DNA of 62,543 nucleotides, the filler included, from Choristocarpus tenellus KU-1152 (Eukaryota > Protista > Phaeophyceae), in assembly GCA_964200185.2 (NCBI GenBank). It is 9 parts of 9 records of this genome, joined end to end, with 100 filler letters (N's around TTAATTAATTAA, not from the genome) between each part and the next. Parts side by side here need not be neighbours in the genome. Positions count along the whole stretch, not along the records: positions 18,726 to 33,357 come from CAXNAD020001147.1; 8 more parts are not named here. The stretch is one strand, 5' to 3'. A program made the position numbers and the translations under genes. How positions within the stretch are numbered: position 1 is the first letter of the stretch; every line of letters begins with the position of its first letter. A model generated the notes under the pieces. It had not been told where the DNA came from and ran no database searches. It saw nothing but the letters and a program-made list of their open reading frames with translations. This document shows, in pieces, positions 1-62,543 of the stretch.

Positions 1-261
1 CCCCCCCAGGGCAGTTTGTGTTTTTTTTTGAGAAACTGTAAATGTTGAGCCGACCATGAATGGTGTGGTAAGTGGGGTGAATTCCAATGGTAGATGAGTA
101 GGTTACTCCGCCAGTCGCAGAGTTTGTTATTTTTTTGTGGTGTGGTTATTGGTTACTGGTTATTGTCACTGTTTTACTTTCATGAGTACCACTGATACAC
201 ACTTCACTGCCAATTGCACCCCCTTTACTATCCCACAAATTGTTGGCAACGTGATTTGCAG

Positions 262-804
262 TACCTGTAACACAGACCAGTTCCCGGGCCAACCCTGGAG
301 CCCTAGCTCCCAACAACAGAAGTGGTCTTTGTCAGTGCCACTCATGCTAAGGATGTTGCTTTGAACTGTAGGGTGGAGTGCATGACCAGTTTGAATATAT
401 CAATAGCGATATTTCAACCTCTCCCATCTCCTTCATACATGGAGTGTCAATCACAGATAGGGAGGTTGGGACTTTATGTGATCCCCCCACACCCACACAC
501 ACACACACTCACAACAAAGCAAATACTCTGGAGTACCTCTTAAGCCACATCTAGCCGTTAGAAAAACACGTTTGTCCTCCAAACCTTGACTACACAATGT
601 ACATTGATATCCCTTCCATGTTGGCATCACCCTCTGAACCCACCTAACGTCCTTTGTCCCGATTGATGTCGTTGTTGCAGGACATGGGTGCAAAGTCTCT
701 CTCCGATGGTCACAATGATGTTTACGAAGGTAACATCCGCTTTGAGATACGCTCTCCATCTGCACAGAAGGAGGGTGGTGTCCATGACCTTCACTCCTAC
801 TCAC
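262..804 (-). pseudogene. Degenerate RING/zinc-finger-like coding remnant
   Basis: Minus-strand ORF has CTLC..ARCG..LLC followed by a GTGAGT donor. A phase-compatible exon near 262-365 gives ..HFCCWE. Several expected metal ligands are missing. Confidence 0.25.
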
Positions 805-1798
805 GTAAACTCTTTGCTTAGTGCTTAGCTTGATGTTCTCAGTGCAGGACTCTGTACTTGCAGTGGACTAGCCAAGTGCTGTACTGGTAGCAGTTGGTGC
901 ATCTATCATACTTACTCCCTTACAGGGCTTTGTTTTTGTTGTGGAGGGGGTTAGATGTGCACTGCATGTTTCATCTTTTTGTTGTGCAAAGTAATGCAAC
1001 CGTGCCCTGGTGGGTTTTTTTATGGTTTTGTGGAGTGTAGTATTGTGTGCAAATATCCTGTGGTATCCTTGTTTCTTACAGTAGTCCGGGGCACAGGGAG
1101 GGGTTAGGATTAGGTGTCACGGAAAAAAGAGACTTGTGTTGTGTGAGAGAGGTTGGGTAGGTAGAACTCTTGTTTGCGTCTTGAAGGCAAGCACACACAC
1201 ACACACACATACCCACTCACAAACTTGGCATGTTTCTATGAAGTGGGTTAGGGTGGACAGATGTTTGGCTGGCTGGAGCACCGTCATCGTGCACAGTCAA
1301 TAGATGGAAGGGTAGAGGTTTGACTCGCTCTGAGTTGTTTGAGATTGTTGTCTGTAGGTGTGTGTGTGAGGGGGAATAGGGTGGATACAGTAGAGGCCGC
1401 TCCGATCGTCGCTGGTAGAATCATGAGGCGTTCAGTCAATGTGAAGGTGAAGGTGAGGAGTTTTGCCAGTATGAGTTATATTGCCGTTGTTACAGCACTT
1501 CATCATACTGCACGATTCTGTGCTCAACCATCCGTGAGTGAACTTTGTACATGGTGGATCTAGAGGTTGTCATGCAACAACTAATGGGGAGCTTTTCTTT
1601 TCTATTTTTAGGTTAGTTTTGCCCTGGTGGTAATGTCATTGTATTTGTTCGTTTTGTCCTGAGTGATTGGCAGAGTTGATGGCAACAAGCACAAGAATCA
1701 ATCTGCCGCCTGCAACTTAAGCATCAATAAAAAAAAAAAGTTCTACAAGAGGTAGTTTCAATGGGAGACACTTTTCATTCATCATCTACCTGAGTGAA

Positions 1799-2031
1799 TC
1801 TTAGAGGGTACGAATTTTGCCTTGTTTGTCCATTTGGGGCTTGGCTTTCCATGGGGTTTTTTATGACATTTTCTCACTCCAAAATGTTGAGGAGTAGGTA
1901 AAATGTGTACATTATGAAAAGGTGTGTCCGAAACATGCTGACAATTCCTAACAAACACGATAGCCAAAATTACATAAAAATATCAACATTGGATTTTGAC
2001 CCCCAAATGAACACGGTGCTACCCTCTAAGA
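1799..2031. mobile_element. MITE / non-autonomous TIR DNA transposon, copy 1
   Basis: Terminal inverted repeats TCTTAGAGGGTA (1799-1810) and TACCCTCTAAGA (2020-2031). The whole element aligns in reverse orientation with 36342-36578 on another contig. Confidence 0.8.
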
Positions 2032-3298
2032 GACTTTGGCTCACCTACCTGCCGGCGCTTTTCCGAGAAGTGATAGAATAGAGAGAGGGTTATTGATCGT
2101 GTCCTCAGCATTGTGAGTAACCCAGGGCTCTTCTTGTTGTCTCTATACATTATTGCGCTGGAAATTATGAGAAGGCCTTGAGAACATATCTGCCCTGCCC
2201 CCTTCACCCAGGGGTCTGCCGGACCCTGCATCACACTGCTTTTATGTACAGAGTTTTTAAACGATGGTACCTGGGCTGTTGATACCAATTTGTTTGCGCC
2301 AGAAGTGGTGTTTCTCACCAATTCTTACCTCCCCTTACTATGAATACCTTCATAGTGCCCTGCCTGCATCTATCTGGACGTTTTTTCTCAGACCAAATTT
2401 CCTGAGTATTTTCATGTACATAGGTGAAAAAGGCACTCCAATCATTTGAAGGCGGTGTAGGAGAGAAGTCATGTAGAGTTGAAACCGTTTGTGCTATTAG
2501 TAGTGAGATGGTATTATGTGTTACATGCAATGCGCAGATTTCCCAACTTAGTACAACCAGATAATATGAGTACAAAACACACTAGTCACAGTGACGCCCG
2601 AACTTGCGATCAGCCTAAACTGAAACTTGTTGAAATCCAAACAAGTCTTGGGTTGAAAGATCTCTTGCCTTCCTACTCCCTGAATTCTATTATTACTTAT
2701 ATTCTCTATTGCTACAACAGTACAATAATAGGTGATGATATTCCTTAATAAAATTGACACAATAGATAAGTGTCAGAGCCTTGCTGTCCCAATTTTGTTT
2801 TTTTATACTAAGTGTAAAATATATCGGGACATACATGGGTATCGATCTTAGCAAGAGCGACAAACGGTTTTAGGTCTTCGTAAATATGCCCAGTATTTTG
2901 CACCGTGGATAACTCGAAGAATGATGTTTCCAGTAATTTAGAACCATATATATACTATGCACGTCGCACGTGATGTCCACCACGCACGATCACACGTCAT
3001 GATACAAAGCTTCCTCAAAGAAAGGTAAGTTATGAATTTTTAAGGAGGCAGCGATATTCGGAGACTTGCAAAGAGGTTTTTGATTCATCGTAAGCACCGC
3101 ACATGCAACTACTGTAGTGTGACTAATGTGTGCGAGAACTGTCGGTTACAAAAAGAAGGAATCCGTATGATTCCAGTTGGGTTTTTTGCGTTCCGCTTAA
3201 CCAAAACCAATAGCAAGAAAGTTATTCATGTTTTCCATATTTTTCTCAACCCTAATTTTCTACATTCGAACTCACGCGTGCAATGCACACGAACTTAG

Positions 3299-3404
3299 CA
3301 CACATGTTTCCCATTTCGCTCTCAGAGATCACCTTTTGGTTGACCTTGAATCATGTTTACATGGCTTCAAGGCCGATCAGAGGGGGGGGTGATGTGGAAA
3401 GCAT
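3299..3404. repeat. ~105-bp dispersed repeat
   Basis: Close match to the reverse complement of 44578-44685 (CACATGTTTCCCATTTCG...GGTTGACCTTGAATCATGTTTACATGGCTTCAAGGCCGATCAG...GTGGAAAGCAT). Confidence 0.85.
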
Positions 3405-3494
3405 TTTTGTCTGCCATTGATCACCTTACTCGTTTTGTTGAGCTGAGCCCTATTCCAAATAAAGAGGCCACAACAATTGCTCGTACGCTGGTAG
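3401..3494 (+). mobile_element. Ty3/Gypsy-type LTR retrotransposon integrase core fragment
   Basis: Translates as AFLSAIDHLTRFVELSPIPNKEATTIARTLV, matching the rve pattern xxxDxxTRFxExxPxxxxxAxxxAxxL. Cut by the contig end. Confidence 0.75.
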
Positions 3495-3594
3495 NNNNNN
3501 NNNNNNNNNNNNNNNNNNNNNNNNNNNNNNNNNNNNNNTTAATTAATTAANNNNNNNNNNNNNNNNNNNNNNNNNNNNNNNNNNNNNNNNNNNN
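3495..3594. other. Artificial contig-joining spacer (44 N + TTAATTAATTAA + 44 N)
   Basis: The same 100-nt block recurs at 3495-3594, 7984-8083, 10826-10925, 18626-18725, 33358-33457, 37196-37295, 45811-45910 and 59806-59905. It carries stops in all six frames and truncates genes on either side. Confidence 0.98.
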
Positions 3595-4134
3595 GTGTTT
3601 TTTGACCTGTTGGGGGTGGTTGATTGCGGGGGGGGGGGATGAGGAGTGTGTGTGTGTGTTTTTTTGGTGAGATTCGTTTTTAAATGCTTAGGTCTGCTTT
3701 GTGAACGCCATTTTGGTTGTGTACTCCCGGCATGAATCGCGCGTTGTCTTCATTCAGCTTTCGAGATGGGGGGGAGGGGGGGGGGGGGGGGGGGGGGTAT
3801 TTTTTTTTTTTGAATTTTTTTTTTTTTTTTTTGGGGTTTTTTTGTTGGGCGCCCGTTTTGTTGTTTGCTCCCGNNNNNNNNNNTTTTTTTTTTCGTAGGG
3901 GGGAGGGTGTATGCGGGTTTGGGTGGTGTGGGTGTGTTTGTTGGTGGGGGGGGGGGGGGGGGGGGGGGGGGGGGAAGTGTAATTTTTTTTTGTGAAATTT
4001 TTTTTTTTATTTTCAGGGTTGATTTAGTGAGCGCCTGTTTGGTTGAGTGCTCCCGGCACGAGAATATTTCTTTTTATTGTGTTGCTTGTGTCCGTTACAC
4101 TTTGATGTAGATTGATGTTAATTGATGGTGGTAT

Positions 4135-4170
<36 letters not shown>

Positions 4171-4379
4171 GTCTCCTAGGGGGACTTAATTGGATTTTTT
4201 GGAAGTTTTTTGGGGGGGCAATGATGAATGCATTCTGAGTCCCTTTGGTAGTGATAAGAGATACGTTGGGAGATGTGGTTCTCTCCCTCTCATTCATATA
4301 TATTATTTTTTCAACTTTTTTTCTACTCTGGTCACTCTTTTTTTTCTTTCTTGTTTCAATATCTGTCAATATCTGTCAG

Positions 4380-6599
4380 GTTTACGATCGGAATGGAGTG
4401 GAATTGGCCCATTTTGTCAAGGGAGATCCCTACCTCAAGGTAATTCAATCTTTCTTTTGAATTATAGAAAAAACATCCCTGTTTTTTCTTTCTTATTTCT
4501 CTGATCTCTGCCTTAACCTTTACAGATCCCTCCTTTACAGATCCCTCCCCCCCTCCCACACACACTATTTCTTTAATTGAGTGATGTGCAGTGGTATTAT
4601 GCTATGTGGGTAAGTGGTCGTCTCTTACATGAATTTTGAAAATTTTAATAAATTTCTCAATGATTTTGATGGCATCATTCCCACTCTACCGCACTTGTGT
4701 GCGTTTTTGTGCGTTTTTTTTTTTTAATTTGGAAAAGGAATGGAAAGACCATTTTTTTCTTTTTAGCAAGTTCAACATTTTCTATTTATTTTTACTAGCG
4801 TATGGAATATGGTTTGCGATCATTAAAAAAAATATATGTTTTTGATTTTAAAGTCACTCTCAAGAAAAGGAAGGTGCTATCACTTCCTTCCCTTAAATAT
4901 ATACGCCTTGCAAGCTTGCAATGGCGCCTTGATTCATCCTCTTGAAGGTCAAAACAATAGTAAGAGCTAGTTCGTGTCATGTACTCTCCTCTCCTCTCCG
5001 ATTGTATGCACGTCTTCACCTGTGTTGATTATTTTATTATTTTGAAAAGAAATTTTGTAACTTTCCGAATGTGTCCATAGTGCACAATTGACTGCCCGTG
5101 TGGGGCGGAGGCAGAGAGAGAGCACTCTGTTTGCGTTTTCGAGTCTGCGTTTTCTTGACGCACGAGTTAGGGATAGGGATAGGGTTAGGGTTAGGGTTAG
5201 GGTTGGAAATCATATCCCTGACTTTCGGTGGGTTGGTTGAGGTTGGTATTAGTAAGAAGATTGATGATGTTGATATCGCGCATTCTCTCGTGCGTTCTCT
5301 CGTGTGTTCTCTCGTGCGTGTGTCTTCTGCGTGCTCTCTTGTGAATTGACCTGGACTATACGTGTCTTATTCTTTTTGTTTATGTATAATTTTTTTTACT
5401 GGGTTTGAAACAGAAAACCTAGAAATGATGTGAAAAGATTATAGTATTTTTATTGTGTGTGTGTGCATGTGTGTGTGTGTTTGTGGGCTCAGGTTATTTG
5501 CAGGCATTTATTTATGATGACAGGTACAATTATTATCAATAGCTTTGGTTCTAGTGACAGTTACACGTATGAAAGTATAAAATTATATTTTTTTTGGCTT
5601 TAGGTACCAATACACCGTACCATACTTTCTTCTGATTTTTGGTTAAAGGTTGAGACAAAAAAAGGTACAATGTGTAGAAATAGCAACAAGTCAAACCCCA
5701 TGGTATCGTCAAGTAGTTTTAAGTGAACAAGAGGGTGGGCTCCCCTTGCCATACTCCACAACCTAACCATTACTTGAGCCCTTCCGTACTAACCCTAACC
5801 CTAACCCTTCCCTCATCCACCCCCCGGTACTCTTTTTCATTTTTCTTTGGTTGTGTTTGTTTTTACTGTAGGATATGGCTCGTACCAAGGGGCATGTAAC
5901 CAGGGTCACGGGTGGGGACTGGCATCCTCACCTGAGGAACCAGGTGTTGACCTGCTCGATTGATGGTTCTGTGAGAACTTGGGACCTCAATGGCCCCCTG
6001 AGCTTTGACAATCTCATGTGCAAACAGGTTTGCATTCTTTTCTTCTTTTTTTTTTTTTGGGGGGGGGGGGGTAAGCAGTCGTTGATCTGCTGGGTGGTTT
6101 ATACCATGTTTAAGGGAGTATGGTACTGAGGTAGAGTCAATTGTAGTGTGATTGGTTGGTTGGTTACGGCAGTTGTAGATGCAGGGTTAGGGTTAGGGTT
6201 AGGGTGATCTGTTGACAAGATGAACATTTCTTTAATGGCAATGGTGATGGAGGATGTGTTCACCATTTTTACAACCTTTATATTTTTATTTATGATACTA
6301 GTAGTAATGATATTCTCATTTCTCAAAAATTGATTTTGTCAACTTGATTTTGTCTTGTCAACTAGCCTCACATGCCCCCTCCCCCACATGATGTCCATCC
6401 ATCTGTCCATTTCCCTCCCCCCCCCTCCCAGGTGTTGAAGTTGAGGTCAAAAAAGGGCCTCAAGCTTGGCTGTACAGCAGCAGTATATCAACCGGAGGGG
6501 AAGGGAGTGGCAGCGGGGGGACAGGATGGATCTATCCATCTCATCCCTCTCGACAAGCCTTTTGCAAGGGCAGATGTGGTTAGGGATGCTCATAAAGAG
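4380..6599 (+). CDS. WDR70: WD40-repeat protein WDR70 homolog, internal exons (partial)
   Basis: Phase-0 GT-AG exons 4380-4439, 5872-6027 and 6432-6599 give VYDRNGVELAHFVKGDPYLK-DMARTKGHVTRVTGGDWHP...TCSIDGSVRTWD...AAGGQDGSIHL. This matches the WDR70 signature DRxG...KGDxY..DMxxTKGH. Confidence 0.88.
5167..5203 (+). repeat. Interstitial telomeric repeat (TTAGGG)n with ATAGGG variants, in a WDR70 intron
   Basis: TTAGGGATAGGGATAGGGTTAGGGTTAGGGTTAGGG. Similar short arrays lie at ~5790, ~6184, ~47990, ~52036, ~52201, ~53100, ~53890, ~58311 and ~58840. Confidence 0.9.
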
Positions 6600-6783
6600 G
6601 TGGGAGGTGTTGTGGTGATAAAATATAGTATATTTTTATATTTATTGTCTTGGCAGTGGTTGGAGTTGGTGTTCCCCCTCCCTGAGCAAGAGTGTGCCTC
6701 CAAGTATCTGAGACGTTTGTGTGGGTAGGGTAGGGTAGGGTATGGTTTGGATGGNNNNNNNNNGAGATGGTTGGGGGGGGGGT

Positions 6784-6837
<54 letters not shown>

Positions 6838-9800
6838 AGCATTGACTTTGAGGTAGGGTTAAGATTCAGACAGGTGGGTGAGGAGGGAGTGGTGTTGGTG
6901 TCCTCCCCTCCCCTTCCCCTTCCCTTCCCAAGTACTCAAATTCTCTGAGAGAGAATTTGATTTGTGTGAATGGGAGTTCATTGAGGCGTGGTGTAGTTGA
7001 CAATATAATTATTTTTCATCTTCATTTTTATTATTGCCAATATTATTCTTTCATTATCATTTTTATTATTACCCCCCTTCCCAAGTATTTTATTCGGGTG
7101 AGAGGGTGTTGATGTGTGGTGTATTTGACAATATTAGTGTTACCTATGTTTAAAAGGGTTTGGAAAGGTGCTAGTGTTAAGGTTTTTTGTTGGAGGGGAA
7201 AGGGGGAATCAAATGATGGTCAGGTGTATGATCCTTTTGGGGGAGTTGGAGTAGTAGTGGTTCTTTGTTTTGAAATACCCAATCACTGTCCATCTTTCTT
7301 GTAGCCTTGTTGAGGCCATGCTATTGAATACTTGCAACTGTACTTGTTTGGATGAAGGAGTGTGATGTGATGTGATGTGATGTGATGGGTACAACCACAG
7401 CTGTACTCGGTGGTATATGAGTTTCCCAATTTAAAGCTTGCACTACAGTTAGGCTTTTTTGGGGCTACTGTGGTCAACCCTCCTTTGGCTGTGTGGGTGT
7501 TTGTTGTGTTCTTATCATTCCTGAGTACGATTTGCATTCCCTCATGTCAACCTTATCTTATTTTTTTATTTTGCATGTTCCATTGCATTACTTGGATAAT
7601 CATTTTTTTATTTTTATGATCCGCTGTAAAAATAACTTCTTTTTTTCAGAAAGCTTTTTTTTTTTCCTTTGTTGGGAATTGATAAATTTTCTAGAACATT
7701 TGTTGGTAAATGATGTTTCGTATTAGTGGGTATTTGTATTTGTATTTGTGTGTGTGTGTGAGAGAGAGAGAGTGTGTGTGCACAATGTGTGCAATGTGTA
7801 TTGAATCTGGTTACACCTTCCGTCGATACGACGATAACGCAACTCAATGGCATACAAACTCCCTGCATTATGTAACAATCCACAGGAGTCCAAACCCTTA
7901 CTGTAACCTCCCCCCCCCCCCCCCCCACAAAAAAAGATCTTTGTTTTTGTTTGTGGGTGGGGTTGTGGGGAGGGGGGGGGGGGNNNNNNNNNNNNNNNNN
8001 NNNNNNNNNNNNNNNNNNNNNNNNNNNTTAATTAATTAANNNNNNNNNNNNNNNNNNNNNNNNNNNNNNNNNNNNNNNNNNNNTTAAAATATACGCAAAA
8101 AAAAAAATTTTTTCCCGCAACCGTCTCCCCCTCCAAACCCCCCCCCCCCCCCCCCCAGATACTTTGGGTCAGATGCATTGACTTTCCAGCCTACCTCTAT
8201 ATGTCCACCCTTACTCTGTATATCTGTATCAGACCCCTTTGTTCTCTTGGATTTAATCAAAGTGCGTGTTTGTGTTTGGGGTATCTTGTCACTTTCAGGG
8301 ACGGGCTCTTTCTCTCACCACGCCAGGATTACGGTGCAACTCCATCATGGGCTCAGAAGCTGGACTGAGTACCTTTTGTGCAAATCGAAGAGTACTGTTT
8401 GGTGGTGTATACCAGTCGAAACAAGCTCTTCAGGTTATCATGAGAAGTGTATGGGTGTATGATCCTGAAGGTACTGAAATATCCAGTTGGGTATCCGATA
8501 AATGGAGTCTTTAGATTCGTTTCTCTTCGCTAAATATATTTTGCTGATATTCATCACTTGGGAGGCAAAGAATACAACAAAATCAACAAAAACAGTGTCT
8601 ATTTGTTTCTGTAAAGTTTTTCGCATACACCAGGAGATGTGTAGTTGAGAAAAAGAAGAGAGGGGGTCAAAGTACGTGAGAGGGGGTTGCCACCATGTTT
8701 TATGGGCCCCTGTGACTTTCTTGTGGCGATGATTTGGAGGACTTGGTCTGCAGGTGGGGTGTGTGTGCATTTTGACTTTTCTGTGGGTACACACAGTTTG
8801 CAGAAGCAAGTTGTCTCTATTGATGCCCTTTTCCAAATGCCTTTATCTTCTTACAGGGAAAGATGAAAAGATCCCTTTTAAACTCAAAATAGGGAAAACT
8901 CATCCCTCTCTCGGTTACTTTGTGACTCAAAGAAAAAAGAGGCCTACTGTGAAGAGACAAATGTACTTGAGACTGCTTCAATATTGAAACTTACCCATTC
9001 ACTGAGTATATAGAATTTCATGCAAACTTCCATACCTTTCTTCTGAATTGTTGTGGTGAGGGGAACATGTACCAATTTACAAGGACAAAGAATACAACCA
9101 TCAGTATCAACTGAGGCAGCTCAAGCAACAACACTGCCACCACCACTGTTTGCGGAATACTTTTTTCTCAATGCATTTCTCTTCTTGAGTTGATATTTCT
9201 AGTGTAACTATGTTTTCATCTTTCCTTTCATTTCCTTTGTGTTTCATGTGACATGCGATATTTTTTAGCTTCAATAGACTTGGTATGACGGATTTTTTGA
9301 CGGTATTTCGTGTATTATACCTTGGTTCTGTTGATTTCTCTCGCATTATAGATACAATACTGGGTTCTTTCTCTTCTTTATTCCTCTTCATTTTCTCCCT
9401 TTTTTTTCAGTGCTTTTTTCTTCTATAGCACTTGCTGTATCTTTCCAGTAGTGTGTGTTACCTGCTTTGGACTGCCTATTGACCCCGCAGCACGTCTGAA
9501 CGTGAAAAATAAGCACTCTATATTTCAATAAATATTATGATAGTAGTAAACAAACGTGAACAAAACAATATAAAAATATTGATACACTGATTTAAAGAAC
9601 AATATCTTTACATATATTATTCTACCCACTCACATTTTGTAGATGTCCTGGGGGGGACCAAGATGAACATATATATATCGTATATACTCGGAGTATATAT
9701 TTATTTTCCTCAAGTTCAGATTTTAAACTTCTTGCTCAACTTCTCACTCCATAGTTCCTATTTACTTCCATTACAAGGATTATGCCCACCTATTAATTCC

Positions 9801-10184
9801 TACTTCAAAGTACAGTGTTGCAAGGCATGGTTTTATGCACCACCAACACGCTCAGGCTCAGGCTCAGGCTGCATTGCCTCAATTAACTCGGTCATCTTTG
9901 TCCCAGGGTCCCAATGCTCAATATTCGGTATGGCATACCAGGTACCCAATGTATCTTCTTGACCTCCATTTCTTGCTTGTTATCGATCGTACCATATCTC
10001 GTGTCTCCTTAGCCTCCAGCTTCCATTTGTGTCGAAGGTGCAGCAGGTCCACTTGGTTGGGATGACGATGATGCTACTATTTTGACAGAAGCTACCACTG
10101 AGCGCATATAAGTATGACATTATATGATGATCGACCTCTTTGTACGAATATCTCAGTCGTGCCCGAGATATCGTTTGTTGCGAT

Positions 10185-10220
<36 letters not shown>

Positions 10221-10631
10221 ACCCTGTCAGATACGCCGATCTGCATTTATCTATTTTCTCGGGCAAGTTGTTGGACTTGTAACACATCGCAGTGGGCGAA
10301 AGGGGCAAGGGGTAGGTGGGAACCGGTCGTGGGACACACGCGGCAGGCAGTACAGAAAGACCACAAGGGATAAAAAAGATCAACAGCGAAAAGATCAACA
10401 ATGGGCTGACTGACGATGAACCAAACAAAGGAAACTCGGTAACTTGGTAGATCAGAAGAGTCATCAGGCGATCATGGAACAACGACAACACTCCATCACC
10501 CACCGTTGGCAATTAGCCTCTCTTCTGCTTGATTGAATTCCATGTAGACCCGCATCATGAAAGCGCGTTCGGGATCAAACTCTCTCTTCAGCACCGTTAT
10601 TCTATGGTTTCCCTACAGTGTACGTCCTTGA

Positions 10632-10825
10632 ATGGCAAGCGCAGTTTCGAAACTCGGCAACATCACATGCACGGAGATGGTGCGTCCCCTGAGCGAGCGT
10701 GGCCTTGCGCGCGTCAGCAAGTCCATCCGTGAAAAAGGCTGGCTGGAGCAGTTTGCTCCGTCTGTCGTCATCCAACGAGACTGCTTAGGCATCGGGAACC
10801 AGCTTACCTGTGCTTGCCTAAGCAG
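10632..10825 (+). other. Coding fragment resembling the N-terminal part of a ParB/sulfiredoxin-like domain
   Basis: VRPLSERGLARVSKSIREKGWLEQFAPSVVI fits the pattern R....l..l..SI...G.l....vV. The contig ends before any diagnostic DGxHR motif. Confidence 0.35.
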
Positions 10826-11139
10826 NNNNNNNNNNNNNNNNNNNNNNNNNNNNNNNNNNNNNNNNNNNNTTAATTAATTAANNNNNNNNNNNNNNNNNNN
10901 NNNNNNNNNNNNNNNNNNNNNNNNNAAACCCCCGCGGAAAAGGGCCAGGGGGGAGGGGGACACCACATCAGTGGGTGGGGGGGGGGGGGGGGGGGTCTAC
11001 ACCAGAGGGTGTCCATTTGGGCCATGGCCACGAGAAGTATACTTACATTATCCATCCAACGTATGTAACCAAATCATCCAAAAATCGCGACATGAAAAAA
11101 TTGACCCCGAATGAACAGCCGCCACCCCCCCCAGACACT

Positions 11140-11620
11140 TTGAGGCCCATATCGAACAGGTGTCAGGTGACTAGTTACAGGAGGCAAAACATAGACACCA
11201 AACATGCACGAACTGCCCTAGGGCTGGAGGTCAGGTTCGCCAACACACACCGATGGTGAAACATCTGGATCAACTTTGCAAAGGAATGGGCATCTCCTGC
11301 ACTATGGATGGAGGATGGTACCCCATTCACAGTGGACAGGAATTGCCGCATGGATCTGGTCTTCCATGCAGGGGCACTTGCGGATGCCAGATCAGCTCCC
11401 TACCGAGACAAAGGCCTCCTCCTCAATGTTACGTTTGCAGAAGAGCAAGCGGCCTCCCACCCACCTCACTCATCCACCAGCAATGGTGTAGCTGCTGCTG
11501 CAGCTGAGGCGCGAAAGTGCACCTACTGCAAGGGATTTTTTTACCCCCGTAGCACTATCTCGACGTGTCATGCGTTTTAAGGTGGAGACACCAAGGAGAT
11601 GGACAAGAAGGGGTGTGTTA
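11140..11620 (+). mobile_element. 3' end of a non-LTR retrotransposon with zinc knuckle and restriction-like endonuclease (CRE/R2 group), degenerate
   Basis: Across frameshifts it reads DTKHAR.CPRAGGQVRQH..MVKHL (CCHC remnant), then EDGTPFTVDRNCRMDLV...LLLNVTF...GVAAAAAEARK, the RxD...lDVt...EarK RLE pattern. Confidence 0.8.
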
Positions 11621-14600
11621 GATTATTGGGATGTTCTCTAGCTCCTCACCCTGGAGTACAGAACTAAGCTAGGTTTGAGGCACAGGAAGTTGGCAGTGGT
11701 CCAGCATAGCTAGCAGTAAATAGATTAATGCCTTTCACATATTACGCCAATTATGACTTTTTTAGGGATTCTTCTGACATGTACTTCGGAATAAATAGTT
11801 TTCATTGTTTTTTCCCCTGAAACGCCTGCAAAATGTCAGAGGGCATAATAATAAAATATGACAAATATGCCATACTATTTAATAATTTATCAATTTCCGA
11901 ACTTTCTCGAAACTTTTGTCATCCATTCCACATCTATTCTAACAAATATCTTGTCTGTACGTCCCAGCGCGACCCATGATTGGTCAAACCACCGTACTCC
12001 TCGTTGAGCACTTTTCCCATCGTATATGTAAATATAATACAAAAAAAAGTAGAAAGGTATGCCCCACTAACACAAACGTAAGTTCTTAAGATTTCCATGG
12101 GGCGACGAAACCAGATAATGGCCATTACCAATAACAACAAAAAGTTAGAGATTAAAACGCAAAATCAGACACAGGAATATAGGTGGGAATAATAATAACA
12201 TAATACGTCCATTTTCGTGAAAGCAGCTTCTTACATATGGAAGTGAAAGGGTGAGGAAGTGTTACAGGGGTTATGTCTTGATGGCGGTTTCATAAACACC
12301 ATTATGACCTTGAAGTCCTAGATTTTATATATAAAACGACGTTATGGGGACGTTGCCCTTGGTAACAGTTTGTAGGATGTCAGATAGCCTTCTCTCTTGA
12401 TATTCCACTCAGTGCTTAGCTCAAAGCTCGACTCAAAGTTTCGTTCAAGATAAAAAGATAAGACTGGTAAGGGGGGTAAAGGTGTTTTCGCCAAAAGCCC
12501 TCTTATTATTTTCATCATCCATCCAATTTCTTTGGTCTTCTATGCAACTGCTCTATGCGTACTCCAATCATAAACCTTTATTCTGAAACTTCTTAGGAAC
12601 TTTGGCATTTCCTTCTGTAATGTTACGTATGCATTCCGAATCTTACTCCGTATTTTCTACGAAATCAGCATTTATTCTGTAAGGCTACCTATCTGCTACT
12701 AATATCGTATACTGTTCGTACTTGTTAGAACGCGAGAAACAATCCTTGCACTATTCGTCTGTCACAAATGTTTGTATTTGCTAAAACATGAGAAGAAATG
12801 CTCGTGCTATTCGCCTGTAACAGATGATGAACTAGCGACAGTAGCGTCCAGAGCGTAACAGACCAATCAACAGTCCGTGTTGACTGGTGGAACTGTATCG
12901 TACCAAGAAACAAACAGATGAGTAGCCTATGTTTTAACAATGAGATGGTGGCGTGAATTGATCCCAGCGTTGTGCTGAGGAACTTGTACAAATGGGCCTT
13001 GTAAAGAAAGGCCTCTCCACAAGGTCCTTGCTGTCTGACCAGAAGGATGGGAAAAGTGGTCACCAATGATCTTACAAATATTGTATGTTAGCGGTGCATC
13101 ATGGAGGGTAGGCCTAGACCCCCCAAATATTTGGGATTTGTGCTTGTTGGTGGACTTCCTGGTGAGCTTCTAGGTGAAAATAATCATTGGCACACTCCAA
13201 TAAAAACTCAGTAAACTCAGCTGGGTCTGCCACCCACCCCTCCATGATTTTCTCTAGTGTCTACAAGGAGGAGCTTACTGCTTGCTCCCTAGTGGGACCT
13301 GTCAGGTACATGGGAACGACCCTCACCAGGTAACCCAAGCAGGAAGAAGGGGACCAGGAGTTGAGGAGACACGAAATCTGTTTGTCCTCCATCAGCAGCT
13401 GGCACCGTGACTCTGAACTCTCAATGACCCGTGCCAAGTCATTTCCAAAATAATCCATCCCCACTAGTACCAGAAGTGATAGAAGCATTTAACCATTTGG
13501 GTCTTGACAAATTAGTAGGTTGATTCCGTCAAATGGGGAGTTCCAGTTCGGAGGGCGTGGGTTGGTGCCCATGTATCTTGTTCACATTTAGGACTGTGCC
13601 TGCCTCAAGTAGGTCTGTTTTCAGCTGCTCGAAAAAAGGAGATGTTACAGGGTGGAAGTCTCGGTAGGACCTCCATGTTACAGTGTGCCCCTCAGAACTC
13701 ACCTCCATAGGATATATATGCAACTCAAATCCAACGACCTTAAAACAACGCTATGCGGGGGTTCACAGATGATGACCATGTATGGTGTCAGTTGATGCTT
13801 AGCTCAGTCAATGTCTCGCTTTTCGCTTTATGAAAAGAGGGTAAGGATCAAAGAACTGAGTGTGTGGTCATCAGCACTCAGCCTTTTATTAACATCATTC
13901 ACCATTTTCTACAGCCAAAGAGTTAAATGAAGTCTGCAAACTGCCATGTAGATACTTCAATCATGAATCTTTATTCTGCAACTTTCAGGAATTGACATCT
14001 ATTCTGTAAGATTATGTGTATATTTCAAATCTTACTCTGCATCTTCTCAAACCCTGCACAATTTGATTTCCTCCTTTGTCACTGTTCCACCTGCGATGCG
14101 GGAAACTCTTGTAGTGTGCGTATAGCAGAAGAGGGGAATATCGGTGGACTAGTGTCTTCCTGGTTGCTAGTGGGAGTGGCTGAGATGGGTTGAATGAAAA
14201 ATTTGAGAATGCGAATGAGACTCCGTTTTCACAGGGATGAGACAGTCTTTCATGTACTGGTACCAATATATTTATCCAGCTTGCACATGTACTTTTTTTA
14301 TACTCGCAACTTGGTTTCAGTTTGTCAGCGTTCTTTTTTGCTGTGGAACATGTGATCCCACCAAACTTTAGCAATCACGGGTAAGCCCCTACGATGATGT
14401 GGTTTTAAATATCATCTACATTTTTTCCCAGCATTAGCTGCCTGTGTTATCGACAGAGATTCTGAGGTTCTACCTAATCAATTCAAAGTTCCTCTTACAT
14501 GAATTCTTATGTATACTGTTCGCGCATTTTGGCACGCAGAAAGAGATGCTCGCGCTATTCGCCTGTAACAGAGGTACGAAGGTGGGTTGATCTCTATGAT

Positions 14601-15156
14601 GAAGATGGACACATCGTCGAGGAAGCAAGCTCCTGGAGAAAAAAATTAGGCGTTCAAAAGTGGATGCACTGACTGAAGAGTTTTGGTTGTGAGCATTTCT
14701 CATTTGGTGGGAATTTCAATAGTACTTTGCAACTTGCTCAAAATTTTCTTCTATTGATATTTGAAACTGACTCAGATACAACTCATACTAATATGATACA
14801 AATTAATATTATTATATACTAGAAATTAGGTATTTTTCTTTTTATTAGCAATATCACATCTGTACATAGGATAGATACACCAAAATATCATATATAAACA
14901 ATAACAATAACACATCTCTACATTTGTATATAAACACTAACCAAACAATAATTTGTTAATTTCGCGTTCTATATTCATCATCACAATATTGTACGCGCGC
15001 ATGTGCACGACATTAACGTTGGTAAACCAGAATCTGTTTGCGACAACCACACCATACACCAACTACTACTGTTGTGGTTGTGTGAACCTCTTATCCTCAG
15101 TTGTCTCTAGTGTATAATACCACTTTCCCGACCTTCACGCATACTGCGAAGTGGTA

Positions 15157-18100
15157 ATGGTGACCATGACATCACTACGGCATTGGCTGGTGGTTGTCCT
15201 GTTTGCCATGGCCATGAACGTGGATAGGACCAACGCACACAATACCGATGACAATCATTGCTTTGAAGCCACTGTCTCAGAATCCTGCTCGACAACAGCA
15301 GGAGTGGATGCAGACGTGTGTGCCTATACTTGACTTCTTGGTGCAATTGATATTAATTTTGTTCTGTCCTGAGTGGTCATGTTTGCTCTCCTATACTTGC
15401 CTTCAATGCCACTGACTCAAGCTCTCACTTGTCCTTGGTGATCCAGTTCTTCTTTTGCTCGGATCGATACAGCTGGGCATGGTCCAACGACTCTGTGCAG
15501 CTACCAATCCATACCAGTGACTCCTTGTGCTTGGCCATGGACAGTGATGTGATAGATGGGCTCGATTCAAGTGAGTTTTGGACCTGGATAATCTTACTAT
15601 CTTTGCTCTTGATCTTGGTCTTTACCTTTGAGAGTTGATCCTTCTCCGCGTGGAACATTTGTCGTCTTCCACAGAGCTACTTTGACTCATTCCTGTGTGA
15701 TGAATTTTAGATTGTGCTTTTCTCCTTTCACGAGTCTCGTCATTTGACTCCAGATAGTCACAGCCAGCGTCACAAGTTATGAAACGTTAAATTAATATAC
15801 TTACTCTCCCTTACCCATTAGTACTATAGGGCAATGAGGCATTGGCCAAATGATCGAGACGCCGCTCTTCTCCTCTCTTTATTTCCCACTCTCTGTGCCT
15901 ACAGCCAAACTTATTGTGTTGGGAGGTTGTGTATCACCGTCTATCAGGTACTTCGGACCATGTCCTGACCTCTCCACAGAGACCAAGGTCTTCGATCCAG
16001 TCGAGGTAATTTTCTTTGGGCAACGAAAATAGCTGACTAAAATTTAGTGGTGAGCATGATGCTTCACGCCTTTGGGGGTACCATGCTCGTTGTGCGGCAC
16101 AATATCAACCCGTGTTTCTTTTCTTATTGATGCTTTTCTAATCTGATGTTAAACGTGGCAGCTCTCGCCAACCTTCACCCCAATCGGTGCCCTGTTCCAG
16201 GTGTGAGCAACTCGTTTTTTTTCGCTCTGATCCTACATGTGTTGTTTGCGACCTGTGGTGTGATAGCGATGAATTTGCAAGTGCTGCGCACAGATGCATA
16301 CATTTCGCCCACCTTGACGTCCAAACCGCTTCCCTTATTTCTGATGTTTGTTACATATGCTCGTTCTCTCTCTTGCGAGTAAGGACAAATTCACAGAATC
16401 GGAAGCCATGCCCAACTTGCGGTACAGGGCAGCAGCAGTTAATGTCTCAAATCACATCTACATGTTTGGTGGTCGTGATCTCGAGGACTCTCTTGTGAGT
16501 AATATGACACACTACCTACTCCAAATCATGCCTTTGTTCATTTACTTGATATTTCATGTATCCAATGCTTGATGTATTCCAGTATGTACTGCTAGGCTGA
16601 GTCACGGAAAAACTTGCAATGACGTGACATTCATCTACCCCCACCAACACCCCACAAACCTTGTGGTAACCCCCCTTCACTAGGTGTGCGGTGTGGACCG
16701 GTATGATGTGGTGACCGAAACATGGACAACTCTTGACTCCACACAGACTGAGAACTGTTTCTCAGACCACTGGGGTGTTGCCAATGACGATAACACTATC
16801 TTCCTTTTCGGGGGATGGAATGCTAATTATGAAGCACAAAACACCACCGTCATGGTTACTATTAATGGTGATGAGCTCTCTTTCTCGACAACTTCTCCTA
16901 TGATGCAGGTTTGATTGGCATGCTTTGATGTGTGAGTTGGTAGTGTATGGGTGTACTGTAAGGGTATGACTGAGATGATAACCAGTTGTGCACTGTCAAG
17001 CGAAACTTGTGTATTGTTGTGGTGCAGAGACTGCATTTTCTGGAGGACATTGTATGTAGTTGGTTGTATCTGCTCTTCACCTCACAAGGGTGCTTACATC
17101 TCACTTCCGAATGTTCCTTGACACACCCTGCAATTACAGCTGCAGCAGAGCATACTTTGGAAGTGCCTTGCGTGTGTTTTGTTCTTAACCAGTTGAAATG
17201 AGATTTGGGTTTGGGACTGTATGTACAGAGCAACACTTGTATTTTTTTTTTGGCCTGGCGAAAGCACTGGCATCACCCACTCCGTGCTGTATATCTTGGG
17301 GATCGAAGAGATAAATATTGTTTTTTATTAATGGAATGTTAGTCTTACGTAATGGAGTACTCTAGGTTACACATGCGCTAGTTGAGACTACCTCTAGCCC
17401 ATGCCTCAAAGTGCATAATCTTTTGAGGACTGTGTATGATGTAAGATAAACTCTCTGTCTGTTCATGATCAGACGGTAAGAAAATGACATCTCAGGGTTA
17501 GGGACTCAGCCCCAGACCTCCGCATTATGTCTTTGTGAATTATTTCAGGCTTGGGGATAGGGTTAGTTTTGAAATACATTTAATAGGCGAGTGTTGCTGA
17601 CCTCCACAACCTGTCAGTGTTAGACTGGTACTTGTAAGTAAATGTGTGGAAAGGGGGGGTGATTAATATGTGGCACTTCCATCCTTTGGGAGGCGTTTTC
17701 CTGGAAAGGATGTTGACTATAGTGTTGTCATTGCATTGTGTGTCGCTTACTGTAGTGCTGAGAAGGTACTTGAAGGAATATTTTCACCAATCAAATGACT
17801 TGCATTGTCACAGCGAGCATCTCGGTTGCGTTCATTCTGCAATATCCCTAACCTTATATGACCTCGCTCTACTGTGAATGGAACAAATGTTACTAAATTT
17901 TGTAGGGATACTATAGTAGTGCTGTGTGCTTTTAAGCTGCAGGAGCTTAAAACGGTCCAGGGTTGACCATAGATAGGCATGCGGAGTTGCAGGTGAAGAA
18001 AAACCTTATCCACTCTAGCTTGATTAGCCGATAGATATTAAGCACATCTTGAGGGGCAATCCATGCTAACGCCTCAAGGCCCCACGGCTTGTGAAGCTTC

Positions 18101-18516
18101 TAACCATTAGTACAATGTAGATACCTTTAAACTAGCTGCAAAATGTACCGTCACCGTCCAAGCTTTCAAGGATGACTATGTTCCCAGCCGGGTTCTCTAT
18201 TACGCCTCTTGGTTGGTAGAGACCTGCTTACTTCTCTCTTGAACTCCATTCGTGTGGCACAGAAATAAGGTCATCAGTCTATCCCTTACTCCCTCGCCAA
18301 TTCATCTTTTGTTCTGGTCATACAGAAACGTGGGGACCATGTATGCACACGGTTCCTTGACACTGACGATGTTTACTGTATGGGAGGATTCTTTGATGAT
18401 TCCACCAACTCAGCTGGTTACACTCTCCTTAGCAGTGTGGAGCATTTTGACATGGGAACAAAGGTTTGGAGTGCTAAGTCTCCCATGGTGACAGGGAGAG
18501 CTGACTTTGCTCTCGG
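15157..18516 (+). CDS. Secreted Kelch-repeat beta-propeller protein (5' part; truncated by contig end)
   Basis: Exons 15157-15317 (donor tentative), 15473-15570, 15905-16005, 16384-16494, 16684-16908 and 18326-18516 are phase-compatible. Kelch GG motifs are LIVLGG, IYMFGGR, IFLFGGW and VYCMGG, with the ...W....PM...R pattern. The N-terminus is hydrophobic (WLVVVLFAMAM). Confidence 0.85.
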
Positions 18517-19347
18517 GTAAGAGTAGCAAAATACATGGTAGAATTACATTTGTGATCCTTTTTTTTTGTTAGCCTATTGTTTCAGTAGTGGGATGTTATT
18601 TGCTGTGGAGGTGATGTTAGACGGGNNNNNNNNNNNNNNNNNNNNNNNNNNNNNNNNNNNNNNNNNNNNTTAATTAATTAANNNNNNNNNNNNNNNNNNN
18701 NNNNNNNNNNNNNNNNNNNNNNNNNCCTGCACCATCCTCAATTTTGAGAAAGACCTGTTTTTGGAAGGTGTCTTTCACACCACCCTCCATTTCTTTTCTA
18801 TCCTTACCAAAACTCAGCGTACCATATGTATTCTTGAAATCCCCCTCACGTTCACAATTGTCAGATTGCTTATAAATCTTCCCCCTTTTTGCTTGGAAAG
18901 AAAAATGAAAATGAGTTCGATTGTCCTCAAGAACAAACTGCGAAAAAGGTGGTGGGATCTGTGATAATGGATAGGAGGAGGAAACACTTTACGAGATATT
19001 TGTTTCTGTGAAACAAGAATTGGTGGAACAACTTAGGACAGTTGGCGGAATAAACCATCAGAATTGTTGAAAAGACCGATGTAGAGTTGGAGGAAAGGTC
19101 AATGCCAATCAGCGATATCAATTATATTATTCTAGGAACCGTGCCAGGATTGGTCCGACTTCGTACTTCAACATTAATGAAGTAACTCCTTGCAAAACAG
19201 CTGGACTGGTCTCGAAGCTCTTCATATCAAGTCACCGATCACAATACACTATCTGTCCTATATTAGTTCTCCAATCCCCGCAATGTTGCGTAATCACAGA
19301 CTCTCAGTCCATAAACGCTATTGTCTAGAATCCACAGTGGTGGGGGC

Positions 19348-22300
19348 ATGATGACAACCGAGGTAAGAAAGGAAAACCCCATGACCTTCTCTTGGTTTTG
19401 TGTACCTCCTTTACTCTGACCTGCGTGAGACATGTGACTTCTGGCTGAAACAGATCCTGTCGGAGGCTGCGAGGGCGATCGAAGCGGAAGAATCCTATGA
19501 AGTCCTCGGCCTACGATCGGGGGAAGCTAGGGCAGCCGGCGGCGAAGTCGTGCTGGAGGTTGCAGTACCGGCCACGATTGATGCAGTTAATGCGACCTTA
19601 CTGACACCAGTGCTTGGCACGGTGAAGAGACTGCTCGATACTATGAAAGGAGCCGCAGTGAAACGGAAAGAGGTAGTAGAGCTGGTTCATTTATGCGTGG
19701 CAATAGCAAGGTGCTTGATCAAGGGAGCGGAAATCAAATCAATGCCTCCGTCGATTAAGTTGGCTCTGGAGGAAATCAAGGATGAAGTGGAAGAAGTGGC
19801 TAGATTTGCCCAGACTTACGGTACGCAACGAAGATGCTGCCCACGGCTCTGCCTCCACTCGCATTACCTCGATACCGCCGCAAATCACAAGCAGAACTTA
19901 GAGAGCTTTCTTGACGCGATCGTGGCCAGGTTCGAGGTTGAGAACTACAGGGTCGTGACAGATGTTCCAGATTCGATCCAATCGAACGTTCCCAACCGTC
20001 CAGGCAGACTGGCAAATGTTCCTTCCTGGGCACCACTCCTCCCTAAAACATATGTTAAGCGGAATTCTCTGGCAGAACGAGTAATCCTGGACCTTAACAA
20101 CCCTGAGCACTCCGAGCCGCACTTTCTTTTAGGTATGGGAGGTGGAGGCAAGACTCTCCTGGCGTCCTATGTAGTGCGCGAAGAACGTGTGCGATCAATC
20201 TTCGAGGATGGCATTTTTTGGGTGCGTTCGCGACCAGAGGGAAAAGAATACCTTCGCAAGCTTATGACAGGGTCAGCGTATGAGCTAGCCTCAGCTCATA
20301 CGAACAGCCCTCATCAGTGTCCTCGTGAGTTCTCTGGAACTGAAGAAGTTGCTCGGCACATGTCTGAGGTCCGTGAAAGAAACGGGTTGAGGTGCCTCAT
20401 CATCTTGGACGATGTGTGGGATATCGAGGTTGTGAATGCCTTTTTCGATACAGGCTTTCGTCTTCTGGTCACCACCCGCCAGAGGACTGTGATTTCTCCC
20501 AAGTTTGGTATGCCGCCTACTGAGGTTGGAAACATGGCGATGGATGAGGCGCTGGAGGTACTGGGTAAAGCAAGCCAAGCTGTTGGACCACTTCCGGAAG
20601 CTGAGGCCAAGCAGGTGAGGACGTCTCCTCTCCCCAGTTCAAATCTCAAAGGCAAAGCGAGGGCGGACTACTGGTTCGTGGATCCATTATGGCAATGAGT
20701 GAGACTCTTCCCTGATTCGGATACACAATTAACCTGTTGTGTATGGGTTTTTCTTGTAGAAGGAACTGAGGAGAAATTGAGTCTATATGCAATACCTCTA
20801 CTTTCAAACACTTGGGGGTAGTTATTTCTGTGTGAGGTTTCACTGTGCAGTATGGAGCACTCTACCTTGAGACATTTTAGTAACAACAGGATAATGTGCT
20901 GATGGATGGGATATTGAATGGAAGAGTGGAACATTTTGTGGGATAGATGGTACATTACTCAGACACACCGGAGCTTCCAGCAAGGGCACATGGATCATAG
21001 TTCTCGTCTGCATGGTTCTTGATTAATTGTGAAATAATATTTTTCTGGGTAAAGCTAATAAACCCCCCACTACTTCATTACCAAAAACTAAAATCGTATC
21101 GGGAATTTGAGACAAACTATACGAAAGCTACATGTAAGCGAGCCCTGAGATTTTCTGAAAGGGAAGGAAGTCTGTTCATGTTAATGATGAGTGAAAGCAT
21201 CTAATTTGGAGGTCAATTTGGTCAATTTGACCTTTTGAGTTTTGAGTGCCTAGTTGAACTTTGTGCAATGTACAGCATGCTCACAATTGAAATGCAATTA
21301 ACCCCCCTTAGGAGGGTATGGTAGAAGAAGATCAGGTGTGAACACATTGTTAGCCGACAGCGGCCTCCACAACGCTCAAAATATACAAACCAATGGACAG
21401 TCATAGGTACCCTTAACTCAATACCCTCCATTTATGTGGTGTCATTGTGATTATTCCCACTCACATTATATGTGTATTGCAACCTACCATGATTTGTCTA
21501 GGGGACATGCACGAAATATCTTACAGACTAGTCAACCTTTTGGTGGGTAGTAATTGCTTGTGCTTTTCGATGTTTTTTGGGGGGGCCTTTTGCTCAGGGC
21601 ACTGTTAGCAATGTTTGGTGTGTTGATTTTGCATTACTCAATCCCTCATATGCTTAGTTCAATCCATCACCAACAACCCAAGAGCCCCTAGGGACCTAGG
21701 TCCTCGGTCTTAATGGGCAGGGAAGATCTAGTGACTGGTGAAAGTTGGTCACCAAGTTTTGACTTATTAATGAATTGCCTTACTATCTGCAGGTGGCTTG
21801 TGACTGCGGAATGAACCCTTTAGCCTTGAGCATGGCAGGCACGCTGGTAAAGGACCAACCGCTGTTGTCTACCTCTTGGCAAAGGGTACACATTGAACTG
21901 CAGAATGTATACACCAAGCTTCGGGGAAAAAAAGTGCCTCATGAGTTGACATATATTTTTTCTGTTTTGGATTTGAACTATAGCAATCTGCCAGAGGCCC
22001 AGAGGCTACAACTTCACTTCATGGCAATAATGGCGAAAGGAATCCCTGCGACATCAGAGATGCTAGCAAGCCTTTGGGACACGGTATGTGCAATTTATTT
22101 GTTATCTATGTTCTCAGGTACTAAGACACCTTGGTATTCTGGTATTAGATATATTGCTGTAATGTGTTTGTGTGTGTTATTGCTGACCTCAATACCTGTT
22201 TTCCACCCTAAACCTGTCACCCAGGATGTAACCAATGTACCAACTGGAACAAGGGTTTTGGTGGATCATTGCCTGCTGCAGGAGGTTGGTGTGGACTTTT

Positions 22301-25300
22301 GTCTCCATGATCTCGTGCTTGATTTCCTTGAGCTGACAATCAAGATGGATATCGCTAGTGTGGAAGATGCAATTTTGCGGCAGTCCCAGTACCTGGCCCG
22401 GTTGGGAGTTCTGTACAAGTATTCCAGTAAGAGTATCTGCGGTGGTCTGTATTCCCTCATTGCCCTGTGGAATGCAGTAAAGAAATATGATAAAGGGCTC
22501 CAGGTGGAAGTACACTACATGGAGAATCTTGAGGGTGTGACTGATCAAGACCACTGGAATCGAGCTGGCCAACTGCTTAGTGTCATGGTGAGATTTTCAC
22601 TTCGATGCAGAGAATGAATGAATCCACCCATAAGAGGCAGCAACATCCACTTGCTTACAGTTTATTTTTCATGTTGATAACCTCCTGATTGCTGTATGCT
22701 CAAATTTTACACAGGACATTTTCTCAGGCGCTGAGACGATGCTCAGGAAGGCCCTGGACATCACAATAGGAAAGGAGGGGGAATCACAGGCAGTAGCAGA
22801 AGGACTCAGCTGGTTGACGTCTGTGCTTCAGAAACAGGTGAACAAGGTTGTGGGTTGCTTGTGTTCATTAGTGTGAGACTATTCGTGTGTCCTATCGATT
22901 GCCCTTGTCCCCAGGATGAGTAAAGGCTAGGGTAAACCATAATAGTACATGATGAGTAACATGGTATACATGAGCATCAATTATAACTCTGGATGTGAAG
23001 GGAAGTGTAGTAAAAGAATACCTACCGGTTGCGGGGAGTTCCTCTCTCAAGCATTCTTGATATGTTAGAAGCTATCACTTTAATGAACTGAATTGTGTCT
23101 ATATCCTGACCTGTTAGCGCTCATGACCAGAAACATTTCCTGTACGTTTTGTAAGTGTAACTCTATCAAGTACCACACCAGGTGGTTCCTATTCCTCAAA
23201 GGAAATCTCTTCCTGCTTCTGTCATAAACCACCAAAATATGATGTGGAAGTTGTCTTGGTACATTTACTTTAAGTCTCTAATTATTCCTCAACCAGTAAC
23301 AAGAACATTTTCCATCTCCTAGAGACATCCTCTCATGAATTATGTACCTGATCATTCCTACTTTAGATGGGTTGTGTAGTAGATATCTATATATATATAT
23401 ATATATTCATATCCACAAAGGATTGGTGAGGGATATTTGAATAGGCGGGAAGGAAGGAAAAGTAGCTTCTCAGGATTTGCTTCATGTATTGAATGCAAGA
23501 GATTGAGTAGCATGATTGTTCTTCGTCAGTATCCTATACAATCATGCAGGGTTTTCAAAAGGGAGGTGTGGCGTAGTTAACCTTTCTTCAAGTAGTTTCT
23601 TGACGTTATTCACAGCTATTTAACATACTCCAGACATGCAAATCTACTCTGTAACTTGATCAAACAGGACACAAGGAGTGCGACAAATTTCACCCATTCA
23701 CCACATAAGTTACCTCAAGTATGTCTGCATTATTGAAGATAAATGAATATTCAATATTGAAAATATATAAAATATAGGATACATATAGATCTGCAGAGCA
23801 TAAGGTTGCATTTGCATATAAGACGGATATAAGCACCAAAAACTTGTTGGTATGTACTGGTAAGATGCGTGCATGACAATTTGTATATTGTGTATCATCT
23901 CACACAATTCCTCTTTGGGTGATTATGTTGACCATCTGCCTGCCTACCTATGCATAGCTAGGGTGGTGAACTTGTGTATTCTGTATTGTTAGATTGTGTG
24001 TTGTTTTGGATTTGCTCCACTGACATTCCAATGCACTGTTCCCTCATAGGGCAATTTTGAGGAGGCCCGTCCATTGTACGAGAGATGTCTTGCAATTTGG
24101 GAGAAGGTGCTTGGGCCAGAGCACCCAGATGTGGCCAGATCTCTGAACAGCCTGGCTTCATTGCTCAAGCACCAGGTAAGGAATGTATATTCAGGGAGTG
24201 TTGTTGTGGCTATGTTGTTGGCGGTCACCGAATGTGAGACAATGGACATATTCCTGATGAAGTGGGATGTAGGCAGGTGTGTGCAGCATAGAGTTGATAA
24301 CGGACGGAAGAAGCATATGAATGCTTGTGAATGCGTTGTTGGAAATCCCCTTCTGTGAAGACAGTGTTGGTGTGTACTGGTAGGATGCGTGCATGAGAGT
24401 GTAGATACTGTAAAATATGTTGTGCTGACCTTCTTTGAGAGATGGTGTTTGTCATCGTCCTATTTATTTATAGGTTAGGGTGGTGAACTTGTGTATTTTG
24501 TATTGTTAGATTGTGTGTTGTTTTGGATTTGCTCCACTGACAGACAGTACAATGCACTGTTCCCTCACAGGGCAATTTTGAGGAGGCCCGTCCATTGTAC
24601 GAGAGGTCCCTTGCAATTTGGGAGAAGGTGCTTGGACCAGAGCACCCAGATGTGGCCAGCTCTCTGAACAACCTGGCTTCATTGCTCAAGGACCAGGTAA
24701 GGAATGTACATTCAGGGAGTGTTGTTGTGGCTGTGTTGTTGGCGGTCACGGAATGTGAGACAATGGACATATTCCTGATGAAGTGGGATGTAGGCAGGTG
24801 TGTGCAGCACAGAGTTGATAATGGACGGAAGAAGCATATGAACGCTTGTGAATGCGTTGTTGGAAATCCCCTTCTGTGAAGACAGTGTTGGTGTGTACTG
24901 GTAGGATTCGTGCATGAGAGTGTAGATACTGTAAAATATGTTGTGCTGACCCTCTTTGAGAGATGGTGTTGGCCATCGTCCTATTTATTTATAGATAGGG
25001 TGGTGAACTTGTGTATTTTGTATTGTTAGATTGTGTGTTGTTTTGGATTTGCTCCACAGACAGTCCAATGCACTGTTCCCTCACAGGGCAATTTTGAGGA
25101 GGCCCGTCCATTGTACGAGAGATCTCGTGCAATTTGGGAGAAGGTGCTTGGGCCAGAGCAACCAGATGTGGCCTGATCTCTGAACAACCTGGCTTCATTG
25201 CTCCAGCACCAGGTAAGGAATGTATATTCAGGGAGTGTTGTTGTGATTGTGTTGTTGGCGGTCACCGAATGTGAGACAATGGACATATTCCTGATGAAGT

Positions 25301-26051
25301 GGGATGTAAGGCAGGTGTGTGCAGTACAGAGTTGATAATGGAAGGAAGAAGCATATGAATGCTTGTGAACGTGTTGGAAGAGTACAACCTTGATATTCAC
25401 TAGTATGGTGTGTGCTTGTGCGTTTGCGCAATTTATATGATTTGCTTTAATGCCAAACATATCTGGTGGCAGATAGAGTTTATTTGGCTGTATCTGTTGG
25501 TTTTCTTGCGGTGTGTTTTAAGTCTAGGTCATATGGGCACACTATTTTTTGGTTCTCTTTCATGTTGTTGATGATCGTTTCTTGAACAGTCGATTTTTTG
25601 TTGTAGTGTTGTTTGGATACGTTGCTATGCTATGGTAATACTCTGGGAGGATTACTTGATCAAATATCTGAGATGTGCAGGTGCACCATGTAAGTTTTTT
25701 TGTGTCACAGTGATTCAAATATGGTGCTTGTGAAGGAGGTTGCCACAAAATGCAGTAATTGAGCTTTATGGTGATATTGTGTAATTGGGGTTGTTACTGA
25801 CAATATTAGTAGTTCTCATTGCTACCCCGAAGCTTCCCATGAATGTGCAGACTAACGTAATGGTCTTTATAGTACACCAGTAACAGAGGGAGTGTTTTGC
25901 AGTTCTCTCTGTTCTTAGTCACCCACTTCTCTATCCTCTTTCCCTCATCTTACAGGGCAAACCACATGAGGCCTATGCCCTCTTCTTGCGTGCACAAGTG
26001 GTCTTGAACGAGGCTCCTGGTCCTGAAAATACACATAGAGAGATTGTTTGA
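19348..26051 (+). CDS. NLR-like protein: MLKL/RPW8-like four-helix N-terminal domain + NB-ARC + exon-encoded 42-aa TPRs
   Basis: Exons 19348-19362, 19454-20614, 21793-22083, 22225-22587, 22715-22837, 24050-24175, 24571-24696, 25087-25212 (contains in-frame TGA) and 25956-26051, all phase 0. Motifs: Walker A GMGGGGKT, Walker [25 protein letters not shown]-like CGMNPLAL and MHD-like LHDLV. TPRs read [36 protein letters not shown]. Confidence 0.92.
23844..25375 (+). repeat. Tandem array of three ~520-bp intron+TPR-exon cassettes
   Basis: Exon starts at 24050, 24571 and 25087 give periods of 521 and 516. The flanking introns are near-identical between units. Confidence 0.97.
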
Positions 26052-29000
26052 CAAAGGCTGGAGAATATGTAATGGTAGGATTTGGCAAGCCCTACGACTA
26101 AGTAAGAGAGTCAAGGGACCTCCTTCGTTACTGCATTTTGTTTCGTGTGGTAAGCTTGCTGTTATGTGCGATGAGCAGTAGATCAAGTGGGATTGGACAG
26201 GGTTGACAAAATATTGTGGGGTTGGGCTTGCAGTAACACTGATTTTTTTTTGCATTTTGAACTTTCAAATGTATTTTTGGCGACATTTCTCAAATATCTA
26301 CCTCTATTCACACAACATCTGTGAACTAGAGTCCCCTGAGAATGCCAACACTGCTATCCAGAGAGGGCACACGCAAGTGTGACATTTTATTGGTCTTTCT
26401 GGTCAAGATGTATTAAAACCTTTGAAGGCTGGAGGGTTCATGCACTCGTGCTATCTAAAAGAAAACTGAAGTCAACACAGTGAAACATCCTACAGCTAGA
26501 TCCTTGCATGCAACATTCCCATGTGGAACTTATCCAGGATTCTTACTATTATCTTGGGTACATGTTGGAACGATATGATAGCATATGGTAGAGTGATGAA
26601 CTTCCAGGGCATCCCATGCCAGGAACATACGTGTTATTCCATCACACATTTGAAGCTTGGAAGTAGGGATTGGCAATAGTTTGGTGGCTTGATATTTTTA
26701 TGACATCTTGGAGATTTCTGCCAATCGGATATTGGGGAGGTCGACAGGTCTGCATACCTGAAAAAGATGTATGTGACATTATGGCTAAATACATCTTATG
26801 TTGTTTGTTTATTTTTCAGAATACGATACTAGCGCCTTCCTTCACCAGTTTATATATTTTAATGCCCGCAGACATTTTTCAGATGTTGTCATAGGGGGGA
26901 TAAGAAGGATCGCAGCACTTCTATCTACTCCTCTGATTCGTACATATTCTACCCTCTGTATTGTGTTTTCCCCCTCTGAATAATGCTGGGTCTTAGATCG
27001 TTGGAAGAAATGTTTGAATGGGAGTTGGAAGAGCAGAATTGACATACAAGAAGGTGAGGGGAACCAAGACTGTCTGTCTCCTCCCAAGTATTGTACACAC
27101 ATCGTGTACCATTCATCATGTAGTTCTCGTTTTATTCCCACTGATATTTGCACATTCGTGCAGGAAAGAGAGAAGCAACATACAAGAGAACAGATAGACT
27201 GTTCATCATAGTGCTTGGATATCTTGAATAGTTTAATCGGATGTATCATGCACAGATCAGTGACTAGTAGTTACCTGACTCAGCAATTCGTCCTTGTGAC
27301 GTTTGTGGACTCTTTCCGTTCATCCACTATTCCCCGCTGAATTGGGCTGGTCCTCCAAATGAAAGGTTGTTCTCTCCTCTCTCTGTTGCCTTCATATATG
27401 TTTTGAAGCCTTTGTTGTAGGTAAGTATCAACAGCATTCAAATCATCACATAAATATTTTTATATGCCTGATCTACTCGCACGTAGACGTTTAGGATGCT
27501 CATATTGGTATAAATCATTTTAGTGTTCTACGTAATTTTTGTTTGATCTCGGGTTTTCTTTCCTATTTTCTCGAGGGGTGAAGCCTGATATAAGAATATA
27601 TATATATATATATTGTTCAATCTAAATCTCTGCAATGTGCAAGGTCAGATTGTACCATGGATTTGTGATAAGCAAATGTTTTTTACAGTCCTCCTCTGCT
27701 TGGCATTACTCGGAACGAATACAGGGAAATTATGTTTGTGACAAGATCTACCACAGGTAGACCAGCAACTCCTGCACCAATTATAGATATACAACCTTTG
27801 TTTCACCCAAGGTTTCTATAGTAGCGTTTACTTTCCAATATATACAGGGCCTTCTGGGAGGGGCTGTGGTCCCCTCATACGTTCCATGTTGAGGCGAGTG
27901 ATAATTACAATTACTTCTTGGCTACCCAATATAATATAAAAATAAAGAGTTTAAATGTGTCGTACCCCTCAATGTTCGGTAAAATCAAATGTCCCACGTT
28001 TATTTGACATGTCCCGGTCCGTGTCCGCCGAGCAGACCATGTCAAACATTTTCTACCTTGTCGGGACCATCCGACCATGTACAACCAGATTCGAACATGG
28101 CTATGTCCATTGCTATCGAGAGTTTCAAGTTGACTGGGCAGAGACACACCCTGGGGCCATATGGCCGACAGTGGACATGTTAACTGCCTGGCCCAGTGGA
28201 AACCCTTGTTATATTGCCTGGATGATTAACACAAAAGGGGATCCCATATCTAGAGAATTGTCAGTATAATATTTCTTTGAAAAACTTGCTGCTTTCCAAA
28301 CATCATGACTAGAAATGCTCAATGTATATACAAAATGCAGTTGACTTTAATTTCTTCTTAATACACAGGATCTCTTGAATTTAGAGTCGCTCATTGAATC
28401 CCAGAGTGACCTTTCCTAGGAATGGAGTATTTTTGCCCATACTGATCAGTGTGAGGGGGACAAATTGGAATCTTCTCATGCGCAGTGTGCTTTTTTACTG
28501 GTGAGAGAACCTTCATGAAATGCGGTCCAGTCTACCACCTTGTGCGCGAGCGCGCGGATTTTTTGCATTTCAAGGTCAACAAAAAGCACTGATATTTCTT
28601 GTGGACCTACTGTACTAGCCTCACTCTCTTGTTGAGACACCTAACATTAACCTAGATGCTAAACAAATTATCTTCCTATTTCGAAACAACCCCAATGCTA
28701 TAAAAAAATCAACACAACTATAATCTTTCTAAAAAGATTACGTTCAGGGACAAAACACCTGCTCCAGTTCTCAAAAACGTCATTCACTAAGTTCGATGGT
28801 TTTCTCTATATTAAAGATGTCAAAGAGTTTAGAAATAGTTCCAAAAACTACTTGGTGGCTAATGAGGCGTTGTGGTGGTGTGTTTGTCCTATATGTTCAA
28901 GGTAAACCGCAATGTCGTGAGGGGGTGAACAATACGGAACATGAGGACAGTCACTTTCATGTTTTGCTTTCCTCACGAATTCTGGATTAACATTCATTAT

Positions 29001-29680
29001 TCTTTATTTGCATTCCACCTAATCTACCCCTCTGTTGTAACACCACTTGTGACCAACCAGCGCCGTCCGTCCCTGTGTCACTGACTTCCAGGCACCAGCC
29101 TATCCCGTCATCAACCAGTGCGAACCCCTTTCGCCACTGATTTACGGAACACCAACCATATGAAGGCGTGGAATGCAGTTAATCTAGCCTTCCGAACCGT
29201 TTCTATCTTAGGCCCTATTAAGGCAATGTGGTGGTGTGTTTTTCGATGATGGGGGTGAATAATACTGAATATGAGAATAGTGACAGACCAGTTTTGGAAG
29301 TATTTCTAAACTCGTTGACATCTTAAATATGGGGAAAACAATGGTTTTAGTCCTTAAAGAGGCTTAAGAACTAGACCAAGTCTTTGTTCGTTGCTCAACG
29401 TGATCTTTTTTTTGTATGACGATATTTGTGTTGATTTTTCTATAGTTGAAGAATCAATACCACCACTTACTAGTACAACTGTTTTTTTCATACAATTCTC
29501 CCTTAAAATCGAACAAATCTATTCTAAGCTCTTTGTGTATATGAGAATATACACCATAACCGTTATTAATTTCTGGATCAACTGCCATATTTTTTTTTAT
29601 TCTTAATTTCTGAACTATGCTCATCCCTTAAGTACCATATTTGTTTTACCAAGATCTGGAATTTCTGAATATCCTGACCA

Positions 29681-31682
29681 ATGATTGAGTGTGAGTCTGA
29701 TGGTGAGGTTCCAGACGGTTTGCACAAGGTGATTTATGTAAGGGGTATCTATGTCCCACAAGGATTAACTGGACCTATTCTCCCCCTACCCCCCCTTCAC
29801 CAGTTGCACATACTCCAGAGTAAGTGATATTTTACACAGAACACCCAATATCTGCACCACAACATTGTCCTTGGTAGTGATATTGCGCAGTGGGAGTGCA
29901 ATGCAACCTGTATGCTTGACCCACGAAAACGTACGCCCTTTCTCCATCCCTTTCTCCATCCCTTTCTCCATCCCTCCTTCTCCTCCCACCCCTCCCGCTG
30001 ACTCTGTGATGATCGCTATAATACACCCACTCGATTGTCTACTATACGGGGTTTTGGAGGGGTTTCCTAATAGGTGGGGGTTCGGTCTCCCTTGAAAGTC
30101 CATGGGTACTGGGGACAACCCACCAAAAGCCTGGAGGCGTTTTGTGCCCTCCTTCTATCGTCCAGCTCAACAACACCATAACCGCCTTCCAATACAGTAG
30201 AAAACCAGGATAAACCAACACCTGCAGTGACTACCAATGTACAAGTGGAGGAAAAGGTGCAGATGGCAATAGCACCTAACCCTACTTCCACAGTTTCTGC
30301 TGCTGAGGATGCAGCTGGGGTTTCACCATCACTGAAGGGTGTTGTTGAGGATGGTGAGGACATTGGTGATGTTGATTGGTCTGTTGCGTTTGTTAGGATG
30401 AGGGATGAAGGGTTTTCGCACATTGGAGAGCTTTTCATTGTGGGCGGATTAAGGACATTCTCATCATTGGAGGAAGGAACCACTATCCTCGAGTGAGCAA
30501 ACATGCACATAGCAATGATGTAATGCGGTATAGTGCCATGTCTAGTCATGTGAAAGCTGTGTGAGTGTTTGTGTGTTGGGAACCTTGTACAATGAGGTCA
30601 AGTGCCATAGTATGGTTTGGCACAACCTGTAGAGCTCTACTCATTAGTGGAATGCCAGGGGGGAGAGGGGGGAAGGAAGCACTGGCAACCTTCTTTTTGT
30701 TACCTTCAAGCAAAAAAAATTATCCAAGTCTTTTAAGGTGTTTATATATGTGTGCATGTAGAGGGAGCGAGCATGTCCGTGTGTACGACTGGCAATAGTT
30801 CTGTGAGGCATCATCCTTCGGAGCGATAGGAAGGGTCAAGTGTGTACTGCAGAAGCGAGGGGATGAGCATTCGAGGCCTACTTTTGATTACAATAGAATG
30901 TTTTGATCAAGTACGCCGGGAGTATATTTGATTCAGCTGACCCAAGTAGTTTTGTAGTTAATTTCAGTTTCACAAGGGTTAGGGTTGCAGTATGTGGTAA
31001 CGGTCAGAGTGTGTCAAGGTCCTTGTGCTGGTTTTTGAGATGTGCTGTGATTAAAGGGTTAATGTGATGTTTGTGTAAAGGACGGTGTTTCTGACAAGAA
31101 AGCAGTGTTGTAGCCACATCATGGCTCATGGGGTCTACTGTATGACGTGGAGTTTATCACTTTCCTCTGTACGGGTTTGGTGACAGTTACGTTGCTGATA
31201 CTGCTGATAAAATTCATGCCGAAATTGAGGTGGTCGGTGTAGTGAATTTGATTTATTTCGACTGAGTGTATCTTGTGTACTCATGTTTATGTTTTGTGCT
31301 TGTCTTGAAATTAAGTTGTTTTTTTTCAAGTAGTGTATGTGAATGTCACGCTTCGGAGCTATACCTGTCAAGTCGTGAGACGAACTGGAATACAAATTAA
31401 GTGTTACGCTATTTTTTGTTTCAAGTATTAATGAGTGGAGGCTTGAAGTATCTTAGCAGTTACTTTTTGGAAGTTTTGTGCCCTACGAGGATAATCCATA
31501 TGCCATGTACGTTTTGTTTGCTGGGTTTTGTTGACAGATGTTGTCCACCGGAAGCTCATGGTATTATCCAAAGCATTTACTACTACGCACACATCACAGT
31601 GTATACTCCCCTAGGATATGCTCCATATTTTTGAAAACACATATAGTGTATGTGTATCAAGTATACTCTTGTCCGTGCTCCA

Positions 31683-31718
<36 letters not shown>

Positions 31719-32756
31719 GTCTCCCATCCCGTATTAAAAACAAAAAAGGATAATAAAAAAATGGGGTTTGTATCAATTTGGAAATACAAATATCATTCCT
31801 TCCCACCCTCCCGTACCCCCCCCTCGCAACGTTTAATAAAACAGGACATTGAAAGGACTCCAGAACACGGACGCAATTCGTCACTTAGACTGGGCTGTAA
31901 CACTGCCTTCAGTGTACCTGGACCAGGGGCAAGCGCAAGAGAGGACCTGGTGCTTGCAGTGGAGCTTCATGAAGACCAGGTGGGGTTACAGCTAGGGTGA
32001 GGATGACATAATAGGCTACAGGTCTGTGAGGGATCCTTGACTACAGGACTGTAAGGGTACTTTGGTCTCAGGGCTAAGTCTCAGGGCTATGGGGCTGTGT
32101 GACTTGGGGGATAGGGCTAGGGGGTTGGTTGCGTGTAATGATTAGACTCTGAAGCAACATGTTCCTTTAGGCCTTTCATACATACATACATATCGGTATA
32201 GGAAGAAATTTTATTTATGGAAATACATTAATTGGATTGAAATACCCTATGATACACAAGATAGTAGTAGTGCTCTGTAAGGGTTAGGGTTGAGGTGCTC
32301 CATATTTTCAATGGTATAATAGGTGTATGCATTATTCTGGGAACAGCATGCACATACTATGTAAAAAAACGTCATTTTTTTCGTCATATTTCTTTTTGCA
32401 CTCTCTAAACGGTTGGAAGGCGATGGAGTCTCAAATGAGATCAATTACAATGACAGGATTACCATTACTGTCTGTCCAACACTGTTGTTGTACTACCTCT
32501 ATGATTGGAGCAAGACGCTTAGATAGAAAGTAGTCCTTCACCCTTTTTTTATTCGAAAACTGTTGTGTACCTGAAGTGGTTCTATGCTTCTTTCTTTTTT
32601 AACCCCTACAAATATCCCTATTCACCACCCCTCCTCCCCGTCTGGGTGATGTGACCTTATCTCATCTGCTTCCAAAGCATCTTACAGAGCCTGAAAAGAG
32701 ATGGAACTGATGGAGGTGACGCAGTGGATCCAGACAAGCCTTTCTATGATCTGTGA
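29681..32756 (+). CDS. Putative spliced acidic protein of unknown function (may be a pseudogene)
   Basis: GT-AG exons 29681-29728, 29804-29819, 30198-30492, 31913-31979 and 32688-32756 join with matching phases (0,1,2,0). Product: MIECESDGEVPDGLHKLHILQIENQDK...DVDWSVAFVRMRDEGFSHIGELF...EDLVLAVELHEDQ...PFYDL*. No family recognised. Confidence 0.4.
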
Positions 32757-33274
32757 CTCGCGTCCATGTCCGCTGAACAGTTCAGTGGACTCCTGCCACA
32801 GGGAGGTTTGCTGGGAAGATGGAGGGGGGGATGGGAGCGGATTTTTTATTAATGTGTTTCTTTTTAATATCTTGTTACCCTGGGGCAAAGTATTGCTCTC
32901 TGCGGGAAGACACACGTATCCATGGAAGTATGGGTGTAAGCGTTGAGGAATTTTCGATTAAATCAAATATGCTAGAAAAAGGTGTCATTCTAGATGGTGT
33001 TGGTATATTATGTCCAGGCTTGTGAAAGGTACGTATGTGGAATGGTGAGAGTTGATGAGGTTGGAGTTAGGGGTGCTACTACCAAGATTGATGGGATTGG
33101 GAGGCCAGTACGTCTTTTACTGCCATTTGTTCCCTTTCAAAAAGTACTGTGGGTGTCATATGGACCGATATGATTGTAGTTGTACTTCTTATGCCCATCA
33201 AATTGGGTTTACTGACCTCTAAAGACTCCGCAAAGGTGTTAGTTGGATCTCTTGTCCTGCTTCCCCTTACCCTA

Positions 33275-33308
<34 letters not shown>

Positions 33309-33782
33309 TCAAGCCTTCGTCTTCCTTTCATCTCCCTCCCCCCCCCCACACTCTTTTNNNNNNNNNNNNNNNNNNNNNNNNNNNNNNNNNNNNNNNNNNN
33401 NTTAATTAATTAANNNNNNNNNNNNNNNNNNNNNNNNNNNNNNNNNNNNNNNNNNNNCACTGGTGGATTATGTGGTAGGGTAGAGAGCCAGTGACAGATA
33501 TATTATATGTACTGACTCATAGTGTTGATTGGTTTTATATCATGTTCAAGATACACTTCCTATAGTTAAGATAAGTAATTCATAGTAAATTAGTGTGGGC
33601 GATTACAAACCCCACACTATAGAGTAATGATGGTAGTTAAGGATAGAGTCTCACCCACGAGCTCAGTCAGCGGAATCGAGGCCACAATGGCCCTTGTATT
33701 ACTAACATTGTTCATCTATATCAAGCTGTTTTTTGTCCTTCATTAAAGCACCATAAAAGCCGCGGGTCCAGTGTGGGATAGT

Positions 33783-36700
33783 TCAACATGTTCTGGTGAA
33801 TATGCTTTTCCCTCTTATTCCACATGAGAACCTGAAGGTGAAATGCAAGCAAGTTAATTTCGAGGCGGGGGCGAAAGAAGCGAAGTGGATAAGCAGGATA
33901 TATATGCAGGCACATGCTCTGATGCATGTATATGGAACAATCAATATAAAATTGGGTGATGCGTACATTTTTTTCATTATTTTGTTTCGAGAGTATGTTA
34001 CGAAACAGTTTTGGCAGCTGCTCTTATCAATTTTGTTGTGGGGAAATCAAAAGCCAATCGATCAATTACAGCGTATGACCATAAACCTTCCAGGAATACA
34101 ACAAGCGTGGGCTGCAAGTCTCGAGGCTGTATCGGTCCATATAAGAACACTATGTGGCTATCGAACTTGCATATCTTGCCTAATTACCTGGAGAAGATCT
34201 GATCGATTTTGATGTGCGTGTGCACCACCATCATAAAATGTATCTTGACAACACGAATGACACTCGCTGCAACCAACAGCCCCGCGTATCCGAGAAAGAA
34301 ATTGTTCTTGTTCTCTGAGACGCAGTTGTCGACCTGGCCAGTTTGGAGAGATGGGAGCGAGGGAGGGATGAGCGTGAGGCCTATATGTCAGCCCATTTCG
34401 CCGCGTTTCGTGGAGGAACAGGGTAGGTTTCGGTTATTGCTAGAGCGCAATCTCTACATCACCGCCATCATGCATGCAGGTTGCAACACACAAACCAAAA
34501 CTAAAGACCGTGCTGTTAGTTACTTGGTGACTAGTATTCAGCGTGTATGTGTTGAGTAGGTCGCGTCAGGATGAAACCTTCTTACCTGCCAATGTGCTTG
34601 CTGGATGATGCAATTCCCCGCGTGATCGAGGCTGTTGTGGTACTTGTCGACAAGCCTTGTGAGGGCAAGGTGGGTGGTTGTGCAGACAAGATTACAACCG
34701 CGCGAACAATGATGTTCAACAGCTGTTGGTAAAACGTACTCTGCTCATTTACGCATTTATTTGGAGCAAAAAAGAGGGGTAAAGTAATTTGTTTATGCAA
34801 TGTAGAGGACATAAACCGATACGGCTGATGTACATGTCTGCGATCTCCACTACCCGTTGATTAGCTCTTACAATACTCTACGGTACGTACCTCCTCCAAG
34901 ATTGATAGGAGTGGAGAACACCTCCGCGAACCGGCCTTCGACGTGTGCGGCCATGATCTTCTGGCGTTCGGAGTAGCCCCTGATAAGGGGGACATGAACG
35001 AAAGGAACATGTAAAGAAAGGTCATCATGATGAACGGAATAGGTAGTGGAATTATGTGCGTTTGTTTTGGCGATTATTTCTTGGGACTTTGCACTCATCC
35101 GTAGGATAAAACATGGTCGTCTATTCTGTTCCGCGTGCGGCTGCAAAGTTCTTGTCGGATGGACTGTGCGTGCGAGTGGTTACCTGTCACCGCCGTGGGT
35201 AGGTGGGTAAAGTGCTGGGAGGGCGTGTGCTGTCTGGTTCGTGGCGTCTACGGACATGAACACGAAGCCGAGAGGTTTGCAGTCGGCTTTGGCCCGCATG
35301 GCGTTGCTGGTGCTGTTGGCGATGACCAGCCGATCCGCTTTGATAATCTGGCGAATGGGGGACAGCAACATCACGTGAATTAATCAAATAAATCTGCTCA
35401 GAGTTAAAAAAAAAAAAATGCCGCTTGTTAACACGTATCAGCTTAGTAACAAAAATGTAGTCTGGGTATCAATAGATGTTAGTATTGGGATATGTTTTTT
35501 ATTGCTGCGTTCAAAACAAACACCAAGTTATCGGGATGGTAGGAAGTACGCTCGTACTGGGCCGGAATACCGCTACATGACCTGTCCCTCCCACAGCCCG
35601 TTGTACACTATCAGGAAGCAGTCTGTCTTACAAGGTGTTTGGGCAGCTAATAACAGCAAGTTTTGCGGTGAGTGAGGCTACTGCTGAAGCCATTAACACC
35701 TGCGTGAGAGTCTTCATTCGCAAAAGGACACGGATTTACTTCAAAACGGAGGGCAATGACGGTGATATGTTGTCACTGTACCCTTTTTGCAAAATTAACA
35801 CTGGACACCTACCTGTCGATGGTCTGACAGCTCCTTATTGATGGGCTTGAGGACGGTGGAGTCATTGGTGGGTTTTACACCAGGCGCACCGTGCCGCTTC
35901 TCTTTTAACGTGAAACATATGTCACATTTCATAAACTCGCCTCCTACTCTCACGCGGATGTTGGGCTTGTCCTCTCTGAGCAATCGTAGGAAGTACTCCT
36001 TGCTTTACACGCTTGGAAGGGTCGTCAGGATACACCCATATTGCCTCTTTGCAAAAATCCTTGTATAGCTCCTGCGAAATAAAAATGTTGGTTGTGTGGG
36101 CAAGTGAGGAGTTATTGAGAAGGAACACTCGAAGAACACCCCTGCAACATCTCTCGAAGGCGGACTGACCAATAACTTTACTGAGAACGCGGAAGACAGG
36201 ATCAAGCAAGCTTACATCATGCATTACGAAAGAGCAAATACTATGGTCTGATTAAATCTTCCATGAGCGTCGTTCGGTTCGGGCCTCGCTGCCGTTTGCA
36301 GAGGCGACAAAGGAGGCGCATCTACCATCAGAGCCAAAGTATCTCAGAGGGTAGGGCCGCGTCCGTTTGGGGCCCAAAATCCAATGTTACGATTTCCATG
36401 TATTTTGTCTACCATGTTTGTCAGGAAGTGTCAGTATCCTTGTTTCGGACACATCTTTTCATAACGTATACATTTTACCTACTCCGAAACATTTTGGAGT
36501 GGAAAATGTCATTTTAAAAAAAACATGGGAAGTCAAGCCCCAAATGGACAAACAGGGCAAAACTCGTACCCTCTAAGATACTTCCACTCTCATCATCATC
36601 GTCATCACGAAGCGCTTTGTACATACGAAGTACACACTTTTCCTACCAATTTCAGACCGGGTCCGGGGTCGCAGAGTATGTGTGCTCGGCGTTGAAATAA

Positions 36701-37101
36701 CATTTATTGTGTCTTCCTTCGTAAAATCGACGAGTATCATCATGAATATTGAAATATCGACGTAGCAAACGAAAGGGATAGCACTTTGTATGAATCTTGA
36801 CATGTTCGTTTAACCATAATATCAAACGAGGTCAAGGTAATGAACATCCAACACTCGATATACTACTTAGATCCACCTTTTCTACGTACTGCCGGGTCAC
36901 ACAGTTTGCATCTAACTCCAACACAGGGTGCAGCCAACCTCTCCACAACCATGGGCAAAATCGACCTGTTTTTTCACGGTGTTGATCACAATTGTTGACT
37001 TGTGAGGCATGAACTGCCCGTATGTATCAGCCCAGTAGTCTATCCAGGACATCGCCACGTCTCGCTTCGGACCCATGTCCTTATCTTTGTTCGTGCCGTT
37101 C
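33783..37101 (-). pseudogene. Intron-containing Sola-like (DUF7869-type) DDD transposase pseudogene
   Basis: Exons are 36966-37101 (WIDYWADTYGQFMP), 35813-36071 (FMKCDIC; +1 frameshift at ~36005), 35184-35347 (FMSVDATNQ), 34891-34979, ~34586-34721 (GCNLVCTT; splice sites doubtful), 34188-34333 (VDNCVSENKN...HTHIKIDQIFS) and one from 33831 with an early stop at 33783-33785. Confidence 0.85.
36342..36578. mobile_element. MITE / non-autonomous TIR DNA transposon, copy 2, inside an intron of the transposase pseudogene
   Basis: Ends are TCTCAGAGGGTA and TACCCTCTAAGA. Homologous over its full length to the reverse complement of 1799-2031. Confidence 0.8.
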
Positions 37102-37393
37102 CTGTTGTAGTAGCGCATGTATGTACATGAATGGATGGGATATGTGTTGGAGGTGGATACGAGGGACGGGGAATGGAATCCTAGAGGTATCAGATNNNNN
37201 NNNNNNNNNNNNNNNNNNNNNNNNNNNNNNNNNNNNNNNTTAATTAATTAANNNNNNNNNNNNNNNNNNNNNNNNNNNNNNNNNNNNNNNNNNNNAGGAA
37301 ACGCCTTGTTGTACTATTCCTCAATCCCCCCTCTAATTCCACCCCTACTTTCCCCCCCCCCCCACTAAAAAAAAAGTTTGCAAGCAATCTGAC

Positions 37394-40300
37394 CTTGCCA
37401 AGCAGGGAGTCAATGACACCGATCTTTGACGACACCTTAGAGCCGCCAACAATGGCAGCGAATGGACGCATGGGCTCGGAGACAGCACCCTACGGCATAG
37501 CATCGGCAGGGAGGTATGTGCAAGGGCATGAACGTTACACATAGAGCTCCGATTCTGTACCAGAGTATTGCCCCAAGGCCCTCAGGCACCAGCTTAAGAA
37601 CACAAAGTGAATATTAACAACTACTGAGAAAAAAAAGACTCCAGCAAATTAAAAGGATCACAGTATCAAGTATCAGAACAAACACATAGACATTCACCCA
37701 AATGTCCCATTCAGTTCGCATTCAAACCCAAACCCAAACCCGCAAATCAATTCCTTCATATCTGACTGTCTTTGTATCAAAAATAAAAACAAGCACTTTC
37801 CTGTGCTTTCGAAAACAATGTCTACGATGCTGTTTTTAATCAAAACATTATGTACACATGAGAAAGTACTAAACCAGTCAAACCGTGTTTTTTGTATCAT
37901 TTATCTCCACTACATCTTACCTGAAGGTAGTCCAACTCCTTTTGAAGTAGGAATCCAGCCACAGAGGTTGACAAGTATCTGTATCCACCATGGGCCACAC
38001 GATAAAGGGAGCATTGTAAGTAGATTGAGCATTGTACGTAGATTTTCCAGGTATCTTCAGTCATCTCTCAGTGGCTAACAAAGGCATAAAACTTGAGTGA
38101 TACAAAACGATTTTGCCTTAGGTGCTACAAATAGTTGAGCAATACTTGGAATTGAACCACTTGATATTGCTTCTCTTTTTTTCAAGCAACAGTGTTGGAT
38201 GGTGCACCATGGTTACACTCAATTAAAAAACAAATAGAGTATTATCAGCACCACCATCATCCCTAAGCCTATACACTCTAAATCAGACATTTGACACTCA
38301 CTTCGTAACGCCCTCTGTGGAACCATGAGCACGGTGGGCTGTCCCAAACGCATCATTTACAAAGAGGTCAGCATTGGCTGCCAGCTAAGACAACCACACC
38401 ACCCCCACCCCCCCCAGAAAAATAAGCACCAGGGCAGCGAAAAGGGAAAGAGGAAATGGGAACGGGTAAAAATGGTTCCATCCATTGGTGGAGTGAAGGA
38501 GGCAAGCAAGGCAACCGCAACAGATGCTAACAATTTCAACTGAATCATGATTTGGTGGAACAAGCACAATTGAGTTCACCTGAGTATCTTAATCCAGTTC
38601 AGCAGGGTTAGCTGGAGGAGGGGTGGGGGCCGAGGTGAACTGGAATGTGAAAGAACCCAGAAAACGCTAGACCCATAGAGTTTTGATTTGTTCACAAGTT
38701 CGGCTTATAAGGATGAACGTTAGAAGCTTCAATCAATACAATACATGACTGTTTCAAAACTAGACCCTGAAATTCTACAGAGTCTCACCTTCTTGGCAAA
38801 GTCAGGGTCATTCTCTGTTTCCTCCGGGTAGAAGCGAACTTGTGAAGGTCCATTATTGGCAATATTTAGAAGGTCGTAAGCAAGGTCAACAGGAACACAG
38901 CAGTAAGAAGGGGAAGGGAGGAATGTTGTAAGGAACACGTCCCACAGGAATCACAACATGAAGAAGACAGACACAATGCCACACTGTGTAGACCTCATTT
39001 GATGCCACACTACGGTTGGAGTCACAAGGGCCCATCGAACTCAAGGACAGATTATAACTGTAAGTTCATCGGCTGCAATTCACCTCTAAATCTAGTACTA
39101 AACAAGCAAATCCAAGACACTGAAGGCAACAGCTAAGGCGTGCCAAAGACATAGTCAATGACCTCAAGCCATCATGATGCAAAATGTCTCTGACCCTTTG
39201 TGACCTATGCCATGTACTGAACAGCAAAGAACATCAATCTAAAAAAAAGAAAACGCACATTCATGATTGAAATGACTTAACAGATACAGTAAGGATCTTG
39301 TGTCTGAATTCCACCGTAAATAGCAACTTGAAGTAGATTTATGCTGCTTTACACTTCCGACTCAAATAACTGCCAGACCAGTTTCTACATAGTATGTAGT
39401 TTTTAAAAGATCACACAGATTCAAAGTGAGCATCTCTGGTCTCTTGGATGACAGCATCTCCTATCTACTATGACCTTAGTTGTGCAAAAAAGCAGATGGA
39501 CACACCACATTTCATCAATTCAGACACACACCACACACCATTCTCAAGCAGAATAATATCACCGTTCTTCATCTCGCCCACAAGACTGGCAACCTGCTCA
39601 TGAAGCAGGGCAAGCCAACAGACAGAAACAAGGTGAGGAGGTGAGGACTTCAGAAACACAGAGGGAAAAAATGATAGTAGAATCAGGGAAGAGAAGGGTT
39701 CTTGAACCTGTTCGTACGGGTGCAACGAGAGGGTGGAGTGCATGTAGTAGGCCTGCAATAGGAACAGCATCTACAACAAGTACAGAGGAGGTAGAGAGCT
39801 AACAGTCACCACAGCTAAAGAAAAAACATCCACAACACATCTCAACCCCGGGGAAAATCAGGTAAAAATTAATTTGTTTCATTATCTGGATCATGTCAGC
39901 ATGTGCTGGTGTTTGGCAGGGGTGTAGCTCTGGGTAGAACAGTCACAGCAACAAAAAATTCAGGACAAGTAACAGACATGGGCATCTACCACCCCAAAAT
40001 ACAAATCTCTCAAAGCCCTTCCACCTCACAAAAAAAAGAAACACCCATCCTACTTACAGAAACCAAACACTGAAAACAGTTTTGTCTTCCTACAGCAACA
40101 GTCTTTCCCCTCAACCTATCCACCTTCCACAACCCCCCCTCCCCCCCCCAACCCACCCCAAAAAACAGAATACACACGGTAATAAAATCAACACACCTCA
40201 TCACCAATGCAGTCTGGGGCCATGGCGACTGTCTTCCCCAGGAGCTTGGTCAGCCTCTCTGCAACAGGCTCCAGTGAGAACTTGTCCTCGGGGCCACTCT

Positions 40301-43300
40301 TTGGACGACCAAGGTGAGATGACAAGAGAACCTGATCACACAATGCCCAAGTAGGTGGAGGGGGGAAGGGGGATAGGTGGCGCAGGAGGGGTAGGAAATG
40401 CATTAAAAGCATATGTGGAAGTATAGGGTTACGGTATTTACCACTGAAACTTTGCAGCCAAAGAAAAATTTGCAAATACCTTTTGGATGATAGTCTTCTT
40501 TTCAGGCAACTTAGTTTTTTTAACTTCACAAATCTGCAGTAACAGTCAAAAGAAAAACGTCTATAGAGCACCCTAGTCATGGTTTCCAGCAGTAAGATCG
40601 GTTCAAGATCTTGACAACATGGCAAACAACTATCCTGTTAGCTTCTCTAAGATGAGAGCAAAGTAGAAACTCAACTCCCCTCCTCCTAGTATAGGTAATG
40701 CACAGATTGCCTGGGATACCTTACCTTGGCACCCTTGCTGGAAAGGTGCTTGATTGTGGGCAAGGATGCCCTGATGCGGGTGTCATCCGTGATTGTCTTG
40801 CCATCAAGGGGGACATTGAGGTCGCAACGAACAAGCACCCTGCCAGCGTGGCATTGACAACCTCAAGTCAACATGAATGCAAGGATCATCGGGCGCTTAC
40901 AGACAACCAGGCACTGAGGATGAGGAGCAGAAACCATTGAGGATGGAATGGGGGAGATGGGAAAGGGAAAGGGAACCAGGAGGAGAGGTGGCAGGAATAG
41001 GAAAAGGGCACGCCTCTAGTGCGGCTGTTTACTGCACTGAAATCTGTTACTAGGCGGTAGCCCCACCCCCCTGGATAATAAGACAAGAAAAAGAGGGATG
41101 AAATTACAACATAGCCCTCTCAGTCAAGACCACATAAAGTGCACATCTATACAAGGCATACCTGGCAAAAAACATGAAGCTGAGCTCTGTAATTGTCACC
41201 TCAAGCAGGATTCCACACATTATTATGTAACAACTCAAATTCCGACCCCATAACCTATCCCAAGAGTGTCAAGACAGGATGAGTCAGTTCCTCAACATTT
41301 CAACAGGACAGGCGCCCCTGGAGAAAGTGCGCATGGCCAACCTGCCGAAGTATAGCTTAGCAAGGAGGAAGGCGCACATACTGGGCCTTCCTGACATAAT
41401 GAGCTCCCCCTCCCCTCATTCCTACATCATAACCCAGAGCATGTGAGACATGCACCCACCTCTTGCCCTCAAGATCAGCAGCCTCAAGGTCCTCGACACT
41501 TTTCTTGGGTTTGTCTTTGTCTAGGGCAATACCAGACACACGGCTGGTCTCACCCATGGCACAGTATATAGGAAAATGGGTAGTAGTAGGCAGGAAGTGA
41601 AAATAGGGACTTTCTTAAGTTAGGACAAGTTGGGGCAGAGCATTGGTCACAGACAAGAATTTCAATTCCCCAGGAAGGAAAAGGAATGTGACACATGAAT
41701 CTCTGTGACACTGTTTTCTCACTTCAACTAACTCCAGATAAAATGTTTCCAGGAATACACGCTAAGCTCACATCCTCACACAGTCAACATTTATGAAACA
41801 GCTCGTGAGGCCAGAGCTCTACAAATATGGTTTCTTGTATGTACCACTCCAACTGCATTTAGCCCTTTTTTTGACAGCACTCAATGATCACCCTCACACA
41901 CGCTGCTGCAGCTGGCACTAAGGTCACACAGGCACAAGATTTCTAAGGTGGTGTCAATACACCCCATACCCTTGTCATTCCCAAGGAAACAATAATGAAG
42001 ATGAGCTCTCACCTTCCCTGTCCATGCTTCTTACCTCTTCTCAACAAGGCATGCAGCATTTTATATTTTTGATACCATCAATCAATACCATCCCCAATTG
42101 CAGAATGTCTGTCACCACGCCCTTAAAAGAAAATGTGATCAGTGTGGTGGATTATTCACAGGTACACATTACAAAATACTCAAATGTATGGTTTTGCGAA
42201 TTGAGAGGATTATCCAAGTAGAGCAATCATCGATATCACAATCGATGGTCAATTGTTTATTACATAGCACTCACATGAGCCACAAAAAAAATCTACATAA
42301 ATTTCCTCACCGGGCTATGCATCTACTTACAGTCACCTTGAGATGCTCAGCACTTCATGTATGTCTCCTCACACACTGCACACGAGATTTGACTCACTTC
42401 GAGTTAATCTAATCGGTTGGTGACTATGAATACAGCACTTGTAAAATTCAGTTTATTGACAACACTTCAAAGTGTATTTCATTGAGCTGCATCACTCTCC
42501 TTCCACTCTTCCAGTCAAGTTCTACCTTCACACTCACGCTTTCTGTCCGCACTATTCAAAGTGAGATGGACTTACTACCACACACACACATCAAATCCCC
42601 CCTTTAGCGTAGTCCTCATGTAGATGGGGCACAGACAAGTGAACCTTACTCTTGAGTAACCACTCCCCTAAGATTTTGCAACAAAGAGCTCTATCCTTAG
42701 CCCCTGGCTCTGCTTACAAAACTTAAAAATATCTTAGTTACTAGTTTGGGTCTCTTCAAACGCTGGAATTATGAAATCGAAGGTGGGTCGTTCATGGTCA
42801 AAAGGGTTAAAAAGGATAAAAATACTTCAACTTGAATGATATAGCATTGTCCTCTATACATGTGTTATTAGCGGAGGAAGAAAACTAGACCTACAACCAT
42901 TCAGCTACCTTCCTACATGCATCAAGTCGTGGGTGTACGCTCTTCACAAAGAATTTAGTGCAAGAAGAAAATGAGACAACCTCCTTATTCCTTCCTACAA
43001 AGATTGGCAAGCTGTAACTTCTCTTTGAGAAAAGGGACAGAGTGAGAGGGTTCATTACCACCATTGTCACTACTAGAGACTAACAGATCGTCCAAGGCGC
43101 ATGCAAGCAGGATAACAATTTCCAAGTTAACTTAAATCCTCACTTGAGCTCATCGATCGTGATGACGTTGGTAGCCTTTGCCTCCGCGAACCAAGGCTCA
43201 TCAGAGGCAGCAGACATGGTCAGTTCAGATGTCTTTGTCCAACGGCAATCTCTTGCTGTTGTGCTGACCTTGGTCTTCAATGCAAATGGGGTCTGGCGGT

Positions 43301-43967
43301 AATGTAGGGAGTTGGGAGAGGGAAGGGTTTGATATAAAAAATGCACTTATCGGGTCTACACGCTAATTGGTTATTCCAAAGGATATAGTGAGCGTTGCAT
43401 ATTGCGTATCCCGCCGGAAGTGATACCGGATCATCTGTTCCAGTCAACTCTCCACTTCTGGCACAATGAGAGAAGAAATGAGAGCAATGACACCTAGACC
43501 ACTCTATATCTCAAGAAGAACATACAATTATGCCCTATTCACCAGTGCAGCCTTGTCAACACCCCCCATCGCCTTACAAGTTTATCGACATCCTTAGGTC
43601 GAACAACCTGACATGGACTTGACATTAAACCTAAATTTAGCTCTGTTGTAGTCGAGAGCTCGTATTTTCACATAATAACTTGTCATAGTATATCGCATGT
43701 GGATAGGTTAAATCAATTCGAGCATGATGGACCTTTGGCACCTGTTCTTGGTATGATGCTTGGATCCCCACCTTTCTCAAATGTGACTTTCTCTATCACA
43801 TTACATACCTTGAACCCCTCTGTAGAGACAAGGGTGCCCGCCATGAAAACAATCCAAGCCACTCGGTCCATCATCGGAGACATGCCTGTGCCAAAACAGT
43901 GAGATCGAAAAACCAAGAGTGAAATATGCGTTGTAAGCCCTCCCTCCCCCCTCCACTTACCTTGCAT
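37394..43967 (-). CDS. PGK: Plastid-targeted phosphoglycerate kinase (5' part; truncated by contig end)
   Basis: Exons 43961-43967, 43809-43885, 43144-43292, 41460-41543 (acceptor tentative), 40725-40839, 40197-40331, 39539-39593, 38789-38838, 38302-38384, 37921-37978 and 37394-37489. Motifs: [53 protein letters not shown] and [12 protein letters not shown]. Signal peptide ends STEG-F, followed by a Thr/Ser/Arg/Lys-rich transit peptide. Confidence 0.97.
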
Positions 43968-44577
43968 CGAAGATCTTTGAAAAGTTCAATATCACATATT
44001 TTTTTTGTTTTGTTTTTATCAACATTCGGAATGTACTTAGTATGTACGTAATATGTGCGTAATACAGTGTGTAGGTAGTGGAGTAAATATACTCAACATA
44101 CCTAATACAGATTACATGTATATATATTCCATCCATGTAACATATATTATCATATATTTCGCTAATCCTATCCACCCCCATGTGAATCGTGTGATTCTGT
44201 GGCGGCGAGGTTCAGGCAAGGGTGGTGAAGAGAATCACTGGGCAAGACGGACCAGACGAACAAGGACGAACCGTAACCGAGGATACGAGCTTAAGGTTAA
44301 ACAAGTGCAATTTGAGCAGTGATGAGCATTATCAAAGATGGGGCTTCATCACCCTCAGTCAAAATGTGAGAACAAAGTGGATCCTCCATATGTGATAACT
44401 CTGAATGACAAACTGTCCCAAGTCTGTGTGATTGGTCACGTGAAAATATTCCATGGTTCCATACTGACGGAGGGTCCTGAAGTGGAATCATGGATGCTTG
44501 ACTGGGAACCTTTATCGGTACAACGGTATAACGGTATATGGCATACGTCAATTACGTTATCACAACGGGGGGCAAAC

Positions 44578-44685
44578 ATGCTTTCCACATTACCCCCCCC
44601 CTTCTGATCGGCCTTGAAGCCATGTAAACATGATTCAAGGTCAACCAAAAAGTGAGCTCTGGGAACGAAATGGGAAACATGTGTG
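44578..44685. repeat. ~105-bp dispersed repeat, inverted copy of 3299-3404
   Basis: Direct sequence comparison with 3299-3404. Confidence 0.85.
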
Positions 44686-46145
44686 ACTGTTAGTATACTA
44701 TTGCACCACTGTATTACACGATTCCATTAATACAAAATAATAACGAGGCTCACGATGTATATCTGAATGGGATAACATGGCCTAACGGTTGATGGTGTGT
44801 GGTCAGCACACCAATCAACCTTACAAGGTCTGAGAGTATGGAATCAGCATATCAATCAGCCTAAGGACGAGGCGAGAGGTATTTATGTGGACAGCATATA
44901 GGGTCTCTATTATCTTGTATAAAACAGAGGATACGCTCAGAATGGGGATACGAGGAGCAAACACTATACACGATGTCAACAAAACGAATTGACTAGTGTT
45001 TATGATTCGACGTTGCTATACAGATGTTATACGATGATTTGATCACCACTCCGATGAGTGAAAACAAAATCGCGTGTTATATGAACAAATCAACACAGCA
45101 AACGACGAGATCAAATGTGTGCACCCATTCTCCTTCCTCAATTCTGACTTCGATTGGAATATTGTTCACGACGACTACAATATTCCAAGTGAACAACTCA
45201 GACGTACGATGTTGGTGGCTCAACTCTCCTAAAACGATACGAGGTGACTGTACGGCCATTACATCATGTCGGGGGGATCATGCTACACGAAAAAAATAAA
45301 GGAGTAACATGTATGACTCACCTGAAGTCTCCATCTCTTACCTGGTGGTAGACTTGAATCTTCATTTTTTTTCTGTTTTTTAGGATGGGATTAGTCATTT
45401 CATGACGATCAATAAACCCATTTCATGAAAGTGTGACATGATGTAATGAACAGCCACCTTTAGCATACACGTGCTAATATATAATATGCCTGGTGATAGC
45501 ATGGTCTCTTCACCACCGCATGTGTCCACTCATGCAAACGAGGAGAGTTGAGAGATAAAATTAATTGTATATTAATTTATCTAATCCACCGACATTTATG
45601 TATACAGTACCTACACTGATTTTATACCAAATATTATGTACCAAACCCATTTTTGTACCGCTTTTTTCGACATGCTAAAAAAAAATAGGCTTTTGTACCG
45701 GAATTCTCGTATTCGGGCTACTTGGTACAAAATCCCAGATATATTCACGCGAGTTTGGCGCGCGCTTAAAAAAAAAACAAGAAAAGTGCCTTTCTTCCTG
45801 AGTCATGCTANNNNNNNNNNNNNNNNNNNNNNNNNNNNNNNNNNNNNNNNNNNNTTAATTAATTAANNNNNNNNNNNNNNNNNNNNNNNNNNNNNNNNNN
45901 NNNNNNNNNNATTGATTGTTCCATTACTCCATAAATAATTTACCGTAACTGTCCGATAGAGTTGGAAGAGTCTAATCGAACACCTGGTCCTCCTTTCGAC
46001 AATCTTATCCTATACGGACCAATTAACGCCAGATAAGATTGTCGTACATTGTGGAGAGAGGGGCGCCTTATGCATAGGTAAGCGCTTAGCATGCCGAGGT
46101 CCAGTCTCTCGATAACCACAACCATACCAGCAACAACGTAAACAA

Positions 46146-47970
46146 GAGGTACCTAGGTTTTTGTCGTTGTGCATTTTAAGCCATTTTTTAATTTTTCGCA
46201 CTTCACCCATTTTTCTGTGGTTGAACCGGTAAGTTTGACTTCAAAACGTTGATTTCTCTATTGTTTGAAAATTTCGACACAATTCAGAAAATATCCTACA
46301 GATTTGTCAGTATCCATAAAATGCAACTCTAAATACCTCTCGTTTACTTTCACTCGCCGACGATCAACTTGGACGACTGCACGAATGGACCATTTATATC
46401 TTGTCATCTCCTCTTCTGTTATCCTTGTGTTGGTGGAGTGTATATATACTTGAATCTATTAAACAGAATCTATGTATGTACACATACTATGTCTACATAC
46501 ATTATCTTAATCTTAAGTATATAAGAAGGGACTGCAAACAGATTGAGCACTATATTTATATTAGTCAACAAAGAACCAATGCATCGCCTACATCCACCAA
46601 CAACACCTCCTACAAAATTCTAGTTCAAACAGCCCTGCCATGTACCTCTATGATTACACTCCATTACCCATGCTTGGAGATGCGTTCATGGAGGGCTACC
46701 ATGGCAGCGACTTTATACACCTATCAGTGGACGGTCTACTAAAATATACCAATGTCAAGCAAAGATCCTACAATAATGATTATATTATGCATCATCTCCT
46801 TTTTATGTTTATGCTGTCAATCATTTATGAACCTAAGCCATACACAACAACGTATACTACCAACTGCATACTATGTGTAACATGAACAGCTACACGACAA
46901 CGGCCATTTTTCCTCCTTCTCGGTGCTACATGATGCTTCGAAGTAGTAAACTACCTGCAGTATATTATCTACCTTACAGAAGATTTACAAAAACCATCAC
47001 TTACTCGCTGCCAGCAGAAACGATCATCATGGCCTTCAGAAACTCCATCTCCTATAATCCACAAGGAGTCAAAGTAAACGAGAGTTACCCAGGTTTTGGT
47101 CGTTTTGCTTCTTAAGTCACTTAAAAAAAAAATCTCTTGCAGTTCACCCGTATTTCTATGGATGAAGTGCTAAGATTGACTTGAGAATGTTGATTTCTCT
47201 ATTGTTTTAAAATTGTAGATAGAAATGAGAAAAACACTAATACATTATTTGTACAAAAAGTCGAATTTTGTACATTCTTCTTTCTCGTTACCTTTCACAA
47301 ATGGAAACCTATATACCGCTCGTTTACTTCGGCTTTATAATATTGTTTACAATATTGTATAGAGCCACAAACCACTCGTTCCATCTACAAGAATATAGAG
47401 TACCGAGTTTGGGGAATTTTTGAACCAAACGGATTGAGAGAGAGGTAGGCAGGATTGCATTTTAAGGATCCAGACAATAGGGCAAATAATGACATTTCGT
47501 ACAATTGGAGGAAGGGCCTTCGCTCAGTTGTGGTGTGTGGAAACATGGATTATCAATTTGTGTACACTAATGTGCACATGAAGCAATGAAATATAGTTAA
47601 TTGTATAGGGTAAGAATGACTTTTTAGAATGCAAAAGGGTCCTAACCTGCCTATCTCTCAAATGGTTTTGCTCTTTCACAATATCACGTCAAAATTCTAT
47701 TACAGTTTTTCCTTATTTCTTTATATTTCTTCTGAGATCTGTACATTTCGACACCCGACCAGTGTTGTTAGCAGAAGTGTTTTCAGAGACAGATCACCAA
47801 CTAACGCGCTAAAATTTATAGAGAGGTACCTAGTTTTTGGTGGTTTCGCATTCTATGCCAGTTTCTCGATCTTTTGCTATCCACCCATACTCCTGTGGAT
47901 GAAGCCCTAAGTTCGACTTTAGAGGGACTGTTCTCTCTATTGTTTGAAACTATTAGACACAATTCAGCAA
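46146..47970 (+). repeat. Three diverged direct copies of a ~150-bp element
   Basis: Copies at ~46146-46290, ~47082-47233 and ~47821-47970 share TACC.AG.TTTTG, CACCC.T.....TGG.TGAA, TAAG.T.GACTT and TCTCTATTGTTT.AAA. Confidence 0.7.
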
Positions 47971-48889
47971 CTGTCCTTTTCGCATTTATAACCCTAACCC
48001 CGAAATTTGTACATATTCGCTGGGATCCTTAACATCCAACTCTGGATAAGATCTCGCCCTTCCTGTCAGCTTGGAAAACCCGTTGTGGGCAGAGTGGTAT
48101 ATTTTTGTACAATATACCTTGAACGGAAGAAACCATTCCATGTATTCCATTAACAGTTTCTTTCTTGGTCATACTCTACCTTCAAAACAAAACCAAAACA
48201 ATATATAGAGCACTCAGCTAAGGTGAGCGGCCTTTTGGTCTGACAAGTACATTACTGTGGATCTTTCTTCTGAGCATTGATTCTTCCAGCTCTGATGAGA
48301 CACAATCTCTTTCACGGCATAATGCCAACTGAACTGTGTACAAAAATTCATACTATGTAGTAGAGGTCCTGTCCCATAACACTCAGGTCTACAATAGACG
48401 CAACACATGTCAATTGAGTCCCATGACACTGAAAAACCCCAAACAAGGGTAAAAAACCTTGTGTTGTCAAAGTATTATCGTGTCCAGAGTGTGATTTGCA
48501 TCCACTACCACAGGGCCCACTCAGATGTGTAATATAGCCACCCTTGAATTTATCCGCAGGCACTATAACTGCAGACAAATCTCAGACATCAGCATGCTAC
48601 ACGTTCAGGCAACTACAAAACCAAACCTGCAACTGCTACTCAAACAACCAAAACAGTCCATACTTTGTTTTATGGTACCTAACTACCTGAAACTGTACCA
48701 CTCTCTTAGCTGCAAAATCTGGCAAAACTATTAATACCATGTAAGACCTAACATATATACACAATCCAAATACACAGCTAAGCACAGGCCCAAGCAACCA
48801 CTGAAGTGACCCACCAATACACACTTCCCCTTCGTAGTTCCTCAATCCCTCCCTCCCCCCCACTGGCTAACCAGTAATATCATGACAGG

Positions 48890-51800
48890 CTAGGATGCTG
48901 TTGATGACGTGGTTGTGGAAGAGGAGTTGGAAGACATGTTTAGATAATATTGGTACCAAGGCAACATCCAGTCATTGTGACGAGCCCAGATGTGATATGC
49001 TGTGGAATCAATTTCATCGTACAAGGAGGCAGTCTTCTCCTGATTGGCAATCTCCCAAGCTCGAGTCTTCAGAGCAACTGCCACCTACATGAATATGTAT
49101 ACATACATAAGAGAAGAAAACAAGGGCGAGAGAGGTTGGAGTTAGGGGCAAAAGTGAAAATGTTGTGCATGAACTACTGCAAGAGTATCACATGTTCTCA
49201 TGACCTTGTGTCGCTCTATTGAACTCTTTCATGGTAGTTTGTACTATTAATATGTAGCAACATGTTTATTAGGGTGTATTTCAATCCATCCTGCCGGAAG
49301 GGAATGTGTCATTGCAAACAAGAGCGCAGTGGGAACGTTTTTTTCTGATTATTTTTTTGAAAGTATTTTTTTACTGCTCCTGTCTTTAGCAGTAGTGCAC
49401 CACAGTAGTACATACACCATACTATTGTATATCAAACACAGACAAATCGCTTACATTCCCTCTTGATTTGCTAACAAAAATACATATCAAGACCCTCAAG
49501 TCTAGTATCCCATCCAAACTCAGAAAGGATCACAACAATTAATAAAAACATACTGCTGTAAGTGGACAGTGTAAAAAAAAAAATGCTCAACAACATTAAC
49601 TATCATGTTCAAAATTGCCCCGAAGTCTCCATTCAATACCTACTAAGAAGCACACACACAATTGGTCAACACAGCAAATACTGCCTAAACATATACTATC
49701 AAATCCAATTTTGATTTGCCCCCCTGTCCTCATCCCTCCTCAGCCCAGTACATCCAGATAATGAAGGAAATATACTAGTGTAGTGACACCATTCAAAACA
49801 CACATGGCACTACAATTCTAATTCCACTCCTCTTGATTGGGTATGACTCCAGGCAATAGGTTCAGTACCTACACTAACATTGTACACAACAGATTTAACC
49901 ATACTGGAACTACCACCTCAAGTTTGAATATTATGTTCTTGCATACATTCCAACTGGATTTTCTATTGATTGTTTATCATTTATAATAAAACCCATTAGA
50001 AAATAGTGGATTATTGATTATTCTTATACTATAAAATCTAATAAAGCCCTATTTATTAGTTTCTAAAAATCACATTTGGAAATTGGTTGATTTTGAAGTT
50101 TTTACTTTGTGGTTATTAGAACATGATTTCACTCCGGGGCCAGATGCTCCTAACAAAAAAAAAACATGGCAGAATGTTTCCAAACTCTCCAATTTTTCCA
50201 GGATTTCATTGGAAAGGGATAGGACCAGGATTCTTGAAATTACCTAAATATTTAAGAACAATGGAATTTTGGAAATACAAAGTTGTTAGGACAGGCTACG
50301 CTTCACAAAGTCAAGTTGGTGTATCACTACACCACCACCCTTACAATATTCGCCCATCAAAGACAACCAATCAACACATTCCTGTGCGACACCTCCACGG
50401 TACTCCTTCTCTTTCTTTTTTTTCTGACCTGTGGGAAATTGTCGATCACATTGAGCTCTTCTCTTGGGTCTTCTTTCAGGTTGAATAGGTAGTCTGCTGG
50501 AATTTTTTCGAGTTCATCCACACATGTCTTCCCACAATCCGAACACTCACCTCTTATACTACACAAGTTGCCATTTAGAAGGTGATCCTGGAGCACAACA
50601 GACAAGAGGAATTGAATTCAAATTTACATGTACCAACAAAGGGTCTTCAGCAGGGAAAATATGAACACCATGCCCAACCCCCCTCTCCCTGGTTTCATTC
50701 GGAAGTACACTGCATAGTGCCACAGAGCGCTCTGTAGTGCTACACATTACAAAACCAACACAGCGCTTCAGTATTGCAAACCACAACACAGTGGTCGCAT
50801 TCTTTGTGGAAGACCCCTTGTGATCAACGCAGAACTTGAGGCAACTCTGGTGAAGACCAAAATACCACTGCCCTCATTGCAATCATTGTACCAAGGCAAT
50901 CTTCTGCACACAGCACCCCTAACATCTTGTCTACAGCATATCCCCCCCCCCTCTCCCCTTCTCCCAAGCTGCTAGATGGAACTTGGAGGCATGGTGTCCA
51001 GGAACTGCCGATACAAGGCCACTTGATACCAAGGGAAAGCGAAACTCCGACCACTGCTCCAACAGACACACAGATCTATCTACCATAAGAGTGCAGGATA
51101 TCCAACACTATCTGTACAACTTGGCTCAGATCCTCCAGATCCTCAACTATTATGTGCGTTAAAAAAAAAAAGACTTGGCACTTAATCAAGTTTGCTGCTA
51201 CATCGAGGAAGCAAAACAAATTTGACAAGATTGCTGATCACAAAGGCAGGGATAATCAAACACACCTTACAGCGAGTCTCTTTTTTCAATCACACACAAA
51301 ATAAAAATAATAGTTAAAATCATTTTTTGTTTTTTCCTTATAGCTCTAATCCAAGACCATGGAGGTTCTCGAGCATCACACACTTATCATTAGCCCACTG
51401 AGGTTTTGCATGAGCTTCCAGGCGTACACAAAGGCAAAATAATGGGAGGATGTATTGGTAGTGGCACACGCCATCCGACACCATAAACAACCAGAAAATA
51501 GAACTGCACTTCTGCACTAGCACTCAAACTCTAAGTCAACCCACTAGAGCTGTGAACCTTGAGGACTTTTAAGGACTTGAAACATTCAAAATCAACCCTA
51601 ACCTTAACCCCAACCCTTGTTAGATGGTTTCTCTCTTATCACAATTAACCAAAAATCTGGATGGGTCATAGCACATGGAGAGTGAGTCACACAACTGCAA
51701 CAAAAAAATTCAATCTATGGGTGAGGGACCCTACCTGACGTAAAACCTCTCATTCTTGAGACCAACATTGTTCAAGAATACATTCTTGTCATCACATGCA

Positions 51801-54800
51801 ATATAAAGAGGCAAATCTAACCAAATGATCTGTATCAAAGTATACATACATAATACGTAGATGTGCATATCGAAATAATTAAAAGTCCGCAAGCACTAAT
51901 TCCATGCAGTTGGTTCACAGCTCTACAATATTAACAGATCAGAATGGACACAAAAAATGGAAGCGACCCCTCTCATTCGTTGATTATTCTTCAATATACC
52001 TAACCCTAATCAATGACGGGGTCAGTTCCACCTTGAACCTAACCCTAACCCTATCCCTAACCCAATTCGGTATGATCAGTGTTGATTGTATGTTTTATGC
52101 TCTTAATTCTTTTCTCATTACAACCTGACCTGACCCTAACTCTAAGACTAGAAGCGATACAACAATGATGTCCCGGGAATCATGTTAGACTTCGCTCGGA
52201 TAACCCTAACCCTAACCCTAACATCGGATCACTGGGATGGTGTCTCTAGCTTCTTCGTATCATGCTTTTTTTACTCATTTTTTTAAAAGAAAAGAATAAT
52301 AAATCAAAATGCATCTCGAGATGAAAATAATAAAAACACGCAATTGCAGAGCTTTACCGTGATCGTGTTGTCAAAGGAATAGTATCCAGTGCACCACTCA
52401 TTGAAGATCATCTTCCAGTCACCAGACCTGAATGCTCCCTTGGCTGGATATTCAACCAACCTGCATGTAAGAGACAAGATAAGATAAGAAAAAGAAACAA
52501 ACGAAGAGCAGAGTTCACTTGAAAAAATAAAAAATAAACAGGGCATCAAGAAAGAACAGAAACGACTCAAGGTTCTGACTACAAAAAAAAATGGGAAGAA
52601 AGAAACTGTTTGGACCCTTCCAAGACCCTTCAGAGAACGATAGAAGCAAGCTACCTTTACACTATTCATTGACCAAATTATACAGAGTTTCCTCCACCAA
52701 CAGTAGTACGACATACAATGCTTAATCAACAACTAATGCTTGAAAGGTAATTCCAAACTACAAACACGTTGCTGACATGAGGTACACCTTTGAAGAAGCC
52801 AAACCATTTATTTTCATTGTTCACGCCTTCCATCCCACAAAATTCGGGTTTTGACATGTCTTCCAGGCGATGACACTTTCACTTTGAGGAGAAACTGGTT
52901 CAAGGACTACCTCACCCCCCCCACACAGTAGTCACTAAAAGTTTAAAAAATCTTGTGTAAATATCCTTCAACGAGGAAATTGACCTGTGGCACTTGATGC
53001 TTCTACTAGAACTTCCAAGGCGACAGACACCCACCCACATTATTTTTGCTACCAAAGCCCCAACCCTCCTCTCCTCAATCATCACTAGAATTCAAATTGT
53101 TAGGGTTAGGGTGAGGTTACTTGTATCAAGAATTTATTTTAAACAAAAAAAATGTTTTTACGTAATTAAAAATAGACCTTTAATGGTGAGTCAAGCAATC
53201 ACTATATTCAATTGTTGGGTTTGGGATAGTGATTAATATCAAGCATTTGAAATTTTTCTCAAATGGATAATTCAATTAAAGTGAAGAGAAAAAGAGCAAC
53301 CCTTCACCCCACAACATAAAATAGCTCTGCCCTTCACCATAGCCTTGACAACAGTCATGGATGGATACTACCATACTCCATTAAAGGACAAAACAGGTAA
53401 CAGCATCAAGGTCAAAACACGTTTCCATGAGTAATATTGATTCAGAAAATATATACACTGATATTAAAAAAATTGAATAATGATAATGATAATACTGATG
53501 AAAATCGTGTATGCCCCCCCCCCTCCCCCGCTCCTCTGCCCATGTAATGCTCATTACATGGCAGGAACTGAGAATGCAAGTCTTAACCCTATCATCCGCA
53601 ATTTTAAATAATGTGATCACTATCACGTTCCACCCTAACCCTAACCCTATCATCCGCAATTTTAAAGAATGTGATCACTATCACGTTCCACCCTAACCCT
53701 AACCCAATGAAAACTACAGCACAAAATAAACTTCTCCCTAACCTAGCTTTGAATCAACCCTTACCACATTTTCCATCTAAAAAACAAACCCACCGTTTTG
53801 CTCACAGTAACGCCTGCCTACTATAAATAATGACAATCACACAAGTCATCTACCCAGAAGGATCACAACATCCTCCATGCCTCCCATCTTAACCCTAACC
53901 CTACCCAACTCACCCATCATCATCATCCCACTGGTACTCGTCCCAATTGTAGAGCAGTTCACTGCGAGGGTCCATGTACACGTCATCTGATGGACGGCAA
54001 TCAAAAGGCCACTGGTCCACACCATCCAGATCACCAGCCCTATCATAGGTTTATAGTATTTATAGTGTCGTATCAGAACGAGAAAAGAACAACGGATGAA
54101 ATGGAAATGGTATGGTGAATGATATCACACATGCAATGCACGACCATTCTACATTTGGTAGCTGTAGTGTTGCCTGTAACCTATACAAAGTATGACAAAA
54201 AAAAGTGGTGTTCACTATGACACATTAGCAGGCAAGAAGTAACCACCCCCAGGAAATCAAGACCCTTGGTGTGCAAGAGAGAGCTTTGGACCCGATTGGA
54301 GACTGGCCTACTTCAATGCAGAAAGCATCACCCAATCAAAGATTCCACCCATCCATCATCCATCGAATCAACATGATATCAAAAAGATTGTGTATCATAG
54401 CTTGTTCATCTAAATTGCACATCAAAATATAACCGCCCGCCTTAAAAGAGCCAAAATTATCTGAGTATCTTCTGTACTTTAGTACATAGCACACATGAAA
54501 AGGAAGAGGAAGAGATTGGATTGCTAAATCCAGACTCAACCGAGATTGACTACTGAATTTATCTAGACACAGGATGATCGACACAGGATGATATGGACCT
54601 ACTCTAGGGTAAGTGCATTATGAAAGCACCTCAGAAGTATCCCCATCGTCACAAATTGAATTAGGCCTGAAATCAATTAGTGCAGGGCATGCCACACTGA
54701 GAAACCAGGTAACTTTGAGGTACTACTTTGATGGGTCATCTTATTGATAAAAAGCCAGAGCAAGCACCCTGATGATTGTTGACAAACATTCTTTGACAAG

Positions 54801-55934
54801 AGCGGTACCCTGTAACCTCTGAGGTGAGGTGAATCAGCCTATTGGTTCTCAGAATGCAGAGAGTTGAACCAACATGACACGCCTCTCGAATGATGTCAAA
54901 TAACCTCAAATAACCTCAAATAACCTGATATCAGAACTGTAGCACACACAAAAGTATCACATGAAATCTACGCCAAACCTCACATGCCCTCTGTAGTATT
55001 CCATCCCAAAGCTGAGGCAAACGTAGGCAGCCAGTCCGTGACGTGCATGAGCTTGTTGTATTCTGTTCCTCTATGATCAAGGGGAATGTGACTCTGGGAG
55101 TACACAAAGGCAGGCACCTAATGCATAACAATGCCCATGCAAAAACCAACAGATAAGATGCTAGAGATGCCATGGTCATCTCTACTCACAATGCAAGTGA
55201 AGTAGACAAATAAATGCCAACAAGCAGTTAGCAACTCACATCTCAAGGGCAATACCATCCTTAGATTATGTATGGGTAGAGCACATTGATCATACATAGG
55301 GTTAGGGAGGGCTGCACTACTAGTACAAGGAAATGCCGTATCATAGAGACAGCTGGTTGATGATACATAGAGCTAGGGGTGGGATTAAGGTTTATTGAAA
55401 ACGATATTACATAGTGTAACAATGAGAAGACAAACTCATACAGAATACTTGAAAAACGTACCGCTATCACACACGGACACCACCACAGTCAATCTCACCC
55501 TCCAAAGTGAATGCAATTTGATATTCCCATGGGCAACGCAACCTCCAAATAAGTAACACAAACCACACACACCACCCTAACAATAATGGTGAGAAAAAAG
55601 CAGTCGTAACAGTAACAATATTCAAACCAATGACAATAATAATAAAAACATAAAATATATATTCAAAATAATGCCCCCACCTTGTTCCCACCCTCAAAGT
55701 ACATGTGCTTTACACCACGCAGAGGATAGTTAGTTCCCCCATACGTTGGACAGCCCCCATTGTCACTAGCCACTACCACTATTGAGTTCTCCAGCCAGCC
55801 CTGCGAAGTGAGTACGTCCATGAACTGTCCAATGCGTTTATCAAGGTACATCAGCACCTCTGCAAACCTCTTTCTGATCAGGTCATTAGTTGGGATACGG
55901 TCCAAGATTTCCTTCTCCTTGTCTGAGAAGGCAT
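48890..55934 (-). CDS. Arylsulfatase (S1 family, ARSB/I/J-like), 3' part
   Basis: Phase-compatible exons 55681-55934, 54984-55117, 53914-54039, 52358-52460, 50429-50587 and 48890-49084 (TAG). Motifs: SDNGG, NYPLRGVK...EGG, VPAFV, MHVTDWLPT, LDGVDQW, GAFRSGDWK and LFNLKEDPREE. The CxPxR exon was not seen in the window. Confidence 0.93.
53584..53705. repeat. 58-bp tandem duplication with CCCTAA telomeric repeats at its junctions
   Basis: 53584-53641 and 53642-53699 differ at one base. Each unit starts TAACCCTA and ends CCCTAACCC. Confidence 0.9.
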
Positions 55935-56495
55935 CTGTATCACAAAGTTTTGGATGTTTTTTGGGATGTTTTTTTCGTTAGTCTAACATGAGGTTAGCCT
56001 GCCAAAATGGGTCAGAATTGACACAAGGGCTTTCAACGCTGTCATGAATTGTTGGACTGATTGTTGGACGGCCACGATAAAAAACATTAAAAACATCTAC
56101 CAAGAATGATTTTCACATAAATAACATGAATAACATCAAGGAATTCAACGCAAAAAATCTTTTTTTTCATTGAAGTTACACCCTTACTTTAGTAGAGACT
56201 TATTGAACAAGAGGCGGTATATATATATTTTTTATATTTTTGTGAGTATAAATAAGTGACGCACACCAAAATTTACAGTGGTTTGAATGCCCCCACTCTC
56301 TGTGGGACTAAAGTATTTTCTCCGAATTGGGCCCTAAAACGGCACATATCTTAGGTTCCACGTTGAGTTAGGATGTCAAACCAACATGAGATCCTGCTTC
56401 CACCCATGTTTCCCGACCACATTTTGTTTTTCTAATTTGAAATATTCCAGAAGATATTTCAAGAATCTTCATTACCACTTCCCTAGGTAGATACG

Positions 56496-56565
56496 AAGAC
56501 ATTTCAATATTCTTAATTAGGGTTAGGGTTAGCCTAACCCTAAGATATTTCAATATTCTTAATTA
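56496..56565. repeat. Head-to-head telomeric insert (GGGTTAGGGTTAG/CCTAACCCT) flanked by a 24-bp direct duplication
   Basis: AAGACATTTCAATATTCTTAATTA (56496-56519), a 22-nt insert (56520-56541), then AAGATATTTCAATATTCTTAATTA (56542-56565). Confidence 0.9.
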
Positions 56566-56868
56566 CTACTTCCCTGTGTAGTAGCTGTGCAGGTGCACTC
56601 ACCTCCTTTGTAAACCGATGGCGATAAAGTATGTGGTTGGTTCTGTAAGTGCCTTTACTTGGTCAATTTGTTCATTCATGTGGTTAAGGTTGCTGATTGC
56701 ATACTTGTATCAAAGTGTGCCCTATTATTAGTCCCTTAGAACATTGTTGTTCTATTGATTCGATCTGTATGGACGCATATTTCTTGTTCCCAACACAATA
56801 TACCTTCTTTTTTTTTCGTGAATACATCTTTGGTTGTTGTAGCGCACAGTAACACCGAGAAGTTTTTA

Positions 56869-57892
56869 GAATACACCATTATATCACACTATTAGATTAC
56901 ACTATTGTATTACACTATTATATTACACCATAATATCACACTATTATATTACACCATTATATTACACCATTATATCACACTATTATATTACACTATTGTA
57001 TTACACTATTATATTACACCATTATACTACACCATTATATTACACTATTAGATTACACCATTATATTACACTATTGTATTACACTATTAGATTACACCAT
57101 TATATCACACTATTATATTACACCATTATATTACACCATAATATCACACTATTATATTACACTATTAGAATACACCATTATATCACACTATTAGATTACA
57201 CTATTAGATTACACTATTAGATTACACCATTATATCACACTATTAGATTACACCATTATATCACACTATTAGATTACACTATTGTATTACACTATTATAT
57301 CACACTATTAGATTACACCATTATATTACACTATTGTATTACACTATTATATTACACCATTATACTACACCATTATATTACACTATTAGATTACACCATT
57401 ATATTACACTATTGTATTACACTATTATATTACACCATTATATTACACCATTATATCACACTATTAGATTACACTATTGTATTACACTATTATATCACAC
57501 TATTATATCACACTATTAGATTACACCATTATATTACACTATTGTATTACACTATTATATTACACCATTATATCACACTATTAGATTACACCATTATATT
57601 ACACTATTGTATTACACCATTAGATTACACTATTAGATTACACTATTATATTACACCATTATATTACACTATTAGATTACACCATTATATTACACTATTA
57701 GATTACACTATTAGATTACACCATTATTTTACACCATTATATTACACTATTGTATTAACTATTAGTATACACCATTATATTACACTATTAGAATACACCA
57801 TTATATTACACTATTGTATTAACTATTAGTATACACCATTATATTACACTATTAGACTACACCATTATATTACACCATTATTTTACACTATT
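56869..57892. repeat. 13-bp-unit minisatellite, consensus TTACAC(C/T)ATT(A/G)(T/G)A, roughly 79 units
   Basis: Continuous variants such as TTACACCATTATA, TTACACTATTAGA, TTACACTATTGTA and TCACACTATTATA. Confidence 0.97.
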
Positions 57893-60014
57893 GGTACATA
57901 GAATTACGACAAAAAATAATTGATATCTACGAATAACGCACAAGGGTTTCTTAAAAAACACCTACGCAATGGGTTTTTTTAGCGTGACAGCTGCCTTTTC
58001 TTAGTTCCAGTATGCTGTACCTCAAATTGTCACCTCCTAGCACCTTCAAAACTTGATTGTACCACTCAAAGAGGCTCTGCTACACCCTCTACAAAGTAGC
58101 TGCGCCATACCCGCCATACACACTATTTACCCCTGTCACAAGGCTGTCTATTGTACCTTAATGCTCCCTCCAAACTCTACTTTTTAGGGATGCGAAGGAC
58201 TCAAATTGTCCATATATTGACATCAGGTAACTGCACAGGCTGCATTACGAGCTTGGCGTTCCACCCCCCCTCCCTCCCGACTTTGTTGAGCTTCCGCAGC
58301 GTGTCCTTTCCCTAACCCTAACCCTTTCCCAAATGGGGGGCCGCTCCATCCTGCTGCACAGTCACCTCCTAACCCTCCAACCACGGCATTTTTCCTTCAA
58401 TCTGGAACAAAAAGTCTCCACGTACCACTCTCGTTACCACTCAGTGTTGATGATCACATCCAAGTCGTACTGCTGCCCCCCCCCCTTGCATTGATCCAAA
58501 TTTCTCTGCGCCTACTTGATGGCACAACACACACCAGATTACAATCTTGCTGTCAAAATGTCAGGAATTTTTATTATTTTATCTGGTCATGAAACAGGAC
58601 AGATGAGCATCACCTTAGGAAAGTGACTCTTGTGCTGTACTTTGGCGGAGCCCACCCTTTTCTCCCCGGGGCAAATGCGGACACACTCCCCATCGTGGAT
58701 GATGGTAGAACCATGCTCCATCAATATGAATTGCGATTGATGCCACTTCTGTAACTGTAATGTAACTGTAACTGATGCAGTTCCTTGCTGCTCGGTCAAG
58801 GATGAAATCTAACCCTAACTCTTTCAACGCATCAGTGACTTAGGGTTAGGGAAATGCGCTGTTTCACCTCCTTTGCGTCCATCACTTTGAGACATCACTG
58901 AAGCTTTGATCCGCCAGCTAAGATAAGATACCGAATTGACTAGCTTGATCCACAGTCGATTGAGGGTCAGGGCTCGATTTACAGCATGGACATTTCAAAA
59001 TATTTGCATGCTTTGTCGGTATCAAGTCCGATGGCTTCCTGCTGATTTTGTGACTCTGATTTCAAGCGGAATCGTGTTGCCATTGCCCAACTGTTTTTAA
59101 TATCTCGTACAAACACACATCCACAACTGTCTCAGATATTGCTCGCCAACTCCAAACTGCTCTGCCAACTCTGGTCCAACACCTTCATGAAGTCATTTCT
59201 CACCAGGACATAGCACGGAAGCGTCGGCATATGATCAGCACGTATCGACCTTCCTCGCCCAGTTTGCAATTCTTACCCTAGGCCAATGGGCTCTCAGTGA
59301 AAGACAGCAGACTCATCAGAATGGCCATATTGGCTACAGGACTCACGACGCAGATGGTCCGGAGGCTACCAAAAGTTGTACGGCTCTTGGGGAGGTATTG
59401 CAACTGCCGCCGGGCACAGTGCAGTCACTGAAAATGGGACCGAAAAGGACTGTATTTTCTCATTATTTCCGGTCCCCCTTCTCAGAACAGACTCAGAACC
59501 ATTTCAGAACAAAAAAAATCCATTCCGAACCATTATATATCCAAAGCTTCAATTTGAGTCATGCATCACTCAGAAAAGCGTGTGTATTTCTGTAGAACAC
59601 AGTCAAATCAAAGAGTGAAAATTCATAATGTCGTTAGACTCATTGGACAGAGAGAGAGAGAGTATGGAATGAAAACTGACATCCTAATGTAGCAATCAGA
59701 CCGTAGGATCACCTTCAAATCACAGTACAGTGTGCACCAGGGCGCATAACATGAATAAGGTCCCCCCCCTGTCGCCCCAACTCCCCCCACACGCCCTGCT
59801 TTACCNNNNNNNNNNNNNNNNNNNNNNNNNNNNNNNNNNNNNNNNNNNNTTAATTAATTAANNNNNNNNNNNNNNNNNNNNNNNNNNNNNNNNNNNNNNN
59901 NNNNNTTGAGTGGGTCGGCTACCGCGGACAGCGCGACAGGAGGGGGGGGGAGGGGGGGGGGGGGGGGAGGGAGAGTCTGAGGTGAATTCACATACCAGAC
60001 TGTGTGCTCTTCAG

Positions 60015-62543
60015 CGTGCTGTACGATGGGAGGCGGCTGAAGTTGTGGGGCTGGGACTGGAGGTTTTCTACCCTAAGGCAGATGATAGATTAGACCTGCT
60101 CTTTTCTTTGCTTGGTCAGGAGGTGGAGGGAGGGGGAGAAGGGGGGCAGGAGGTTGGGTGGTCAGATGAAGGGGTTTTCAATGGGAGTGATAGGAGATTC
60201 TTCCTACTGAGCAGTGCTGAGGTGAAGGAGTCTGAGAAAATTGATAGGAATTACCCTGCAGCAGCCAACAGTGATGTGCTACCTCCAGACCTTGACCCTG
60301 AAGGGCGTGCTATGCTGCTCTCAACAGTGTGTCGCACGCTGTGCTTTGACCGGAGGCTGCTCTTGGCATTGGTGCCACTGTCACTTAAGCCTCCAGTGTC
60401 AGCTTGGGGTGTACCAACCTTTATCTTATCCAAGGTTCGTGCTGCTGAGAAGGCTCAGGCTATGGTGTTGCAGGCCCAGCAAGGAGATGGCCCTGGTAGC
60501 TCTGGTTCTGGCTCCAGAGCTGCTCAATATGGTCATAACCGAAATGAGGGGCAAGATCTGGATGGGCTGTGGAAGACTGGCCCTGGTGTGAATCTACCCC
60601 GGGCTGGAGATGTGGCTATTCGCGGACCAGACTGGCGGTGGGGGGAACAGGATGGGGGTGAGGGTTGCCGGGGACTTGTGGTAGGCTTGACTTCTTGGGG
60701 TGGTCGGCAGGTTGGGGCAGATGATCTGGGTGGGGTGGTAAATGCAGTGCGGGTGATGTGGGAGTGTGGGGATATCAATGTGTACCGGTGGGGAGTACGT
60801 GGGTCTGATGGGGAGGGGTGCTTTGATTTGAGAGTGCTTCATGCACCTTCAGTTGTTGCTGTTGATGCAGCCATTGTGGGAAAGGGAGTTGAAGGAGGTG
60901 AGGGTGGTGTGTCCAACTCGACAGACTGTGGGACTGCTGGTTCGCCCAGCGGTCCTGCTATGAAGAAAGCTCTGAAGTGGTCTGTTGAACATGTGGAAGG
61001 GGCACTGTTGACCTTGTCGGGTCCTACTTCTGGGGCTGGATCGAGGGGCGGAAGAGATGGGGAAGGTCTTGAGCAAGAAAGGAATCCAACAGCTCGAGAG
61101 GTGCTGAGATTTATGAAAAACAATGCTCCTCAGGAATGGAGAGAGCCTCGACGTATCACAGGCGCTGAAAATGCTCTTGTCAAGGTTTGCCTGGGGTTGG
61201 TGTTGGGGTTAGGTTTAGTGGTAGGTTAGGACCGAAGGTATGGAGAAAAACGGTTAATGCTGTGGAAGAATCTTTCAAAATCCTAGGTACACTTCTTCTT
61301 GCAGCTCTTCCCTTCCCCTAATATCTTACGTTTGTTTTTTTGTGTTTTGTGTGATTATGCTATGCTGCTATTCAGGCACATAAGCCTGAGTCGGTGGTGA
61401 GGTGCTATGCCGAGTTTGTTGAACAGTTTGGGTGTAACTTCACTGACCCTTCCAGGCTCTCAGGTCATGGGGAGGCGTGTATGACCAAAGAAGACTTGCT
61501 CAATGAGAGAGCTAGCTCAGAGCTGTCCCAGGTGAGGTACTTGTGTGCATAGTGATAAGGTAATGGAGATGAAATTGACTGAAGGAGGAAAAGAGTGGCT
61601 TGATATGATTTTGCTGCTGGACCATCAATGATATTTATTGTTTTCTGTTTGTTTTCTGTTTGTGTTCGAGTTAGGTTTAGAATTTTGTAGTTATAAGTGT
61701 GTGTTTGGAAATGTGGTTGCCTTTTTCCACTGAAGCATTGTATTTGTTTTTTTAGTATACACCAATGCCTCTAATCGTACATTTGACATTTCAGTATCTT
61801 CAAACATTCCCCCTTGACCCCTCTCTCATATCTCTCCGCTACTCTTGAGTCATGGCATGATCGAGAGGTGAAGCATGCTGCATGAAAATACCATATACTC
61901 AAATGGAAATCCTGCATGCTGCTTTCAGTCAACTGATCCTTTATGGGAGTTCTGTCCCCTTACCCTTACCTTTACCAACCACATTCAAATTTGTGGAACT
62001 CCCTGTTGGCAGCTGCTTTGCCTGTTGCTATGGGTCACGCACAAGTTGTCTGCCCAGGCTAACCAGATGAAGGAACGTCACTATGACGGAGGAGTTGGAA
62101 GTGATTGCCCGGGGGGCAGCCACAGTCTTGATGAGAGTAGAAATCTAGGAAATGGCGGCGATCATAATCTGGATGCTGAGGGTACAGGAGGCGGGGGGGT
62201 TGAAGGAATGGAATCCGAGAGTAAAGGTGATGGTTTTATTCAACAAGCTCTGGAGGCCACGATGTTGCTCTTGTACAACCTTCAAAATGCCATTACAAGG
62301 GGGTGGCACTCCACTTCCTTTGGTGGAGGGATAAGCTCTGGGGAAGAAAAAGGAAAATTCTCTCTTTTGACAGTGGCAGGACGATGCGATGGGGATGGAT
62401 CCCAGGTTGATGAGGAGATGCGGGATACATTCATGGGAGCCAGTGGTCTTGTACGGAAGTGGGACTGGTTGCGGTGTCTGCACTCCCCAATTGTACCTGT
62501 CATGAATGGTGATGTGGCAGGCAGGGGGAGGGGGGGAAATGGG
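60015..62543 (+). CDS. Large MIB_HERC2-domain protein, probably an E3 ubiquitin ligase (internal exons, partial)
   Basis: Phase-0 exons 60015-61184, 61376-61531 and 62058 to the window end (open). GDVAIRGPDWRWGEQDGGEG..G.V...VRVMWECGDINVYRWG...FDLRV is the MIB_HERC2 signature. The ligase role is inferred from the family; no HECT or RING domain is seen. Confidence 0.85.

Follow-up and report, generated by a model that had tools for sequence, protein, structure and literature searches.

Plant and fungal NLRs carry a signalling or executioner domain N-terminal of their nucleotide-binding module. Brown algae evolved complex multicellularity independently, and since 2012 their NB-ARC-TPR genes have been regarded as candidates for immune receptors; to our knowledge, nothing is known of how these receptors would signal. 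Fungal NLRs with HeLo or HeLo-like N-domains include NB-ARC-TPR architectures, the repeats of which diversify by recombination (PMC4986451, PMC10197012). In Ectocarpus, the NB-ARC-TPR family was described by Zambounis et al. 2012 (PMC3341825); the available portion of that paper reports high pseudogene rates for the family and describes NB-ARC and TPR only. The brown-algal genes are already known, and no description of their N-terminal domain was found in that portion or in the later papers searched.

A transcribed and spliced NB-ARC-TPR gene

The window analyzed here is a stretch of 62,543 nucleotides, filler included, joined from nine records of Choristocarpus tenellus KU-1152 (GCA_964200185.2), and all positions count along it. 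The locus lies on contig CAXNAD020001147.1 of this alga and encodes protein CAM9263687.1; its features are collected in Table 1. A first-pass annotation had quoted two protein strings as part of a putative N-terminal effector domain, and we found both in the plus-strand frame 19454+3n, at 19604-19717 and 19760-19921. Both fall inside an open frame at 19385-20695 (+), in which 19454-20047 (+) makes up the region of about 200 aa that precedes NB-ARC. An RNA contig of run X3 (2028 nt, depth 117) was colinear with 19391-20610 and then passed through a GT..AG joint to 21789/21793; the N-domain gene is transcribed and spliced. This colinear spliced contig, together with the 37 proteins recovered by the HMMER search below, showed that the N-domain stretch is not a chance ORF.

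Table 1. Features of the N-domain gene, in window coordinates
Feature	Position	Strand	Basis
Exon 1 (5' leader 19391-19453, N-terminal domain, linker, NB-ARC first part)	19391..20614	+	RNA contig; donor CAG/gtgagg, phase 0
Pre-bundle leader (residues 1-43): short helix, (W)YE.LGL 19496-19513, low-confidence segment	19454..19582	+	Alignment A2; pLDDT 49-69
Helix alpha1, residues 44-66, amphipathic	19583..19651	+	AF2 with alignment; hydrophobic moment 0.49
First in-frame ATG, M64, A at -3, end of alpha1; start of public model CAM9263687.1	19643..19645	+	
Helix alpha2, residues 72-94	19667..19735	+	AF2, alignment A2
Helix alpha3, residues 99-124	19748..19825	+	AF2, alignment A2
Cys-rich loop CCPRLC after alpha3	19835-19852	+	
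Helix alpha4, residues 134-177, conserved HK.KL...LD	19853..19984	+	AF2, alignment A2
Linker to NB-ARC, first part with conserved LA.VP..AP.LP	19985..20071	+	Alignments A1, A2
NB-ARC first part	20072..20614	+	Pfam PF00931, E 4.3e-13 on exon 1 alone
P-loop GMGGGGKT	20132-20155	+	
Walker B	20396-20422	+	
LLVTTR	20462-20479	+	
Exon 2, NB-ARC second part; GMNPLAL 21808-21828; Pfam match ends near 21987	21793..22083	+	RNA joints
Exon 3, winged-helix and linker region; LHD (MHD-type motif) 22303-22311	22225..22587	+	RNA joints
Exon 4, 41-aa degenerate TPR-like exon	22715..22837	+	RNA joint, translation
42-aa TPR exon copy 1	24050..24175	+	TPR_10 E 4e-12; RNA joint 24175->24571
42-aa TPR exon copy 2	24571..24696	+	RNA joint; 95% identical to copy 1
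42-aa TPR exon copy 3, in-frame TGA 25174-25176; inactivated exon	25087..25212	+	Translation
Terminal coding exon GKPHEAYAL...REIV, stop TGA 26049-26051	25956..26051	+	X3 contig end

The host is indeed a stramenopile NB-ARC-TPR protein, as had been annotated, with Pfam matches to PF00931 (E 1.9e-20, residues 144-389) and TPR_12 (E 1.5e-55) on P0001, the public spliced model of the window's own product and the only spliced protein used. The accompanying description of a STAND ATPase with intact motifs also held, since Walker A, Walker B, the sensor-1 R, a GLPL-type motif and an MHD-type motif (LHD) were all present. The TPR part of the locus is short, with three 126-nt phase-0 exons in tandem units of about 520 bp, and exon 4 scanned alone gave no Pfam match. 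The public model CAM9263687.1 ends in copy 3, the copy with the nonsense codon; TPR exons that lie on the coding strand but are inactivated form an exon class described in the Ectocarpus family (available portion of PMC3341825). Besides its RNA joint to copy 2, copy 1 has a loose RNA end running from 24176 to 25956, where 26 loose letters of an X3 contig past 24176 match the sequence from 25956 on, and the TPR exon with the nonsense codon is skipped in one RNA contig end. The locus belongs to the brown-algal NB-ARC-TPR family as the available portion of Zambounis et al. 2012 (PMC3341825) describes it.

A predicted four-helix bundle directly N-terminal of NB-ARC

AlphaFold2 with the family alignment predicted a four-helix bundle at residues 44-177 (mean pLDDT 79.8, pTM 0.67, core about 90 with core blocks at 88-96), the outcome of a monomer modelling check that the first-pass annotation had put forward. 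Four helices were also predicted from the single sequence, at a pLDDT of 43.6 that was too poor to use, so the confidence in the fold comes from the alignment. All four helices proved amphipathic as claimed, reaching hydrophobic moments of 0.48-0.60 in their best 18-residue stretches. As the NB-ARC match begins at residue 207 (20072), the bundle lies directly N-terminal of it. The most conserved motif of the family is EL..YCV.I.RC in alpha2, the alpha1 consensus reads AAN...L.PV....K.L..AV.GAA, and the pre-bundle leader is conserved but about 10 residues shorter at this locus than in the relatives (alignment A2). The predicted model supports a four-helix bundle that is conserved, folds separately and immediately precedes the NB-ARC of a STAND NB-ARC-TPR protein. 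A J-domain reading, raised by the YEVLGL motif, was discarded, as no HPD motif follows it and no DnaJ Pfam match was obtained.

Relatives of the domain and their sequence likeness

A whole-library HMMER search returned 37 proteins at E ≤ 1e-3 (16 at E ≤ 1e-10), consisting of P0001 itself at 3e-82 and 36 relatives at 8.6e-36 to 4.7e-4. Of the ten that were looked up, three are named, namely the window's own Choristocarpus tenellus product and its relatives in Hapterophycus canaliculatus and Pylaiella littoralis. The word-index protein search gave no matches with exon 1 (region 1-200) and only P0028 and P0038 with alignment A2. The domain is modular, as fusions to NB-ARC or TIR occur among the 37 listed proteins: NB-ARC was present in 24, and TIR in four (P0021, P0026, P0028 and P0032), small proteins with the domain ahead of TIR. 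Through the TIR fusion the domain is not tied to NLRs, and it could instead serve as a module for targeting or for interactions.

The Pfam scan of the N-domain of the window protein gave no match. Among the relatives, three of the 37 members matched MLKL_N (PF22215) at 16-17 bits and E 1.4e-3 to 7e-3 (6.4e-3 in P0036, 7e-3 in P0011) against a gathering score of 27 bits, and P0036 alone matched RPW8 (PF05659) at 21.6 bits and E 1.9e-4 against a gathering score of 30.4 bits; every match to these two families in the relatives is below the gathering score. In all, 19 Pfam families were matched by any of the 37 N-domains and none beyond MLKL_N recurred, and only for MLKL_N and RPW8 did the relatives match above chance. 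Two member-to-MLKL_N alignments, compared by hand, agreed in register (query residue = profile position + 46 to 48). No Pfam match to Rx_N (PF18052) was seen among the 37 N-domains, and HeLo (PF14479) and SesA were absent from the 19 families and, at E ≤ 10, from the table of the first protein.

When the family profile (A2, or A3 with 33 core domains) was compared with PDB sequences, mouse MLKL was reached at E 0.3, level with designed coiled coils, and trimming the profile to its core left MLKL inseparable from PDB coiled-coil noise; phmmer of the N-domain against PDB returned nothing. In two language-model feature searches (30 matches listed each), MLKL_N clusters made up 7 of 30 and 8 of 30 listed matches, with scores of 0.95 and 0.93, and MLKL_N was the sole recurring named family in both.

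Structural comparison

The AF2 model was searched against 48,161 representative chains, and six different MLKL or CC-type representatives were among the best 30. MLKL N-domains and plant CC/CC-R domains aligned from target residue 1-2, helix for helix, over 98-123 residues, with Z 8.2-10.8 and rmsd 2.5-3.9 Å (MLKL alone, Z 9.4-10.8 and 2.5-3.2 Å). These included AtMLKL3 (6ka4; Z 10.5, 123 aa, 3.2 Å), the human MLKL NTD (6ux8; Z 10.5, 116 aa, 2.6 Å), mouse MLKL (4btf; Z 9.8), the MLA13 CC (9fyc; Z 8.8), the NRG1.1 CC-R (7l7v; Z 8.7) and the Rx CC (4m70; Z 8.2); MLKL 6zvo was also superposable on the model, within Z 9.4-10.8. Foldseek against PDB, a search proposed in the first-pass annotation, gave no match at E ≤ 1e-3. 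Its top chains, once re-aligned, had AtMLKL2 (6lba; Z 10.8) as the best natural chain, with NRG1.1 at 9.9, human MLKL at 9.4 and NRC3 (9ri9) at 9.0. Chains of unrelated bundles tied with or exceeded MLKL, namely GCP (11.9 and 11.3; GCP4 is among these), designed repeats (11.0) and Cbl-TKB (10.4), and the structure tool itself notes that Z 8-11 falls in the range reached by unrelated helical bundles. The MLKL superposition thus holds at the fold level only, because Z does not rise over the background of helical bundles. For mouse MLKL, the alignment from sequence and that from structure were about 5 residues apart at the end of alpha4. In the ESM Atlas shape search, an Rx_N plus NB-ARC cluster took the top row (TM 0.51), and a fungal cluster listed under PF17111 was found at TM 0.57 by target.

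Among natural chains, the bundle finds its best structural matches in MLKL N-domains and plant CC/CC-R domains, with a weak likeness in sequence. The MLKL/RPW8-like part of the first-pass reading is partly supported, and its HeLo-like part found no support in sequence.

Alternative readings of the domain and of this copy

With our confidence evenly divided, we propose that the region encodes a domain specific to brown algae, located at the N terminus of NB-ARC-TPR (NLR-like STAND) proteins and folded as an antiparallel four-helix bundle in the class of the MLKL N-domain and RPW8/CC-R/CC. The stronger proposal, that brown-algal NB-ARC-TPR receptors and the small TIR proteins carry a true MLKL/RPW8/CC executioner homologue, is tentative, and we lean against it. 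Somewhat unlikely, in our judgment, is a generic helical-bundle adaptor: a lineage-specific domain for protein-protein contacts (homotypic recruitment, NB-ARC autoinhibition or partner docking), of no MLKL/RPW8/CC ancestry and with no membrane activity. Such an adaptor would fit structural Z values no better than those of Cbl-TKB, GCP and designed bundles, the non-significant Foldseek and PDB profile searches, the absence of any match passing a curated Pfam threshold, and the position of the domain ahead of TIR in four small proteins, as expected of a portable interaction module. It accounts less well for MLKL_N, with RPW8, forming the only recurrent sub-threshold Pfam signal in agreeing registers, for the recurrence of MLKL_N as the sole named family in the language-model searches, and for the MLKL/CC-type chains among the best 30 of 48,161, each aligned from its own N terminus; the domain also holds the same architectural position as such domains in plant and fungal NLRs.

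A different question is whether this copy makes the bundle intact. No in-frame AUG precedes M64 in the RNA-supported exon: from the in-frame TGA at 19382-19384 up to M64 the frame holds no ATG, and the ATGs found before M64, at 19432 (ATG-TGA) and at 19497 (35 codons), belong to other frames, so this copy may be produced without its first helix. In MLKL and CC domains, alpha1 is the membrane-engaging helix; a product started at M64 would lack it and could not act on membranes in the MLKL/CC manner. It is possible, though we do not think it probable, that this paralogue is decaying or truncated at its N terminus and that its four-helix domain is an ancestral relic, which would place the gene in the family's known rapid birth-and-death turnover. 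In favor of this, the RNA contig is colinear over 19391-19453, so that no upstream coding exon is joined; at the very position of LKQ in the window, the relatives P0005, P0029, P0017 and P0021 have M, and for P0005 the DNA confirms an ATG preceded by an in-frame stop; this locus is short of about 10 residues before alpha1; TPR exon copy 3 has a nonsense codon; and high pseudogene rates are reported for the family (available portion of PMC3341825). Against decay, the 63 codons before M64 form an open frame that retains 40-45% identity to the relatives, the transcript is abundant in run X3 and correctly spliced, and at least one contig end bypasses the nonsense exon, yielding a proper terminal exon. 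A relative locus, L002 (P0003), also has no ATG here, and its gene caller used GTG; translation may therefore begin at a non-AUG codon or in an exon unsampled by the contigs. The M64 product might be a decaying, a regulatory or a non-AUG-initiated paralogue. The claim of a complete single-gene receptor is doubtful for this copy: a spliced transcript is seen, but the first AUG is late, the TPR part is short and one TPR exon has a nonsense codon.

M64 lies within the sequence quoted in the first-pass annotation, and the quoted frame was read through the ATG-less part. An upstream mini-exon, ATGATGACAACCGAG/gtaaga (19348-19362), spliced to an acceptor-like cag/ATC at 19454, was considered as the start but cannot be the major form: 19391-19453 is covered colinearly by the X3 contig, whose end lies at 19391, and depth upstream is about 5 versus 117.

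Proposed role of the domain

For a bundle of the MLKL/CC class, we infer that the N-domain may function in pore formation or cell death. The TPR array would sense a ligand and release the autoinhibition of NB-ARC; NB-ARC would then oligomerize and cluster the N-terminal bundles, and the clustered bundles would signal, most likely through membrane action like that of MLKL and CC resistosomes. An MLKL/CC-class bundle would supply the missing output module of the brown-algal NB-ARC-TPR proteins and extend the design of an NLR plus a four-helix executioner to a fourth major eukaryotic lineage. If the homology were true, a four-helix bundle that attacks membranes once clustered by a NOD would represent a cell-death module of ancient eukaryotic origin, common to animals, plants, fungi and stramenopiles and directly testable in Ectocarpus. 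Such a bundle would also give a small, concrete domain for membrane-damage or cell-death assays in kelp and Ectocarpus disease models, and its fusion to TIR in some relatives hints that the module has a second use.

Comparison with known systems

The domain resembles the N-domain of MLKL in being a four-helix bundle of about 120-135 aa at the extreme N terminus. It differs in that NB-ARC-TPR (or TIR) follows, where MLKL has brace helices and a pseudokinase, in a sequence identity of 8-16%, and in a further conserved stretch, about 43 aa long and with (W)YE.LGL, before alpha1. With RPW8/CC-R (NRG1/ADR1) and the CC of CNLs it shares the location immediately before an NB-ARC that has P-loop, GLPL-type and MHD-type (LHD) motifs and, for the predicted model, the fold class (Z 8.2-9.9); the sensor here is TPR, whereas that of plant CC-NLRs is LRR, and the stramenopile host is far from plants. 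Fungal HeLo/HeLo-like (HELL, SesA) NLRs show the same order of N-terminal helical effector, NOD module and TPR repeats but have no sequence match to the domain, the sole link being the weak structural one to the fungal PF17111-listed cluster. The Ectocarpus NB-ARC-TPR family (available portion of PMC3341825) shares with this locus an NB-ARC followed by 42-aa phase-0 TPR exons, exon-plus-intron units duplicated in tandem, and coding-strand TPR exons that have been inactivated.

Gene anatomy and expression

The gene lies on one entire 14,632-bp contig (CAXNAD020001147.1) of the brown alga Choristocarpus tenellus. Its public protein model, CAM9263687.1 (P0001), was the only spliced protein used in the analysis, exons being otherwise handled singly. 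The residue strings quoted in the first-pass annotation were located at 19604-19717 and 19760-19921, inside the exon 1 open frame. Downstream of the N-terminal domain, Pfam identified NB-ARC with E values of 4e-13 for exon 1 alone and 1.9e-20 for the spliced public model, and the STAND motifs of this NB-ARC ([30 protein letters not shown] and LHD) were found intact, as had been claimed. One of three public sequencing runs, X3, behaved as RNA, and it yielded a 2028-nt contig (depth 117) that maps to four blocks and then into a TPR exon, with GT..AG at all joints; exon phase is 0 throughout the gene.

Elsewhere on the contig, a 34-bp stretch in intron 1 was flanked on either side by loose ends in each of the three runs, with bin depth raised in X1 and X3, and behaves as a small dispersed repeat common to other loci. 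A G+C-richer block (0.48) carries two open frames and may represent an exon from an adjacent gene; Pfam gave nothing meaningful on it, only a chance-level match (E 0.06).

Coordinates of features along the window
Feature	Position	Strand	Remark
Contig	18726-33357		CAXNAD020001147.1
Open frame	19385-20695	+	
X3 contig blocks	19391-20614, 21793-22083, 22225-22587, 22715-22837		
Cys-rich loop (CC doublet)	19835-19852		alpha3-alpha4 loop
Intron 1 stretch	21287-21320		34 bp
Tandem TPR units	24019-25355		three exon-plus-intron units
TPR exon 1	24050-24175	+	126 nt, 42 aa
TPR exon 2	24571-24696	+	126 nt, 42 aa
TPR exon 3	25087-25212	+	126 nt, 42 aa; TGA at 25174-25176
Terminal exon	starts 25956	+	TGA stop 26049-26051; encodes GKPHEAYAL...REIV*; RNA contig end
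G+C-richer block	29726-30725		
Open frame in block	30182-30493	+	
Open frame in block	30070-30597	-	
Microsatellite	31685-31718		(AT)17
C run	33276-33305		30 C, contig end

A conserved N-terminal domain with two architectures

Neither Pfam nor a word-index protein search gave a match for the window N-terminal domain; an exhaustive HMMER search returned 37 proteins at E<=1e-3, one being the window's own product, with named relatives from Hapterophycus canaliculatus and Pylaiella littoralis. The domain is real and conserved, and the family alignment (A2) contains the motifs (W)YE.LGL, AAN...L.PV....K.L..AV.GAA, EL..YCV.I.RC, a Cys-rich loop and HK.KL...LD. NB-ARC is present in 24 of the 37 proteins, and in four others of 266-290 aa (P0021, P0026, P0028 and P0032) TIR stands in its place (TIR_2 E 5e-16 to 1e-13); these 4HB-TIR proteins are a second architecture, and the N-terminal domain is therefore a portable module.

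Cysteines conserved across the family in A2 comprise the alpha3-alpha4 doublet and two in alpha2 (YCV.I.RC). Such conserved cysteines are unusual in a cytosolic helical bundle, and they may serve in acylation, redox or metal binding.

Translation start

In the RNA-supported exon, no in-frame ATG occurs between the TGA at 19382-19384 and the ATG at 19643 (M64, with A at -3); out-of-frame ATGs stand at 19432 and 19497. M64 falls at the end of alpha1, and thus the public model lacks alpha1 and the leader. Among the relatives, P0005, P0029, P0017 and P0021 have M at the exact place of the window's LKQ, the ATG of P0005 being genuine with an in-frame stop upstream. The 'M' of P0003 is a GTG picked by the gene caller, so its locus (L002) also has no ATG there.

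At several loci (window 19385-19453; L002 1426-1500; N-termini of P0002, P0007 and P0008) a pyrimidine-rich sequence closing with CAG, as at a 3' splice site, precedes the conserved 'Q(V/I)L..AAR' start, and in several relatives the residues before 'QVL' read as a translated polypyrimidine tract plus CAG, hinting at a 3' splice site near the 'QVL' start. As an ATG is missing at this point in some loci (the window and L002), the true 5' structure in the family may contain an intron in the 5' UTR or a 5' exon absent from the annotation. For the window, a candidate upstream mini-exon at 19348-19362 was unsupported by the RNA contig. The locus could make an alpha1-less product from M64, use non-AUG initiation or draw on a minor upstream exon. 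The first-pass annotation had described a complete single-gene receptor; with no in-frame ATG before M64 and a public model without alpha1 and leader, a complete receptor at this locus is doubtful.

Predicted fold and likeness to MLKL and CC domains

AF2 performed poorly without an alignment (pLDDT 43.6); with A2 it reached a mean pLDDT of 79.8 and a pTM of 0.67, with core blocks at 88-96, and placed helices at residues 44-66, 72-94, 99-124 and 134-177. All four are amphipathic (best 18-residue moment 0.48-0.60), which bears out the four amphipathic helices proposed earlier.

When 48,161 representative chains were aligned one by one to this model, the top 30 included AtMLKL3 (Z 10.5, 123 aa, 3.2 A), the human MLKL NTD (Z 10.5, 116 aa, 2.6 A), mouse MLKL (Z 9.8), MLA13 CC (Z 8.8), NRG1.1 CC-R (Z 8.7) and Rx CC (Z 8.2), and each of these alignments begins at the chain's own residue 1-2. 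Re-comparison of Foldseek's top chains gave AtMLKL2 as the best natural chain (Z 10.8), with NRG1.1 at 9.9, human MLKL at 9.4 and NRC3 at 9.0, and an Rx_N+NB-ARC cluster topped the Atlas shape search (TM 0.51). In a Pfam scan of all 37 N-domains, MLKL_N was the sole recurrent family, matching three members with a best E of 1.4e-3, while RPW8 matched once (E 1.9e-4). P0036 matches both and P0011 matches MLKL_N; their MLKL_N alignments share one register. MLKL_N was also the sole recurring named family in two language-model searches (scores 0.95 and 0.93).

Common ancestry with the MLKL/CC class is plausible but unproven. Z values of 8-11 fall within the tool's stated range for unrelated helical bundles, and other chains scored comparably (GCP Z 11.9, Cbl-TKB 10.4, designed repeats 11.0). 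No match of the family passed the curated Pfam threshold, family profiles against PDB sequences found MLKL at E 0.3 amid designed coiled coils, and the AF2 model had no Foldseek match at E<=1e-3. The Pfam scan showed no HeLo, SesA or Rx_N sequence match. Of the MLKL/RPW8/HeLo likeness first proposed, there is good support for a predicted four-helix bundle of the MLKL/CC class, both as a fold and from its position in the architecture; the specific HeLo link is unsupported.

TPR cassette exons

The tandem units, of ~520 bp and one TPR exon apiece, are 83-99% identical (95% and 83% to the first unit), and their splice sites are conserved. The public gene model stops at the TGA of the third TPR exon. 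An RNA contig end jumps from 24176 to 25956, from the first TPR exon straight to a terminal exon with a stop, without TPR exons 2 and 3; the nonsense TPR exon is therefore skippable, and this skipping suggested that the TPR cassette exons are alternatively used. A second RNA contig contains the joint 24175->24571. In the first TPR exon, run X3 also carries deeply covered variant letters (207 of 470) at 24124 and 24137, probably because almost identical TPR exons from other copies or loci are expressed.

Comparison with known systems

In the proposed mechanism, the TPR array would sense a ligand, NB-ARC would exchange nucleotide and oligomerise, and the N-terminal bundles thus gathered would signal, most likely at a membrane, by analogy with MLKL and the CC/CC-R resistosomes. 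In the full-text papers searched, no link was found between NB-ARC proteins of brown algae and MLKL, RPW8, HeLo or a four-helix bundle, an absence that is not proof. Earlier work has already described the NB-ARC-TPR family together with its exon shuffling (PMC3341825; bioRxiv 10.1101/2024.02.19.579948), and the Ectocarpus NB-ARC-TPR genes, as described in PMC3341825, have the same anatomy as this gene, inactivated TPR exons included. NLRs whose N-terminal signalling domain has four helices are a known kind of protein; on the predicted fold, the brown-algal lineage would be new for such a design.

Follow-up and report, generated by a model that had tools for sequence, protein, structure and literature searches.

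Gene structure and TPR cassettes

The window analyzed in this study (62,543 nucleotides of joined parts, filler included) contains a candidate immune-receptor gene of Choristocarpus tenellus with a predicted four-helix-bundle, NB-ARC, and TPR layout, which is transcribed and spliced. The public model of this gene, CAM9263687.1 (696 aa), lies on CAXNAD020001147.1 (14,632 bp). It was 100% identical to the gene in a protein search, and its C-terminus falls exactly at the TGA of cassette copy 3. The features are summarized in Table 1. The assembly (GCA_964200185.2) was built from short reads, with an N50 of 6.8 kb and an assembler k of up to 127. Reads came from three runs of one organism in one study, probably one clonal strain. 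X1 and X2 are DNA runs; X3 carries no RNA label and was classed as RNA-like because its contigs skip modelled introns at GT..AG. The read evidence consists of summary tables of simplified contigs, which are unable to separate isoforms, and X3 depth is not a basis for ranking isoforms.

Table 1. Features of the receptor gene, with positions counted along the window
Feature	Position	Strand	Evidence
Probable first coding exon, 5 codons, phase 0	19348..19362	+	Inferred; ATG and GTAAGA donor
Exon 2, 387 codons, putative four-helix bundle and NB-ARC	19454..20614	+	Pfam, 12-relative alignment, AlphaFold
Exon 3, remaining NB-ARC (GLPL-like region), phase 0	21793..22083	+	Pfam NB-ARC E=0.0024; X3 joint 22082>22224
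Exon 4, MHD-like motif (LHD) region, phase 0	22225..22587	+	X3 spliced joints both sides; within CAM9263687.1
Exon 5, divergent 41-aa TPR-like, phase 0	22715..22837	+	X3 spliced joints; no Pfam match
Older partial copy, 3' half of cassette intron	23845..24049	+	77% overall, last ~90 nt near-identical
Cassette exon 1, 126 nt, open	24050..24175	+	Sequence, Pfam; X3 joint to next cassette
Cassette intron 1, 395 nt	24176..24570	+	Sequence
Cassette exon 2, 126 nt, open	24571..24696	+	Sequence, Pfam
Cassette intron 2, 390 nt	24697..25086	+	95.7% identical to intron 1
Cassette exon 3, now last coding exon, TGA 25174-25176	25087..25212	+	Sequence; X3 joint to last exon
Partial third copy, 5' part of cassette intron	25213..about 25380	+	Sequence
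Former last coding exon, TPR-like, TGA after 31 codons	25956..26051	+	X3 joints; paralog comparison

Exons 2 to 5 are four open phase-0 exons. All 651 codons upstream of the array are open, and the P-loop, Walker B, and LHD motifs are intact. The NB-ARC domain of exon 2 spans residues 207-372 (Pfam PF00931, E=3.8e-13, 49.7 bits at a cut-off of 23.5), and its P-loop, Walker B, and RNBS-B were found intact in an alignment with 12 relatives. Ectocarpus and Hapterophycus proteins are among the brown-algal relatives, which are 41-52% identical. When exon 4 was used as a homolog query, the gene itself was the sole match. Searches covered the spliced model one exon at a time, and CAM9263687.1 served for identity look-ups and for single-exon regions. 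The TPR domain is C-terminal in the same transcript, as judged from TPR_10/TPR_12 matches and a spliced contig leading from exon 2 to a cassette. The start of CAM9263687.1 (exon-2 Met64) was probably placed too late, because the relatives also align over exon-2 residues 1-63 and an upstream 5-codon exon has a good donor (19348-19643). This annotated start falls within the first helix of the predicted bundle.

Residues about 44-165 of exon 2 were predicted by AlphaFold to form four long helices (pLDDT 82). The structural matches were human and mouse MLKL (Z 10.9, rmsd 2.8 over 117, and Z 10.3), AtMLKL3 (10.3), MLA13 (9.4), and the CC-R of NRG1 (9.2); unrelated helical bundles reach equally high Z against this domain, and the MLKL-like scores lie below about 13, a level that helical bundles reach through their common arrangement. 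Foldseek returned no significant match for the domain. Its family profile matched mouse MLKL (E=0.0055), and Pfam and Atlas gave weak MLKL_N and RPW8 leads. An MLKL/CC-like four-helix bundle is a plausible assignment for this modelled domain. Brown-algal NB-TPR proteins reportedly carry an N-terminal four-helix bundle, according to the abstract of a survey.

The coordinates, borders, and phase of the three 126-nt cassette exons agreed with the original prediction. Each is preceded by AG and followed by GTAAGG, with phase 0 at both ends. The exons are 92.9-95.2% identical to each other, a likeness that at such length and level far exceeds chance. The claim that the exon had been copied along with its ~395-bp intron also held, given the 95.7% identity of the two introns and the partial intron copies flanking the array; the unit copied in tandem is thus exon plus intron, about 520 bp. 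Tandem Repeats Finder missed the array (period >500).

Each exon had further been thought to encode exactly one 42-aa TPR. Pfam TPR_10 positions 16-42 fall on exon residues 1-27, and an exon therefore comprises helix B, the linker, and helix A of the next TPR. The period is split across two TPRs and only two of the three exons are open, so this part of the prediction had to be dropped. These repeats belong to the 42-aa kinesin-light-chain type, the best of them matching PDB 3nf1 at E=1.2e-08. Repeat type and fold are shared with kinesin-light-chain-type TPRs (TPR_10/TPR_12), whereas architecture and exon structure differ. A protein search with cassette 2 yielded generic, mostly bacterial TPR proteins, with no Choristocarpus paralog among the best 120 matches; TPR_10/TPR_12-type repeats are also common in bacterial STAND and CHAT proteins. 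BLAST with the cassette intron gave no match in the second Choristocarpus gene described below or in the loci of other species.

An Rfam search of the piece gave no matches. A segment of ~750 bp at 28698-29445 is delimited by nested imperfect inverted repeats (38 nt at 82%, 51 nt at 88%) and is possibly an old MITE-like element.

The stop codon in copy 3 and a probable collapsed unit

Codon 30 of copy 3 is TGA, where copies 1 and 2 have AGA and AGC. Copy 3 additionally carries L14R and H25Q, both at positions conserved in the exons of 41 relatives. The original prediction, which treated all three cassettes as intact TPR modules, had missed this stop, at which the protein would end. The gene is well represented in X3, with spliced joints between exons 3 and 4, exons 4 and 5, exon 5 and a cassette, two cassettes, and a cassette and the last exon; the pieces listed contained 0 mismatches. 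Private 31-mers of copy 3 occupy 25131-25212. X3 depth in the copy-3 bin is accounted for by exactly 79.0 letters, counted from 25131, of the contig leading into the last exon, and this contig therefore spans codon 30. X3 has neither a T>A change nor any difference listed at 25174. Arithmetic on the contig tables thus indicates that the TGA is present in the spliced mRNA. From the same tables we infer that cassette 3, TGA included, is part of the major mRNA, which would give a protein of about 764 aa as assembled and about 806 aa with the fourth unit proposed below. The possibility that the TGA is a sequencing error was rejected on the read evidence.

With 36 nt between the upstream TGA and the last junction, the stop would evade junction-dependent decay, provided that brown algae follow the usual 50-nt rule. 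The exon at 25956-26051 is 3' UTR whenever cassette 3 is included, and the extent of the spliced contig suggests that the transcript runs on to about 27216. Compared to a paralogous exon in X2, read solely from listed differences, the last exon has two extra bases and its frame is reduced from about 47 to 31 codons. The 3' end of the gene is no longer under coding constraint. A whole helix pair with its linker is completed before the stop, which comes at nearly the repeat position where the old last exon ended (29 vs 31 aa).

In both DNA runs the flanks of the array matched the assembly with 0 differences. Within the array, a 134-nt contig of X1 (24109-24242) had 2 differences from unit 1 at 2.2x flank depth, and a 409-nt contig of X2 (24499-24907) had 8 differences from unit 2 at 2.0x flank depth. 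The private letter of cassette 2 at 24660 had about single-copy depth in X1. When mosaics of unit-1 and unit-2 letters were enumerated, 10 fitted the counts, of which just one also explained both ends of the X1 contig. This mosaic has unit-2 letters at exon sites 36, 38, 39, and 66 and intron site 54, and unit-1 letters at exon sites 90, 101, and 121 and intron sites 13, 37, 114, 126, and 147; 21 of its 31-mers are missing from the assembly. One extra mosaic copy predicts multiplicities of 1.9 and 2.3 (observed: 2.2 and 2.0). The modelled insertion creates a collapsible exact repeat of 272 nt, whereas no exact match between assembled units exceeds 64 nt.

According to these summary tables, a fourth, mosaic cassette was probably lost from the assembly. 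It likely sits in this array between intron 1 and cassette 2 (order 1-M-2-3). Unequal crossing-over would be expected to yield just such a unit, with a copy-2 front and a copy-1 back. Once the mosaic is counted, sites 66 and 101 show all four letter combinations (four-gamete pattern). The presumed collapse of copies by short-read assembly is likely, as indicated indirectly by the doubled depth and the one fitting mosaic, and the presumed recombination between units is supported by the mosaic and the four-gamete pattern.

The DNA runs also hold a paralog ~10% diverged in exon 3 (21843-22378) and a paralogous last exon that is ~15% diverged and has a longer frame (25949-26052), neither of which was found among public proteins. 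Several more cassettes elsewhere in the genome were seen in the reads, with related intron ends and exons too diverged to align (23941-24919).

Relation to known receptor systems

Domain matches, relatives, and the published consensus agree with the predicted membership in the brown-algal NB-ARC-TPR family with Ectocarpus-type exon modules. In Ectocarpus, 126-nt/42-aa TPR exons occur in 13 of 24 NB-ARC-TPR genes; the loci show local duplications and nonsense-inactivated exons, and roughly one in five is a probable pseudogene (Zambounis et al. 2012, PMC3341825). The mechanism was left open in that study, with somatic recombination proposed (PMC3341825). The C. tenellus gene shares the order of NB-ARC followed by TPRs, one period per 126-nt phase-0 exon with the published Ectocarpus consensus, duplication within the locus, and nonsense exons on the coding strand. 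It differs in that whole introns are 96% identical, that the nonsense exon seems to be retained in splicing as the terminator instead of being skipped, and that the host is placed in the Discosporangiales.

Among the relatives fetched, the number of 126-nt TPR exons ranged from 3 to 18 (L001, 18; L003, 3; L004, 5; L006, 15). L006 is a second Choristocarpus gene, CAM9160206.1. L007, from Ectocarpus, has a long exon series that includes one stop-carrying exon. Between-unit intron homology was 82% over 125 nt in L003 and 72-92% over parts in L007; none was found in L001, L004, or L006. As such homology is partial or absent in relatives, the C. tenellus array represents the young extreme of a known process. 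The model in L007 (Ectocarpus sp. 12, 2155 aa) has its 126-nt TPR-like exons in two blocks (3417-9984 and 15348-22702), and an intronic, stop-carrying TPR remnant without acceptor lies at 19662. The 18 tandem exons of L001 (10847-19052; metagenome contig ERZ6864208) are without detectable intron homology, and several of them have GC donors in place of GT. An intron-free form of the repeats also exists: in a related NB-ARC-TPR gene, a single uninterrupted exon encodes seven 42-aa repeats (L008, 5293-6174).

Teng et al. 2023 (Plant J 114:246, PMID 36738111) surveyed brown-algal NB-TPR genes; as presented in PMC11378527, they favour alternative splicing and point out that no report of a somatic recombinant locus exists. 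Brown-algal ROCO-LRR genes likewise have one repeat per exon and show intragenic recombination and splice variants (PMC3341825, PMC11378527). The first two features resemble the present array, whereas 72-nt LRR exons, a GTPase domain, and inverted exons in introns set ROCO-LRR genes apart; no inverted exons were found on the minus strand of the C. tenellus locus. In the fungal NLRs HET-E/HNWD and PaPlp1, repeats are 80-100% identical, with repeat exchange, mosaics, and length change, and weak high internal conservation in brown-algal receptors has already been pointed out (PMC13449251). The C. tenellus repeats are similarly at least 80% identical (93-95% at the nucleotide level). Unlike in HNWD/PaPlp1, the repeated unit includes an intron, which accounts for three quarters of its length. 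Allorecognition, population polymorphism, and hypervariable codons under selection are features of the fungal system; the C. tenellus reads probably represent a single clonal strain.

Interpretation of the array

On balance, we favour a working, shortened four-helix-bundle NB-ARC-TPR receptor candidate whose sensor changes by unequal crossing-over, and consider this reading rather likely. Its TPR sensor was lengthened recently by tandem copying of the exon-plus-intron unit. Misaligned units may then recombine, by unequal crossing-over or gene conversion, and could have produced the mosaic fourth unit that the assembler presumably collapsed. Phase-0 borders would keep the frame through gain or exchange of units, and the predicted protein would end after helix B and the linker of the last repeat. 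Activation of STAND/NLR proteins follows an established scheme. By analogy with it, ligand binding by the TPR stack may lead to nucleotide exchange and oligomerization of the NB-ARC domain, which might expose the MLKL/CC-like bundle for signalling or cell killing. We know of no brown-algal NB-ARC-TPR protein with a known ligand, pathogen link, or protein-level evidence, which counts against this interpretation, and lesions in both copy 3 and the last exon also fit decay.

The main alternative to a working receptor is a gene that is still transcribed but in early decay. We regard this young pseudogene as a distinctly less probable explanation, though one of real weight: the sensor would decay from its 3' end, and the duplications would be passive by-products with no role in specificity. 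The TGA, L14R, and H25Q at conserved positions of copy 3 speak for it, as do the last exon, frameshifted relative to its paralog, and the small number of cassettes (3-4 vs 15-18 in L006 and L001). Moreover, 5 of 24 Ectocarpus loci are probable pseudogenes (PMC3341825), and neither variable sites nor exons, the latter relative to introns, show a significant excess of change. However, the long open frame before the array with its intact nucleotide-binding and LHD motifs, the good representation in X3, and a stop that spares whole helix pairs at nearly the old terminal position argue against decay.

No test for diversifying change reached significance. Amino-acid changes among the copies were not significantly enriched at variable positions (P=0.07-0.26), and changes in exons were not in significant excess over those in introns (P=0.27). 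Codon 30, the second most variable position in the exons of the 41 relatives, is different in all three copies. The proposal that the array generates new binding specificities thus found no supporting test, given the lack of significant enrichment at variable positions.

Two further readings appear improbable. In one, copy 3 corresponds to the "inactivated exons" of Zambounis et al. and is normally skipped, and the array is combinatorial by alternative splicing. Every border being in phase 0, near-identical splice sites, and the splice variants known for brown-algal ROCO and NB-TPR genes (PMC11378527) are compatible with this model, as is the fact that copy-2-specific sequence is not visible in X3. 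However, the sole cassette-to-last-exon joint among those listed runs through copy 3, and the absence of copy 2 may stem from contig simplification or filtering; it was for that reason rejected as proof of skipping. In the other, the array is a recombination hot spot in an early-branching brown algal order, with rearrangement, possibly mitotic inside a single clonal strain, that is frequent enough to create new TPR combinations, and with the nonsense codon as a movable terminator. This is equally doubtful, as the mosaic is indicated at ~1 copy per genome in both DNA runs and looks fixed instead of like a somatic minority. If true, this small and fully resolvable locus would lend itself to examining the hypothesis that brown algae diversify receptors somatically. 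That the three units are an artefact, with alleles or paralog pieces joined in tandem, would fit a short-read assembly with an N50 of 6.8 kb and an array not spanned by any contig, but is very unlikely, with exact matches between units (64 nt) shorter than the largest k, a spliced cassette-to-cassette joint, private letters of all three copies seen or implied in the reads, and flanks free of differences.

The architecture and the diversification hypothesis have already been published (PMC3341825; Teng et al. 2023, as covered in PMC11378527). The known picture is unchanged, and the array favoured here as part of a working receptor is an unusually young example of a known system. The exon-module NB-ARC-TPR design is present in two genes of Choristocarpus, and the Discosporangiales diverged before other brown algal taxa; the design is therefore probably as old as the brown algae. 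In this very young array, the copying mechanism is still readable from the introns. Unequal crossing-over suffices to explain it, without a dedicated recombinase, and the array thereby bears on the question of whether exon shuffling in brown algae is controlled or passive.
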